Of a DNA stretch of 52,184 nucleotides, positions 1-52,184 are shown in pieces. How positions within the stretch are numbered: position 1 is the stretch's first letter; each line of letters opens with the position of its first letter. A program made the position numbers and the translations under genes. This DNA comes from a virus (taxonomy: Duplodnaviria; Caudoviricetes), in the IMG/VR virus record IMGVR_UViG_3300036852_000533, positions 1 through 52,184 of that record; one strand, written 5' to 3'. A model generated the notes under the pieces. It did not search any database, was not told the origin of the DNA, and was given only the letters and a program-made list of their open reading frames with translations.

Positions 1-127
1 GGGGGGGAGATTCCATCGAGGATTAAAAATGAAAACTGAAATTAAAGACGGCGGCCCAGCGTTCCCGCTTTGCACCCTCAATCCGTCGGACGGAACCAAG
101 TTTCTCTGGCAACAGGGAATGACCCTG
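1..127 (+). repeat. Terminal direct repeat, copy 1 (assembly circularisation overlap)
   Basis: Identical to 52058-52184; cuts through ORF 29..283. Confidence 0.95.
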
Positions 128-283
128 CGCGATCACTTCGCAGGCCTGGCCATGCAGGCGATTTTCTCGCGCTCAGAATCAATTAGCTGTCCCCAATCGA
201 GACTCGACGATGTAGAAAAGTGGGCTGATTATTCATATCAAATCGCCGACGCCATGATAGCCGCACGGGAGAGGAAGCCATGA
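29..283 (+). CDS. Conserved phage early hypothetical protein (GGPAFP...GMTLRDxFA family)
   Basis: DGGPAFP, GMTLRDHFAGLAMQ and YQIADAMIAAR motifs are common in small phage proteins; GAGG RBS upstream. Confidence 0.8.
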   Translation: MKTEIKDGGPAFPLCTLNPSDGTKFLWQQGMTLRDHFAGLAMQAIFSRSESISCPQSRLDDVEKWADYSYQIADAMIAARERKP

Positions 284-477
284 GCGACTACGCCGAACTG
301 TGCAAAGACCTGCGCGAACAGCGAAAGCTCGACCGCGAGAGGTATGGCGTGCCGTGCCCTGAGTGCGTCAGGCTGCTGCCGAAGGCGAATCCATCCATCC
401 TTCTGCCCGGCCAACGATGCCGCATCCACCGATACCGCGACCCGCGCAAACCCGAGAACAAACCACCGACCCCATGA
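280..477 (+). CDS. Small hypothetical protein with CxxC
   Basis: ATGA overlaps with both neighbours; CPEC motif. Confidence 0.65.
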   Translation: MSDYAELCKDLREQRKLDRERYGVPCPECVRLLPKANPSILLPGQRCRIHRYRDPRKPENKPPTP

Positions 478-1340
478 AAACCACCAAACCGGAAGAATCA
501 CAACAACTAGCCATGCTCGAACCGCCAGAATCGCAACTGCCCGCGCGCCAAGTCGCCTCGCTCACAGGCATCAACATCGCCGCGCTGATTGACAAGGCGG
601 TGGACGCCAAAGCCGCCATTGAAGTCTTGAAGGAACTCCGCGCGATGGAGCGCGACATTGCCGCCGAGCGTTCCAAGGCCGCGTTCGATGAGTCCATGTC
701 CGGGTTTCAGGTGGAGTGCGAACCCATCCTGAAAGAGAAGGGCGTGCCCACGTCGTCCGGTGCGATGGCTTACAAGTACGCTCCGATTGAGGCCATTGAG
801 ATTCAGATTCGCCCACTCTGCCGCAAGCACGGCTTCTCGCACACGTTCGACACCGACACGACCAGCGCGGAGGGCTGGGTGATCGCCAAGTGTCTGGTGA
901 CTCACAAGGATGGCCACTCGCGCGTCAGCACGGCGAAGTTTCCGCTCGGGACCAAGACGAACATCATGTCGAATACGCAACAGTACGCAGCCGCCCTGAC
1001 GTTCGCCAACCGCCGCGCACTCTGCAACGCCTACGGCTTGATTCTGGTAGGTGAGGATTTGGATGGTGACAGCGGCAGGCTTAAAGGCTCCAAAACCACC
1101 GTTCGCCCGCAAGCGCAACCCACCCACGACGACGCCACGAACAAGCGCAAGCTCGTGGACATGCTGCGGAATGTCATTGGCGTTGCCTCTGGTTACAATC
1201 TCGACTTGCGGGCAAAGGAACTGCTAGACGGTTATCTCCATGACGAAAACATCATTGGAGATCAGCAAGGACTGTCAGACCTGGCTGGTGCGGAACTGGC
1301 CAACGCCGTCGCGAAGGTTCAGGCGAAATTGAGCCTATGA
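474..1340 (+). CDS. erf: ERF-family single-strand annealing protein
   Basis: YKYAPIEAI..IRPLCRKHGFS and QYAAALTFANRRALCNAYGL..EDLDG match ERF motifs; start reassigned to ATG 474. Confidence 0.85.
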   Translation: MKTTKPEESQQLAMLEPPESQLPARQVASLTGINIAALIDKAVDAKAAIEVLKELRAMERDIAAERSKAAFDESMSGFQVECEPILKEKGVPTSSGAMAYKYAPIEAIEIQIRPLCRKHGFSHTFDTDTTSAEGWVIAKCLVTHKDGHSRVSTAKFPLGTKTNIMSNTQQYAAALTFANRRALCNAYGLILVGEDLDGDSGRLKGSKTTVRPQAQPTHDDATNKRKLVDMLRNVIGVASGYNLDLRAKELLDGYLHDENIIGDQQGLSDLAGAELANAVAKVQAKLSL

Positions 1341-1382
1341 AGACTCCCGAACTCGCCCGCGACGAGGGCGGTCGCTCGTAAG

Positions 1383-1697
1383 ATGGACACTCAAAGTGCA
1401 AAGCCGATCGGAGCGCAGGACAATGGCGCGGTTCGCTGCACTGTCGGGTTAGGCGCACGGAGTGAGTCAGCAACGAGTAAATGGCGAAGAAACAACCCAG
1501 AGAGGGCACTGGCCAAACACCTGAAAGATGAAGCGAAGAAAAACGAACGAAAACACGAAGCGGGCGGGCGCGCAGAAACCCAAACGAAATGTGTCGAGTG
1601 CGGGATGGTCTTTGACCGCACGGAGGCACACGTCCGAGGCTTCCGAATCCTCAAAGGAAACCGGGGCTACAACTGCATCTGCGATGAGTGCGCCTAA
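1383..1697 (+). CDS. Cassette-borne Zn-finger-like protein, paralog of 8685..8990
   Basis: CVEC...CICDECA; stop TAA lies in the GCCTAAC core box; reads through an attC half-site. Confidence 0.7.
   Translation: MDTQSAKPIGAQDNGAVRCTVGLGARSESATSKWRRNNPERALAKHLKDEAKKNERKHEAGGRAETQTKCVECGMVFDRTEAHVRGFRILKGNRGYNCICDECA
1426..1454 (-). repeat. attC half-site (R''/L'' arm only)
   Basis: Plus strand GCGCGG-TTC-GCTGCACT-GTCGG-GTTAGGC, same layout as the arms of the intact sites; partner arm not found. Confidence 0.6.
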
Positions 1698-1797
1698 CGT
1701 CGCATTAAGCCACGCCGATGAAACCTGAACCGTCCAATCTCGCCGCGAACCCTGTGCCGCCAACGCCCCCGGCGCTGGCTTCAGTAAGTGGTTATGC
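1692..1797 (-). repeat. attC recombination site (intact)
   Basis: Plus strand GCCTAAC-GTCGC-ATTAAGCCACGCCG ... CGGCGCTGGCTTCAGT-AAGTG-GTTATGC; imperfect hairpin with unpaired bases on the right arm. Confidence 0.8.
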
Positions 1798-2023
1798 GGT
1801 GGGTGACAAAGTGACGGCAACGAGAAACATCTGGAGTGCTGCCAACGAGGACTCGCCCATGTATCTCTGCGCTTATCGTGGCGACATCTTAGAAATCCGC
1901 CGACTTGGTTCGTGTGGGTGGGCCTGCTACGTCGCACATCCCGAAAAAGAATCCGGCCCAATGTTTGGTGTCGAGGCTGGTGAAATCAAACCGCATAACG
2001 CAAAATCACAAAAGGGCAAATGA
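1718..2023 (+). CDS. Cassette-borne hypothetical protein
   Basis: Starts inside the attC loop; body bounded by the inverted pair GTTATGCGGT (1791) / ACCGCATAAC (1990). Confidence 0.7.
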   Translation: MKPEPSNLAANPVPPTPPALASVSGYAVGDKVTATRNIWSAANEDSPMYLCAYRGDILEIRRLGSCGWACYVAHPEKESGPMFGVEAGEIKPHNAKSQKGK

Positions 2024-3033
2024 GCTTTCAAAAGTGCCAAATCGTCGGGGTGAACATCTCACCGACGACGTACCATCAACCTCAGAAACACGAGCGCGGG
2101 TCGCCGGAGTTTGTCATGTCTCAATCCGCACTTAAATCCTTCGGAAAATGCCCAAGCAAATGGAAGGACGGCGCCGAGGAGGATGACACCGCTTCAATGG
2201 CGTGGGGCAACTTGGTTGACACGCTCGTTCTCACGCCACAGTTGTTCGCCGAACGCTATGCCATCCGACCCGAGACGTACAAGGATGAGAAGGGCAACGT
2301 GAAGGACTGGCATCCGAACTCCAACACCTGCAAGGCGTGGTTGGAAGCCTGTCACAAGTATGGTCGAGAGGCCATCAGCCGGGGCAAAGAATCCGAGGCG
2401 TCCAAGGCAGTTCTCAGATTGAAGCGCGACGTTCGCATTGCCGCGTTCTTGGCGGTCTGCAAGTTCCAAGTCGAGTTGCGCGGCTTCTGGAAGGACGACG
2501 TGACCGGACTGGAGATACCCGTGCGCTGCCTTTTGGACGCCGTGCCAGAAGGTGACAGTGAATTCGGGAATGACCTTGGCGATCTAAAAACCTCCAAGGA
2601 TGTTTCGCTTTACACCTTCCGCAGGCAGGCTGTCCGGCTCGGATACCACATTCAATCCGCTTTCAGCTTGGACTTCTTCAATGCTGCCAGTGGGCAGCAG
2701 CGCAACCAATGGCGATTTCTCTTGCAGGAGAGTGATCCGCCGTACCAGACGGGCCGGCGCATTTGCACGTCCTACGAGAACCCGCAGGATGCACCACCGC
2801 AGAACTTCATCCAGTTCGGGCGCGACGAATACAAGCGGATGATGCGGAACTACTGCATCTGCCTCAAGGCGGGCGTGTGGGGCGATTTCGATACGACCGA
2901 CGAAAGCGTAGAGGGCTGGAGCGTGCTTGAAGCCGACCCATGGGCCGTGAATGACGCCCTGTTCGCCCCCAAATTCCAGTTGCCCGAGAGTGCGGAGGAT
3001 TTACGGGTCAATGTGGAGGAGATCACACCATGA
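2020..3033 (+). CDS. RecE/exonuclease VIII-like PD-(D/E)XK nuclease (DUF3799-like)
   Basis: SQSALKSF..CP, MAWGNLVDTLVL, RCLLD..DLKTS and GYHIQ motifs; near the SSAP gene. Confidence 0.8.
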   Translation: MSFQKCQIVGVNISPTTYHQPQKHERGSPEFVMSQSALKSFGKCPSKWKDGAEEDDTASMAWGNLVDTLVLTPQLFAERYAIRPETYKDEKGNVKDWHPNSNTCKAWLEACHKYGREAISRGKESEASKAVLRLKRDVRIAAFLAVCKFQVELRGFWKDDVTGLEIPVRCLLDAVPEGDSEFGNDLGDLKTSKDVSLYTFRRQAVRLGYHIQSAFSLDFFNAASGQQRNQWRFLLQESDPPYQTGRRICTSYENPQDAPPQNFIQFGRDEYKRMMRNYCICLKAGVWGDFDTTDESVEGWSVLEADPWAVNDALFAPKFQLPESAEDLRVNVEEITP

Positions 3034-3254
3034 TGACACCATTTACTCAGATAAAATCACAACAGTTTCGCATCTACGAATTAGAACAAGAACGCGACGC
3101 CCTCCGACAAAAACTTAGAACTTGCATGGAAGAAAAAGGCGGGGTCACAGCCAATTACCTTAAGTGCCAGAACGATTTCAATGTCCTGAAACAACAAGTC
3201 GCCGCAATGCGAAAGGATAAACCGTGGAAACAAGAATCATTTACAACTGGCTGA
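3030..3254 (+). CDS. Small coiled-coil hypothetical protein
   Basis: ATGA-coupled to the exonuclease gene; heptad-like sequence. Confidence 0.6.
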   Translation: MMTPFTQIKSQQFRIYELEQERDALRQKLRTCMEEKGGVTANYLKCQNDFNVLKQQVAAMRKDKPWKQESFTTG

Positions 3255-3640
3255 TCGGAGGCTATTGGCCAGGCACCATTACGAAGCGCGGCCTCACAAT
3301 CTGGATGGGCTACTACTTCAACCACGATACGCTCCGCGGACGCTTCTCCTACTGGCTTCTCAACCTCGATTGCGCCATGCGTCGTTCTCCGCACGACCTG
3401 AAATTATGGCTGGCCGACCAGCTTTCACGCGCGGCCATGCGCTTGCGGGGCGAAAAGGTGAGTGTTTTTGGATTCTACGATTACGCCAAGGGCAATCGCG
3501 CTGCGCAACTGTGCGATGCCGTGGATTTTGACCATTGTCTCAACTGGTCGAATGACGAGGCTGACATGATCGAGGAAAACCGGGCCAGACTCCAGGAACT
3601 TGCGAGCCTTGCGGGAGCGACCTGGAGAAGCAACCCATGA
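3224..3640 (+). CDS. Hypothetical protein
   Basis: In operon; AGGA RBS before GTG. Confidence 0.6.
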   Translation: METRIIYNWLIGGYWPGTITKRGLTIWMGYYFNHDTLRGRFSYWLLNLDCAMRRSPHDLKLWLADQLSRAAMRLRGEKVSVFGFYDYAKGNRAAQLCDAVDFDHCLNWSNDEADMIEENRARLQELASLAGATWRSNP

Positions 3641-3753
3641 AACCCATCGCCAGCTTCTGCCTCGTCATCTTCATCGCCTTATGTGTGGCAGCGTTCGCTG
3701 CCGTCACGCTGGCGGCCATTTACTTCTTGGCGACGATCTTCAGCCAGTCCTAA
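3637..3753 (+). CDS. 38-aa single-TM membrane peptide (below the ORF-track cut-off)
   Basis: MKPIASFCLVIFIALCVAAFAAVTLAAIYFLATIFSQS; ATGA overlap with the upstream gene. Confidence 0.55.
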   Translation: MKPIASFCLVIFIALCVAAFAAVTLAAIYFLATIFSQS

Positions 3754-3788
3754 AAAGTAAATCCCGCCAGCCCTTTCGGACTGACGGG
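3752..3788 (-). terminator. Intrinsic terminator for 3810..4457
   Basis: Minus strand CCCGUCAGUCC-GAAA-GGGCUGGCGGG, 11-bp stem with GU pairs, followed by AUUUACUUUUU. Confidence 0.8.
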
Positions 3789-3809
3789 AGCACTTGGAAA
3801 AATTCCCGG

Positions 3810-4457
3810 TTATGGCGTTCTAGGATTGATCGTCACCGTACCATCGGGAGACACAGAGACGGAATTGGTCTGTCCGCCCACGCGCACGAGCGAAGCATTG
3901 CCCCAAGGCGTGACCGCCTTGACCGCTACAATGGCGGGGTCATTCTTCAATTCGCGCGCCAGCTTGCCCAAGCCAGCCGTTGAGCAGCCGGTGAGCGTCA
4001 TTGAAGCAGTCCCGAGCGAGAGCGCGCCGACCAGAAACCACAGACCCACTTTTCCACTGCCTGAAATAACATCTTGATCAAGGAGCGGATTCTGTTTCAC
4101 GAGAGCTTGGTGTCCCCACGTCGCCAATCCGCCCATGACGGCGCCAACATCGCCGCTGCCAGTCCAATAACCGGCTTTTCCGCCAATGTAATCAAGCAGT
4201 GCGCCAATCACCGGGCCGCACCAAGGCAGCGCGGCATCGGGCACGAACTTCAACCATTTCTTTATGGCCATTACGAGCGCGCCGATAACTGGCACGAACA
4301 GGAACTTCCACGCGCTGAATCTGGCCACAAGGTCGTGAATCTTTTGATCGGTCGCGTTCAGTTCCGGTGGCGCATTGGAGACGGTCTGCGCCAGAACCGT
4401 AAACGCGAGTGCGAAAAGCGGGATGAGGACGAGAAACCAGCGGATGTGATTCTTCAT
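3810..4457 (-). CDS. Membrane protein: N-terminal signal/TM, holin-like core, C-terminal lipobox segment
   Basis: VPVIGALVMAIKK..VPDAALPW..VIGALL..GAVMGGLATWGH resembles small 3-TM phage holins; a later hydrophobic stretch ends in LTGC. Confidence 0.6.
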   Translation of the reverse strand: MKNHIRWFLVLIPLFALAFTVLAQTVSNAPPELNATDQKIHDLVARFSAWKFLFVPVIGALVMAIKKWLKFVPDAALPWCGPVIGALLDYIGGKAGYWTGSGDVGAVMGGLATWGHQALVKQNPLLDQDVISGSGKVGLWFLVGALSLGTASMTLTGCSTAGLGKLARELKNDPAIVAVKAVTPWGNASLVRVGGQTNSVSVSPDGTVTINPRTP

Positions 4458-4463
4458 GCCTTG

Positions 4464-4492
4464 GTTTTACGCCGATTGCAAAAATCGTGCAA
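4464..4492 (-). promoter_or_regulatory. Sigma70-like promoter, probably leaderless, for 3810..4457
   Basis: TTGCAC-17 nt-TAAAAC, then 6 nt to the ATG; overlaps a TTGCA..TGCAA palindrome. Confidence 0.55.
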
Positions 4493-4597
4493 GAAAAAGC
4501 TTGCGTGTTGTTTATTAACTGTTAAACATGCATAAGTGATCCGCAGCCGCAGCCGCAGCCACGGCGAAATTTGTCAGCCGTCAGCCATCATGTGTCT

Positions 4598-4882
4598 ATG
4601 AACGCGACAATCTATTTCATCTACGAACTGGAAGCCGCGAGAAGCTTCTCGTGCAAGAACACCGTCGAGGACATCGAGGGAGAAATCCGCTACTGGCTCG
4701 GCAAGAGTCCAGGAATGTTCAAAGACCAGCTCAGGGAAATCGTCGTCGTGCCGGATGACCAGAAGAAGGACTGGATGTATGTGCTCCAAAAGCTGGAGGA
4801 CGAACAATCCGAGGCTGAGGAACGCCATCGCCTCAAAGCCGAGAAACGCGAATATGACCGGCTGAAGGCGAAGTATGGCTAA
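4598..4882 (+). CDS. Hypothetical protein
   Basis: ATG at 4598; stop lies in the degenerate core box GGCTAAT. Confidence 0.65.
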   Translation: MNATIYFIYELEAARSFSCKNTVEDIEGEIRYWLGKSPGMFKDQLREIVVVPDDQKKDWMYVLQKLEDEQSEAEERHRLKAEKREYDRLKAKYG

Positions 4883-5723
4883 TGACCAAGCTCAAGCAAT
4901 GACCACCGGACCCACAACGACCACTGAACTACCGGCGATCCCGCCGTTGGCTGGGCGGACTGATTCGACTGATTCTCGTCCGAATCATAAAACACTCGTC
5001 AGGAAATCCGCCGCATGGCTGCGCAACCGGAAAAATTGCAATGTGGTGTTCGCGGAACTGGCGACGCAAAATAACGAGACGCCGGATGTCATCGGCTTCC
5101 ACGGTGCCGGCGGATCAATACTCGTGGAATGTAAAACCAGCCGCGCCGATTTCCTCGCGGACAAAAACAAAATCTTCCGGCACCACGAGGAAATGGGAAT
5201 GGGCGATGCGCGATACTTCGCCGCACCCAAAGGACTGCTCAAGCCGGACGAACTCCCGGAAGGATGGGGGCTGCTGGAAATTACTGACGCTGATGGCAGA
5301 ACCTACGAAACCAAACAGGCGACTTACAAGGAGGCGAACAAGCGTGCCGAGGTCAAGATGCTCATGTCGGCAATTCGCCGTCTGGAAATCTCGACGGCAG
5401 TGTTCGTGCGCGCCGAGGAGGAGAACAGTGCGCGCCCAGACATGGTGGCGCGATGGGCGAAAATCTGCCACGAAGCACACGACCGCGATGAAGCATGGAT
5501 AGCCATGCTCCGCCGCGAAGGAATAAAAGCCGCGCACCCTGACGACGGCTGGGTGGACAGGGAGAATAACACCGTCCACTTCGCGTATCCGCAATTCAAT
5601 GATGGCGCTGGCATCGGTGACAAAATCGCTCTCGGCTGGGCATCCGACAAATGGCGCATCGTGACAATCACGGGCCGGGCCGATGGGCTGCTATTAGAAC
5701 GTTGGGCCTTTTCGTCGAACTGA
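4875..5723 (+). CDS. PD-(D/E)XK / MmcB-like nuclease domain fused to a second unknown domain
   Basis: ETPDVIGF..ILVECKTSRADFLAD..GMGDARYF..ELPEGWGLL in the N-half; unrelated C-half begins at MVARWAK. Confidence 0.65.
   Translation: MANDQAQAMTTGPTTTTELPAIPPLAGRTDSTDSRPNHKTLVRKSAAWLRNRKNCNVVFAELATQNNETPDVIGFHGAGGSILVECKTSRADFLADKNKIFRHHEEMGMGDARYFAAPKGLLKPDELPEGWGLLEITDADGRTYETKQATYKEANKRAEVKMLMSAIRRLEISTAVFVRAEEENSARPDMVARWAKICHEAHDRDEAWIAMLRREGIKAAHPDDGWVDRENNTVHFAYPQFNDGAGIGDKIALGWASDKWRIVTITGRADGLLLERWAFSSN
4877..4969 (-). repeat. Degenerate attC
   Basis: GGCTAAT-GACCAA-GCTCAAGC resembles the left arm at 8985; right arm TTG-GCTGGGCG-GACTG-ATTCGAC; both cores mutated and stem weak. Confidence 0.45.
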
Positions 5724-5829
5724 TAACATCATGGGAAAGATTGCAACAAAAGCTCTGAGCTTCCGTGAGCGCCGCGCCGAATTCTCGACGCGCATCATGG
5801 CGAATGGCCGGCAGAACGCGCGATAAGTT

Positions 5830-6045
5830 ATGAAACTGGTAAACGCCGGCGACAGAGTGGCGGAAGCCTCATTCGCCCCAGCGTCCGAACTACCAACCAG
5901 CATGAATGGCCGATGCCCTCACTGCAACGACTGGACATGGGAACGGCTGTGGGGTGCTCTTGTCCAATGTCTTCAATGCGGGAGGCGCTACTACCACCGG
6001 GGCTGCGAACGGCGAATGCAGCACGACGACAAGCTGAGGCACTGA
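5830..6045 (+). CDS. Small Zn-ribbon-like protein
   Basis: CPHC...CLQC. Confidence 0.55.
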   Translation: MKLVNAGDRVAEASFAPASELPTSMNGRCPHCNDWTWERLWGALVQCLQCGRRYYHRGCERRMQHDDKLRH

Positions 6046-6049
6046 GGCG

Positions 6050-6340
6050 ATGCAAACGAAAATTTTACTCTGCAAGAAATGCGGAAAATATCTGGACGTA
6101 TGCAAATGCGCAGGGGCAAAGCCTCAGTTGCATCCAACGGGTGTTATGCGGCCACACCATAGAAAGAATATAGTACGCGAAGCAAAATCTGAGATCGAGT
6201 GGTGTAAGGATCAGATTGCGCTGACTCAACTCGGCGGTGAAACAAAGCCATACACGCGAGCCGAATGGATAGTCTGTATGAATCGAAGAATCGAGGCGAA
6301 TCAACAAATACTCAAAAAGCACAATGCTCTGGCCGCATAA
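6050..6340 (+). CDS. Cassette-derived hypothetical protein
   Basis: Segment 6143-6341 bounded by the 12-bp inverted pair GTTATGCGGCCA / TGGCCGCATAAC; stop in the core box. Confidence 0.65.
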   Translation: MQTKILLCKKCGKYLDVCKCAGAKPQLHPTGVMRPHHRKNIVREAKSEIEWCKDQIALTQLGGETKPYTRAEWIVCMNRRIEANQQILKKHNALAA

Positions 6341-6347
6341 CGAACCC

Positions 6348-6929
6348 ATGACAAAAAAAGAATGTATCATCAAAGCCTGTCAGGTAATCCGCAAGCGGGT
6401 GCGCTTCGATGGCGCGTCAATCTCGCTGCCGACGACTCCGTTTCCGGGTAATGACACGAAGGCAATCCGTGAGGCAACGCGCCTCTACGTGGAATCGTGG
6501 ATCGTGCCACTACTCGACTCCATCGAATCCGGCGACATGACCCGGATCCGACAATACTACGAATTTGAGAAGGGCCACAAAATGGAGTCGCCCAACGTAA
6601 AGGTGGGCGGTCAGAGTGGGCGCGAGAATATGAAAAATGAAACTCCGAGAAGCGATGCTGCCGAAGAACGAACACGGCTGAACTACGAGATGTCTCGCGA
6701 GTGCGGCGACCCGCCATATCCCGGTGCTGACATGGCAGACTTTGCTCGTGGGCTGGAACGCGAACTGAATGAGGTGCTGGCGGTGTTCCGCCACCGGCAT
6801 GTGAACAACGGCGAGAATGATGGCTGTAAAAAGTGCGGCCTCGATCTGCGCCACGAGATACATGAGCGCGTGGCCGCGCAGCCCAACGGCCCGGATGAGC
6901 GGCCCGGCGCTAACACCCCAAAACTCTGA
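6348..6929 (+). CDS. Hypothetical protein, probably two genes in frame (second start at 6630) joined across an attC remnant
   Basis: GCCCAAC-GTAAAG-GTGGGCGG half-site at 6590 precedes an internal MKNETPRSD start. Confidence 0.55.
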   Translation: MTKKECIIKACQVIRKRVRFDGASISLPTTPFPGNDTKAIREATRLYVESWIVPLLDSIESGDMTRIRQYYEFEKGHKMESPNVKVGGQSGRENMKNETPRSDAAEERTRLNYEMSRECGDPPYPGADMADFARGLERELNEVLAVFRHRHVNNGENDGCKKCGLDLRHEIHERVAAQPNGPDERPGANTPKL

Positions 6930-6991
6930 CATGCAAAACGACCTTCTAACTGCTGACGCTCCGCCGGGTTCACACCAGCGCATGGTTGTGC
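6881..6991 (-). repeat. attC site (intact cores)
   Basis: GCCCAAC-GGCCCG-GATGAGC-GG-CCCGGCG ... CGCCGGG-TTC-ACACCAGC-GCATG-GTTGTGC. Confidence 0.75.
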
Positions 6992-7004
6992 CCATACTAC
7001 CGAC

Positions 7005-7319
7005 ATGCACACAAACGAAAAACTAATCTTCGAGGAAATTACAAATCCGAATGTCCTGCCAAAACTCAAGCTGGATGTCGTGGAATGTCCCGACTGTCAC
7101 CACCGCATTGCAGTGCCGGTGAAATATACTGACTGGCAAGAAACCGCTGAACGCTATCGGCGCGCATACGAAGCAATGATGACCAAACTCGGCGTGCTGC
7201 TCAAAGAGGCCGGTGAACAATTCGACGTGCCGTTGGTGGAATACTTCGACACCGAACGGCAACTGATGATCCAAATGCTCAACGAAATAATCGCTGGACT
7301 CGATAAACGCGATGAATAG
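7005..7319 (+). CDS. Cassette-borne hypothetical protein
   Basis: Bounded by GTTGTGCC (6985) / GGCACAAC (7319); CPDC motif. Confidence 0.7.
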   Translation: MHTNEKLIFEEITNPNVLPKLKLDVVECPDCHHRIAVPVKYTDWQETAERYRRAYEAMMTKLGVLLKEAGEQFDVPLVEYFDTERQLMIQMLNEIIAGLDKRDE

Positions 7320-7454
7320 GCACAACGCCCGAACTGAGCGACCGGAGGCGAAACATGAATAGCGATATACGCATGATGAATGTGGAGGATCAGCAAGACC
7401 TAAAAACTTTCGAGCAGGACGAGCCTCCAGTTCGCTCCAGTGAGCTTTTTAGAT
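7320..7454 (-). repeat. attC site with mutated R'' core
   Basis: GCACAAC-GCCCGA-ACTGAGC-GA-CCGGAGGC ... GCCTCCAG-TTC-GCTCCAGT-GAGCTT-TTTAGAT (GTT changed to TTT). Confidence 0.7.
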
Positions 7455-7729
7455 GCGTCGAAGTATCAAGTCAACTAAAAGACAATCTGACCGTGATGAA
7501 ACGGCTAATCGGCGACAAATGGCAAGAGTCGTCGAAGGAATATCGGGTCATCCTGCTCGCAGTGATGGCCGCAAGCGGAGACACCAACCCGCTAGGCTGC
7601 GCGATACCGATGGCAAAGGAAATGTCCGAACGAGGACACAGCCCGCTCATGCTGCTGGCCGTCGCAACGGAAATGAGCGAAGCATCTGACGTAGAGCGCA
7701 GCGACGGCGCTCAGAAAGACTCACGATGA
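7355..7729 (+). CDS. Cassette-borne hypothetical protein
   Basis: GGAGG RBS and ATG inside the attC; stop inside the next attC. Confidence 0.7.
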   Translation: MNSDIRMMNVEDQQDLKTFEQDEPPVRSSELFRCVEVSSQLKDNLTVMKRLIGDKWQESSKEYRVILLAVMAASGDTNPLGCAIPMAKEMSERGHSPLMLLAVATEMSEASDVERSDGAQKDSR

Positions 7730-7774
7730 AAAAGAAAACACAACAGCGCCGTTCGCTGCCGCGACGGGCTATGA
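7684..7774 (-). repeat. attC site with both cores mutated
   Basis: ATCTGAC-GTAGAG-CGCAGC-GA-CGGCGCT ... AGCGCCG-TTC-GCTGCCGC-GACGG-GCTATGA. Confidence 0.65.
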
Positions 7775-7980
7775 CTCCGAAGGGTTGGCGGCGACTGCTC
7801 GTGGGAGAGATGACCAGAAAAGGCGACTGGCTGGAAAATGTCGGAGATGGTCCGTGGACACGTCTGCGCGTCCGTTACTGCCTTAAAGAAGTAGAAGGTG
7901 ATTGGCGTGCCATCATCCGCCGGACGACCTCTCGCAAAAGGAGTCCTAACGCAGACTTCAGACACCCCGCCACACCATGA
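7726..7980 (+). CDS. Cassette-borne basic hypothetical protein
   Basis: Start in the attC loop with ATGA overlap; ends GCTATGACTCC / GGAGTCCTAAC are imperfectly complementary. Confidence 0.6.
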   Translation: MKKKTQQRRSLPRRAMTPKGWRRLLVGEMTRKGDWLENVGDGPWTRLRVRYCLKEVEGDWRAIIRRTTSRKRSPNADFRHPATP

Positions 7981-8023
7981 CTACCGAACTTAAAATGACG
8001 CGCGATGGCGGGGTTGTCTGGAC
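7944..8023 (-). repeat. Truncated attC (R'' lost)
   Basis: TCCTAAC-GCAGAC-TTCAGACA-CCCCGCCA ... TGGCGGGG-TT-GTCTGGAC; no GTT core follows. Confidence 0.6.
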
Positions 8024-8031
8024 TCTCTAAC

Positions 8032-8322
8032 ATGAACGCAACATATCCAACCGTCGAAGAGCAGGAGAAACTAGAACCTGCCAGAACTGTGCCCCGCTGT
8101 CGTGAATCGCAACGCTGGCTGAAAGAAGCCGACAAAATCATCGCGGCATACCCGGAGAAACACCGCGAGTATCACGCAATGGTGCTGCGGCATACCTACG
8201 AGAACGGGCTGTATGACACGAACTGTGCAATCAAATCTCTCATGGCGATAAAGGAACTCATCATCAAGGGTGAATACTCTGACGAGCGCGTGCTGGAACT
8301 GATAAACGAAGGGCTGCAATGA
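8032..8322 (+). CDS. Hypothetical protein
   Basis: ORF in the coupled early operon. Confidence 0.65.
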   Translation: MNATYPTVEEQEKLEPARTVPRCRESQRWLKEADKIIAAYPEKHREYHAMVLRHTYENGLYDTNCAIKSLMAIKELIIKGEYSDERVLELINEGLQ

Positions 8323-8522
8323 ATCTCGTGATGCTCATAGAAGAAGGATGCCGGGAAGTCTATGTGAACCCGGAAAGCGTCGAGTCAGTCCAAAATGCCG
8401 CAGGCGGAAAAGACTCCATCTTGTATCTGAAAACCGGGCGAAAGCTGATAGTCACCGGGTCAAGTGGCGATGTAATGTGCAAACTCAAAGGCATACGCTC
8501 GTGGAGAGACGCCCTGAAATGA
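8319..8522 (+). CDS. Small beta-rich hypothetical protein (FlbD-like pattern)
   Basis: VYVNPESVESV..SILYLKTGRKLIVTGS..DV resembles FlbD-like small proteins. Confidence 0.5.
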   Translation: MNLVMLIEEGCREVYVNPESVESVQNAAGGKDSILYLKTGRKLIVTGSSGDVMCKLKGIRSWRDALK

Positions 8523-8692
8523 AAACCTACACTGCCGAAGATTTCAAACGCTGGGGCGCGAAGGGCGGTGCAAAGTCCAAGCGTGTGCTGACCAAAGCAC
8601 AGGCCAAGGCGATGGTCGCCGCACGGGAAAAGAAACTTCGGAAAACCAAGCGCGTGGCCCGGCGTGCTAACGCAGAGGTCAGCCATGAGTGA
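8519..8692 (+). CDS. Small basic KGG-motif protein
   Basis: FKRWGAKGGAKSKR; very Lys/Arg rich; stop inside the attC. Confidence 0.65.
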   Translation: MKTYTAEDFKRWGAKGGAKSKRVLTKAQAKAMVAAREKKLRKTKRVARRANAEVSHE

Positions 8693-8762
8693 CGCGCCCG
8701 CGACATCCGAATCCACGCAAACCGTCAACGCGGCACTCATTGGCTGCACCGACGGGTTAGGC
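8665..8762 (-). repeat. attC site (intact)
   Basis: TGCTAAC-GCAGAG-GTCAGC-CA-TGAGTG ... CACTCA-TTG-GCTGCACC-GACGG-GTTAGGC. Confidence 0.82.
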
Positions 8763-8990
8763 GCACGGGATTGGAAGGCATACCGGCGCATCTGGAACAA
8801 GACGCACCCTGAAAGCATCAAGTCAGCACAGAAAAAACTGAGAACCAAAAAACATGAACAAGGCGAAATCGTCAACCAAGCCGAGTGCAAATGCACCGTA
8901 TGCAAAAGCGTCTTCAACCGCGATGACGCGCACCTGCGGGGATACCGATTCCTGTCGCGCTTCGTATGCGTGTGCGACGAGTGCGCCTAA
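8685..8990 (+). CDS. Cassette-borne Zn-finger-like protein, paralog of 1383..1697
   Basis: GLGAR...KHE.G...KC..C..VF.R..AH.RG.R...C.CDECA shared with 1383..1697; ends GTTAGGCGCAC / GTGCGCCTAAC. Confidence 0.75.
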   Translation: MSDAPATSESTQTVNAALIGCTDGLGARDWKAYRRIWNKTHPESIKSAQKKLRTKKHEQGEIVNQAECKCTVCKSVFNRDDAHLRGYRFLSRFVCVCDECA

Positions 8991-9110
8991 CGACCAAGCT
9001 CAGCGACCTGTGCCGGAGACAGGCGTTGAGCGGAAAGGAAACGATGAATGAACCAACAGCGGTCGTGCGTGAAAAGCGCGGCACAGGTTCTCTGGAGCGC
9101 ATGGTTAGGT
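8985..9110 (-). repeat. attC site (intact)
   Basis: GCCTAAC-GACCAA-GCTCAGC-GA-CCTGTGCCG ... CGGCACAGG-TTC-TCTGGAGC-GCATG-GTTAGGT. Confidence 0.85.
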
Positions 9111-9373
9111 GTGCGTCGTGCAAATACTGGGGAACTAAACCCGGTGAACGCGGCAATCCTCGCCTGCGGTCCTGCAACCATCCAAAGCATGTGATGGGAT
9201 ACCAGTCCGCCGCCGCCGTGCCAGATGACGGAATGATAATCGAATCGGATGAGGGATGGGGCATCGAAGTTGGGCCTCTCTTTGGGTGCGTGAATGGTGA
9301 GGCGAGCACACCTAACGGTGCGCTATGCGACGGGGATGAGCCGCCGCAGACGTTGAAATCGAAACAATCGTGA
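9044..9373 (+). CDS. Cassette-borne Cys-rich hypothetical protein
   Basis: AAGGA RBS and ATG in the attC loop; CASCKYW...GPLFGCV; ends GTTAGGTGTGC / GCACACCTAAC. Confidence 0.75.
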   Translation: MNEPTAVVREKRGTGSLERMVRCASCKYWGTKPGERGNPRLRSCNHPKHVMGYQSAAAVPDDGMIIESDEGWGIEVGPLFGCVNGEASTPNGALCDGDEPPQTLKSKQS

Positions 9374-9410
9374 ACGGCTCATCCCCGTTCGCTGCAGCGC
9401 ATGGTTAGGC
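9310..9410 (-). repeat. attC site (intact)
   Basis: ACCTAAC-GGTGCG-CTATGC-GA-CGGGGATGAGCCG ... CGGCTCATCCCCG-TTC-GCTGCAGC-GCATG-GTTAGGC. Confidence 0.87.
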
Positions 9411-9436
9411 GACTGGAATAATTTTTGGAATAATTT

Positions 9437-9649
9437 ATGAACGAGAAAGAGCAAACCGATCACTTCGCCAACGATGTGGACAACCTGGTAGAACGTTACC
9501 GGAGCGAATACGAGATGAGCTACGCCGCCGTCGTGGGCGTGCTCCAAATGAAAATCCATCTACTGTGCGACGAAGCATCGGAGCGTGGTGATGAAGTCGC
9601 CCAACGTCCGCATAAGCGATGGCGGACACGAGACGTGAAAATTAACTGA
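9437..9649 (+). CDS. Cassette-borne hypothetical protein
   Basis: Ends GTTAGGCGACT / AGTCGCCCAAC; C-terminal tail encoded by the next attC. Confidence 0.7.
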   Translation: MNEKEQTDHFANDVDNLVERYRSEYEMSYAAVVGVLQMKIHLLCDEASERGDEVAQRPHKRWRTRDVKIN

Positions 9650-9687
9650 CGGCATCGCCCGCCATTCGCTTCATGCGGTGGTTAGGC
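9599..9687 (-). repeat. attC site (intact)
   Basis: GCCCAAC-GTCC-GCATAAGC-GA-TGGCGG ... CCGCCA-TTC-GCTTCATGC-GGTG-GTTAGGC. Confidence 0.85.
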
Positions 9688-9708
9688 ATCCGTCGAACCA
9701 ACAAAAAC

Positions 9709-9924
9709 ATGATACATATAATCGAATCCTTCGCCTGCGGACTCGCGTTCGCAATGGGAATAACCTCGTGGTTCTTCATCCGCGACTTGGCGACCGTGAA
9801 AGGTCGCGAAGAACTGAAAAAAGAAATGCACGAACACGCCAAGCGCGTCGAGGACAGGCTGGCTGTCCAAGTCTCGACGATGCTTGTCTGTCTCGACGAA
9901 ATCAAGAAGCGCAAGGATGCCTAA
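9709..9924 (+). CDS. Cassette-borne small membrane-anchored protein
   Basis: N-terminal TM then coiled coil; ends GTTAGGCATCC / GGATGCCTAAC; stop in the core box. Confidence 0.7.
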   Translation: MIHIIESFACGLAFAMGITSWFFIRDLATVKGREELKKEMHEHAKRVEDRLAVQVSTMLVCLDEIKKRKDA

Positions 9925-10023
9925 CGAAAAAGCTGACCGATGAGAGGGAGCGCGCCAACGACGTTCGATTCGAGAGTGAGCCAAACGCGCTCCCTCTCAT
10001 TCGTGTCCAGCGCATTGTTCCCC
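9919..10023 (-). repeat. attC site (intact, belongs to the attI-proximal cassette)
   Basis: GCCTAAC-GAAAAG-CTGACC-GA-TGAGAGGGAGCGCG ... CGCGCTCCCTCTCA-TTC-GTGTCCAGC-GCATT-GTTCCCC. Confidence 0.85.
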
Positions 10024-10044
10024 GACTGGTCGAAAAAGAAAAGC

Positions 10045-10073
10045 TTGACACCACAAGCGGCTTGTGATACAAT
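10045..10073 (+). promoter_or_regulatory. Near-consensus sigma70 promoter with a palindromic operator in the spacer
   Basis: TTGACA-17 nt-TACAAT; spacer contains CACAAGC-G-GCTTGTG (10052-10066). Confidence 0.8.
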
Positions 10074-10083
10074 GCCAGTGAAG

Positions 10084-10461
10084 ATGAAAACTGAACTCAT
10101 CCAAATCGGGCTGACCGCCGCACAGGTGGACTCAGCGGACTGGCTACTCGGCTGCCCTCTCTTTTACGATGCCGCCGAATCACTCGCCCACAACTGGGAC
10201 GAGACACCGGAGCGCGCCGCCGCAATCGTGGCCGCTGCAAAACAAGTGAAGCGTGACGGGCGGACTCTGACGCTGCCAAACGACCATGAGGTAATCGAAT
10301 ACCTGCACCAATACGCCGAGCAACTGGCGGACATGAGCGCAAAGGAATACCTCGATGAACTCGTGGGCAAAGGCATCCCGCACCGTGAAGCTCAATGCAA
10401 GGTCAACGCCGCCGTGCGGTCTGCGGAATCGCTCGCGGAGAAAATCGCCTGCCACCTATGA
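10084..10461 (+). CDS. Hypothetical protein, first gene of the two-gene attI-proximal cassette
   Basis: ATG just downstream of the promoter; ATGA-coupled to the next gene. Confidence 0.7.
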   Translation: MKTELIQIGLTAAQVDSADWLLGCPLFYDAAESLAHNWDETPERAAAIVAAAKQVKRDGRTLTLPNDHEVIEYLHQYAEQLADMSAKEYLDELVGKGIPHREAQCKVNAAVRSAESLAEKIACHL

Positions 10462-10613
10462 ATCCCGAAGCTCGCAAATACCTCGCCAGCATCGGAAGCA
10501 AAGGCGGGAAGGCAACCGGGACAAGCAAGCGGCGTGGGTCTGCCGCCTACTACAAACGAATCTCAAAGCTCGCCGCGAAAGCACGAAAGGCGAAGTCGGG
10601 GAACTCTTATTAA
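10458..10613 (+). CDS. Small basic KGG-motif protein (possible DNA-binding regulator)
   Basis: YLASIGSKGGKATG..RG..YYKRISKLA; stop codon lies within the attI candidate. Confidence 0.7.
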   Translation: MNPEARKYLASIGSKGGKATGTSKRRGSAAYYKRISKLAAKARKAKSGNSY

Positions 10614-10616
10614 GCA
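10598..10616 (-). other. Candidate attI site
   Basis: Minus strand TGCTTAA-TAAGA-GTTCCCC (L box, 5 nt, R box) with no hairpin partner; AGTCGGGGAAC at 10594 is the perfect complement of the cassette's other end GTTCCCCGACT at 10017; immediately upstream of intI. Confidence 0.7.
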
Positions 10617-10626
10617 TCATCCACGC

Positions 10627-11601
10627 ATGTTTAAGGATAATTTCATAACGGTTGCCAGAGCACACGGGTTGCGACTCCAGACCGAACGCGCTTATTACGG
10701 CGCGGCAGCCAAGCATATTAAGTGGCTTGGAGCGAGGTCTGCAAAGGATTTGGAGCGTGATCCGACGAAACAATTCCGGGATTACCTCACCATGCTGGCC
10801 AATGTGAATGGCGATAGAAGCGAAGGCGACGAAGGCATTTCAGCTTCCAGCCAGAATTTGGCATTTCACGCATTGAGATTTCTCTACGAAAAAGTAATCG
10901 GCATCCAGCTTGGAGACCTTTCAAACATTCCGCGCGCAAGCGGGCACGAAAGAATTGTGGATGTGCCCCCTGACGATGTGGCGATAAAACTCGTGCAATC
11001 AGTGCCGGGCGTTAACGGAGTCGCGCTGCGCTTGATCTATGGCACTGCCGGACGGCTCAATGACATTCTGAGATTGCGAGTTAAGGATTTGGACTTCCGC
11101 AGGAAACTCGTGAGCGTGCAGGAGAGCAAGGGTGGTAAATCACGCCTCGTCCCAATGCCGCCTAGTCTGATTCCAGAACTTTCCGCGCTGGTAAAGGAGC
11201 GGGAAAGGATTCACGAGGCAGACTTGGCGGACGGATTTGGGTGGGTTCACATGCCGGGGATGCTGGCCAAAAAATATCCTGGAGAGGAAAACTCGCCCGG
11301 CTGGCAGTACCTGTTCGCATCAGCAACACTTTCCAAAGACCCCATCAGCGGAAAAACGGGGAGGCATCATATCTTTGACGTGACATTGCAACGTGCCTTC
11401 GCCAATGCGCGGCGGAAGTTGCGAATCAAACGGCACTACACTATTCACGGACTCCGCCACGCTGCGGCTCAATGGATGGAGCGCAACGGGGTGACGCGCT
11501 CAACGATTCAGGAAATTCTCGGGCACGAAAATTCGAGTACGACCGACCGTTATCTCCTATCTGGGAAACGCAGCGTGGCGAACGTGCCGACGCCAATCTA
11601 G
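10627..11601 (+). CDS. intI: Integron integrase (IntI-family tyrosine recombinase)
   Basis: N-terminal SAM-like domain (TERAY..SASSQNLAFHALRFLY); catalytic R (GRLND), K (SKGGK), HGLRH, LGH, Y (TTDRY); IntI-specific insert GWVHMPGMLAKKYP..GWQYLF...SKDPISGKTGRHH. Confidence 0.92.
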   Translation: MFKDNFITVARAHGLRLQTERAYYGAAAKHIKWLGARSAKDLERDPTKQFRDYLTMLANVNGDRSEGDEGISASSQNLAFHALRFLYEKVIGIQLGDLSNIPRASGHERIVDVPPDDVAIKLVQSVPGVNGVALRLIYGTAGRLNDILRLRVKDLDFRRKLVSVQESKGGKSRLVPMPPSLIPELSALVKERERIHEADLADGFGWVHMPGMLAKKYPGEENSPGWQYLFASATLSKDPISGKTGRHHIFDVTLQRAFANARRKLRIKRHYTIHGLRHAAAQWMERNGVTRSTIQEILGHENSSTTDRYLLSGKRSVANVPTPI

Positions 11602-11864
11602 GGATGGTTTGTCGCCGACGGATGAAAGTGAGCGACCTCCATGCGAACGGCATCAAGTTTGTTCTCCAAATCCATCATGTGCCGCCATTGCGCCGCACGG
11701 GCGTCCTTTTCATCCTGCCGATGCTGGTTGAAGTGGTCACTGGTTACGAATAACTGATAAGCTAAAACGAGGGATAACCCACCGCCGGCAGCCGTGGACA
11801 CTTTCCCCTTGTGCTTATCAGCAATGTTGCGCGTCCGCTGAAGCAATGTGGTGTCGCCGCTCAT
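11598..11864 (-). CDS. Small single-TM coiled-coil protein (possible lysis accessory)
   Basis: TM AAGGGLSLVLAYQLFV then coiled coil; last gene of the late operon. Confidence 0.5.
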   Translation of the reverse strand: MSGDTTLLQRTRNIADKHKGKVSTAAGGGLSLVLAYQLFVTSDHFNQHRQDEKDARAAQWRHMMDLENKLDAVRMEVAHFHPSATNHP

Positions 11865-11866
11865 AT

Positions 11867-12259
11867 TTAATTTATTAGTGGTTTATGACGCTTGATTGTA
11901 GGTGGATTCATCAATTTGTGATTCGCTATGGCTGACAACCAAGCAGCAAGTGTTCGTGTGTCTTTTTGTAAACTCTTATCTTCTTCGATTTTTTCGCACT
12001 GAGAAAGCAGCGCTCCCCAATCCTCAAAAGTCAATTCATAGTTCCTGTCAAGATATTTGTCCAGTAACGCATCTATGTTAAGGTGGTCATCAGGACTATG
12101 TAACAACTTCGCAGCTTTTTGTCCAAACAACGCCATCACTGCTTCAAGACGTGTAACTCGCTCACTCATTTTCCCGTGTGCGTTAATAGCACTGACTGCA
12201 AAGACAAGAAAAACACTCGCAAAACCACCAAGCAACCACAATGTAATTGATTCAGTCAT
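11867..12259 (-). CDS. N-terminal TM protein (possible lysis accessory)
   Basis: ITLWLLGGFASVFLVFAV then SERVTRLE; AT-richer than neighbours. Confidence 0.55.
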   Translation of the reverse strand: MTESITLWLLGGFASVFLVFAVSAINAHGKMSERVTRLEAVMALFGQKAAKLLHSPDDHLNIDALLDKYLDRNYELTFEDWGALLSQCEKIEEDKSLQKDTRTLAAWLSAIANHKLMNPPTIKRHKPLIN

Positions 12260-12301
12260 TTAGTAAACGGATGTTCTGGGTGACTTGGTTCGTGCTCAGT
12301 T

Positions 12302-14152
12302 TCATTTCGAGTGTTGCACCACGAACGGCGCGCTCAAAGCTGTCGTCGTGGCTGAACCGCCGTTGGCGTGATCCAGGTCATCAAAATAGATGGTGTTTCG
12401 GAATCCACCCACGCTTGCCACATGCCCCGCCGAATCCACGGCGATTGCACTGCCACTGGTGGGGGCCGCGCCGCCTGCCCGCTTCACCCATCGGCTTGCG
12501 CCCGTGCTGTTGGCGCTGGCGATGAAATAGGTGGCATTTCCGCTTAGAAATGTGTTTGGAGCGAAGGAAACAAATGACGTAAGCTGGCCGGTGTAGAAGA
12601 TATTTCCGCTGCTGTCCACCGTCACGGAAACACCCAAGTCCCCTGCTCCATAGCCGTAACCGGGAATGTTTGGAGTTCTGGCCCACAAGTAATTTCCACT
12701 CACATCGTACGCCGCAAGAAACAGGCCGCCATCGTTGTTGGCTGTGCCGTCATAATATGCCACCACCGGGCCTCCCACGGATGAGGAAGCACGATAATTC
12801 CCCGTGGCGATGATATTTCCGGTGATCGGGTCAGCGGCAACAGCCTTGATGCCGTCGTCTGAAGGACTACCTCTTGGCTTGAACCATTTGCACAGCCCGT
12901 CCGATCCTGAAAATTTTACCAGAAACACGTCGTAACCCGCACTGACCACACTCTGGCCACACAGATTGACCGTGCCATTGTATCCTCCACACAGGACTGC
13001 ATCTCCGAACTTGTCAATGGCCAGAGCACTCGGGCTGTTTAGAATCAAGGACGATGAGGAAAACCCTTTGGCCCAGAGCGCCGTGCCGTTATTACTGGAT
13101 AGCTTGGCGACAGCGATGGCATTACCGGGACCGGTGTTGGCGACGGTAAAGCTGTCAAACACCATTCCAGTGCCGACAAACTGACAGGCAACAAACACGT
13201 TGCCGCTTCCATCCAATGACACGCCTTTGCCTCCTGAACTGGATGACGAACCAAAGCGTCTCGCCCAGATGAGAGTGCCCGGAACACCGGAAGTGCCGGG
13301 AGAATATTTGGCGACATACGTATCGGTGGAGGCCACTGCCGTCAGCGGTGTGCCGCCGAAGTCCACCGTGCCTGAAAAGAATCCACAGACGATAATGTTC
13401 CCGGTTGAGTCCGTGGCCACACCCGTCACATCTTCATTGTAGATGCCGCCGAGGCGCTTCGCCCAAAGCAGACCGCCCTGGGAGTTGTATTTGACAACGA
13501 AAATGTCCGTTCCGCCCGCTGATTCCAGATGAGTGTTTCCGAAATCAACGTAGGGAGCGAACGCACCGGAGGAGATGACGTTTCCATTGGCATCAGCGGC
13601 CACGGCAGTTGGGCTGGCGTTCGCGTTAAGCACGCCGATACCAACCCATCTGAACGTTCCCGGAACGGGCGCATTGGTCGGCCTGGCCACGACGCGATAA
13701 ACCATCATACTGTTCGTGCGTGGGAGTTGCAGGACGTTTGTGCTGTTGGTCGGTGGATACACTGATGAAGCTTGTAACCATGTTGCGCCGCTGGGAACCA
13801 CTGTCGGTTTGCTCTCGATGAAACTCTCGTAACTATTGGTCGCCGTCCATTTCAGGACGACGGTGTTCGAGCTTTTCGTGATGAAAATGGCGGCGGGATA
13901 TGAACCGAGCGGTGTTGTCGGAACTGGTGGAGGTTGTGCGGCGACCATTGCAGCAATCTGATTCGTGGTCGGCACATAATAGTTCTTCGTCGGATCAATT
14001 GCGGCCGTGCTCACCATCGGCTTGTTGAGCGTGTCGGCGCTGGCCGCGTCCTTCGGGCTGCGGACTTTGGCGTTCAATGGCAGCACAAGCATCATCACGC
14101 ACGCCGCAAGCAGCGTGAGGGCCAGAATCTTTTCCTCGGTGCGCCAGTTCAT
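12302..14152 (-). CDS. Secreted-type beta-propeller (SBBP-like repeat) protein
   Basis: Repeated VAxDxxGN..G.F..TVDFG..DxFVVKY..G..LWAK blades; N-terminal signal-like segment; start reassigned to 14152. Confidence 0.75.
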   Translation of the reverse strand: MNWRTEEKILALTLLAACVMMLVLPLNAKVRSPKDAASADTLNKPMVSTAAIDPTKNYYVPTTNQIAAMVAAQPPPVPTTPLGSYPAAIFITKSSNTVVLKWTATNSYESFIESKPTVVPSGATWLQASSVYPPTNSTNVLQLPRTNSMMVYRVVARPTNAPVPGTFRWVGIGVLNANASPTAVAADANGNVISSGAFAPYVDFGNTHLESAGGTDIFVVKYNSQGGLLWAKRLGGIYNEDVTGVATDSTGNIIVCGFFSGTVDFGGTPLTAVASTDTYVAKYSPGTSGVPGTLIWARRFGSSSSSGGKGVSLDGSGNVFVACQFVGTGMVFDSFTVANTGPGNAIAVAKLSSNNGTALWAKGFSSSSLILNSPSALAIDKFGDAVLCGGYNGTVNLCGQSVVSAGYDVFLVKFSGSDGLCKWFKPRGSPSDDGIKAVAADPITGNIIATGNYRASSSVGGPVVAYYDGTANNDGGLFLAAYDVSGNYLWARTPNIPGYGYGAGDLGVSVTVDSSGNIFYTGQLTSFVSFAPNTFLSGNATYFIASANSTGASRWVKRAGGAAPTSGSAIAVDSAGHVASVGGFRNTIYFDDLDHANGGSATTTALSAPFVVQHSK

Positions 14153-15402
14153 TGCGGATGCCAGACCATGATTGGAGTTGCCACGCTGTAAGTGATCGTT
14201 GTCCATTCTCCCGGTTGGAGCGGAATCGTGTGATCGCCAGAAACCAGCGTTCCGAAAATGGCCGCGCCGTTCAGATTTACCGCCGTGGTCGCGCCGTTGG
14301 CGTCGAGAAATACATTCACGTTTTTGGTGAGCGTGTTCGTCCAATTAAATGGAGATGCGGTAACACTGATACTCGTTGAGGCCAGTTGGTTGGAGGCGTA
14401 GGAAGCGACACCATTCGTTACATAAATCTGTTGTTGCAAATGAAGGTTGCTAAGGAGCAACGAACACGTCACTTCGCCGGAGTTCACAATCCTGCCGATA
14501 TTCACCGCACTTGGCTCAAGACCGATTTGGGTTGACCCACTTCGCGGCACGAAGAATCCATTGCCGGTGTAGGAGTAACCCTGAACATTCAAGTCTCCAG
14601 TCGCCACATAGGCAGTGGGGACTTGGAGATTGCCGCTGAGATTGGTCTGCCCGCCGTTCGTCAGGCAGAGGGTGATTTTCGTGACGGTATTTGTTCCGGC
14701 GGTGAAGGTATGAGTGTTGGTGTTGATTGCGACCCACTCGAACGGCGCTACGGGATTGCTAGACAAAAGGAATGAGAAAGAGTTGGCGTTCGTGAGAAGC
14801 GGCCCAGGCGGGAGTGCGTTCACCTGAGCGAAAGTGGTGGCCGTGCCATCGGCGTCAATCGGGACTGCGCCGCTGGCGGTGGCATTGGCGATACCACGAG
14901 CACCGTCTCCAACTTGCACACGGCCACTAGTGAGCGTGGCGTTGTTGGTGGTCAGCGTCGCGCCGGTGACGTTGCCGACGGGGATGCTGGGCGACACTCC
15001 GTTGGTGGAAACCGTCCGTCCGTCCGCACTGACGGTAATGCCGCTGCCAGCCGTGACGGTGTTGGACATTCCCGCGCCGTTGCCGGTGAAGCTGCCGGAC
15101 CAACTGTTGCTCGGGTTGATGCGGGCGGTGGGGACGGTGCCGCTGGCGAGGGCGGAGGCGTTTAGATCGGTCAGGCCCGCTCCGTTGCCGATGAAGTTGG
15201 TGGCCACAACGCTGTCTGCGGACAGCGTTCCCAACACAACAAGATTAGTGGTCAACGCGTCAGACTTGATTCCCAGCTTGGAAGTTCCGGTCGTTCCGTA
15301 AAATTGATTGGTGTCAAATGACTGGAAAGAAGGATTGGCCCCAAAGGCTGAAAGGGAAAGTAATAGCGCGCCGAGTATCGAGAATTGAATGAATGATTTC
15401 AT
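14149..15402 (-). CDS. Fibre-like Thr/Asn/Gly-rich protein with a signal-peptide-like N-terminus
   Basis: F.GNGAGLT.LNAS.L.SGTVP.ARI motif typical of trimeric fibres; MKSFIQFSILGALLLSLSAFG. Confidence 0.6.
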   Translation of the reverse strand: MKSFIQFSILGALLLSLSAFGANPSFQSFDTNQFYGTTGTSKLGIKSDALTTNLVVLGTLSADSVVATNFIGNGAGLTDLNASALASGTVPTARINPSNSWSGSFTGNGAGMSNTVTAGSGITVSADGRTVSTNGVSPSIPVGNVTGATLTTNNATLTSGRVQVGDGARGIANATASGAVPIDADGTATTFAQVNALPPGPLLTNANSFSFLLSSNPVAPFEWVAINTNTHTFTAGTNTVTKITLCLTNGGQTNLSGNLQVPTAYVATGDLNVQGYSYTGNGFFVPRSGSTQIGLEPSAVNIGRIVNSGEVTCSLLLSNLHLQQQIYVTNGVASYASNQLASTSISVTASPFNWTNTLTKNVNVFLDANGATTAVNLNGAAIFGTLVSGDHTIPLQPGEWTTITYSVATPIMVWHPQ

Positions 15403-15405
15403 GGT

Positions 15406-15666
15406 TTATATCCAGTTTTGGGCACCTGCATCCCAGGTCCACTGCACGGAGTCGTTCAGATTGGTGTACTGCGCCGGCTTGGTTGGGTCATCCGGTATCA
15501 AAGCCCCGGGGTCGCCGGAGCCTTCATAAAGTTCCTGCGATCCACCCGTGCCACCGCTGGCAATCTGGCATGATAAATAGGCGATGATGGCGAGAATTTG
15601 TTTCTCCGACAGGCATGCGAAGCATTTGGTGGAAGCGATTAAATCAGTTGGAGTGCAGGGTGTCAT
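15406..15666 (-). CDS. Cys-motif small virion-region protein (paralog 1)
   Basis: CTPTDLIASTKCFACLSEKQILAIIAYLSC. Confidence 0.7.
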   Translation of the reverse strand: MTPCTPTDLIASTKCFACLSEKQILAIIAYLSCQIASGGTGGSQELYEGSGDPGALIPDDPTKPAQYTNLNDSVQWTWDAGAQNWI

Positions 15667-15670
15667 AAGC

Positions 15671-16120
15671 TCAAGGATAAACACGGATTTCCACCCATAC
15701 GCGCTCCGGCTCGCCCGCTACGGGGGTGAAGTTCCAATCTTGAAATTCCTGTCCATTGGTGAACTCCATAAACACTATATTCTCTCCCGAAACGTAAGTG
15801 TTGTAGATGGTGCCTTGCCCTGAATCGTTCACCCCCATCGTTGAAAGCACAAAAGTTTTTCCAGTTGGAAAAGCGCCCGCCAACGTGCCGATGATACGCC
15901 CAAGAGGCTGGTTGTACGTCCAGACAATAGGTCCGACACTGTTTTCCAGCACGGTCACGTCGGGCGTGGGCGCTGGTACAATGCTTGCCCGATACACCTT
16001 TTGCGTGTCCTGTCCCGCAATGCTGCACGACAGGTTTGCAATAATGGCCAGCAATTGCTTCTCGGATAAACAGAGGAAGCACTTGGCAGATTCGATCAGT
16101 TCGGCGGATGTGCATGACAT
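15671..16120 (-). CDS. Cys-motif small virion-region protein (paralog 2)
   Basis: CTSAELIESAKCFLCLSEKQLLAIIANLSC. Confidence 0.7.
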   Translation of the reverse strand: MSCTSAELIESAKCFLCLSEKQLLAIIANLSCSIAGQDTQKVYRASIVPAPTPDVTVLENSVGPIVWTYNQPLGRIIGTLAGAFPTGKTFVLSTMGVNDSGQGTIYNTYVSGENIVFMEFTNGQEFQDWNFTPVAGEPERVWVEIRVYP

Positions 16121-16123
16121 CTG

Positions 16124-16633
16124 TTAAACAAAGTTTACGGTTTTGGTGTCGGACCAGCCGGAATCTTCGCAGGAGCATCCAACCCATCTCGCCTGCGCTT
16201 CCACGACATCTCCGGGAGAGAACCCGCTGCTGGTCGTGGAAGTATCCACGTTTTCTGACACAACCTCAGTCCACTCGCTTGCGGGAAGCAGACGATAACG
16301 AATCTGCCATTGCGGACAGGGGGCGCTGGCGGGCGTAACAACTTCGGCGGCGATGCTTTCAGCCCCCGACTGGAACACATCCCATTCCCCGCTGGCGGGT
16401 ATGGCTGGCGGCGTGCAACCCACCAGCCCGCAGAGCGCCGCGGCCCAGATCGCCAGCAGTTGTTTCTTGGAAAGACAGAGGAAGCACTTGGCGGAATCCA
16501 ACAAGCTCTCCGGTTCGGTGCTCCCACCAGCAGCAACCGCCAATGAATAAGCGGTCGCGGCCAGCAGTTGCTTGAAGCTCTCGTCTTGGAACTCCTTCGC
16601 ACTGTCAGACAATGCTTCGGGGGTGCAATCCAC
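16124..16633 (-). CDS. Cys-motif protein with two repeats and an FN3-like C-terminus (paralog 3)
   Basis: Two SAK.F..S.KQLLA repeats; WQIRYR...EW...VEAQAR...SGWS. Confidence 0.7.
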   Translation of the reverse strand: MDCTPEALSDSAKEFQDESFKQLLAATAYSLAVAAGGSTEPESLLDSAKCFLCLSKKQLLAIWAAALCGLVGCTPPAIPASGEWDVFQSGAESIAAEVVTPASAPCPQWQIRYRLLPASEWTEVVSENVDTSTTSSGFSPGDVVEAQARWVGCSCEDSGWSDTKTVNFV

Positions 16634-16636
16634 GGT

Positions 16637-17020
16637 TCAGGTTCCGGTATGCTTGCCTAATTTGCAGGCCAGCAGGATGAGAATGGCGTCCAAATCACTG
16701 AAATTCTGGAAACAGCAGCCTGTGGCCGCGTTCAATTCCTGGATGCTGGTAGGCACGGTCGCCCCGGCAGCCACCGCATTGTTGTAGGCGATGTTGAGCA
16801 ACGCAATGCGCCTTTGATTCGGATTCATCGTGGACACCAGCGCCGTGGCATCTGCAATCAGGGTCGTGGTCATGGCCGCGCTGTAATCGGTCCCGCCGAC
16901 CGCAGCCAGTTCCAGCACGTTCAGATAGATCATCAGCGCCTTTTGCTGAACCTCGTTCAGCCCGTCCAATCCGAACACGACGTTCGTTTCCGCAAGAGCG
17001 GATTTGGTGCAAGTCGGCAT
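16637..17020 (-). CDS. Small virion-region protein (distant Cys-motif paralog)
   Basis: MPTCT...CCFQ..LDAILILLAC. Confidence 0.65.
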   Translation of the reverse strand: MPTCTKSALAETNVVFGLDGLNEVQQKALMIYLNVLELAAVGGTDYSAAMTTTLIADATALVSTMNPNQRRIALLNIAYNNAVAAGATVPTSIQELNAATGCCFQNFSDLDAILILLACKLGKHTGT

Positions 17021-17023
17021 AGG

Positions 17024-17353
17024 TTACATTTCCTCTTTTGGTTCAAATTCTCCAGCCATCGCATCACTGCCCCCGGATTCTTCCGCCGGATGGTCGTAGG
17101 CCACGGTGATGCCGTTTTCGTCGCTGCTGACGACCTTCAGGCGGATAACGTCGCCAGGCTTCACCCGTTGGTCGCCAATGAGCGATGTCGGAATTACGGC
17201 TGTCTCGCCTTCGTCCGAGTCGTCCATTGCCTCGCCCGGATTACGATTTACCTCGTAGTCATCATCGCCTTTGGACATCGCGTTTGGGCCGCGTTCAATC
17301 ATGCGAATCTTGGAAGCGTGTTTGATGGCTGCGCCGAACAGCGGCGCAGCCAC
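17024..17353 (-). CDS. Acidic hypothetical protein
   Basis: In operon directly after the capsid gene. Confidence 0.55.
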   Translation of the reverse strand: MAAPLFGAAIKHASKIRMIERGPNAMSKGDDDYEVNRNPGEAMDDSDEGETAVIPTSLIGDQRVKPGDVIRLKVVSSDENGITVAYDHPAEESGGSDAMAGEFEPKEEM

Positions 17354-17362
17354 CAGACAGTT

Positions 17363-18694
17363 TTACGTTTCAACACACATCTCAGGATTCGACGTGTAAT
17401 ACTGAGCCGCATACTGCGGAACATCGCCGCAAACCGGCTGGTCAACCGTGCAGGCACGGCCCGAACCGTCAATCAGGTGCAGAATCGGCATCACCAGATC
17501 GCGTTGTTCGTACTTGAAACCTGCTTCGAGGTAGCAGAGCCAGTAGAACCACCATTGCAACGCATTGTCCTTCGTGCAGGTCGAACCGTCCGGGTTGGGC
17601 CAGCTAATGACGCCATCCGGGTTGTGGAACTTCCAATTGCCCCACATGGCGCTGTTGATCGTGGGGATCATCTCGTGAATCTTCTTCGGACTCGCCGTGA
17701 GCATCGTCGCCGCCTTGGGATGTAGGATGTAGGTAATCGCGTACCGGGCGTTGAGCCACGCCGAATTTACGGTCGGCTTCTGGCCGGTCGTCGCTGCCGC
17801 GTTTGTGTACGGCAACAGCCGTTGCAACAAACCGTTGCCTGCGTGCTGGAACCGCAACTGTTGCGTGTCGAACGTGGGGGCAAACGGGCCGAACGGGTCG
17901 GCATTGATGCCCTTGCCAGGCATGTAGAGCGGGGAAAGCTCCTTGATGCCTTCGACTTTGAGAAGCGAGCGCAGTTCCGGGTTCAGTCCGACAAGCTTCT
18001 GGTAGGTGCGCGAGTGTGTCACCATGTTGAACATGCTCGCTGGCAGGCCGCTGGACTCGGAATAGCCCTTCATTTCGAGTTCCTGGCCGTAGGCGGTCAG
18101 GATGTTCCAGGTAAGCTCGCTGGTGGGCAGCAATGCCGTGCTGCCGAGGTTGATCGTCTCCAGGTTCTTGCCCGTGTTGGCGCTCGTGATGGCGAACGTG
18201 TCGTAATCCGATCCGGCGATTTGCAGCAGGTCGTGGTACGCCGTGAACCGGGTGCGGAGGTAGTCGGCGAAGAAGCCCAGCGGAATCTTCCGCAACACGC
18301 GATAGATTCCGCGAATCTGGTCAGACAGGTTCGGAATCTGCCGCAGTTCATCGAGGCACATGACGCGCGAGTACAGCGTCTTGTTCTCCATCTTGTAGCT
18401 GTCCCGGGTCGTGCCCCAATCCACGAACGTCTTGGGCGGGTTGCAGGCGTTCGCGCAATCCCCGGTCAGGCCGGAATCACGGTCGGCCCACGGCGACGTG
18501 TAATCCGGCTGGGCCACATGCACCTTGTCGAACACGCGCACTGCCGCGCCATCTTTCCAGACGGCAGTCATGTGGCGACCGAGGAACGGCGCGTTGGGCA
18601 TGTCGGAGATGAAGTCGTTCAGGAACGTCTCGTCGTATATCGGAGTTTGTCTCGCAAAATCGTCTCGAAGTTGGTCGCACGATGTAGTTGGCAT
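17363..18694 (-). CDS. Putative major capsid protein
   Basis: About 443 aa, downstream of portal and scaffold candidates, preceded by a long leader; assignment by size and synteny; start reassigned to 18694. Confidence 0.7.
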   Translation of the reverse strand: MPTTSCDQLRDDFARQTPIYDETFLNDFISDMPNAPFLGRHMTAVWKDGAAVRVFDKVHVAQPDYTSPWADRDSGLTGDCANACNPPKTFVDWGTTRDSYKMENKTLYSRVMCLDELRQIPNLSDQIRGIYRVLRKIPLGFFADYLRTRFTAYHDLLQIAGSDYDTFAITSANTGKNLETINLGSTALLPTSELTWNILTAYGQELEMKGYSESSGLPASMFNMVTHSRTYQKLVGLNPELRSLLKVEGIKELSPLYMPGKGINADPFGPFAPTFDTQQLRFQHAGNGLLQRLLPYTNAAATTGQKPTVNSAWLNARYAITYILHPKAATMLTASPKKIHEMIPTINSAMWGNWKFHNPDGVISWPNPDGSTCTKDNALQWWFYWLCYLEAGFKYEQRDLVMPILHLIDGSGRACTVDQPVCGDVPQYAAQYYTSNPEMCVET

Positions 18695-18852
18695 ACAATC
18701 ACTTAAATCTTTTTTGCTTCCGCATAAAATTGCGCGGCGGCAATGGTTTTCGTTTCGTTTGGGAGTTCTCGCGATTACGTGGAGCGCGGGCACGTGCCAA
18801 CGAGGAGGCGGATACACTCGTTACCAACGCGCAACCGTTAAGCCCAAAGTCC

Positions 18853-18882
18853 TTGACCGGCAACTTGTAAAATTATTACACT
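18853..18882 (+). promoter_or_regulatory. Promoter with TGTAA-N5-TTACA operator, probably leaderless
   Basis: TTGACC-18 nt-TACACT, 6 nt before ATG 18889. Confidence 0.55.
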
Positions 18883-18888
18883 GTAAGT

Positions 18889-19056
18889 ATGAGCTTCAAA
18901 AAAGAACTCAGAAAATGGCGCGGCAAAAGACTTCAAAAGCAAGCCGCCGACCTTCTAAAAGTAAAAGCTCAAACGTACTCGACATGGGAGCAGGGACGGC
19001 GGACCCCAAGCGATTTGGCGCGTCTGGAATTGCGAAGAAGAATGTATGGATGCTGA
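18889..19056 (+). CDS. XRE/Cro-type HTH regulator, 55 aa (missed by the ORF track)
   Basis: MSFKKELRKWRGKRLQKQAADLLKVKAQTYSTWEQGRRTP is a canonical HTH_XRE pattern. Confidence 0.8.
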   Translation: MSFKKELRKWRGKRLQKQAADLLKVKAQTYSTWEQGRRTPSDLARLELRRRMYGC

Positions 19057-19444
19057 ATCCCAGAGAGCCTACAGAGTCGCAAACCACGAAAAGCTTCTGG
19101 AAATCGAGAGGCTATCTCGCGCCAAGCGCGTGGACAAAAATCGTGAGTATGCAAAACAAAGGAGGGCTAAAGAGCCGGAGAGAATGATGGCTTTCGTAAA
19201 AGCGTCGTACTGGAGGCACAAGGAAAAACGCTCGGCATATTGGAAGGAGTATTACCTTAAAAACCGGGAGCGGCTGATTTCCGACCGGGTGCGATGGTCA
19301 AAAAACAACCCGGAAAAAGACAAAGCCACAAACTCCCGATACCGAAAGCGCAATTCAGAAAAACTTTCCGCCAGCAACAAGAAGTGGAGAGTTGAGAAAT
19401 TTCCAAGTCCGACAATCTTCCGGGGCCGCATCAGCCGTTGCTGA
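19046..19444 (+). CDS. Highly basic helical-repeat protein (like the N-terminal part of HNH-associated proteins)
   Basis: Repeats of Y/W-R..N.EK; no HNH motif seen. Confidence 0.6.
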   Translation: MDAESQRAYRVANHEKLLEIERLSRAKRVDKNREYAKQRRAKEPERMMAFVKASYWRHKEKRSAYWKEYYLKNRERLISDRVRWSKNNPEKDKATNSRYRKRNSEKLSASNKKWRVEKFPSPTIFRGRISRC

Positions 19445-19450
19445 TTTAGA

Positions 19451-21841
19451 TTACTTCACCCCATCCGACAACCCCGTCAGCCCCGCCTTTTCCGCCAGCA
19501 CAGGAATCTTTTTTGGACAGGCTTCGTCGTATTCACGTTTGAGCCGGATGTAATTCGGATCCGTGATCGTATCCGCCAGCTTTTCCATCGCCCGCTTCAA
19601 ACTGGCGTCCGCAGCCGCGTAATTGCTGCTGTGCCGGAAAAAGGTGACGCAGTTGCTTTGGTCGCCACGCCGGTAAATGTTGGGCGGTTTTCGCCATTCC
19701 GGCCACTCATATTCACCATCCCAAGTGGCGAGCATGACCTTGCAGCCCTTCTTGTAAGCGAGCTTCCAGAGAGCATTTCGCCCATGTTCAAAATCGTAAC
19801 GTTGCAGTTTGGTGTTCACCTTGATCGGATAATTGGCCAGCAGGCTGGGGGAACACCAGAAACCGGACGTGTTCAAATGCGGGCTAACCTCGTAAGTGGC
19901 CTGACTGCCGTACAATCCCGGGCCGTGCTTTTGCCAGACACTCACCATGCGTTGCAACCATCCCTGCCGTTGTACGAAAGCGGTGCCCCCAAGACAAACC
20001 ATCATGTCCTCTGGAATCGTTTTGGACACGGCGATGAAAGCGCCGATGTCCCACCCGGAATCGTCATGCTGATAAAAACTGACATTGGGCAGCGTCAACA
20101 GGAGCTTGCGCATCTCCTGAGTCGGAGGCCTGCCTTGACAAACCACGATGATCCGATGCCCGACTCCACCTGGATTTTTCAGGCAGGAGAATACAAACCG
20201 CCGCGTCAATTCAATGTGCTCCTGATCGTGTGGGACGTGGACGTACACGACCACCACGGAAGGCGCCAGCACCGTCGGAAGTTCACCATTGAAACAGTCA
20301 AAATTGCCGGGAATCCGGGTGGCATTGTGGTCAAGATATGCGCCCCACTTGCGCTCGAAAATTGCAGTGGATTGCCTCACAAAATCCATCAGCGGATGGC
20401 CAAGTGTTTTCGTGCTCCGCCCTTCATCGTGCAAACCGCGGGCGAGCGGCGTGTACATGACGCGATAACCTGCACGCCGGATTGCCAGACATAGCGAATT
20501 GTCCTCGCAGTACAAAAAGAAGTCCCTGTCCCATTGCCCAGCTTTGTAAAACGCTTGCCTGCGGGTGAGCATAACAGCCCCGCGCACGTCCTCCAATTCC
20601 AATGGTTCCTTGAAAGTCGGCTCCCGTTTCCCCCAATCAATGTTTTCCCATCCGCGCGCATTGGGTTTTCTTAGACAACCTCCGGTTTGAATCCTGCCAT
20701 CTTGAAATCTCAACTGGCATCCCACAATCCCCACATTCGGCGCTGCCACTTTGAGCATCTTTTGTACGGCATCCACACCAAGCTCCACATCGTCATTGCA
20801 GAATAGAATCCACCGACCATTTGTGTGCTTGGCTCCAAAATTACAGTTCCGGCCAAAGCCGGTGTTTGATTCCGAGGAGCACACGTAATTCACCTTGGGA
20901 TGTTTCAATGCCTGCTGCGGCAGGATGCCAGTCTGGTCCCGGCAGACCACGATTTCACCGACCTGCGGAATCAACGCAGTCAGACATCGGTTTAGAATCG
21001 CCGCCTCGGGACGATAAATCGGCACCACGGCGGATACATCCTCAGCCACGGATGTATTGAAGTCGGTCGGAGGACTTCCATTCAATGCCTCTTGGGCCGA
21101 TTGAAGCAACTGGCCTTTGCGATTCGGGAATTCCCCGTATGTGCAATAAAACCTGAAATGGTTGGACGGCGCGCTTCCATGCCATCGCGTTGGAACATCC
21201 GACAGCAACGCAATGGCCGGCGTCGTGGACGCCTTGCAGAGATGCAGGTGTATGGTGTCAATCGTGACGATCAACTTTGCGGCATCGTAGAGCGCCAGCA
21301 AATCCAACGGATGCGGCAACCGAATTTCAGAGAGACGAAGGATGCGATGTGTTGTTCCGAATGTTTCACGAATCAGGGAGACCAGCTCATCCATAAACCT
21401 GAACGGGCTGCTTTGGGAATAATCGCCTATCAGAATCGCAGGCTTTTCACCAAGATGTTGCTTCGCCAGCGCGCCGGCGTTTGCCGGTCTTGGCAACACC
21501 AAGGGCAGCGTGTCCCACAGATGCAAACAGCCTGCACGATCCCATTGGTCAAGCTGGAAAGATGACCGCCTTTTTTGAATTGGAAAATCCCGACCGAAGG
21601 TGGACAGGACAACCACGCTTGGGAATCTGGCCCTGGCGAATTTTACGGCGCCGGCCAGATCGCTCCAATGGCCATCGAAAATAACCGGAGTGAGATAGGG
21701 AATGTCGCTCACGAGCGGAGCAAATTCCTGAGCCGAGATCAGTGCTGGTTTCTGGCCGGTGCGGTTGAATTCAAACAGCAGAATCGGAAGCACCCCGAGA
21801 ATGTCGCCGTGCTTTCCAAGCTGGAGATAGGTCTTGGGCAT
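19451..21841 (-). CDS. Multi-domain glycosyltransferase (GT9-like, GT2 and a third GT-like domain)
   Basis: LGKHGDIL..LP and AKLIVTIDTIHLHL (GT9-like); SAVVPIY..NTGFGRNCN..ILFCNDD..FFLYCED (GT2); GWDIGAF. Confidence 0.85.
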   Translation of the reverse strand: MPKTYLQLGKHGDILGVLPILLFEFNRTGQKPALISAQEFAPLVSDIPYLTPVIFDGHWSDLAGAVKFARARFPSVVVLSTFGRDFPIQKRRSSFQLDQWDRAGCLHLWDTLPLVLPRPANAGALAKQHLGEKPAILIGDYSQSSPFRFMDELVSLIRETFGTTHRILRLSEIRLPHPLDLLALYDAAKLIVTIDTIHLHLCKASTTPAIALLSDVPTRWHGSAPSNHFRFYCTYGEFPNRKGQLLQSAQEALNGSPPTDFNTSVAEDVSAVVPIYRPEAAILNRCLTALIPQVGEIVVCRDQTGILPQQALKHPKVNYVCSSESNTGFGRNCNFGAKHTNGRWILFCNDDVELGVDAVQKMLKVAAPNVGIVGCQLRFQDGRIQTGGCLRKPNARGWENIDWGKREPTFKEPLELEDVRGAVMLTRRQAFYKAGQWDRDFFLYCEDNSLCLAIRRAGYRVMYTPLARGLHDEGRSTKTLGHPLMDFVRQSTAIFERKWGAYLDHNATRIPGNFDCFNGELPTVLAPSVVVVYVHVPHDQEHIELTRRFVFSCLKNPGGVGHRIIVVCQGRPPTQEMRKLLLTLPNVSFYQHDDSGWDIGAFIAVSKTIPEDMMVCLGGTAFVQRQGWLQRMVSVWQKHGPGLYGSQATYEVSPHLNTSGFWCSPSLLANYPIKVNTKLQRYDFEHGRNALWKLAYKKGCKVMLATWDGEYEWPEWRKPPNIYRRGDQSNCVTFFRHSSNYAAADASLKRAMEKLADTITDPNYIRLKREYDEACPKKIPVLAEKAGLTGLSDGVK

Positions 21842-21850
21842 GTCACAAAA

Positions 21851-22066
21851 TTAGATGCTTTCGTGTTCAGCACACCATTTTCTCAAACACGCCAAATCAC
21901 AGAAATCATAGATAAACAACGTGCAAGGTTCTTCTGTTATTGGCATTGAAGCGTTACGCTCGATTTGAGGCGTGTAAATTGAAACGACCTTTCTCAATTC
22001 CAAAATTTCCCCAGAGACATCGTGCTCTTTGCCGCATTGGTCGCATTTATTTTTAGATATTTTCAC
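21851..22066 (-). CDS. Small Zn-binding hypothetical protein
   Basis: CDQCG...DFCDLACL. Confidence 0.55.
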   Translation of the reverse strand: MKISKNKCDQCGKEHDVSGEILELRKVVSIYTPQIERNASMPITEEPCTLFIYDFCDLACLRKWCAEHESI

Positions 22067-22350
22067 GTCAACACCGCCTGAACTTCATCCTGTCTCAGCA
22101 TTATCACACGACCGTCGCCTAGCGGCACCCATTGGCCGTACTGCTTCTTCCACCGCACCCGGTCGCCCACGGAGAACTCGGGTTCGATGACTGCGCCTTT
22201 CTTGGTCTTGTGGCCTCTGCCGATGGCCAGCACCACGCCTTCCTCCGGCATCGTGTACCACTGATATTTGTGCGGGATTTCCAGAAACGTCCTTGGCGCC
22301 GGTGACTCCGGCTGAATGAACACCCGGCCTTGAGTGGGTTTTACATTCAT
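22063..22350 (-). CDS. groES: GroES/Cpn10-like co-chaperonin
   Basis: VKP..GRV.I..EEGVVLAIGRG..KG...FSVGDRV...YG...IMLRQDEVQAV. Confidence 0.85.
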   Translation of the reverse strand: MNVKPTQGRVFIQPESPAPRTFLEIPHKYQWYTMPEEGVVLAIGRGHKTKKGAVIEPEFSVGDRVRWKKQYGQWVPLGDGRVIMLRQDEVQAVLT

Positions 22351-23570
22351 GCAGTTTTCCCAAAGCCTTCGGCCAGATCGTCACTGCCCATCGGTTTCTT
22401 TTCAAGAGCACCACCACCCCCGCCGCCTTCAATCTCGCCAGGATCGGTCTTGCGGTACCTGGCCAGTTCGGCGTCTTTGGCCGCAATGATGTCGTCTTTC
22501 TTTTTGAGCATGACGAGAGCGCGCGGAAAAGACGCGGCATAGCGGCGAATCAGGGCCGCTTGCTTGGCAGCGAGCTTCCCGCGTTCCTCCGGTGACAGCT
22601 TGGCCCGCTCCTGTGCAAATCCATCCAGCATCGTAAGCGCCTTATTCATGGCGTCCACCGCCTCGGGATTTTCAGGGTCGTCTCCAAAGTTCTGCGGGTA
22701 CTTTTGGACAAGTAACTGCTCAAATTCGGAGTGCGTGGCGTCAAATGTCTTGGCAAAGCCCTGTTCCTTTTCCTGAAACTGACGGCGCTTTTGGTCGTAG
22801 GTATTGCGCTTCTCGGAAATCTCCTGTTGGCCGGATTCTTCGATGGAATAGAGCTTCTGCGTGTATTCCAACACGGCGGCGGCGTCCTCGCCAAACAACT
22901 GCTTGGCCAGCGTGCGCTGTTCGGCTCGGGAATTGCGCAGGGCGAACACACGCTCGAAATCGCGTTGCGTGGCAGCCCGGGTCTTTTCCTCGGAAATCAA
23001 TTCGCCGTCGCGCTGAATCTGCTCTGAATACTTGACCTGCATCCCTTTTACGTCCTCGACGGCATCCTTCCACTGCTTGTTCCACTTCTCCTGATACTTT
23101 GTCTTGAACTCGGGACTTTCCTGAAAGTCGCGGGCGTACAGTTCAGCCTCCAAATCCTGCTGGCGCTTTTCGAGCGCATCATAGCGCGCCTGTTGTTCCG
23201 GGGTCAGAAACGGTTTCTTCTCCAATTCGGCCAGTTTTGAGGCGAGGGATTGGCGTTCGGTAGCCTGCGACTGCTTGAACGTCTCGTATTCTTCTTTGAG
23301 CTTCTTGTGCGCGATACGCAACTTCACCGGGTCTTTTTCTTCCTTCTCGGGCGCTGGCGACGGCGCGGGCTTGCCCGGCGATTCTTTGCCCGCTTCCGGC
23401 TTTGACTTCTCTGGAGATGGCGCGGGCTTCGGCGCAATCAGCGACTCCATTCCGCTGATAAGCGACTCACTACCGGCATCAGGAGCGGGTGACGGGCTTG
23501 GTGCCGGACTTGGACTTGGTGCCGGTGATGGCGATGGGCTTGGAGCGGGTGGCGCGATTGTTTCTGGCAT
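22347..23570 (-). CDS. Putative scaffolding protein
   Basis: Pro/Ser-rich N-terminus and long charged coiled coil; between portal and capsid candidates. Confidence 0.6.
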   Translation of the reverse strand: MPETIAPPAPSPSPSPAPSPSPAPSPSPAPDAGSESLISGMESLIAPKPAPSPEKSKPEAGKESPGKPAPSPAPEKEEKDPVKLRIAHKKLKEEYETFKQSQATERQSLASKLAELEKKPFLTPEQQARYDALEKRQQDLEAELYARDFQESPEFKTKYQEKWNKQWKDAVEDVKGMQVKYSEQIQRDGELISEEKTRAATQRDFERVFALRNSRAEQRTLAKQLFGEDAAAVLEYTQKLYSIEESGQQEISEKRNTYDQKRRQFQEKEQGFAKTFDATHSEFEQLLVQKYPQNFGDDPENPEAVDAMNKALTMLDGFAQERAKLSPEERGKLAAKQAALIRRYAASFPRALVMLKKKDDIIAAKDAELARYRKTDPGEIEGGGGGGALEKKPMGSDDLAEGFGKTA

Positions 23571-23572
23571 GG

Positions 23573-23854
23573 TTATTCCTTCTCGGGTTCGGGGAGTGGT
23601 GACGTTTGATCGGCGTGCAGGGTGTGAACGGGATACTTGGCCGTCCTTTCCAGCTTTTCATGCAGATTGATGAACACGCCGATGAAACGGCGCACACCAG
23701 CCAGTTCGGATTCGGTCGCGCCATTGGCGGCGAACTGCGCCATCGAATAGGCGAGCGAGACGGTCATCCATCGCTGTGATGCCTGTTTACCAAGCTCGTC
23801 GGCGCTGTCCTTTTGGAACAACTGGTATTGCTGGCGAGGGTTGAAGTCGGTCAT
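23573..23854 (-). CDS. Small hypothetical protein between portal and scaffold
   Basis: ATG 23854 lies 6 nt after a GATAAT -10-like hexamer. Confidence 0.6.
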   Translation of the reverse strand: MTDFNPRQQYQLFQKDSADELGKQASQRWMTVSLAYSMAQFAANGATESELAGVRRFIGVFINLHEKLERTAKYPVHTLHADQTSPLPEPEKE

Positions 23855-24023
23855 GGAAACATTATCCCCTCTTTGACACAAATGCGCCAATGACCAAACC
23901 GCTTGTGAAGCTTGCGCAAAGCGGATTCGTCAGAGCGTGCGATGATGTTTCCAACCCATTGCAGGTTGTGTGAAGATCGCGGTGTCCTGCCTGACCATGT
24001 TGCAAACACAAAATGTTTTTTTG

Positions 24024-24230
24024 TCATTTGGAATCCTCTTTCTCAAAATCGGAAAGCTGCGCATCCAGCCGCAACCGCACCATGACATTGACTTGCTTGT
24101 TAATGCTCATGTCCACATCAGGATAGAGCCTGCTTTGGTGGCGACGCAGCCGCTTGAGCTTTTTCAGGTTTTCAGGTGTCAGTCGGATTTGCAACGTGTG
24201 GACGATGCAATCATTCTGTGGCTGTGTCAA
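24024..24230 (-). CDS. Small hypothetical protein (possible RHH-like)
   Basis: TLQIRLTPE..KKLK...SINKQVN pattern. Confidence 0.45.
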   Translation of the reverse strand: MTQPQNDCIVHTLQIRLTPENLKKLKRLRRHQSRLYPDVDMSINKQVNVMVRLRLDAQLSDFEKEDSK

Positions 24231-26550
24231 GGGTATTTTCCATACGCCGTTGTTCCAGCCGGTTTGACCGTGCAGAGTGCATCAAATTCAGGCTGTTCTC
24301 CGCCGATTGATTGAGCAAATCACGGTGCGCCTTCAAATCCTCGCGTTTGATGGTGGAGAGGGTTTCCAGATTGCGCCGTTGCTGTTCCAACTCGAAATCC
24401 AGTTGCTTCTGCTGCCGTTTCAAGGCGGCGTTCTGCGCATTGATCTGCGCCTTGACCTGCGCCATCATCACCGTGCTCTGCGCCTTGGCCTGTGCCGCCG
24501 GGTCGCCGCCTTGTTGCTGGCCTTGCTGCTTCTGGCTTTCCATGAACCGTTGTGCGAACGCCTTGACCTCATTCATCAGCCGGCCCAGAACATCCGCCAG
24601 TTGCTTCACGAGTTGTTTCTGTTGTTCGTCCTGAGCCAGCACGGCCAGATGTTGCCCGATGTTTTGCGCCGTGACCTGCAAGCCAATCAGTTCGTCGAGC
24701 GTACCAACACCGCCGGTCTGTTGAATCTTTTGAATCACCGATTGCATCATGCGGAGCAGCGTCGTGATGTAACCCTGCTGGTCAATTCCCTGCCGCATCG
24801 CGCATTGGACGCCTTGCATGAGCGTGCCGAACACGTTCTCGGCGGCATAAGTACCGTCGGTAGCTTGAACAGGGGCCGATGGCACCAGCAAATTGGCTTT
24901 CGCTGGATCGTCCAACATCGTTGACCAAACAATACGCTTGGCTTTTATTTGAGATTCCGGGTCCAGTTGTTGAAGATTTTCGTTTATCCACTGAGATTGC
25001 GCCTGTGCCAGCGTCCGGTCGCCTCCGCCCAAGACGCGCTCGGGCATCACGCGCCACACGGAATGGTCATGCAACAGGTTTTTCGGGATGCCATCCTCCA
25101 AACATTGTTTCTGGAATTTCTGAACCGCCGGGTCGGTCGCGTCCTCGTGGCAAAAACGGCGCACCAGTTCCTCGTAATAAAACGCCTCCTGCACGTACAT
25201 GCTTTGCAGCATGGCGGAAATCATCATGTTGGCCATGTTCAGCCGCGCCTGAGCCTCAAACTTCGTCATCTCCTTGTTCGTGCCGTCGTTGGCGTCCTGC
25301 ACGAACGCGGCGGCGCTTTCCTGCATGATCTGCCGCATCTGTGCCATGCCCGCCTGAACCAGATTCGGGTCAATCTGGTTGCGTTCCTCGCGCTTCACGA
25401 TTTCAAACCCTTCCTCGATGAACCCGTATTGCTGGAGCACCTGTTTCTTGGCGCGGTCGCGGTCGGCGGGGTCTTTGATTTTGAAATACATCTTCAGGTG
25501 CTCGAAGATGCTTTGCACGAACTCGCAGCGCAGCCGGTTGAGCGTGTCCACCGGGGCGTACAGGTCAACTCCCAGCCCGCGCACGGAATGATACTTGAGC
25601 GGCGCCACGAGACTGCCGTCGCCGTACTGGATGTTCAGGATGTGGTCAATATGGTCGCTGAACACCTTCCCGCTGCCGTTGTAAAGAAACTGGTTGATGT
25701 CCACGTTGTCGTAGGCTTCGCGCAAAACGATGTGGCGATACCATCGGTTCGGTTCGTCCACTTCCTGATAGTAAAAGGCGCGCAGCTTGATCTTCGGGAT
25801 GGCGTCATTCCAGTACCAGCCCTGATTCTGTTTCCATACTTCGGCCATTTCCTCGGGCTGGTTGCGCCACGTCGAGGGGGTTGTGTCGTTGTATTTCCCC
25901 TTCTGAGAATCCAGAATCTTCCTCGCCATCTCGACGTTCCATCCCTTGTCCGTCTTGTCGCCCTGGGTGATGGACATAAACTCGCCCGGCGTCAGGTAAA
26001 GGTTGATGGCGAAATAACGGTCGTTGCTGAAATCACAATAGGTGTCGGTCGGAACCAAAAAATCCTCCAGCGGTACGAATCGCCCCAGCCAGCGCCATTG
26101 ACTCGGCCACATAATCACACCGGGACCGTGCATACACACGGAGGCATTACGCGATTTGATAAGGTAGTGATGCCGCTTGCCGGTGCGTCCGCGCTGCAAT
26201 GGGATGTGCAGGTTCTTGGTGAACGCCAGCGACCATTCATCGCGTTTCTCTACCTTGCCAGATTCAAGCGCACAGTTGAAAAGCAGACCGGGATGCAGCA
26301 GCGCGTTGTCCAACTGGCGGTTCGCATCCTGCATGATGCGCTTGCCCTCCCCCCAGTTGACTGCTATCTGGATGTTGAACTTCTTTATCTCCTCGTTCGT
26401 GTATGGCTGTTGACCGTTGAAAAGCGTGTTGATCTTGGCCCGGTCGTGGGCGTGAATATCTTCGATGTCCTGCATGGCACTGCAAACGGCCAAAATCTTT
26501 TCAGGGGTTCCAAACTCAGGCCCGGCAATGTCACCGTTGGTCGCGCTCAT
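24211..26550 (-). CDS. Putative portal protein
   Basis: 779 aa with Gln-rich C-terminal coiled-coil barrel and a TKFEAQAR motif like P22/T7-type portals; head-module position. Confidence 0.75.
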   Translation of the reverse strand: MSATNGDIAGPEFGTPEKILAVCSAMQDIEDIHAHDRAKINTLFNGQQPYTNEEIKKFNIQIAVNWGEGKRIMQDANRQLDNALLHPGLLFNCALESGKVEKRDEWSLAFTKNLHIPLQRGRTGKRHHYLIKSRNASVCMHGPGVIMWPSQWRWLGRFVPLEDFLVPTDTYCDFSNDRYFAINLYLTPGEFMSITQGDKTDKGWNVEMARKILDSQKGKYNDTTPSTWRNQPEEMAEVWKQNQGWYWNDAIPKIKLRAFYYQEVDEPNRWYRHIVLREAYDNVDINQFLYNGSGKVFSDHIDHILNIQYGDGSLVAPLKYHSVRGLGVDLYAPVDTLNRLRCEFVQSIFEHLKMYFKIKDPADRDRAKKQVLQQYGFIEEGFEIVKREERNQIDPNLVQAGMAQMRQIMQESAAAFVQDANDGTNKEMTKFEAQARLNMANMMISAMLQSMYVQEAFYYEELVRRFCHEDATDPAVQKFQKQCLEDGIPKNLLHDHSVWRVMPERVLGGGDRTLAQAQSQWINENLQQLDPESQIKAKRIVWSTMLDDPAKANLLVPSAPVQATDGTYAAENVFGTLMQGVQCAMRQGIDQQGYITTLLRMMQSVIQKIQQTGGVGTLDELIGLQVTAQNIGQHLAVLAQDEQQKQLVKQLADVLGRLMNEVKAFAQRFMESQKQQGQQQGGDPAAQAKAQSTVMMAQVKAQINAQNAALKRQQKQLDFELEQQRRNLETLSTIKREDLKAHRDLLNQSAENSLNLMHSARSNRLEQRRMENTLDTATE

Positions 26551-27332
26551 GTTTTCACCTGTTGCGCTTTCAGCATCCGTCCCGCCTTCGTCCGCATGTC
26601 CAACTTGGGAGATTCAAACGTGACGGGGATGTGCGTGCCATTGGAACTTGGCCCGGGCGCTTCCGAAATCAGCCGAATCAATCGCCCGCTCTTGTCTCCA
26701 TTGAACACTACGGCATCGGTTCTGATCGCCGACAACTCGGATTCTTCACCGAACTTGCCAAACTGAATCAGCCTCGACTTGGTGGACCTCACCACGGACA
26801 TTTCTGCGGCGAGGATTTCAAACGTCACAAGGCTGTCGCAGTAGGATGTCAAATCAGCAGCGGCGTCCGGTGGATAAACAGAAGTCCGAGCGAGGCACAA
26901 TCGTTCCTTTCCTTCCTCTGCCGGAAACTTCAGGTGCGGGCCGATGAACCGTCTGGGCTGGTTGTGGTAGGCGGTCAACAAGTCCCGCTGCCAGCCTTTC
27001 TTGAGCGGCACGCAATCCGCCTCCATGTAGAACCACGGGCAGCGATAATGCCGCTGCACATGGGCGGCGGCATGTTTGAACAGGTGGTTGCAGCCTTCGA
27101 CTTTGCCGGTGTCTGGCCGCGCTGTCACCGCGCAGATGTCCACCGTGGCAAACGCGACTTCGGCGGACAGCTTCACCTTCATTATCATCTCCCCATGCAC
27201 GTCAGGCGACGGCACGAGCAGACAATGGCCTTCCGGCTGCCGACCATTCAGGTGGAAAATAAAGTCGCAGAGCCTTTCGGCCAATGGCGCATCCCCGACC
27301 GAGAATGGAATGACGATCAAAAGGAGGTTCAT
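26547..27332 (-). CDS. Putative GT-A-fold glycosyltransferase-like protein
   Basis: LLIVIPF at the N-terminus and WFYMEADCVPL (ExD motif). Confidence 0.5.
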   Translation of the reverse strand: MNLLLIVIPFSVGDAPLAERLCDFIFHLNGRQPEGHCLLVPSPDVHGEMIMKVKLSAEVAFATVDICAVTARPDTGKVEGCNHLFKHAAAHVQRHYRCPWFYMEADCVPLKKGWQRDLLTAYHNQPRRFIGPHLKFPAEEGKERLCLARTSVYPPDAAADLTSYCDSLVTFEILAAEMSVVRSTKSRLIQFGKFGEESELSAIRTDAVVFNGDKSGRLIRLISEAPGPSSNGTHIPVTFESPKLDMRTKAGRMLKAQQVKT

Positions 27333-27604
27333 GCTTTTTTGAAAGGGTAAACCCGGTTTAATATGCCGGTTGAAATATCGAGTTTGTACCGAATCGTTGA
27401 TGGCGGAGAATCATTGGAACATTTCAAAAGCAATCCCGTGCCGTCCGGTCGAAACCATAATTCAAAATCGGCATTGATCCAATCTGGATTTTTAATGGCC
27501 CGTGGCACTTCCTCCGACTTTGACATTGACGCACCTCCGGCTGGAGATGCGGCTAGAGCAATCGCAGCCAGAGCGGATCGTTTCAGGAATGTGCGCTTGT
27601 TCAT
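27329..27604 (-). CDS. Small protein with a Tat-like signal
   Basis: MNKRTFLKRSALAAIALAA. Confidence 0.55.
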   Translation of the reverse strand: MNKRTFLKRSALAAIALAASPAGGASMSKSEEVPRAIKNPDWINADFELWFRPDGTGLLLKCSNDSPPSTIRYKLDISTGILNRVYPFKKA

Positions 27605-27972
27605 ATTTTCGATTCGGATAAAATCCAGCATGACGGGTGATACTTGTCACGCTCATTGGCTTCTGGCAAACATAAACGCAGGGGAACGTGAACTTTGAGA
27701 CGCATCACGCAACCGCACGCGGAGCAAATGTGAAGCGATTTTTCCCCGTCCACCCTGAGATTCAGGTGGTTTTTCAATTCAACCTGCTTTTTTATGGCGT
27801 CCGCAATGGATTCGATCATGTCCCAATCCTTCACGTTCATCGGGCATTTCAAGCACACATCCGCCCGCGACTGGGCAAGTTCATTGCCCACCGGCATACC
27901 ACCGGCGCCGAGCCAGTCGGTCAGCGTCTTTGCTCCGCTGATAAGTTGTGAAGCGCGCTCGAAAAAGTTCAT
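27601..27972 (-). CDS. Cys-rich hypothetical protein
   Basis: R..VCLKCP...CSACGC..LKV...CW; start reassigned to 27972. Confidence 0.65.
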   Translation of the reverse strand: MNFFERASQLISGAKTLTDWLGAGGMPVGNELAQSRADVCLKCPMNVKDWDMIESIADAIKKQVELKNHLNLRVDGEKSLHICSACGCVMRLKVHVPLRLCLPEANERDKYHPSCWILSESKI

Positions 27973-28373
27973 CGGTCCAAAGTTTTTCCGCACTTGGGGC
28001 ACCCCCAGCCAATCCATTTCTGGCTGGGGCACGTCGCGCAGAATCGCGCGTTCATCAGCGTGCCGCAGGCGGGACACGGATTGTTCGTGGCGGGACCGGA
28101 TTTGACTTGAATCGTGCCGTCGGTGCAGAAACTTGGATTGTTGCCCAGCCGGTTGCACTGGTACACGTCTAGTTCAGCAGCGACGTGATCTAACGAAAGA
28201 AACTGCGGCTGGTTGCGCGGATACAGATTCTCGTTGGCCAGCCGGTGACGGATGATGGCCCGCACTTGGCCGTAAAATGTGTCCTCCATGCCGGGAAATT
28301 TGAATCCTGTGCGTCCGTCCGTAAAGGGGTAGCCACCCGGGGGATAAGGACCGTCTCGACGGATGAGTTTCAT
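27969..28373 (-). CDS. Cys-rich Zn-ribbon hypothetical protein
   Basis: YPPGGYPF N-terminus; CPACG, CATC, CPKCG. Confidence 0.65.
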   Translation of the reverse strand: MKLIRRDGPYPPGGYPFTDGRTGFKFPGMEDTFYGQVRAIIRHRLANENLYPRNQPQFLSLDHVAAELDVYQCNRLGNNPSFCTDGTIQVKSGPATNNPCPACGTLMNARFCATCPSQKWIGWGCPKCGKTLDR

Positions 28374-31300
28374 GGAGTTTTTGCAGCTTCTTCCACTGGC
28401 GTTTGCTGCTTCAAGAATTGACGATACTGACTCAGGGCCACTTGCGCGTTGCCGTGCATCTTTTTACGTTCTTCCAGCGCGTCGGCGTAAATCTTTTTCT
28501 GATCGGCGGTCAGCGTGGCGTAGAACTTACGGTCGCTTTCCTGAGTCCCGGTAAAGGAGCGGTTGCCATAGTTTCGAGCAAACCGCTCCAGCTTTTCCAC
28601 ATCTGTCTTTCCTTCACGGATGGCCACGGCCATTTCTTGTGCTGCTTCCTTCGGGGATTGATATCGCAACGCGAGTTTGACCCCACGATACGGGTCTTTG
28701 TCCGGGTCGTAGATGAATTCCCCCGGCTCCACCTTGCCGCGCGCCTTGTTGAAATCCTGCGCCAACTTTCCGATGGTATCGGTGGAAGCGGAACGCCGCT
28801 CGGTGATACCGATGGAATTAAGGAAGGATTCCCATAAATTTTGCTCGCGCGGATTCAGGACGCCGCGAAGGGAAATTGGCACAATCGTTTTGCCTAAATC
28901 CTTTACCTGTTCCAATCTGGAACGAGTGCGTCCAAACGCATCACGCCCGGTCAATCCTTCCATTGCTGTTCGCCCATAAATCGGATTCAGGCGCGTGTAA
29001 AGAAACTGGCCCGGGTTCGTCGCCAGATGAAGCAGGTCGCCCTGAACGGTTCGCAGCGAGTACGCCTTTCCGTTGTGAACGATGTTGAAGGCGTTCTTGC
29101 GTTCCATGTGCCATTCGTCGTCCAGCACCTTGTTCATTATCCTAGCGGTGAAATAAAGCGTGGCCGCGCCCAATGCCAGCGCCTTGAATTGTTCCCGGCC
29201 ATACTGGGTACCCGCCTGAGCAACAAAGCGACTGCGTGCCTCCAGAAAGTCGGGCGCGAGTAATGCCAACCTAAGAACGTCCTGTGTGGTTTTGCTCCGT
29301 CCCAGCATTTCGTAGTTCAACTCACCAAAAGCCGAATTCATCTGGTTGGCCGTCAGATGATACAGTTCATTCTCGCCCAGTTTGGGATAGCTGGCGCGAT
29401 TGCGCTCCAGTGCGTGCAATCCTGTGGCTACTTTCAGGCGCGGAATGTAGCTATTGAACAACCAGTCGTTGTAGGCCTGAAGTTTCGGGCCAAGGCTGGG
29501 GATATGGCGCGTCAGCGATGATCCAGTGAGTCCTTCGCTGAACAACTCATAGCCCCGAGAATCACCCACAACCAGTCCGCCCCGAACCAATCCGCTCACA
29601 TCTGGATTCTGAAAATCAATCTCTTTGACGGGCTTGAAATTGCGGTGTTCCCATCCGTGAACCGTGATTTGAACCGGGTGGAAGCCGGACAAATCCAGCA
29701 TGGTCTGTTTGACCGTGCTGCCCAACGCCAATGCCCCGCGTCCGATTGGGTTTTGGCGCACCGATGAACGCTCGAATAATGTTTTTACCTGCTTGATAGC
29801 GTCGGGATGAATCAGCACGTCGCCCTGTACGAAGATCGGTTTTCCATTCTCGTCTGCCGTGGCCCACTTCCACTTACGCAGCGCCGGATGATCGAACGGT
29901 TTGAAGTCGCCCCGGTTGTTGGCCGGTGTCTCGGTGTCGGTGGGCTTGAACGACCGCTTGATAAGCGTGGCCTCCGTCTCGCCTGACTCGCCCTCAATCT
30001 TTTTGCCCATACCGCCCACGTCAATCATGGGCCTGCCGTCGGGCATCTTAATCTGCATCATCGCCTTGACCGCCTGTCGGTCGGCAATGGCCTTGTTCAA
30101 GGAAAGGTCGTAGGCGGCGACCCGCTTGATGAAGCTCTTGATGGGTTTCAAACCGGCGCGTTCGGCCTCAAAGTCGTATTGAAACACGCGCTGTTTCGCC
30201 AGCGCGGGACGCCCGGTGAAAATGCCACTCCGTAGTTCAGCGAGCACCTTCTGTTTCCACGGCGAATCGGCCTCATAGGTGCGATGAATGTAATCCTCAA
30301 TACCGTCCTCCAGTACCCCGGCGTCAATGGCATCCTGCAAACGCGACGCAAAGTAATTCTTCACGTTCTGAGCCAGCGTCTTTTGCTCGGGAGAAAGACT
30401 CTGTGCTTTTTCATATCCTGCTTTGTAACGAGGCTTTGTCTCTGCGGCACCAAGCGCAAGCAAATCGGGATTGCCGCCCGTGTCAATCCAGTTGGAAATT
30501 GCCTCTTGGTCTGTGGAGTTTGGAACGGCCTTTTCCGCGCTCTTGACCCACTTGCGGGCGGTCTGAGCCGACTCGGACAATGCCAGATGGCGGTCGCCAA
30601 GAGCGGCCTTCCACGAATCCCACACTGGATAATTCACCAGTTTGGCCTTGAGATATTGTGCGGCGGCTTTCAGACCCATCAGCCCTTGACTGACACCATC
30701 CTTCGCCTTCTCAACCTGTGCGCCCAAGTCAAATGCTGCCGATGCCTTGTCCGTGGCCGGAGAGGATTCCGCCAGCGTTTTGACTGCATCGGTAAGTTGC
30801 GCCAGTTCGGGCTTCAAAGGCTCTCCCGGCGTCGCCGCGCCCATGCCAACGACCTCTTTTACAAGTGGCGACCCGGTTGCAGGATCAAGCGGAGTGGTTT
30901 CGATTTCTCCCGGCGGCAGCGGGGAAGATGTATCAGTCCCCGCCTCCAACTCAGCCAGACGTGACTTCTGTGCCTCAGTCATTTCCCGGCCTTGTTCACG
31001 CTTCAAACGCAACCTGCCAAGCTGAGACGCATCGAAATCAGATAGCGGCTTGGCGAGCGACTCCGCTCCTTTGTTTGTCACGCTTGCGCGTTCAGCCTCG
31101 CCCAAAGTCAAAATTCCTTCACCGTGCTCGTTGACCTCAAGTTTACCGAGCGATTCGAGCAATGCGCGCCCTTGTTCTGTAGGCAAAAACACCTTTATCT
31201 GGTTGCTGCCCTGAACCTCCGCCAATTCACGAACGACTTTTGAAGCGATGCCGCGCCTTTGGAATTCCGGTTTGACTTCAATCGCTTCCAATACGCCGTC

Positions 31301-32686
31301 ATCGCTGACGTGCATCCAACCAGCGGGCTTGCCATCGGCAAGAATAATGTCGCCACCGTCTTGCGCTGATTCTTTGAGTTGCGACACCACACCGGCCTTG
31401 CGTAATTGCGATGGAGTTTTGTCGTTGGCGTAAGTTATCTTCTGTTCCGTCGCGGACGGGACAGGTTCCCCACTAACGGGTGTTAATGGCTGCCCGTCCG
31501 CGGCGGGTTCCTTGGGTTTTACTGGAGGAATTATTTCATCGCCGACTTGACCTGCGACCTCACCCGGTCGTGTGGGTTCTGGTAGCCTTGGCTCGGCTTG
31601 TGGCTGAATTCCTGCGCCACTTTCTTGGATGGGCACTTGCCTTTCGCCTTCCCCGGCGAGTGGGCGCACATCGCCATGAACTTCTGCTGTCGGCTCGATA
31701 CGGCTGGCATTGGGTTCTCCTTTGGTTTTTTCTCGCAGCTTCGCGAGGTCAGTCTTGAAATCTTTTACCAGCCCCGGACTTGCTCCATGCTTGGCCAGCA
31801 ATCCACCCAGCACCAATCCGCCAGCGCCGCTCAACCAGAGTTCTGTCGCCTTTCCGGTGTCGCCTTTTTCAAACGCATCCGCCCCGGCGATGAGTTGTTC
31901 AGGTGAATTCTTGAGCATGTCGTAGGCAAAGAAAGAGGCAATGGCGCGTTGTGCGGTCAATCCAAGTTTGGCCGTTCCCGCCGTGGCCGCGCCTTGTGGT
32001 GACAAAAAGAAATTCACAAACCCGGCAATGGCGTTGTGCGCTCCCGCAAGCAGGCGTTTGGGCGTGCCGTCGGGCAGCGCAGAAATGGCCAGCGTGAACG
32101 GGCCAACGACGCCAATTCCTGGATGGTCACTTTCCTCGCCGGATGGCGTGATGAATCGAAGATGCGGCGAGCCATCGTCGTAAAACTCGAACTTGGCCAG
32201 TCCGATTGGCGCTTTGGCCGTTTCGTGGACGAACCGCGTGAAGGCTGATGGCGGCTCCGGTTCCTCAATCGGCATCCCAGCCCCGGCCAAAATGTTCGCC
32301 AGCGTCGGTTCGATCTTCTTTTCCGGCGCGATGGTTTCGCGCGCGGGCGGCTCGAACTTCATTCCAATGGCGGCAGGAAGTTTTGGCTTCGGTGGTGGTG
32401 CAACGGGAAATTCGGCGGCAATCGGCTTCAAGGATGAATCGTCCAACGGCTGAAACAGCGTCGGGAATTGTTGGCGCGCGAATGGATTGGCCGCTGACAA
32501 TTCTCGCTGTTGTATTTCTTGCTCTGGCGCTTCCACTTCGCGGCGAAAATTTCCAAAACCGGCGTGTGGGGATTGCGCTACACTGGTTCCGAAAATCTCT
32601 GACAGTTCTTCCTCGGTCGGCGGTGAATCGCCATCCAAGGTGAAGCTTCTGCCTGTTTCGGGATCGCTAACATCGTAGGTTGGCAT
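28370..32686 (-). CDS. Large putative internal virion/ejection protein with an embedded GNAT domain
   Basis: 1438 aa; MPTYDVSDPETGRSF.L.GD.PPTEEEL N-terminus; IEVKPEFQRRGIAS acetyl-CoA motif. Confidence 0.7.
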   Translation of the reverse strand: MPTYDVSDPETGRSFTLDGDSPPTEEELSEIFGTSVAQSPHAGFGNFRREVEAPEQEIQQRELSAANPFARQQFPTLFQPLDDSSLKPIAAEFPVAPPPKPKLPAAIGMKFEPPARETIAPEKKIEPTLANILAGAGMPIEEPEPPSAFTRFVHETAKAPIGLAKFEFYDDGSPHLRFITPSGEESDHPGIGVVGPFTLAISALPDGTPKRLLAGAHNAIAGFVNFFLSPQGAATAGTAKLGLTAQRAIASFFAYDMLKNSPEQLIAGADAFEKGDTGKATELWLSGAGGLVLGGLLAKHGASPGLVKDFKTDLAKLREKTKGEPNASRIEPTAEVHGDVRPLAGEGERQVPIQESGAGIQPQAEPRLPEPTRPGEVAGQVGDEIIPPVKPKEPAADGQPLTPVSGEPVPSATEQKITYANDKTPSQLRKAGVVSQLKESAQDGGDIILADGKPAGWMHVSDDGVLEAIEVKPEFQRRGIASKVVRELAEVQGSNQIKVFLPTEQGRALLESLGKLEVNEHGEGILTLGEAERASVTNKGAESLAKPLSDFDASQLGRLRLKREQGREMTEAQKSRLAELEAGTDTSSPLPPGEIETTPLDPATGSPLVKEVVGMGAATPGEPLKPELAQLTDAVKTLAESSPATDKASAAFDLGAQVEKAKDGVSQGLMGLKAAAQYLKAKLVNYPVWDSWKAALGDRHLALSESAQTARKWVKSAEKAVPNSTDQEAISNWIDTGGNPDLLALGAAETKPRYKAGYEKAQSLSPEQKTLAQNVKNYFASRLQDAIDAGVLEDGIEDYIHRTYEADSPWKQKVLAELRSGIFTGRPALAKQRVFQYDFEAERAGLKPIKSFIKRVAAYDLSLNKAIADRQAVKAMMQIKMPDGRPMIDVGGMGKKIEGESGETEATLIKRSFKPTDTETPANNRGDFKPFDHPALRKWKWATADENGKPIFVQGDVLIHPDAIKQVKTLFERSSVRQNPIGRGALALGSTVKQTMLDLSGFHPVQITVHGWEHRNFKPVKEIDFQNPDVSGLVRGGLVVGDSRGYELFSEGLTGSSLTRHIPSLGPKLQAYNDWLFNSYIPRLKVATGLHALERNRASYPKLGENELYHLTANQMNSAFGELNYEMLGRSKTTQDVLRLALLAPDFLEARSRFVAQAGTQYGREQFKALALGAATLYFTARIMNKVLDDEWHMERKNAFNIVHNGKAYSLRTVQGDLLHLATNPGQFLYTRLNPIYGRTAMEGLTGRDAFGRTRSRLEQVKDLGKTIVPISLRGVLNPREQNLWESFLNSIGITERRSASTDTIGKLAQDFNKARGKVEPGEFIYDPDKDPYRGVKLALRYQSPKEAAQEMAVAIREGKTDVEKLERFARNYGNRSFTGTQESDRKFYATLTADQKKIYADALEERKKMHGNAQVALSQYRQFLKQQTPVEEAAKTP

Positions 32687-32687
32687 G

Positions 32688-33446
32688 TCATCGCGGAGTT
32701 ACAAGGAAACGGCCTACCCGCATCGCATTGGTGGACGAAGCCGGCCCTGTGACCCTACTCGTCCGGTTGGTCATGGAAAGAAACGGCGGCACGTTGGTCC
32801 CTTCGACGACAAAACGAGGATTTATCGTCTGCCGTACAGTTTCAGACTGCGATGCCGTTGGCGGCTTTGGTGGCGCAAATTTCCCCTGCTTTTCCAGCCA
32901 TGCTTTTGTAAGATCAGCCTGCTGTTTTAGCAGGTCGGCTTCTTCCTCCGTCTCAGCGAGTTTCACGGCCTCCATCTGGGCCTTCCAGAGCGCCGTGTTG
33001 CGCTCAAGGGTGGTCAGATTGGGCGGGCGTGCTTCCTTGGTGGTCGCGGCGACCGGCTGGGGATTCCAGCGTTGGTTGTAAGCCGACCACGCCTCATTCC
33101 CCGCTTCCGGGGTGTAAGTGTCAACCAACTGACTTCCGACAACGGGCTTGCCTTCGCTGTCAAATTGGTCCGGGACGTTGAAGAATTCGCGGCGGAATCG
33201 GTTCCTTTTCAAACCGGCGTCGGTTTCGTAAGCCTGCGCGTAGTCATCCGCCTTTTCCGCCGCCAAACGTCCCGCCTGTTCAACGGCGTTAGCGTCCACC
33301 GGGCCGTACTTGTCAAAAGCTCTCCCGGCGTAGTCGGGCCGGTCCCACGCATTGTAATCCATCGAGGAATAATCCTCGGGCGGTTGCGCTTCTTCCTCGG
33401 GAACGAACAGCCCGCGATGGCCGCGTATGGTGACTTGAAATGGCAT
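32688..33446 (-). CDS. Putative internal virion protein
   Basis: Position in the ejection-protein cluster. Confidence 0.55.
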   Translation of the reverse strand: MPFQVTIRGHRGLFVPEEEAQPPEDYSSMDYNAWDRPDYAGRAFDKYGPVDANAVEQAGRLAAEKADDYAQAYETDAGLKRNRFRREFFNVPDQFDSEGKPVVGSQLVDTYTPEAGNEAWSAYNQRWNPQPVAATTKEARPPNLTTLERNTALWKAQMEAVKLAETEEEADLLKQQADLTKAWLEKQGKFAPPKPPTASQSETVRQTINPRFVVEGTNVPPFLSMTNRTSRVTGPASSTNAMRVGRFLVTPR

Positions 33447-33449
33447 GGG

Positions 33450-34181
33450 TTAAATATTCCCGTAAGTGGTCCAGCGCGGGACTGCACTGTTTGGATACGG
33501 ATCGTAAGCAGTCGGGCCATAACCGAATCTGGGTGCCGGGCTATCGCTTTTTCCGCCCGAACCACCGCCAGTAAAAGCCGCCCCGTAAATGGTGCGGCGC
33601 GGTTCGGAGGTTCCAGGCATCTCATAACCCGCCTGTAAAAAGGCCAGAACGTCGCGCATCTTTTGCTCCCGTTTTTGTTGCTCCAGTTGTTCGCGTTGCA
33701 GGCTGAGATTCTGTCCGAACTGGCTGCCGCGCTGGGCCAGTTCATCCCGGTTCAAGCCAAGCTGTCCGGTTTGCAACGCCAGATTGCCGCGCGAGATTTC
33801 AAGGTTGCCAAGACCCAATTCCCGGCGCAAAGCGTTCTCCGCGTCAAACTGGCGACGGCCCTCCGCCGTCGTGGTGTCGAACTCGCGGGCGCGTTCCTGA
33901 CTGGCGATGTCGAACTGGCGTCGGCCTTCCGCCGTGCTTACGTCAAATTGACGCCCGCCCTCGGTCAATGCGCGGTTGCGATAGTTCAAATCTCCCATGC
34001 CCAGATCGCGGCGCAACGACAGATCACCCTGTCCAAGCTCCCGCTGCAAACCTGTGCTCTCGTTGAACTCGCGCGCTTGCTCCAGATTTTGAATCGGCAG
34101 CGCCCACCGCTTGTAGGCGATTTCGTCGGAGTTGTTCCGGGCGTTGAGCACCGGGCCAAGGATGGAAAGCAGGTCAATCAT
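33450..34181 (-). CDS. Putative ejection protein with 11-aa repeats
   Basis: EGGRQFD / EGRRQFD / ERAREFD / EGRRQFD at 11-residue period. Confidence 0.6.
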   Translation of the reverse strand: MIDLLSILGPVLNARNNSDEIAYKRWALPIQNLEQAREFNESTGLQRELGQGDLSLRRDLGMGDLNYRNRALTEGGRQFDVSTAEGRRQFDIASQERAREFDTTTAEGRRQFDAENALRRELGLGNLEISRGNLALQTGQLGLNRDELAQRGSQFGQNLSLQREQLEQQKREQKMRDVLAFLQAGYEMPGTSEPRRTIYGAAFTGGGSGGKSDSPAPRFGYGPTAYDPYPNSAVPRWTTYGNI

Positions 34182-34183
34182 AA

Positions 34184-34888
34184 TCAGTAACCTCCCATGC
34201 TGCGACCTTGCGGCCTCGCTGGAAGCCGGCTCGTATCAACCGCCGGCAAGCCGGAGAATCCGGAGCCGTAATTGTTGTACCGGCTGGTGTAAAACGCATC
34301 GCTGGGCGACCATGCGTTTGTGTACCGGCTGTAATCGTTAAGACTGAAAGTTGAGGGATCAACACCATAAACTCCGCCATCATCTCCGGTGAATCCTCCC
34401 CCGCTTCCCCCCACACCACCCAGCAATCGGTTGAGCAATTCCTTCTGTGTGTTCCATTGTTCTCGGTCGAAGCCGAGCGTCTGGCCAAATTCCGAACCGC
34501 GTTCCGCCCGGTCTGCGGCGGATTCCTGCTGGCTGATGTCCTGCCCGCGATAGCTCGTCATCGGGCCACTCACGCCGCCTATCAAGGCGAGCAACCCTTC
34601 CAAGCCCTGCCGCTTGCGCTGTTCCGCCTTCTGGCCGTACAGGTCATATCCCCGGTTGCGGACGAACTCGCTGCCGGGCATCCCGCTACCGACGCCGAAA
34701 TAGGCGTTCTCCGTGCGGGTCGCATCGGCGGAAGGCAGACCGTTCAAAAGCTGGCCGACATTGCTGCTGGCCGAACTTGTCAGATCGGCAAAGCCGGGAA
34801 TCAGTTGGGAGAAGTCCGCTCCAAGATTGCCCGCGCTGCCCAGACCGGGAATCGCGGGACTCAGGTTGACACCTTTGAGTTTCGCCAT
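34184..34888 (-). CDS. Putative ejection/pilot protein
   Basis: Gly/Ser-rich with an RGQDI motif; position after tail genes. Confidence 0.55.
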   Translation of the reverse strand: MAKLKGVNLSPAIPGLGSAGNLGADFSQLIPGFADLTSSASSNVGQLLNGLPSADATRTENAYFGVGSGMPGSEFVRNRGYDLYGQKAEQRKRQGLEGLLALIGGVSGPMTSYRGQDISQQESAADRAERGSEFGQTLGFDREQWNTQKELLNRLLGGVGGSGGGFTGDDGGVYGVDPSTFSLNDYSRYTNAWSPSDAFYTSRYNNYGSGFSGLPAVDTSRLPARPQGRSMGGY

Positions 34889-34891
34889 AAA

Positions 34892-35911
34892 TCAAATCGG
34901 GTTTCCGATGCGCCCCCCCATCACACAATCCACCAGCACGGGCGTCTGCTGAGTGGGCAGCTTGTCGCGTAACTGGAAGTTCAGTTCGCGCACGGCCTTG
35001 AGCCATTTGATTTCCGCCGCATCATCCTGATTCGCGTTCTCGAAACGAATCGCCTGCATCCCGAACTTCAACGCCGACCAGTTGTCCAGCAGCAGAAAAT
35101 CATTCTCGTTTCGCAGCGGCAGAAATTCCAGCTTCACCAGCGCGTCGAGATAAAACCGTTTCACTCCGTTGCTGTCCCGGCAATCGTCCGGCAGACAGAA
35201 GTTAAGCAACCGCGAGCGGCGGCGCCGCGGGTTCGTCTCGTTCGGCTCGAACACTGCCAGATCGTGCAGCAAATCGGTGGTCGCGTCATATTCATAGAGA
35301 TACGCCATGCCCTGAGTGGCTTCCCGAATGATGCTGGTGATTTCCGTCACCCGGATGGATGTGGACACAAATGGCGCGGCGGCGGTCAAAGTCAGACCAT
35401 CGCGCCACTGGCCATTCACCTTTTCCTGCAAGGGCTGCCCGCCAAACTGTTTGCCGTAAAGCGTGATGGTCTTGCCCACGTCGTTGCGCTTGACGACGTA
35501 GTAACGGATGAGCTTGCCTTCGCTGCCGGTGATGTCGTTGTGAGCCGGCCCGGGATTCGCGTCCTCCGCCACCAGTTCGGACCCGAACGAGAAATTTCCA
35601 TTGGGACCGTAACGATAACCCGCCTCATGCACTCCCATGATTTGATACCACTTGTTCTGCATCCAAGCTTGTCCAGTGCGGCAGGACCGCAGGCCCAATA
35701 CGGTGCCCACGCAGCGCGGCCAGGTGATGTAACAGCCCGTGAGACAGAAGCGAACCAGTTGCTCGGTGTCGTACCAACCTCCCCGGCGCAGGAGCCGTTC
35801 CTGAACCTCGTTGAGCAGCCCGACAAACTGGGCCGAGTCCGCGCACACCCCGGCCACGTCTTGCAGCGAACCGTTGACGCGGGCTTCGGCGAGTGTAAAT
35901 CGGTACGACAC
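34892..35911 (-). CDS. Putative tail adaptor / tubular protein A-like
   Basis: FVGLLNEVQERLL..GGW N-terminus and helical C-terminus; synteny. Confidence 0.55.
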   Translation of the reverse strand: MSYRFTLAEARVNGSLQDVAGVCADSAQFVGLLNEVQERLLRRGGWYDTEQLVRFCLTGCYITWPRCVGTVLGLRSCRTGQAWMQNKWYQIMGVHEAGYRYGPNGNFSFGSELVAEDANPGPAHNDITGSEGKLIRYYVVKRNDVGKTITLYGKQFGGQPLQEKVNGQWRDGLTLTAAAPFVSTSIRVTEITSIIREATQGMAYLYEYDATTDLLHDLAVFEPNETNPRRRRSRLLNFCLPDDCRDSNGVKRFYLDALVKLEFLPLRNENDFLLLDNWSALKFGMQAIRFENANQDDAAEIKWLKAVRELNFQLRDKLPTQQTPVLVDCVMGGRIGNPI

Positions 35912-35955
35912 GACAGTTGTTTCAGTCCAGTTAGCGTTAAAGTCAATTCATTTCC

Positions 35956-37263
35956 TCATGTGAGAACGTGGATGCCGGTGTCGAACACGAAATAAACCCG
36001 GCTGTTGGCCGTGCAATACGCCGCCATGTTGGAGTTCAATCCGTTCGGCATTGCGATGGTCGTTTCCAATGTTGCCGGGTTGGTGGGGGTGTACACCTTG
36101 ACCGCCCGAGGGTTGTTGGAAGCGATACCGAGATACCATCGGGACCGGCAAAGATGATCAGCCGCTCCGATCAAATTTTCCGGCACACCCAAGCCAATGC
36201 TGCCCACCACCGTATCGGTCAACGGATTGATGATGTGGGCGGTGTTGGCATTTCCCCGATGATTGGACACCAACAATCCGGCGATGGCTGAATAAAAGGT
36301 AAAACTAACCCCCTGGGTGAAATCCAGTACCGGAATAGTCACCGAGCCGCTCGCAGTAAGACTGGCGGGATTGATGACCTGCATGTTGCTGAAACTGGTG
36401 GCCAGATAAATCCGGTCGCTGTTGGATGCGTAAGCCAAAAAGCCATCGGTGGCCGTGCCTGAATTGTAAATGGTGCCGTCAAAAGTTCCGCTGGCGCAGT
36501 TAAACGCGCACACATGTCCGCTGCCAGGGATGGCGTCAGAAATGTAAAGCCGGTCCCGCAGCGCATCATAAGCCAGTCCAAACCAGACCTTTTCCTCCGG
36601 GAAGTTTATCGTGCTGACCGCCAGGGTTGCTGGATCAATGATGTGCAGCAGCGCGGTCGTTCCCTCGCTCACGGCGTAAATCTTGTTCTGGCCGGAACCG
36701 TAGGAGATTTGATTGATACCTTCCTGCCCGGCGAAAACCAATGTGTTGACGACCGTGTTGGTCGCGCAATCCACGACAAACAGGCTTGGATTGGTCGTCA
36801 TGCGCTGACCGACAAACATGCGATTGTCCTGTGGCGCGTAGGCTATGCCAAACAGGGCGGCGCCACCCGTGGCAATGACGGTTTCAATCGCGGGGGTGCC
36901 GGAACAATCTCCGCAGTGCAGGGCGCCATCCATCAAGACACTGTTCACAAATTCATCCAGCGCTGCCTGCGCCAGCGCGTTCGCCGCCGCCTTGGTTGCC
37001 GCCCGGAATGTGTTTGCCGCTCCGATCAGGCAATTCAATTCCGCATCGAGGGTGATCCACCCGGGCAACGTGCCGTCAAAATTGAGGCTCTGTTCATCGC
37101 CGCAGTCCACACAGAACTGCACCGGGTCGTTTCCGAAACGCGCGGGAGGTTCGGGTGGAAGTGCGGGCGGCAATGGCGCGGGCGGCAAGCCTTGAAGATT
37201 GTAACTTCTGAGATCGTCCGGCGGGACGCAGATCAATGTGTTGCAACGGCGGCAAGCACTCAT
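35956..37263 (-). CDS. Tail-associated protein with a YVTN/YncE-like beta-propeller
   Basis: Repeated IAY....RxY......VID..T.TVV.TI blades; start reassigned to 37263. Confidence 0.7.
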   Translation of the reverse strand: MSACRRCNTLICVPPDDLRSYNLQGLPPAPLPPALPPEPPARFGNDPVQFCVDCGDEQSLNFDGTLPGWITLDAELNCLIGAANTFRAATKAAANALAQAALDEFVNSVLMDGALHCGDCSGTPAIETVIATGGAALFGIAYAPQDNRMFVGQRMTTNPSLFVVDCATNTVVNTLVFAGQEGINQISYGSGQNKIYAVSEGTTALLHIIDPATLAVSTINFPEEKVWFGLAYDALRDRLYISDAIPGSGHVCAFNCASGTFDGTIYNSGTATDGFLAYASNSDRIYLATSFSNMQVINPASLTASGSVTIPVLDFTQGVSFTFYSAIAGLLVSNHRGNANTAHIINPLTDTVVGSIGLGVPENLIGAADHLCRSRWYLGIASNNPRAVKVYTPTNPATLETTIAMPNGLNSNMAAYCTANSRVYFVFDTGIHVLT

Positions 37264-37265
37264 AA

Positions 37266-40200
37266 TCAAGCTGGAATGATTTCCACCAAAATGTCGCACT
37301 GCCCGATGGCCGCAAAAGTATCATCAATGAATTGAAAAAAAGCTGGTGAAGAAATTTGCAGGCCGATGACCTCCCCGGCCAGATACGGCCCGATTACCAC
37401 GACCGCTGTGGAACCAATCGTATCACCGCTGAAAAAGGCGGAGGTGCCTGCGCCATAAACCGGCGGATCGGCGCTGGGCTGGCTGGTTACAGAAATTCCT
37501 TCCCCGGTGGCCCCGGGCACTTCGGCGGTCAAGGTGGCTGTGACGCGCACGCGATAATCCGCATCACAGTCGTAGCAGACATCTTCATTGGTGCGAAACA
37601 CGGCATAGTTGAGGATTCCCACCCCATCCTCAGTGTATTCACTGGTGACGTTGTAATGGCCGTTGGCTCCAGCCATCGCCGTGTCGAACGTGACGAGATA
37701 GCCTTCCGTCTCACCGCTGTATTCAAAATTGGTCGTGGTATTCCACGTCATGTCCCCGATGGGCGTCTCGGTGCAATCCGGCGCGCAGACCAGATCACCC
37801 GCGATCACGGCGACGACGACGAATTCATTCAAGGCGATTTGCGCCAGTGCCGTCGCCAATTCCTGAGTGCTGGCATGATGGCTGTTGGCGGCACCGACGA
37901 GACAGTTCAACCCGGTGTCGAGCGTAATCCAACCCGGAAGCGTGCCCGAGTAGGTCAGCGTGTTTCCTTCCTCGCACTCCACGCAGTAGGTCACGGCGGC
38001 ATTGCCAAACTGAGGAGCGGGTCCGGCTTCATCCGGCAACGGCAGATCCTCACAGACCGGCGCGCAAACCGGCGGGGCGAATTGCAGGACCGGCTCGGGA
38101 CTGGCGGCAATCCGCGCGCCCATGAACCGGCAATGGCCGGTGAACTCGAAGCGCAACTGGAAGAAATGACCCGTGCGCAGGGGGCGGTTGTTGCCGCTCT
38201 CACACGGAATCGAGGATGGCTCGCCCAACCCCAGCCGCGTGAGATAGCCAGGTTGTGCGTTCGTCGGCACAGTGTCGGCGCATACATCGAACTCGCGCCA
38301 GTCCACCCAGCAGGGATAAAAGTCGGGGCGATATTGCACCTTCACATGCACGGTGCCCACCATGTCCTGCACCATGAATTCTCCATCCATCAGCCGCGCC
38401 AGTTCCGTCGGTGGCTTGGCCTGCGGGCCGAACACCAGTGGCGTCTCAAAACCCCACTTGATGCGCGTGCTGCCATTGTCGAATTTTTGAGGGCTGGACG
38501 AGGGCAGCAGTTCGTAAAGTTCCAGCCGGTTGGTGTCCAGATTGAACGTGATGGCGAATCCGCGGCTGGTGCCGTCAAACAGGCCCGACACATTTTGCAG
38601 GATGTTGAGTCCCGTCCACAGTCCATCATAAGCCGGCGGAGCTTTGCCGCGCAGATTGGAGAGCAGGTCGAAATTGAGGGCGACCACGCCTTGATGAAAC
38701 ACGCCCTGTCCTGACACGGCAGGAGCGGCACTGGCAAGCAGGCGGTTGTCGAACACGACTGAGCTTCCGTAAGAAAGCAGTGAACGATTGTCGTTCTGAA
38801 ACACCCGCGCCATCTCGCGGCTGATAGGGGTATTGCCCCACTCGCCGAAATCGCGCCGGGCAATCACGAGCGATCCCAAACCCTCAATCGAACGGAAAAT
38901 CGTGTCGCTGTTGGCCAGTACGGTCGAGTTTTGCGCCAATGGTCCGAAGCCGATGAGCGCGGCGGTCAGAATCGGCCCGTTGATGTTGGGCAGGCTTGAA
39001 AAATCCACCGGGGCGAGACAGGAATACATTCCCTGATCGGTGCCGATGATGAGCGCGCCCTGGCCCAGCGACACATCGAGCGTCGCCGTGAAATTCATGG
39101 ACGAAATGATCGTGCCGCTGGTGGGGATGCGGAAATTTCCGCCCCGGAAAGTCAGTTCGGTGTATTTCAACACCGCATCGCGGTACTGATTGGCCGGCGT
39201 GCCCGAGGCTCCACCCACCGGGTCGCTGACGATGAAACTTAAACCATCGGTCAGACACATCCAGTTTTGCCCCAGCCCATACGCGCCCATGCGCCCGGCG
39301 GGAAGTTCGGGCACGGAAAGAATATCCTGCGGCAATGGCGTTACAGCCACAACAGAAACATCGGTGAGGTTTATTAGATAGAGCGTGGTGCTTGGAGCGG
39401 GTGGTGTGGCGTAGGAAACGGAGTACTGGTCCAATCCAATCCATGCTGTTTGGTTGTTTGGCCCCGAATACTCCAAGTCAATCGTCACGTTAACCATGCC
39501 ATTGGTGGCTGGATTGATAAAACTGGCCGTGATATTTCCCAACAACACATTGGGCGAAGTCACATTGGCTCTTTGAATCAAAACAGGCGCTGGGACAAAA
39601 TAAAGCGTGGATGGCAATGGCGACACAACATAAGTCACAATGGCTGCGTGGCCATTGGGTGCAGGCGGCCCAATGGAATAAACCCGGCAGATCCTCCCGT
39701 CTATCAGAAGGTCCAAGCCAATCGAATAATCGCCGGGGCGACGGCTCACGAATTCAAACGCCCAACCTGTCGGATTTTCGGCGCTGGCAGTGGTTGGAAA
39801 GAAGGGGCGGCTTATATCGTCACGCTCCATATAATCAGATCGAATCATCAAGGAACTGCCGCTTGGAACCGTCGCACCAACTGTAGCGTGCGCGTTGGTG
39901 AGAATAATCGAATAGGATGGTGTCGGTGAAGAACTTTGCACCGGCTGATAGTACGCATTGTTGAACAGCACGGGCACGTTGAACGGACCGGCGTAGGCAG
40001 CCGCCGTCGTCACGGTCATTATTTCTCCAATCGCAGGAGGAATTCCAGTGGCGGGGTCCACTATCGCGGTGACGCTGGCAAGCACCGTGGAAGGCCCATA
40101 ACTTCTTCGCGCGGAAACTCCATCGTAAAAAATCGGCAGCTTCGCCGTGCCATCCGTGATGATGAGCCATTTTTCCGCCTGCCACATCCAGACCTGATTG

Positions 40201-40571
40201 GTGGTCGCGTCGTTCGGATCGCCCGGAATCGTGACTTCGCTGGCGGTGCAGGTGCCGCCGACGATGACAAAACGAAAGAGCCGCCCGGAGATTTGTGCCA
40301 GCACGGAGGATGGCCCGAAGTCTGGCCGGTAGAAACCCGCGCCTTGAAAGAAGCCCGTCTCAATCGCGGTCTGCAACACCGTGTCGCCGTTGTAATTGAT
40401 GGGACACTTCTGTACCGGAGGACGCGGTTGGATGAAACCGCCACGCATCGTGGCATTGAACGCGAAGGCGAGTTGGTTTTTGGCGAGGAGGATTGGCTCC
40501 ACGCCCGAATTCATGCCCGCGTCAAACGCACCGAGCAGGTCGTAGAAAATCTTTGGAGCAATGGCAGCCAC
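37266..40571 (-). CDS. Putative tail nozzle / tubular protein B-like
   Basis: 1101 aa beta-rich; N-terminal F..GMNS..P....NQL..A.N...RGG; NTPISREM; FFQLRFEFTG near the end of the core. Confidence 0.65.
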   Translation of the reverse strand: MAAIAPKIFYDLLGAFDAGMNSGVEPILLAKNQLAFAFNATMRGGFIQPRPPVQKCPINYNGDTVLQTAIETGFFQGAGFYRPDFGPSSVLAQISGRLFRFVIVGGTCTASEVTIPGDPNDATTNQVWMWQAEKWLIITDGTAKLPIFYDGVSARRSYGPSTVLASVTAIVDPATGIPPAIGEIMTVTTAAAYAGPFNVPVLFNNAYYQPVQSSSPTPSYSIILTNAHATVGATVPSGSSLMIRSDYMERDDISRPFFPTTASAENPTGWAFEFVSRRPGDYSIGLDLLIDGRICRVYSIGPPAPNGHAAIVTYVVSPLPSTLYFVPAPVLIQRANVTSPNVLLGNITASFINPATNGMVNVTIDLEYSGPNNQTAWIGLDQYSVSYATPPAPSTTLYLINLTDVSVVAVTPLPQDILSVPELPAGRMGAYGLGQNWMCLTDGLSFIVSDPVGGASGTPANQYRDAVLKYTELTFRGGNFRIPTSGTIISSMNFTATLDVSLGQGALIIGTDQGMYSCLAPVDFSSLPNINGPILTAALIGFGPLAQNSTVLANSDTIFRSIEGLGSLVIARRDFGEWGNTPISREMARVFQNDNRSLLSYGSSVVFDNRLLASAAPAVSGQGVFHQGVVALNFDLLSNLRGKAPPAYDGLWTGLNILQNVSGLFDGTSRGFAITFNLDTNRLELYELLPSSSPQKFDNGSTRIKWGFETPLVFGPQAKPPTELARLMDGEFMVQDMVGTVHVKVQYRPDFYPCWVDWREFDVCADTVPTNAQPGYLTRLGLGEPSSIPCESGNNRPLRTGHFFQLRFEFTGHCRFMGARIAASPEPVLQFAPPVCAPVCEDLPLPDEAGPAPQFGNAAVTYCVECEEGNTLTYSGTLPGWITLDTGLNCLVGAANSHHASTQELATALAQIALNEFVVVAVIAGDLVCAPDCTETPIGDMTWNTTTNFEYSGETEGYLVTFDTAMAGANGHYNVTSEYTEDGVGILNYAVFRTNEDVCYDCDADYRVRVTATLTAEVPGATGEGISVTSQPSADPPVYGAGTSAFFSGDTIGSTAVVVIGPYLAGEVIGLQISSPAFFQFIDDTFAAIGQCDILVEIIPA

Positions 40572-40572
40572 A

Positions 40573-41439
40573 TCATGTCAGCGCGATTATCAAATCTTTC
40601 ACATGATCGGCCAGCGAGGCAATGGCGTTGGCCTCGTCCATGTTTTGCACGCGAATCAGCAACACGCCGTCACCGGCGCTGAACACCGTTCCGCCCGCCG
40701 CCACTTCCACCGACAGCGTGTCCGTGGCCGAGCCGGTGTTGGCCGCAGTCACGGCGGTGCCGGCGGTCAGTTCGCCCAGCGTATCCGTGCCGGCCAGCGT
40801 GATGGTGACAACACCTCCTGTGACATTGGTGGTGCCGATTTCCAGATTCAGCACCTGACTGGCGGCGGCGCCAGCGCCAATGGTGGTGGTCACAAAGGAC
40901 ACCGAAAGAATCTTGAAGGCAAACCCGACCACGTAATTGGTCATCAAATCCGCCGCCGCATTGGTCATGGAGGCCAGCGTGATGGGAAAGGACAACGTGA
41001 ACACGCCCGCGCCAGCCGCAATCGTGTCGCTTGCGGTGCCGGTGGAATTGTCGGTGATGGCGGTCGGAAGTCCCGCCGACAAATCCGGCTGCGTGCCCGC
41101 CGGGGATACCTGTGCGCCGGCGGTGATCGTGTTGCCCGAAGCCGTGTTGCCGTCGTAATCGAGGTATTGAAGCACCAACGACCCGCTGCCCGGCTTGGAC
41201 ACGACCGAAAACACGCCCGCGCCCTCGACAAACACATTCTGTCCGACCGAAGCCCAGGTGGAATCTCCAACGAGCACGGTGACATTGGAGCCAATGGCGG
41301 GCACCGTGAAATCCGCCGTCGTCACCGTGAACGCATTTACACCGTCGCTGCCGGCATCGCCTTGGGAACCTTCGACGCCCGGAATTTCCACCACCGCTGG
41401 CGTGGGGCATTTACAGTCACAAGGATTCGCGGCACTCAT
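40573..41439 (-). CDS. Putative fibre/decoration protein
   Basis: Short collagen-like GxxGxxG stretch; Ala/Thr/Gly-rich; start reassigned to 41439. Confidence 0.6.
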   Translation of the reverse strand: MSAANPCDCKCPTPAVVEIPGVEGSQGDAGSDGVNAFTVTTADFTVPAIGSNVTVLVGDSTWASVGQNVFVEGAGVFSVVSKPGSGSLVLQYLDYDGNTASGNTITAGAQVSPAGTQPDLSAGLPTAITDNSTGTASDTIAAGAGVFTLSFPITLASMTNAAADLMTNYVVGFAFKILSVSFVTTTIGAGAAASQVLNLEIGTTNVTGGVVTITLAGTDTLGELTAGTAVTAANTGSATDTLSVEVAAGGTVFSAGDGVLLIRVQNMDEANAIASLADHVKDLIIALT

Positions 41440-41495
41440 AAAATGGAGGTTGAATTGTTCCGGCTCATGGCTCATTACTACCGCAGACACGCAGC

Positions 41496-43289
41496 ATGTC
41501 AACTGTTTCCAAATACGGTCTAAATTTCCCCGAGGGCACGGACGACTCCCAAATCGAGCAAAGCATGATCCGCGAAGGCGGACAGTGGAAAGGTCCCGGC
41601 GGCATCGTTCGCGGGCACGGCCTGTTTTTCCACTACAAACGGATGTTCCGGCTGTTCTGGCCCGAGGATGACGACCACCGATGGGAGGATGCCGAGCTTC
41701 AAGCCATACTCGACAACCAGTTCACGACGTTAATGGGGTCATCGGGGAGCGTTAAAACGACGACCGCCGCAAAATTCATCCTCTGCTTCTGGTCAACATG
41801 GCCGGATGAAACTACAGTACTCGTTTCCTCAACCGATTTGCGCGGTTTGGAACTTCGCGTGTTTGGCCGATTGAAGGAACTGCACGAACGAGCCAAGAAT
41901 CGCTACGATTGGTTTCCGGGCTTCGTGCTGGACTCAAAAAAGGTCATCGCCACGGACAATATCGAGGAAACTCAGGCGCGCGATCTGCGTCAGGGCATCA
42001 TTTGCATCCCGTGTATCTCCCCTGGTGGCAGCTTTGTCGGACTCGGCAAGTACATCGGTATCCACAACACGCGATTGCTGTTCGTGGGTGATGAGTTCCA
42101 ACTCATGCGCGAGTCAATTCTCGACGCCATCCCAAATCTGCTCAACAACCCCATCGCCAAGTTCATTTTTCTCGGCAACCCGCTTGCTCAAAACGACCCG
42201 CTCGACCGGGTGAGCGAACCACGCGAAGGCTGGTCGTCCATCGGTGTGCCGACCAAAACAATCCGCTGGCGCACCAAGTTCATGGATGGCCTCTGTTTGA
42301 ATCTTCCGGGTCTGGACAGCCCGAATTTTGATTTTCCAGAAGACAAACCAGACCGGTTTCCGTACATGGTTGGCCGACGCAAGGCAACACTCGTGGCGGA
42401 AACCTACGGCAAAGACTCGCAACAGTATTGCTCCCAGATTCTCGGGGTGCGTGTCACCGGATTGACCGCGCGCAAGGTCGTAACGCGAGAACTCTGCGAC
42501 CAGTTCCATGCGTTCGACAAACCCATCTGGCGCGGCGATCCCCGGACGAAAATTTACGCCGTGGACGCCGCTTACGGCACCATCGGCGGCGACCGTTGCA
42601 TTGGCGGCTGGATTGAATTCGGAGTGGACACGGACGGCCATCAACTTTTGAACATCGGCCTGTGGAAATTGATTCCGGTATCGGCGCTGTCAAAGATTCC
42701 TCCTGACGACCAGATTGCGGAGTTTGTGAAACAGGATTGCGAGTCGGAAGGCATCGAACCGGAGAACGTGTTTTTCGACGGACGCACTTTGCTGGCAACA
42801 GCCTTTGCCCGCATCTGGTCGGCCAAGGTCAATCCGGTGGACTTTGGCGGACGCACGACCAATCGCCCCGTCTCAAACGACATCCACATCTTTGACGACA
42901 AGACGGGTCACAAGCGGTTGAAACTTTGTGCCGAACACTACTCAAAATTCGTGACTGAACTCTGGTTCTCCGTCCGTTATTGCATTGAAAGCTCGCAGTT
43001 GCGCGGCATGACGGAGGAGGTCCTGAACGACGGGTTCCCGCGCGAGTGGAAAACTGTGCGCGGCAACCTGATTGAGATTGAAACCAAACGGGAGATGAAG
43101 AATCGCACTGGAAAAAGCCCGGACTTGTTCGATCAACTGGCAACTGCCGTGGAAGGAGCGCGACGACGGGGATTTCAGATTGCCAAGCTCGGCGCGGCCC
43201 ACGCCAAATCGAAAGAACCCGACTGGCTGGAAAAACAGCGCAAGGATTACGAGAAGCTGTTAAGTGACCGAAGGCTTCAAGCGGCCTGA
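41496..43289 (+). CDS. terL: Terminase large subunit
   Basis: GSSGSVKT Walker A-like, LFVGDE Walker B, FLGNP coupling motif, AVDAAYG..DR and KSPDLFD RNase H motifs. Confidence 0.85.
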   Translation: MSTVSKYGLNFPEGTDDSQIEQSMIREGGQWKGPGGIVRGHGLFFHYKRMFRLFWPEDDDHRWEDAELQAILDNQFTTLMGSSGSVKTTTAAKFILCFWSTWPDETTVLVSSTDLRGLELRVFGRLKELHERAKNRYDWFPGFVLDSKKVIATDNIEETQARDLRQGIICIPCISPGGSFVGLGKYIGIHNTRLLFVGDEFQLMRESILDAIPNLLNNPIAKFIFLGNPLAQNDPLDRVSEPREGWSSIGVPTKTIRWRTKFMDGLCLNLPGLDSPNFDFPEDKPDRFPYMVGRRKATLVAETYGKDSQQYCSQILGVRVTGLTARKVVTRELCDQFHAFDKPIWRGDPRTKIYAVDAAYGTIGGDRCIGGWIEFGVDTDGHQLLNIGLWKLIPVSALSKIPPDDQIAEFVKQDCESEGIEPENVFFDGRTLLATAFARIWSAKVNPVDFGGRTTNRPVSNDIHIFDDKTGHKRLKLCAEHYSKFVTELWFSVRYCIESSQLRGMTEEVLNDGFPREWKTVRGNLIEIETKREMKNRTGKSPDLFDQLATAVEGARRRGFQIAKLGAAHAKSKEPDWLEKQRKDYEKLLSDRRLQAA

Positions 43290-43472
43290 AATGATTGATT
43301 TCCGCCGTTTCCACCGCTGGCGCGCGATATTCGCCGCATCGGTATAGTTCGACCCGTAACCCGGAGGCCCCTGCGCGTTGCAGGACAGACAAACGACGCG
43401 CACGACGACATGTTCCGAGGTTGAGGTCACATCGCAATTGGTGCTGCCGCAGAATGGGCAGGCGCCGGTCAT
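43260..43472 (-). CDS. Lar-like Zn-ribbon protein
   Basis: CPFCGS...VVCLSCNAQGP...A...WKRR. Confidence 0.65.
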   Translation of the reverse strand: MTGACPFCGSTNCDVTSTSEHVVVRVVCLSCNAQGPPGYGSNYTDAANIARQRWKRRKSIISGRLKPSVT

Positions 43473-43855
43473 TTCCTCCGGTTCTTTCTCCACGCCTTCG
43501 CCAGCGCGGGCAGTGCGGGCGTCGCGAATTGCGCCACGTCCTCGCATATTTGGACGAACTTCGAGTGGTCGAAGCTGAACAGGTAGCTGGCGGTGTCGCC
43601 CACGTAGCCGTCCTGCTCGTAGCGTACTCGAGCGCGTGTCATTGCCATTTCAAACGTCTCATGCAGCAGAATTGAAACGCAATGATCCCAGTGGTTCACC
43701 GAGATGCTTACCTTGATTCGGGCGGGCGATTTGTCGTCGGGCCGCGTGTAGAAGTAACCGCCACGCTCATTGGTAATCGCGTAAAGCTCGACGTTTTCGT
43801 GGCCCAGCGAAAACGTGCCGATGAAGATTTGGCTGTCATGCTTCTTGGGATTCAC
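43469..43855 (-). CDS. Hypothetical protein with an HExxE motif
   Basis: ILLHETFE. Confidence 0.6.
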   Translation of the reverse strand: MNPKKHDSQIFIGTFSLGHENVELYAITNERGGYFYTRPDDKSPARIKVSISVNHWDHCVSILLHETFEMAMTRARVRYEQDGYVGDTASYLFSFDHSKFVQICEDVAQFATPALPALAKAWRKNRRK

Positions 43856-44355
43856 AAAACTTCCTCCGCGATTCGTACGAGCGCGCCCGGTTTGTTGACT
43901 TTGGTTTCAAGTGCGGTCACGGCGATGGCCAAAGCTGACCAAAGATGGGAACTTATCCCGTACAGCGGGCCTTGATTTTTCTTCGTGCCCACGATGCCGA
44001 ATCGGTCAATTATAGCCTGCCGGATGTTCGGGTCTTTGGCTCTCATGTTTCCGCACAGGTGAAGCTTCACGTCGCGCCGAAACACGAGAATCGCGTCTTG
44101 GCCTGTGATGATTTTCCATTGCTGGTAGAATCTTCCAGTCCAAAGGCATGTTTCAAATACTTCCCTGCCAACACTCATGCCGTAACTTGCCACCATTTCA
44201 ATCGCGAGCGCGTTTTTGGTGTCCGAAGGCTCGTTTGAGATGCGTTGTATGATGACTTCGTTCGTGGCGATCATTCGTTCTGTAACGCAAGACCCGCTCC
44301 ACAGTATCAGCGCGCTTTCGGTTGTCCCCGGGTCAATTGCAATGATGGTGTTCAT
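43852..44355 (-). CDS. RuvC-like Holliday junction resolvase
   Basis: IIAIDPGTT..LAIEMV..VKLHLCG..AKD..HLWSALAIA. Confidence 0.8.
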   Translation of the reverse strand: MNTIIAIDPGTTESALILWSGSCVTERMIATNEVIIQRISNEPSDTKNALAIEMVASYGMSVGREVFETCLWTGRFYQQWKIITGQDAILVFRRDVKLHLCGNMRAKDPNIRQAIIDRFGIVGTKKNQGPLYGISSHLWSALAIAVTALETKVNKPGALVRIAEEVL

Positions 44356-45329
44356 GCTGGGATTGTGAGCTTACCGTCGCCAAAGAAGATTGAAGCCGCC
44401 GGAAAACCACATGCGCCCTTGTGACCCCCACCACCGTACTTGGTCGCGATGGCTGACAAGTCCAAGTCCTTGCGATGCTGCGCGTGGTAGAGGCTGAACG
44501 TCCAGCCGCGCCCGTTGAAGAAGAACGCCATCAGCGCATCGTGCCCCGTTTCGGGAACATCGCACGCGGCGAAGGTCTGCGAGTTGCATCGAGCCGTCGT
44601 AAGCGCGAGGAACTTTAATCCCTCAAACTCCACGACAAAGCTCCGCGCCTTGACCATCGCGGCGTCGCGCGTCTTGTAGCACTGCATGGCCGAGCGACCT
44701 TCTTCAACGATTCGACCGGCTTCGTCGTAATCACGCACGCCATCACCCGATAAAAGTCGCGGCCAGTCAATTTCAGACTGGCTATCCAGTCCGAATTGGA
44801 AAGCGAGGCACGCCTGCCAATCCTCCAACCCATTCGATTGATCCCAAACATCGTACGTCCCGGCAAGCCGCACGGCGAGAGGTTCGGAAACTTTTCGGTC
44901 AACGAAGTCTTGCCTGGTTGGCAACTCGCTCAAGGGATGGCCGACTTTGTTCGCATGACACCAAACCCACATGAGCCGGCACGCGGCCACGCCGTCAATG
45001 CGGTAGCCTGGAATGTTGGCAGGATGTGATTCGATTGCGGTTTTGTGATGATCCAGCCAGTACCAGTCCGTCCAGTCAATCCAGTCGAATGGTTGTGGCA
45101 GCGTCTCCGGTTTTTTGAAATCTAATCCAAACACGCGATCAACCGGCAGGTCGAGCACGTAGATTTTACCGTCTGGAATGGTGAGCGGTTTGTCTGAGAA
45201 ATCCCAACCGATTAGTTCGGCGTCGGGCAGGAATTTGCGCGCGATTTCCGCACAGAATCGTCCGTCCCAATCCGCGTCATGATAGAACACTGTTGTTTGC
45301 ATGGAATCCTTTCCTGGTTTGTTTTTCAT
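44352..45329 (-). CDS. DHH/DHHA1-family phosphoesterase
   Basis: YHDADWDG, YVLD, WLDHHK and YGGGGHKGACGF; start reassigned to 45329 (alternative 45302). Confidence 0.88.
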   Translation of the reverse strand: MKNKPGKDSMQTTVFYHDADWDGRFCAEIARKFLPDAELIGWDFSDKPLTIPDGKIYVLDLPVDRVFGLDFKKPETLPQPFDWIDWTDWYWLDHHKTAIESHPANIPGYRIDGVAACRLMWVWCHANKVGHPLSELPTRQDFVDRKVSEPLAVRLAGTYDVWDQSNGLEDWQACLAFQFGLDSQSEIDWPRLLSGDGVRDYDEAGRIVEEGRSAMQCYKTRDAAMVKARSFVVEFEGLKFLALTTARCNSQTFAACDVPETGHDALMAFFFNGRGWTFSLYHAQHRKDLDLSAIATKYGGGGHKGACGFPAASIFFGDGKLTIPA

Positions 45330-45526
45330 GCCATGTATTTCGCGCCTTTCGTGGTCAGGTTCAGTCTCCGCGATCTCGAACGCAGGTTTCGCCGATACGC
45401 CAGACCTGCTTTTCCCAGTTCTTGAACGACGGCCTCGCTCGGAGAACAAATGAGGCCGGCAAGCAATTCTTTCATTGCCTGCAACGCCTCGGGAGACAGG
45501 GAATTTAAGCTCGTTTTCATTTTCAT
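45326..45526 (-). CDS. Small basic hypothetical protein
   Basis: ATGA-coupled in the replication operon. Confidence 0.5.
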   Translation of the reverse strand: MKMKTSLNSLSPEALQAMKELLAGLICSPSEAVVQELGKAGLAYRRNLRSRSRRLNLTTKGAKYMA

Positions 45527-45732
45527 GTTGGTGGTGTTTGGTTGCTTTGCTGGCCGGCGGGAAAGGCGTGCCATGCCACGGTTTCAATCGCCAAAAGTTC
45601 TTGTGGCGTCTTTGCCCCAAGCGCAATGACGTGCTGCCACAATTCGAGATTCCAAAGCTGCGCGAAGTCTCTGCGCGCCGCTTGCAACTGTTCCGCGCGA
45701 TGGGCTAGTTGTGATTCAGTCACGGGGCACAT
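45523..45732 (-). CDS. Small hypothetical protein
   Basis: Overlap-coupled downstream of the helicase gene. Confidence 0.5.
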   Translation of the reverse strand: MCPVTESQLAHRAEQLQAARRDFAQLWNLELWQHVIALGAKTPQELLAIETVAWHAFPAGQQSNQTPPT

Positions 45733-47005
45733 CCTCTCTGCTTATCTTCGAGCCGCCGAAAGCCAGTTCCTCGAACCTGCAGTACGATCGGTGGAACCCA
45801 ATTTCTTTCGAGTCGGTCGGCCCTTCGCGTTGTTTGGCGATAATAAGCTTCACGGTTGAAACCTCGTCCTTCGCGCCTTTGTCCGGGTGAAGGAAGCAAA
45901 CCACGTCGGCATCCTGTTCGATTTGTCCCGAGTCGCGCAGGTCGGACAGCGTTGGAATACGGTCCTCCTTCTCGACGGCGCGCGAGATTTGAGCCAGCGC
46001 GATAATCGGGATGCGATACCTGAGCGCCGCGAGTTGCAGTGCGCGGCTGACCTTGCCCACGTTCAGGAAATAATTTTCCTCGGAATCTTTCACGCCAACT
46101 TTTTGAAGATAGTCCACGACGGCGAGCACGGCCCCGGCCCGCACTTGCGCCCCAAGGTCGGCCAGAATTTCCGAAAGGTCGTAAAGTGTGTCCTGAATCA
46201 CAAGCTGGTGGGTTTTCAGGCGGTTGGTTTCTCGCCGGATGGAAAAAATCTGATCCTGAGTCAGTTCTTGGTTCTGGATGTCCTGACGCGACACTCTTGA
46301 TCGTCCCAGCACGAGCCGGCGAAGAAGTGATTTGCGCGGCATTTCTAGCGAGTAATAAACCACGCGCCCCTTCTCCGATACGACATCGGAAAGCTGGATT
46401 GCCAGCGCCGATTTACCATTAGACGGGCGTGCGGCAATGACGACCAGCGTGCCAGGGTGAAGTCCCAACGTCGCATTGTCAAACGTGGCCAGCCCGGTTC
46501 TCAACCCCCATGCGCTTTCAGGATTTTCGTATTCACTCTCGATGCTCGTGTACACCGCCTCGGCGTGGTCGTGCTGAGATGCGGTTGAGGTTTCTCCAAT
46601 GGCGTTGAGTTTGCCCGTCACTTCACTGACCTTGTGAGCCGTGGCGCCGGACTCCACAAGTTCTCGCAGTTCAGCCGCCAACCGGACGGCCCGGCGCTTG
46701 CGCTCCAATGCTTCCAAGTCTTTCAACCACTCCGGCCATTGATGAACGGAAGTCTGAGCGTTGAGAGCGAGATTCAGCGCCAGACCCCACTCAGGATGCG
46801 CGCGGTAGAGCCGATGCAGCCCAACCGTTTCAAGGTCGCACACGCCTTGGGCTATCTGGTCGCGCAGGAAATCGAACACCGACCGCGTGACGCCATCGTA
46901 AAACACGTCTGGCTGGATGGCGTTTGAAATGTCGGGCTTTTCGCACACGCAGGCCAGCAACGACCATTCGGTGCGCTCGTCATTGTCCGGTAGAGAATCG
47001 TTCAT
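45716..47005 (-). CDS. dnaB: Replicative DNA helicase (DnaB-like)
   Basis: VIAARPSNGKS, YSLEM, VVDYLQ, LAQISR, DLRDSGQIEQDAD, IIAKQREG. Confidence 0.95.
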   Translation of the reverse strand: MNDSLPDNDERTEWSLLACVCEKPDISNAIQPDVFYDGVTRSVFDFLRDQIAQGVCDLETVGLHRLYRAHPEWGLALNLALNAQTSVHQWPEWLKDLEALERKRRAVRLAAELRELVESGATAHKVSEVTGKLNAIGETSTASQHDHAEAVYTSIESEYENPESAWGLRTGLATFDNATLGLHPGTLVVIAARPSNGKSALAIQLSDVVSEKGRVVYYSLEMPRKSLLRRLVLGRSRVSRQDIQNQELTQDQIFSIRRETNRLKTHQLVIQDTLYDLSEILADLGAQVRAGAVLAVVDYLQKVGVKDSEENYFLNVGKVSRALQLAALRYRIPIIALAQISRAVEKEDRIPTLSDLRDSGQIEQDADVVCFLHPDKGAKDEVSTVKLIIAKQREGPTDSKEIGFHRSYCRFEELAFGGSKISREDVPRD

Positions 47006-47826
47006 GTGGCCTCCAATGCTCTGATTTTGCGCTGCAACTCGGCGCGGGTATCCGGCGCTGAAATCATGTCGTGTTCCTGTCGCAGCAGCGCCAACTGTTT
47101 CTCCTTGTTGGACGGCTCCGGCCTGCCGTTCTTTGAAAGTCTAAATTCCGGGTGTCCCCGATGCGTCTTGGCCTTCCACTGGTGTTGTTCGTTCTTCCAT
47201 CGGTTGCAGACGTGTTTAACCCAATCCACCCGAACCCCGGCCCCGTCAGCCCCGGAACGCTCATCCCACTTGTCGTACACCATGCGGCAGAAGTCCTCGG
47301 GGATGGCAGCGTTCATCGTCATGGCAAAAGCCTTCTTGAAATCAAAAATCTCGCGCCCTTCGCCCCCACCCCCATCCCCAGAAGCATGTACAAAAGCAGA
47401 AGCAGAAGCAGAGACAGCCGATGTAACGCTTGATGTGTTACGTAACGCTTTGTAACGCTGCTCATGCTTTTCCCTGTGTTTCCTAACCCTTTCCCTTGTG
47501 GCCGTTGCCTTTGGGTCATTGGATAGCCTTTCTCGGAACGACATGTAGTTGAGTATCAGCCATCCGTCGTCGAGTTGTTCGATTCTCCGGCCATCGTTGT
47601 CTGGGGTTCGTGATCGAGCATCCGGTTGTTGGAACTTGCTAACAGACTGCTCGCAATGTTCGAGGCTGACGCGGCTCTTTCCAGCCAGCCAGCCGACCGA
47701 ACCTCGAACGAATCCATCCGCATCCGCCAAAGCCAGGAGCGTGACCCACACCTTGCAGGTTTCCGGGGATTCCTCCCAAATGGAACTGTCAACGATGTCG
47801 CTGAAAAGTTTTACGTAGCCAGCCAT
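47002..47826 (-). CDS. Phage replication initiator protein
   Basis: YVKLFSDIVDSSIW..LLALADADG N-terminal domain; RERVRKHR; directly upstream of dnaB; internal iterons. Confidence 0.75.
   Translation of the reverse strand: MAGYVKLFSDIVDSSIWEESPETCKVWVTLLALADADGFVRGSVGWLAGKSRVSLEHCEQSVSKFQQPDARSRTPDNDGRRIEQLDDGWLILNYMSFRERLSNDPKATATRERVRKHREKHEQRYKALRNTSSVTSAVSASASAFVHASGDGGGGEGREIFDFKKAFAMTMNAAIPEDFCRMVYDKWDERSGADGAGVRVDWVKHVCNRWKNEQHQWKAKTHRGHPEFRLSKNGRPEPSNKEKQLALLRQEHDMISAPDTRAELQRKIRALEAT
47423..47459. repeat. Iteron-like repeats (candidate replication origin)
   Basis: GTAACGCT at 47423, 47442 and 47452, plus a GTTACGTAAC palindrome, inside the initiator gene. Confidence 0.55.
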
Positions 47827-47836
47827 CGCGTTATCC

Positions 47837-48010
47837 TTAAGCGCATAGGGATTCAACTCTCTGATACGCCTCGACGTAAATCGCATTGGCGAGCACCAAT
47901 TCTGATTCAGCTTTCGCCAATTCAGATTTCAAACGGTCAATCTTCTCGGTGAGTTCCACGCAGGCAATATCCGCATCAGTATGTTTGTCAAACAGGTCAT
48001 TCGGTTTCAT
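47837..48010 (-). CDS. 57-aa coiled-coil hypothetical protein
   Basis: MKPNDLFDKH...ESLCA, just upstream of the initiator RBS. Confidence 0.5.
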   Translation of the reverse strand: MKPNDLFDKHTDADIACVELTEKIDRLKSELAKAESELVLANAIYVEAYQRVESLCA

Positions 48011-48222
48011 GGTTCAAACGCTCAAAACCACCGTCGCTGCGTTGAGATGTCGCAGTGGCCGGCTCGCGCAGGCTCTTTGGCAAGGTCACAACGACGGCGG
48101 TTTTGAATTTTCGGAAGTTCACGATCACGCACTGCTTACGGCCAAATCTCAAAATGGCCTGTCGGACTTCCGCCCGACGCCCGCGACTTTCCAATACGGC
48201 GGAGGGGGTGTCAATGAAATTC

Positions 48223-48825
48223 TTATGGGAGAGTGCTTTTTCTGTAAGCCCTCAGTTCTTTCAGAACACCCGGCGCAAGCCGCTTGTACACGAAGTTATT
48301 CGTGTAGTGGCCAATCACGGACGGCCTTTGCGTCACTGGGTCGAACGGCCAACGGTTCAACCTGAAAATCTGTTCGTAAAATTCCAGCGGGAAGGTTCGT
48401 GTCCATGCTTGTAGCTCTTGGGCGATGAACTTCTCAAGAATCTCTGCCAGCGCAAGCTTTGCCCGTTCCCGCTGGTAGCCAGTCGCCTCATCAATTAACG
48501 CGATAATGCCGATGCGAGCCAAACCGCGAACGAGGATTTCACAAGACTTGGCGAACTTGATTTGGTTAGCTCGCAGAATGTCTTGTTCGCGGGCTTTCAG
48601 ATAGATTTCGCAGACTTGTGGCAAAATCTCAGCGTTGTACCCCCATGCGCGTTGTCCGGTTGGAAGCCGGAATTGGATAGGCTTTGTCGAAGCGGCCAAC
48701 TCATTGCTAACAAGAGGTTTAAGGTTCTCAGAGTCGAAAAGAGGGCTACCTTTTTCGAGCGGGTCAAAATCAGCGGAACCACGACCGGCAGCGGGCTTTC
48801 CAGAACGTCCGATGGCTTCCAACAC
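48223..48825 (-). pseudogene. P63C-domain protein, apparently truncated at both ends
   Basis: RGLARIGIIALIDEATGYQ..ILEKFIAQEL..W..TFP.EFY..IFRL..IGHYTN..VY.RLAPGVL.EL; stops right after this motif and has no clear start. Confidence 0.55.
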
Positions 48826-49770
48826 ATTCAGCCCTCACAAGACCCGATGGGTGCATTGCTGTTTGCATTGACGTTGACCAAATGGGGAAGGATTGGGCAG
48901 AAAGAGTTGTCACCAAGTTCTTCCTGCCACAATCCGGCGTGGACGCAATCAAACGGAACCCAGAAGGGTCTAAGTTTGAGTTTTCCTGTTTCGCCTCACC
49001 CTGAAACCCTCACCCTTGCGGAACTGTCGGGCTTTCCCTGTGAATGGGTCAACGACATGCTCTTGACCGCTTTTGATGAACGCTCTTGCCGTTCTGGTTT
49101 CGCTTCGGACCTTTGCCTTATCTTCCATAACCGCTATCTCCACTGTCCACTGGTTTCAGCGCGTCCTTCATGGACACACCGCGCCTTAAAAAGGCGACCA
49201 GCGCGGTTATCGTGGGGTTTGAATTCCTGCCTCTTGCAACTTTATGAAATCAAATTAGGACACTGCCGCGCTGTGAAAAGCTGGATGCACCTCTTCCTTT
49301 CCGCCGGAATTGACACCTCAAGGTCGTGCAAAATCATCACTGGTTTTGTATCCAATCGGTCAATGTATGTCAAACTCCAATCTACACGTTCCTACATTTG
49401 TTACTTTTCGTGTATAACTCAGAGGCAGAGGCAGAAAGAGGAGCGTTACCAGATTCTCATGACACGACCGAACCGATCTTTTCGCTTACATCGAAAACTT
49501 TCCAAAAATCCAGCGCGGTCAAAGTAGGGGTGTCACGTACAACCATCCTCGCGCGCAGCGGGGGTATGGGTGGGCACCGTGGGGACGGGTCGGGAGAAAA
49601 AGAATGCTTTAGCTAGCTGGAATTAGTACATGCACAATATCAATTATGTTTAGTTGCGTCGCAACGCAGACTTCAGAGAGCCGGCCCAATGAACGCACCG
49701 ATTGCCAACCCTGACGCGATGCCCGATTTTGCGATGACCGTCAACGCGGTGGTCATTCGCACACACAAGT

Positions 49771-50202
49771 TCAAACTGCCGGCTCTGGCATGGATGCAGA
49801 CTGGCTCTGCGCTGGGCTGGCTACAGGTTGTGGCTCTGCCGGCCTGATCGTGCCTTGGACTTGCTTCACTGGCTTCGCTGGCTTCGCTGGCGTTGGACGG
49901 TGAGAGCCTGGCAAGGGACGGCCAGCGAGGATTCGCTCTTGTTCGCTCAGGCGTGTTTGTGCGTCCGTCAAGTCTCTGAGCTTGCGCGAGTCCAGCCTCG
50001 GCCGTTCAAGCTCGTCTGTGATCGCCTTGGCAACAAGGTCTAATTGACCGCGCGTGCGTGCAAGACATTTGTCCTGGTAGTCGGTTGACGGGTCTTGAAC
50101 GAGTGTTTCAATCGTTTGGCGAGCTTGCTCCTCCCGTTCAAATCTCAGGCGAGCGGATTTACGCCCCATTTCGGCGGCATTTTCAACGGTGAATTTGGCC
50201 AT
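49771..50202 (-). CDS. Candidate terminase small subunit / DNA-binding protein
   Basis: FT.ENAAEMGRK N-terminus and helical body resemble small-terminase-like proteins; weak call. Confidence 0.4.
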   Translation of the reverse strand: MAKFTVENAAEMGRKSARLRFEREEQARQTIETLVQDPSTDYQDKCLARTRGQLDLVAKAITDELERPRLDSRKLRDLTDAQTRLSEQERILAGRPLPGSHRPTPAKPAKPVKQVQGTIRPAEPQPVASPAQSQSASMPEPAV

Positions 50203-50535
50203 GCGTAAAGCGTTGATAAGCTCGCAACTGTGCAAAGTCAACCGCGTTTGCTATAGCAGAACGAGATTTTGCTGGGTTTGTGCGGAAAACATTGGAGTTT
50301 TAGCGGAAGAATAGACCCGGGGCGTACCAGTGGAAACCCCGGGTGTTGCGTTGGTAGTTCCCCCGGTGCTCTGATTCGGGTTTGCCCCGGGTTGTGTGCT
50401 CAGTTCATTGATGTATTGTGGGCATGTGAGCAGAGACAGACATTTAGATCCCATCAGGCGATGCAACCCTTGGACTCTGCTCACACTTAGCCCGGATGCG
50501 CGCTTGGTGGGGTCTTTCAACAACAAAAGAAAAAA

Positions 50536-50859
50536 ATGACAACTGAAACACTCACGGACCTCGCCAACGAAGGAACTAGCCAGCGGAACATGGGCTGGCT
50601 GCAACTGACCATCTCGACCGGCGATTCAACGCGCCAACTGACCAACGCTCTCAAGGAGCAGGGCTGGATGAAGATGCAACCACGGTTGTGGATACGCCCG
50701 TGCGTCCGGTTTGGAACACAGTCTGAGCACCTCGCCCGGCTGAAAGACCATGTGCCCTACGCTGCCAATCTCCGAGTCATATTCATAACGGACAAGCAGT
50801 GGACCGACTCCGTGACGCTCGTGGGGCCAAATTTTGTACTGCCCTCGAAGGGCCAGTAA
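50536..50859 (+). CDS. Orphan Cas2-like protein (type II-like)
   Basis: LKEQGWMKMQPRLWIRPC...EHLARLKDHVP..ANLRVIFITDKQW...LVG aligns by eye with the type II Cas2 pattern L..DGF.M.Q.SVY.R.C...H..R....LP..G.VR...ITDKQF; the N-terminal FD acidic residue is absent. Confidence 0.7.
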   Translation: MTTETLTDLANEGTSQRNMGWLQLTISTGDSTRQLTNALKEQGWMKMQPRLWIRPCVRFGTQSEHLARLKDHVPYAANLRVIFITDKQWTDSVTLVGPNFVLPSKGQ

Positions 50860-50876
50860 CCCAACGAACAAATAAT

Positions 50877-51062
50877 ATGAAACGCACCGAACTCCAATCC
50901 AAAATCGAAGCCACCGACCGCGAAGTGAGCAAGCTGCGCGAAGAGCGCGCCGCGCTGCCAAAGAATGATGACAGTCTCGCTGCGCGCCGGCTTGACACCG
51001 AGATCGAAGAAGGTCTGAGATGCATCGCTGAACTCAACGATCGAAAGGAAGCGACCTCATGA
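50877..51062 (+). CDS. Small coiled-coil early protein
   Basis: ATG at 50877; coupled to the next gene. Confidence 0.6.
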   Translation: MKRTELQSKIEATDREVSKLREERAALPKNDDSLAARRLDTEIEEGLRCIAELNDRKEATS

Positions 51063-51469
51063 AAACCACCATAACCCCCCGCGCCGACGCGGTTAAGCCG
51101 ATTGCGCCCGTCATGCCCGACAACGAAGACGCGCAGGAGCTTTTGCGCGATCATCCGGCGTTTCGGAAGGATGAACCTTACACGCTCAGTCAAATCATGG
51201 CGAACTTCGAGCTAATGAAGCGCACCACGGATGCGGAATGGTGCCGATGGTTCGCTGAATCGGTGATCGAACGAGGCATTGAGGAGAGTCCAACGCTTTT
51301 AGCGGCGCTGGAGCTAGATATGGCCTTTCACCGCCGGCTATTTGCCATCACCAGCCTTCCCGACTTCAAGGCGGCTGGCTATATCGGGAGCGGGGACGCC
51401 AACGACATGCGCGACTTTCTGTTCGGGCTCAAGCGATCCGCCATCGCCAAAGCGAAAGGCCAGCCATGA
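51059..51469 (+). CDS. Hypothetical early protein
   Basis: SPTLLAALE...AIAKAKG C-terminal motif common in phage early genes. Confidence 0.7.
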   Translation: MKTTITPRADAVKPIAPVMPDNEDAQELLRDHPAFRKDEPYTLSQIMANFELMKRTTDAEWCRWFAESVIERGIEESPTLLAALELDMAFHRRLFAITSLPDFKAAGYIGSGDANDMRDFLFGLKRSAIAKAKGQP

Positions 51470-51663
51470 CCGTCTGCATACATTGGGCACTCCTCGCCAT
51501 CCTGCTGATCGGTTACTCAGGTTCGATTCTGGCGGCTTTGCTGATTGTAGCCGGTCAAGACGGGGTTGGACCGGTAAAAATGACTGGAATCAAGCGCAGC
51601 GCACGGCGCGGGGCATTTCCTCAACTGTCGAGACTCAATCCAAACATCATAATTCACGCATGA
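51466..51663 (+). CDS. Small membrane protein
   Basis: N-terminal hydrophobic segment; ATGA overlaps. Confidence 0.5.
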   Translation: MTVCIHWALLAILLIGYSGSILAALLIVAGQDGVGPVKMTGIKRSARRGAFPQLSRLNPNIIIHA

Positions 51664-51932
51664 ACAAATCCGCTTCACTACTCGGGCGAATCGTCCGTAG
51701 AGTCTTTGGGCCTGACGCTCCACCACCGGGCTACACTATCGAGACTGACGGCAATCATTTTCGCTGGCGCGATAAAAATTACACAAGCTCGATTGACCGT
51801 CCTAGCTATCGAGCGGCGTGCAAAGCGGCATGGCGCTCTGAAATAGACAAACAATGGGCGCGCGAACGAGAGGCAAGGGTTTGGCGCATCGTGAAAGAGC
51901 ATGAACAAACGCGCACACAACTACTACGTTAG
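51660..51932 (+). CDS. Hypothetical early protein
   Basis: ATG at 51660 with ATGA overlap. Confidence 0.55.
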   Translation: MNKSASLLGRIVRRVFGPDAPPPGYTIETDGNHFRWRDKNYTSSIDRPSYRAACKAAWRSEIDKQWAREREARVWRIVKEHEQTRTQLLR

Positions 51933-52083
51933 CTTCTCCGCGACCACCGTTCAGGTGGAGGCTGGAAGTTACGACATGGCCGAATTCAAGGCGCGCTTGG
52001 AATTGAAGGACTCGGCGCGCTGCACCGGCGTTGTTGACCAGGGGGAAGCTGATGACAGGGGGGGAGATTCCATCGAGGATTAA
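51901..52083 (+). CDS. Small hypothetical early protein
   Basis: Stops 2 nt before the ATG that corresponds to position 29 across the circular junction. Confidence 0.55.
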   Translation: MNKRAHNYYVSFSATTVQVEAGSYDMAEFKARLELKDSARCTGVVDQGEADDRGGDSIED

Positions 52084-52184
52084 AAATGAAAACTGAAATT
52101 AAAGACGGCGGCCCAGCGTTCCCGCTTTGCACCCTCAATCCGTCGGACGGAACCAAGTTTCTCTGGCAACAGGGAATGACCCTG
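52058..52184 (+). repeat. Terminal direct repeat, copy 2
   Basis: Identical to 1-127. Confidence 0.95.

What the first reader, a model, noticed from the sequence alone, without database searches (positions are those of the whole stretch)
50536..50859. Orphan type II Cas2 mimic as the first early gene: candidate inhibitor of spacer acquisition
Seen: a 107-aa ORF matching the type II Cas2 pattern including the ITDKQ motif, lacking the N-terminal acidic catalytic residue, with no cas1 or CRISPR array in the genome, and placed first in the early operon. Known: a Cas2 dimer scaffolds the Cas1-Cas2 integrase. Inference: a dominant-negative decoy that poisons host adaptation, i.e. an anti-CRISPR acting on acquisition.
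Basis: partly seen in the sequence, partly recalled or inferred. Interest (0 to 1): 0.82.

Follow-up and report, generated by a model that had tools for sequence, protein, structure and literature searches.

The report
Phage-borne tail-less, inactivated Cas2 copy
A complete phage genome with no other CRISPR parts carries a stripped-down copy of the bacterial CRISPR protein Cas2, missing its catalytic residue and the tail that grips Cas1, so it may sabotage the host's ability to record new phage memories, though this is untested.

Summary
The ORF at 50536-50859 (+), 107 aa, is real and is a divergent type II Cas2 homologue. It hits the PADLOC Cas2_II model directly (E 2e-10). A profile of its subfamily hits five type II Cas2 structures (E 2.9e-7 to 9.2e-5). 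An AlphaFold model (pLDDT 81.8) matches Cas2 structures first. It scores below the curated TIGR01573 cut-off (18.2 vs 24.5 bits), and Pfam and PHROGs give no Cas2 match.

The catalytic Asp column holds Ser27: 33 of 33 canonical relatives have Asp, 0 of 12 variant relatives do. I also found that the C-terminal tail is missing (12 of 12 variants keep 10 or fewer residues after the conserved Gly; 33 of 33 canonical keep 16 or more). In S. pyogenes Cas2 that tail is what binds Cas1 (PMC6182153).

The 52-kb phage has no cas1, cas9, array or Rfam hit. The gene is under purifying selection (dN/dS 0.20) and is the only segment shared with another contig.

Best reading (about 0.35): a poison subunit that pairs with host Cas2 and blocks Cas1-Cas2 assembly. 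Function, host and partners are untested.

The parts
50536..50859 (+). Whole ORF (107 aa plus stop) of the phage Cas2-like protein, P0001
   Evidence: PADLOC Cas2_II E 2e-10; AF2 model pLDDT 81.8; Foldseek best hits are type II-A Cas2
50536..50589 (+). N-terminal extension, residues 1-18: low model confidence and not conserved with the closest homologue P0002. An alternative start at Met19 (50590) would give 89 aa.
   Evidence: pLDDT <50 for residues 1-3 and 5-10; alignment A1. An S-x-(Y/F)-x motif just before MGW is kept in many relatives, which favours an upstream start.
50590..50826 (+). Cas2 ferredoxin-like core, residues 19-97: b1 20-28, a1 33-41, b2 45-48, b3 51-56, a2 62-72, b4 78-85, a3 86-90, then the segment matching swapped strand b5 and ending at the conserved Gly97
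   Evidence: DSSP of the model. HMM alignments place the conserved Gly of profile A3 (P0001 Gly97 by alignment A3) on Gly91 of S. pyogenes Cas2 5zyf.
50614..50616 (+). Ser27 codon in the column of the Cas2 metal-binding Asp (the FDLPV motif of canonical relatives)
   Evidence: Asp in 33 of 33 canonical; in the 12 variants 8 Ser, 1 Val, 1 Ala, 1 Lys, 1 Glu
50785..50799 (+). ITDKQ motif (residues 84-88), end of b4 and start of a3. It lies in the block most similar to canonical Cas2.
   Evidence: Region 74-99 shows mean identity 0.38 to 33 canonical Cas2, the highest of five regions.
50827..50856 (+). Vestigial 10-residue C-terminus in place of the tail of 16 or more residues that ends in a Q-x-x-(F/L)-(W/F) motif in canonical relatives
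   Evidence: tail of 10 or fewer residues in 12 of 12 variants, 16 or more in 33 of 33 canonical; terminal motif in 0 of 12 versus 25 of 33
50242..50535 (.). Divergent intergenic region upstream of the gene (presumed regulatory), holding several inverted repeats
   Evidence: No sigma-70-type promoter was found. It is not conserved in L002.

Best explanation
The gene encodes a Cas2 that a phage lineage captured from a bacterial type II CRISPR-Cas system and then stripped down. It keeps the ferredoxin-like core, including the b4-a3-b5 segment that forms the strand-swapped Cas2 dimer in solved type II-A structures. It has lost the metal-binding Asp and the C-terminal tail that docks Cas2 onto Cas1. 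Proposed mechanism (inferred, not shown): once expressed in the host, it pairs with the host's Cas2 monomers through the conserved dimer segment. The mixed dimers carry one Cas1-docking tail, and dimers of the phage protein alone carry none, so they cannot bridge two Cas1 dimers into the Cas1(4)-Cas2(2) integrase. Spacer acquisition against the phage or prophage is thereby reduced. Shown here: homology, fold, loss of the two features, orphan status, purifying selection, and spread as a single gene. Inferred: dimerisation with host Cas2, any effect on adaptation, early expression, and a host with a type II system.
For: Homology to type II Cas2: (subfamily profile hits PF09827 proteins at about 1e-17 to 1e-21 in 5.8 billion sequences). 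Loss of Asp: (0 of 12 variants versus 33 of 33 canonical). Loss of tail: (12 of 12 versus 0 of 33). P0001 Gly97 maps to Gly91 of S. pyogenes Cas2; the engineered 1-91 truncation of that protein did not bind Cas1, while the 92-113 peptide bound as well as full length, and the truncated form crystallised as a b5-swapped dimer (PMC6182153, passages read). The b4-a3-b5 block is the part most similar to canonical Cas2 (0.38 mean identity, versus 0.20 for loop plus a1). Real, selected gene: dN/dS 0.20 at dS 0.69 against P0002. It is the only segment shared between the window and contig L002 (tblastx; flanks unalignable), as expected of an accessory gene. No cas1, cas9, array or RNA family in the complete phage. 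The tail-less, Asp-less proteins lie on one side of a branch (SH-aLRT 89). Precedent: Cas-homologue Acrs that build defective complexes (review PMC13131331) and a viral Cas2 proposed as a dominant-negative.
Against: There are no functional data of any kind. The host is unknown, so it is not known that it has a type II system. None of the 10 neighbouring ORFs scanned matches a known acr, aca or anti-defence family (Pfam, PHROGs; one hits a PHROG of unknown function). PADLOC gave nothing for the 2 neighbours scanned. The benefit to phages of blocking acquisition is itself debated (PMC13131331). Between P0001 and P0002 the most constrained part is the N-terminal half of the core (dN/dS 0.037). 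That half is also the part most diverged from canonical Cas2, which hints at a new surface and perhaps a new partner rather than simple loss of function. Genomic context is known for only 2 of 12 variant proteins, so the clade is not shown to be phage-specific. Strand-swapped Cas2 dimers may not exchange subunits readily with pre-formed host complexes (my reasoning). Early expression is not shown (no promoter).
Confidence: 0.35

Rival explanations
1. The Cas2 fold has been put to a use unrelated to CRISPR, for example a small nucleic-acid-binding or regulatory protein of the phage's rightward operon. The Cas2 origin would then be only history.
For: The most constrained part (residues 18-57, dN/dS 0.037) is the part least like canonical Cas2. 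The Cas2 fold recurs in non-CRISPR proteins: 17 of 42 relatives also match the PaaX central Cas2-like domain PF20803 and 2 of 42 match VapD. No acr or aca neighbour was found. The gene sits next to a presumed regulatory region with inverted repeats.
Against: P0001 itself matches only Cas2 models and neither PaaX_M nor VapD. The specific loss of exactly the Cas1-docking tail while the dimer segment is kept is not explained by this reading.
Confidence: 0.3
2. It is a Cas2-derived anti-CRISPR that acts on another step or partner, such as Cas9, Csn2, tracrRNA/crRNA or another CRISPR type, rather than by poisoning the Cas2 dimer.
For: AcrVIA2, a Cas3 homologue, inhibits type VI-A rather than its ancestral type I-B system (10.1101/2023.06.24.545427). 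So a Cas homologue need not act on its ancestral complex. The strongly conserved, re-modelled N-terminal half could be a new binding surface.
Against: No evidence here points to any particular partner. Cas2 has no known role in type II interference (established knowledge).
Confidence: 0.15
3. It is a decaying remnant of a CRISPR-Cas locus once carried by the phage and has no present function.
For: Catalytic residue and tail are lost. The gene is rare: each variant cluster holds 1-3 sequences.
Against: dN/dS is 0.20 at dS 0.69 with an intact frame in two unrelated backgrounds. The same truncated architecture is seen in 12 of 12 diverged variant proteins. There are no cas fragments or repeats nearby.
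Confidence: 0.05
4. It is a working Cas2 that cooperates with host Cas1 to drive acquisition in the phage's favour, for example host-derived spacers, as proposed for the Cas4 of Campylobacter phages.
For: Precedent seen only as a search listing and abstract (PMC4283603). The catalytic Asp of Cas2 is not needed for integration in studied systems (PMC6182153 discussion passage on active-site mutants, cut short in my view; otherwise established knowledge).
Against: The Cas1-docking tail is absent (PMC6182153).
Confidence: 0.05

Closest known systems
Type II Cas2 of CRISPR adaptation modules (solved: S. pyogenes 5ZYF, E. faecalis 5XVN, S. thermophilus 6QXF/8Q2N, and the Cas2 of 8IA4/6JHZ)
   Same: Same fold and clear sequence homology over residues ~31-98, including the T-D/E-x-Q-(W/F) motif and the conserved Gly after b5.
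   Different: No Asp at the end of b1. A b1-a1 loop about 7 residues shorter than in canonical relatives (17 versus 24 residues in that segment). No Cas1-docking tail. Not next to cas1, cas9 or an array. Below the curated TIGR01573 cut-off.
Engineered S. pyogenes Cas2(1-91) truncation (PMC6182153)
   Same: It ends at the residue equivalent to P0001 Gly97. That construct still forms the b5-swapped dimer in the crystal but does not bind Cas1 (mapping).
   Different: It is a laboratory construct and was not tested as an inhibitor. P0001 has 10 further residues and a re-modelled N-terminal half.
Cas-homologue anti-CRISPRs AcrIB3 (Cas5-like), AcrIB4 (Cas8b C-terminal domain-like) and AcrVIA2 (Cas3-like); orphan viral cas genes in IMG/VR (10.1101/2023.06.24.545427)
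   Same: A cas gene copied onto a mobile element without its system. The proposed action is assembly into a defective complex.
   Different: Those act on interference complexes and were tested. I saw no Cas2-derived example in the text. Their Table S3, which lists the 358 genes, is a supplement I could not open, so this gene or other cas2 genes may be in it.
Cas2 homologue of the Bathyarchaeia virus 'Chiyouvirus' (10.1101/2023.08.24.554615)
   Same: A virus-encoded lone Cas2 for which the authors suggest dominant-negative inhibition of spacer acquisition.
   Different: It is an archaeal virus, it retains the Mg-binding site, and it sits with mini-CRISPR arrays. It is also untested.
Acquisition-blocking Acrs: AcrVA5 (binds and acetylates Cas2, PMC11021501) and truncated AcrIIA6 (as described in review PMC13131331)
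   Same: They target the adaptation stage. AcrVA5 acts on Cas2 and partly disassembles Cas1-Cas2.
   Different: They are unrelated folds, not Cas homologues.

Membership tests
Cas2 (TIGR01573 / PF09827; type II branch) | Significant match to family sequence profiles | tested here: met
   PADLOC Cas2_II E 2e-10, and 7 of 7 PADLOC hits are Cas2. Subfamily profile versus PDB: 5 type II Cas2 at E 2.9e-7 to 9.2e-5. 36 of 42 relatives hit TIGR01573.
Cas2 (TIGR01573 / PF09827; type II branch) | Score above the curated family cut-off (equivalog level) | tested here: not met
   TIGR01573 18.2 bits versus cut-off 24.5. No PF09827 hit. None of the 8 other variant proteins scanned reaches the cut-off (best 23.8 bits).
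Cas2 (TIGR01573 / PF09827; type II branch) | Ferredoxin-like b-a-b-b-a-b fold with a C-terminal a3/b5 segment | tested here: met
   AF2 model pLDDT 81.8. Foldseek: best hits are type II-A Cas2, TM 0.5-0.66, 6 hits at E<=0.001.
Cas2 (TIGR01573 / PF09827; type II branch) | Conserved metal-binding Asp at the end of b1 | tested here: not met
   Ser27 in that column; Asp in 33 of 33 canonical and 0 of 12 variants.
Cas2 (TIGR01573 / PF09827; type II branch) | C-terminal tail that docks onto Cas1 | tested here: not met
   10 residues after the conserved Gly, versus 16 or more in 33 of 33 canonical. Terminal Q-x-x-(F/L)-(W/F) motif in 0 of 12 variants versus 25 of 33 canonical. Role of the tail from PMC6182153.
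Cas2 (TIGR01573 / PF09827; type II branch) | Encoded beside cas1 and a CRISPR array | tested here: not met
   No Cas1, Cas9, array or Rfam family in the complete 52-kb genome.
Cas2 (TIGR01573 / PF09827; type II branch) | Forms a homodimer | not testable with these tools
   Only indirect: the b4-a3-b5 segment is retained and is the best-conserved block. Binding needs an experiment.
Anti-CRISPR of the Cas-homologue kind (AcrIB3/AcrIB4-like) | A homologue of a Cas subunit on a mobile element that lacks the cognate system | tested here: met
Anti-CRISPR of the Cas-homologue kind (AcrIB3/AcrIB4-like) | Neighbourhood of known acr/aca or anti-defence genes | tested here: not met
   None of the 10 neighbouring ORFs matches such a family in Pfam or PHROGs. 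No dedicated Acr/Aca library was available.
Anti-CRISPR of the Cas-homologue kind (AcrIB3/AcrIB4-like) | Demonstrated inhibition of a CRISPR-Cas stage | not testable with these tools
   Needs an acquisition or interference assay.
VapD / Cas2-like toxins | Match to the VapD profile and a catalytic acidic residue | tested here: not met
   P0001 has no NF041506 hit; only 2 of 42 relatives do, best E 5.4e-4. The Asp is absent.

The most novel reading that the evidence does not exclude
P0001 belongs to a small, previously undescribed clade of Cas2 proteins that have shed both the catalytic Asp and the Cas1-docking tail and that travel as single genes on phages. They would be the first Cas2-derived anti-CRISPRs. 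They would act as poison subunits that cap host Cas2 and so abolish type II spacer acquisition. The form may have arisen more than once: P0022 and P0087 are closer to one canonical Cas2 group (46-51% identity) than to the main variant clade (39% or less).
Probability: 0.3. Interest if true: 0.75.

Novelty: new variant of a known kind. Interest (0 to 1): 0.55.

Why it matters
Nearly all known anti-CRISPRs block interference. Only a few are reported to block memory formation, and none of those I found is a Cas2 relative. A natural Cas2 that keeps the dimer core but lacks the Cas1-docking tail gives a simple, directly testable design for a dominant-negative inhibitor of the Cas1-Cas2 integrase. 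It would add Cas2 to the list of cas genes that phages have turned against CRISPR. It would also bear on the open question of whether phages gain from blocking spacer acquisition. If the function is something else, the clade is still a clean case of a core Cas protein being re-modelled on a mobile element.

Tried and rejected
A homodimer prediction (complex prediction, two copies of residues 16-107 with alignment A2) returned 'no answer'. The median score was 0.41 against a mark of 0.42, with controls at 0.00, 0.00 and 0.14. I count it neither for nor against binding.

I did not send a heterodimer job with a stand-in Cas2, because the true host Cas2 is unknown and only one job was allowed.

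The first AF2 run, with a 2-sequence alignment, gave a poor model (pLDDT 57.6). The 42-sequence run replaced it.

I considered that the variant might have lost a basic DNA-binding patch in the loop and a1. I rejected this: K+R averages 4.2 in variants against 4.8 in canonical proteins, and net charge is not lower.

Searches for the gene elsewhere gave little:
- blastn and tblastn against 50,697 phage records found nothing.
- tblastn against plasmids gave only 2 marginal hits (E 0.06-0.07, one of them an annotated cas2).
- Five scans of IMG/VR and two of genome contigs found no relative.
- One metagenome scan found a single locus, L002.
- Foldseek against viral models (BFVD) gave 0 hits at E<=0.001.
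- A canonical relative (P0007) hit only 3 phage records weakly.

Host identification failed. There are no tRNAs. DnaB relatives are spread over many host groups at under 40% identity. Atlas taxa were mixed.

Whether tail-less forms arose twice was not tested formally. The best tree puts all 12 on one side of a branch, so separate origins are only suggested by identities.

Literature: I found no Cas2-derived anti-CRISPR in searches, nor in the passages read from the 2026 review PMC13131331. Supplementary tables, notably Table S3 of 10.1101/2023.06.24.545427, were closed and may list viral cas2 genes.

Full report
WHAT THE WINDOW IS. The window is a whole virus record of 52,184 bp with 127-bp direct terminal repeats, rated 100% complete. 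Genes lie on the + strand from about 50.5 kb across the ends to about 11.7 kb, and on the - strand from about 11.9 to 50.2 kb.

- The + block holds many small ORFs, an ERF-type recombinase (363-1340), a PDDEXK/DUF3799 nuclease (2020-3033) and a tyrosine integrase (10534-11601).
- The - block holds a P63C-domain protein, a DnaB helicase, a DHH-phosphoesterase-like protein and large ORFs without PHROG matches.
- blastn of 49000-52184 against 50,697 phage records found nothing. The lineage is therefore poorly sampled, and the host is unknown.

THE OBSERVATION. The ORF 50536-50859 (+) exists and encodes 107 aa with the ITDKQ motif at residues 84-88.

Alone, it is a weak match to curated models:
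- TIGR01573 cas2: E 0.0022, 18.2 bits, against a cut-off of 24.5.
- Pfam: no Cas2 hit.
- PHROGs: no hit.

Other evidence makes the homology secure:
- The PADLOC type II Cas2 model PDLC02068 matches residues 32-98 at E 2e-10. All 7 PADLOC hits are Cas2 models.
- An exhaustive HMMER search of 1.84 billion representatives with the two-sequence profile gave 44 hits at E<=0.001. I dropped three repetitive ones (P0039-P0041) and added P0002. Of the resulting 42 aligned sequences (P0001 and P0002 included), 36 hit TIGR01573 and 32 hit PF09827.
- A profile of nine close relatives (A3) hits canonical PF09827 proteins at about 1e-17 to 1e-21 in a 5.8-billion-sequence database. Against the PDB it hits five distinct Cas2 sequences at E 2.9e-7 to 9.2e-5, with the next hit at 0.037. 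Three are named type II-A in entry titles or in PMC6182153. For 6jhz/8ia4, passages of PMC11021501 point to Treponema denticola.
- An AlphaFold2 model built with the 42-sequence alignment has mean pLDDT 81.8 and the order b-a-b-b-a-b plus a short helix.
- Foldseek against the PDB ranks S. pyogenes, E. faecalis and S. thermophilus type II-A Cas2 first, with 6 hits at E<=0.001. Every row listed above rank 28 is a Cas2 entry. For chains inside Cas1-Cas2 complexes I infer Cas2 from chain lengths of about 100 residues.
- Language-model look-alikes are also Cas2 clusters, but at scores of 0.78-0.82, which the tool rates as leads only.

WHAT IS MISSING FROM THE PROTEIN. I aligned 12 'variant' proteins (P0001 and the relatives built like it) with 33 full-length canonical relatives. 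From the 88 proteins held I left out fragments, near-duplicates and chimeras.

- The Asp of the FDLPV motif is present in 33 of 33 canonical proteins and 0 of 12 variants. P0001 has Ser27 there.
After the conserved Gly (P0001 Gly97), canonical proteins have 16-98 more residues (33 of 33 have 16 or more). In 25 of 33 the last 12 residues hold a Q-x-x-(F/L)-(W/F) motif. Variants have 0-10 residues (12 of 12) and never the motif.
- The HMM alignment puts the profile's conserved Gly, which is P0001 Gly97 in alignment A3, on Gly91 of S. pyogenes Cas2. Ka et al. (PMC6182153, passages read) report three relevant results. Residues 1-91 of that protein crystallise as a b5-swapped dimer. The same fragment does not bind Cas1 in gel filtration. 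The 92-113 peptide binds Cas1 with about the affinity and stoichiometry of the full protein. P0001 therefore resembles a natural version of that truncation.
- The block that makes the swapped dimer (b4-a3-b5, residues 74-99) is the part of P0001 most like canonical Cas2 (mean identity 0.38). The loop plus a1 is the least like it (0.20).

IS IT A LIVE GENE?
- The closest homologue, P0002 (68% identity), lies on a 4.6-kb metagenome contig, L002. Over 83 aligned codons dN/dS is 0.20 at dS 0.69. In the first 40 codons it is 0.037.
- tblastx finds no other similarity between L002 and the window, and the flanks do not align. The gene therefore moves on its own between otherwise unrelated backgrounds.
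- In a quick maximum-likelihood tree of 49 proteins, the 12 variants fall on one side of a branch (SH-aLRT 89). Many inner forks are unresolved and several variants have long branches.
- P0022 and P0087 are more similar to one canonical group (46-51%) than to other variants outside their own pair (39% or less). A second origin is possible but untested.
- The variant proteins are rare, with 1-3 sequences per 90% cluster.

ORPHAN STATUS AND NEIGHBOURHOOD.
- The genome has no match to Cas1 (PF01867, TIGR03639) or Cas9 (TIGR01865) at E<=10. It has no spaced direct-repeat array, no Rfam family and no tRNA.
- The gene follows a 294-bp gap from the divergent ORF 49771-50241. The gap has several inverted repeats but no sigma-70-like promoter by the simple scan.
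- Ten neighbouring ORFs gave no Pfam hit relevant to defence or counter-defence (only ERF and DUF3799). The PHROG scan of ten neighbours gave a hit for one ORF only, best to a family of unknown function and weakly to a transcription-regulator family.
- No dedicated Acr/Aca library was available. 'First gene of the rightward block' is confirmed. 'Early' is an inference from gene content.

HOW IT MOST LIKELY WORKS. The anatomy keeps the dimer segment, loses the Cas1-docking tail and loses the Asp, in a gene that is selected, mobile and orphan on a phage that carries an integrase. This fits a poison subunit best. The protein would pair with host type II Cas2, and the resulting dimers could not bridge two Cas1 dimers, so spacer integration would fall.

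A decoy that binds Cas1 is unlikely without the tail. I put this reading at about 0.35, because nothing functional is known, the host is unknown and no acr/aca neighbour supports it.

The strong constraint on the re-modelled N-terminal half also leaves room for a new partner. The rivals are:
- a non-CRISPR use of the fold (0.3);
- a Cas2-derived Acr acting elsewhere (0.15);
- a dead remnant (0.05), disfavoured by selection and by the recurrent architecture;
- a helper of acquisition working with host Cas1 (0.05), disfavoured by the missing tail.

COMPARISON WITH WHAT IS KNOWN.
- Katz et al. (10.1101/2023.06.24.545427, passages read) showed Cas-homologue Acrs: AcrIB3 and AcrIB4 assemble into defective Cascade, and AcrVIA2 is a Cas3 homologue. 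They counted 358 orphan viral cas genes in IMG/VR. The text I read names no Cas2 case, and I could not open their Table S3.
- Duan et al. (10.1101/2023.08.24.554615) suggested, without a test, that the lone Cas2 of an archaeal virus could be a dominant-negative inhibitor. That protein keeps its Mg site.
- The 2026 review PMC13131331 (passages read) lists AcrVA5 and a truncated AcrIIA6 as acquisition blockers and notes that the benefit of such blockers is debated.
- A 2024 review (PMC11656645, passages read) states that very few Acrs derive from Cas proteins.
- My five literature searches found no Cas2-derived Acr and no tail-less Cas2 clade.

I therefore rate this as a new variant of a known kind: an orphan viral cas gene and candidate Cas-homologue Acr. 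The concept is not new, but this particular architecture has not been described in what I could search.

VERDICT. Interest 0.55.

LIMITS.
- The complex prediction gave no verdict (see Tried and rejected).
- The host could not be inferred.

Noticed in passing
window 50242-50535: The divergent intergenic region upstream of the gene has several inverted repeats, including a perfect 11-nt pair at 50425-50435 / 50475-50485 (39 nt between the arms) and GC-rich CCCGGG-type arms at 50315-50392. The scan found no sigma-70-type promoter. The region is not conserved upstream of the homologue in L002.
   Followed up: partly
window 50587-50706 (codons 18-57 of the ORF): Between P0001 and P0002 the first 40 aligned codons of the core are almost invariant at protein level (dN/dS 0.037, with 11 synonymous differences). 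This is also the part most diverged from canonical Cas2. It may be a newly evolved functional surface.
   Followed up: partly
proteins P0022 and P0087 (metagenomic relatives): These two tail-less, Asp-less proteins share the N-terminal MDTEKFKMGW start and the TRAQWERS signature with one canonical Cas2 group. They are 46-51% identical to that group, but at most 39% to variants outside their own pair. The stripped-down form may have arisen more than once.
   Followed up: partly
protein P0027 (metagenomic relative, 170 aa): A single ORF joins the N-terminal part of a type II Cas1 (TIGR03639 positions 36-128, E 1.4e-21) to the C-terminal two-thirds of a Cas2. It is either a deletion fusing cas1 to cas2 or an assembly chimera.
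   Followed up: no
window 12302-44355 (- strand): Of the 8 large - strand ORFs scanned in this stretch, 7 (339 to 1438 aa) have no PHROG match at E<=1e-5; the exception is a beta-propeller repeat protein at 12302-14344. A ninth - strand ORF scanned, 44352-45626, is DHH-phosphoesterase-like. No phage record matched 49000-52184 by blastn. The phage lineage looks poorly sampled.
   Followed up: no
window 41496-43289 (+): A 597-aa ORF lies on the + strand inside the otherwise - strand block and overlaps - strand ORFs. It has no Pfam hit, and I did not resolve whether it is coding.
   Followed up: no
window, upstream of 35 gene starts: Few genes have a recognisable Shine-Dalgarno sequence, and the Cas2-like gene is preceded by an A-rich leader. 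This may point to a host with weak Shine-Dalgarno use.
   Followed up: no
window 363-3033 and 10534-11601: The rightward block combines an ERF recombinase, a PDDEXK/DUF3799 nuclease and a tyrosine integrase. Other first-stage notes read this region as an integron-like cassette array. I did not examine that claim.
   Followed up: no
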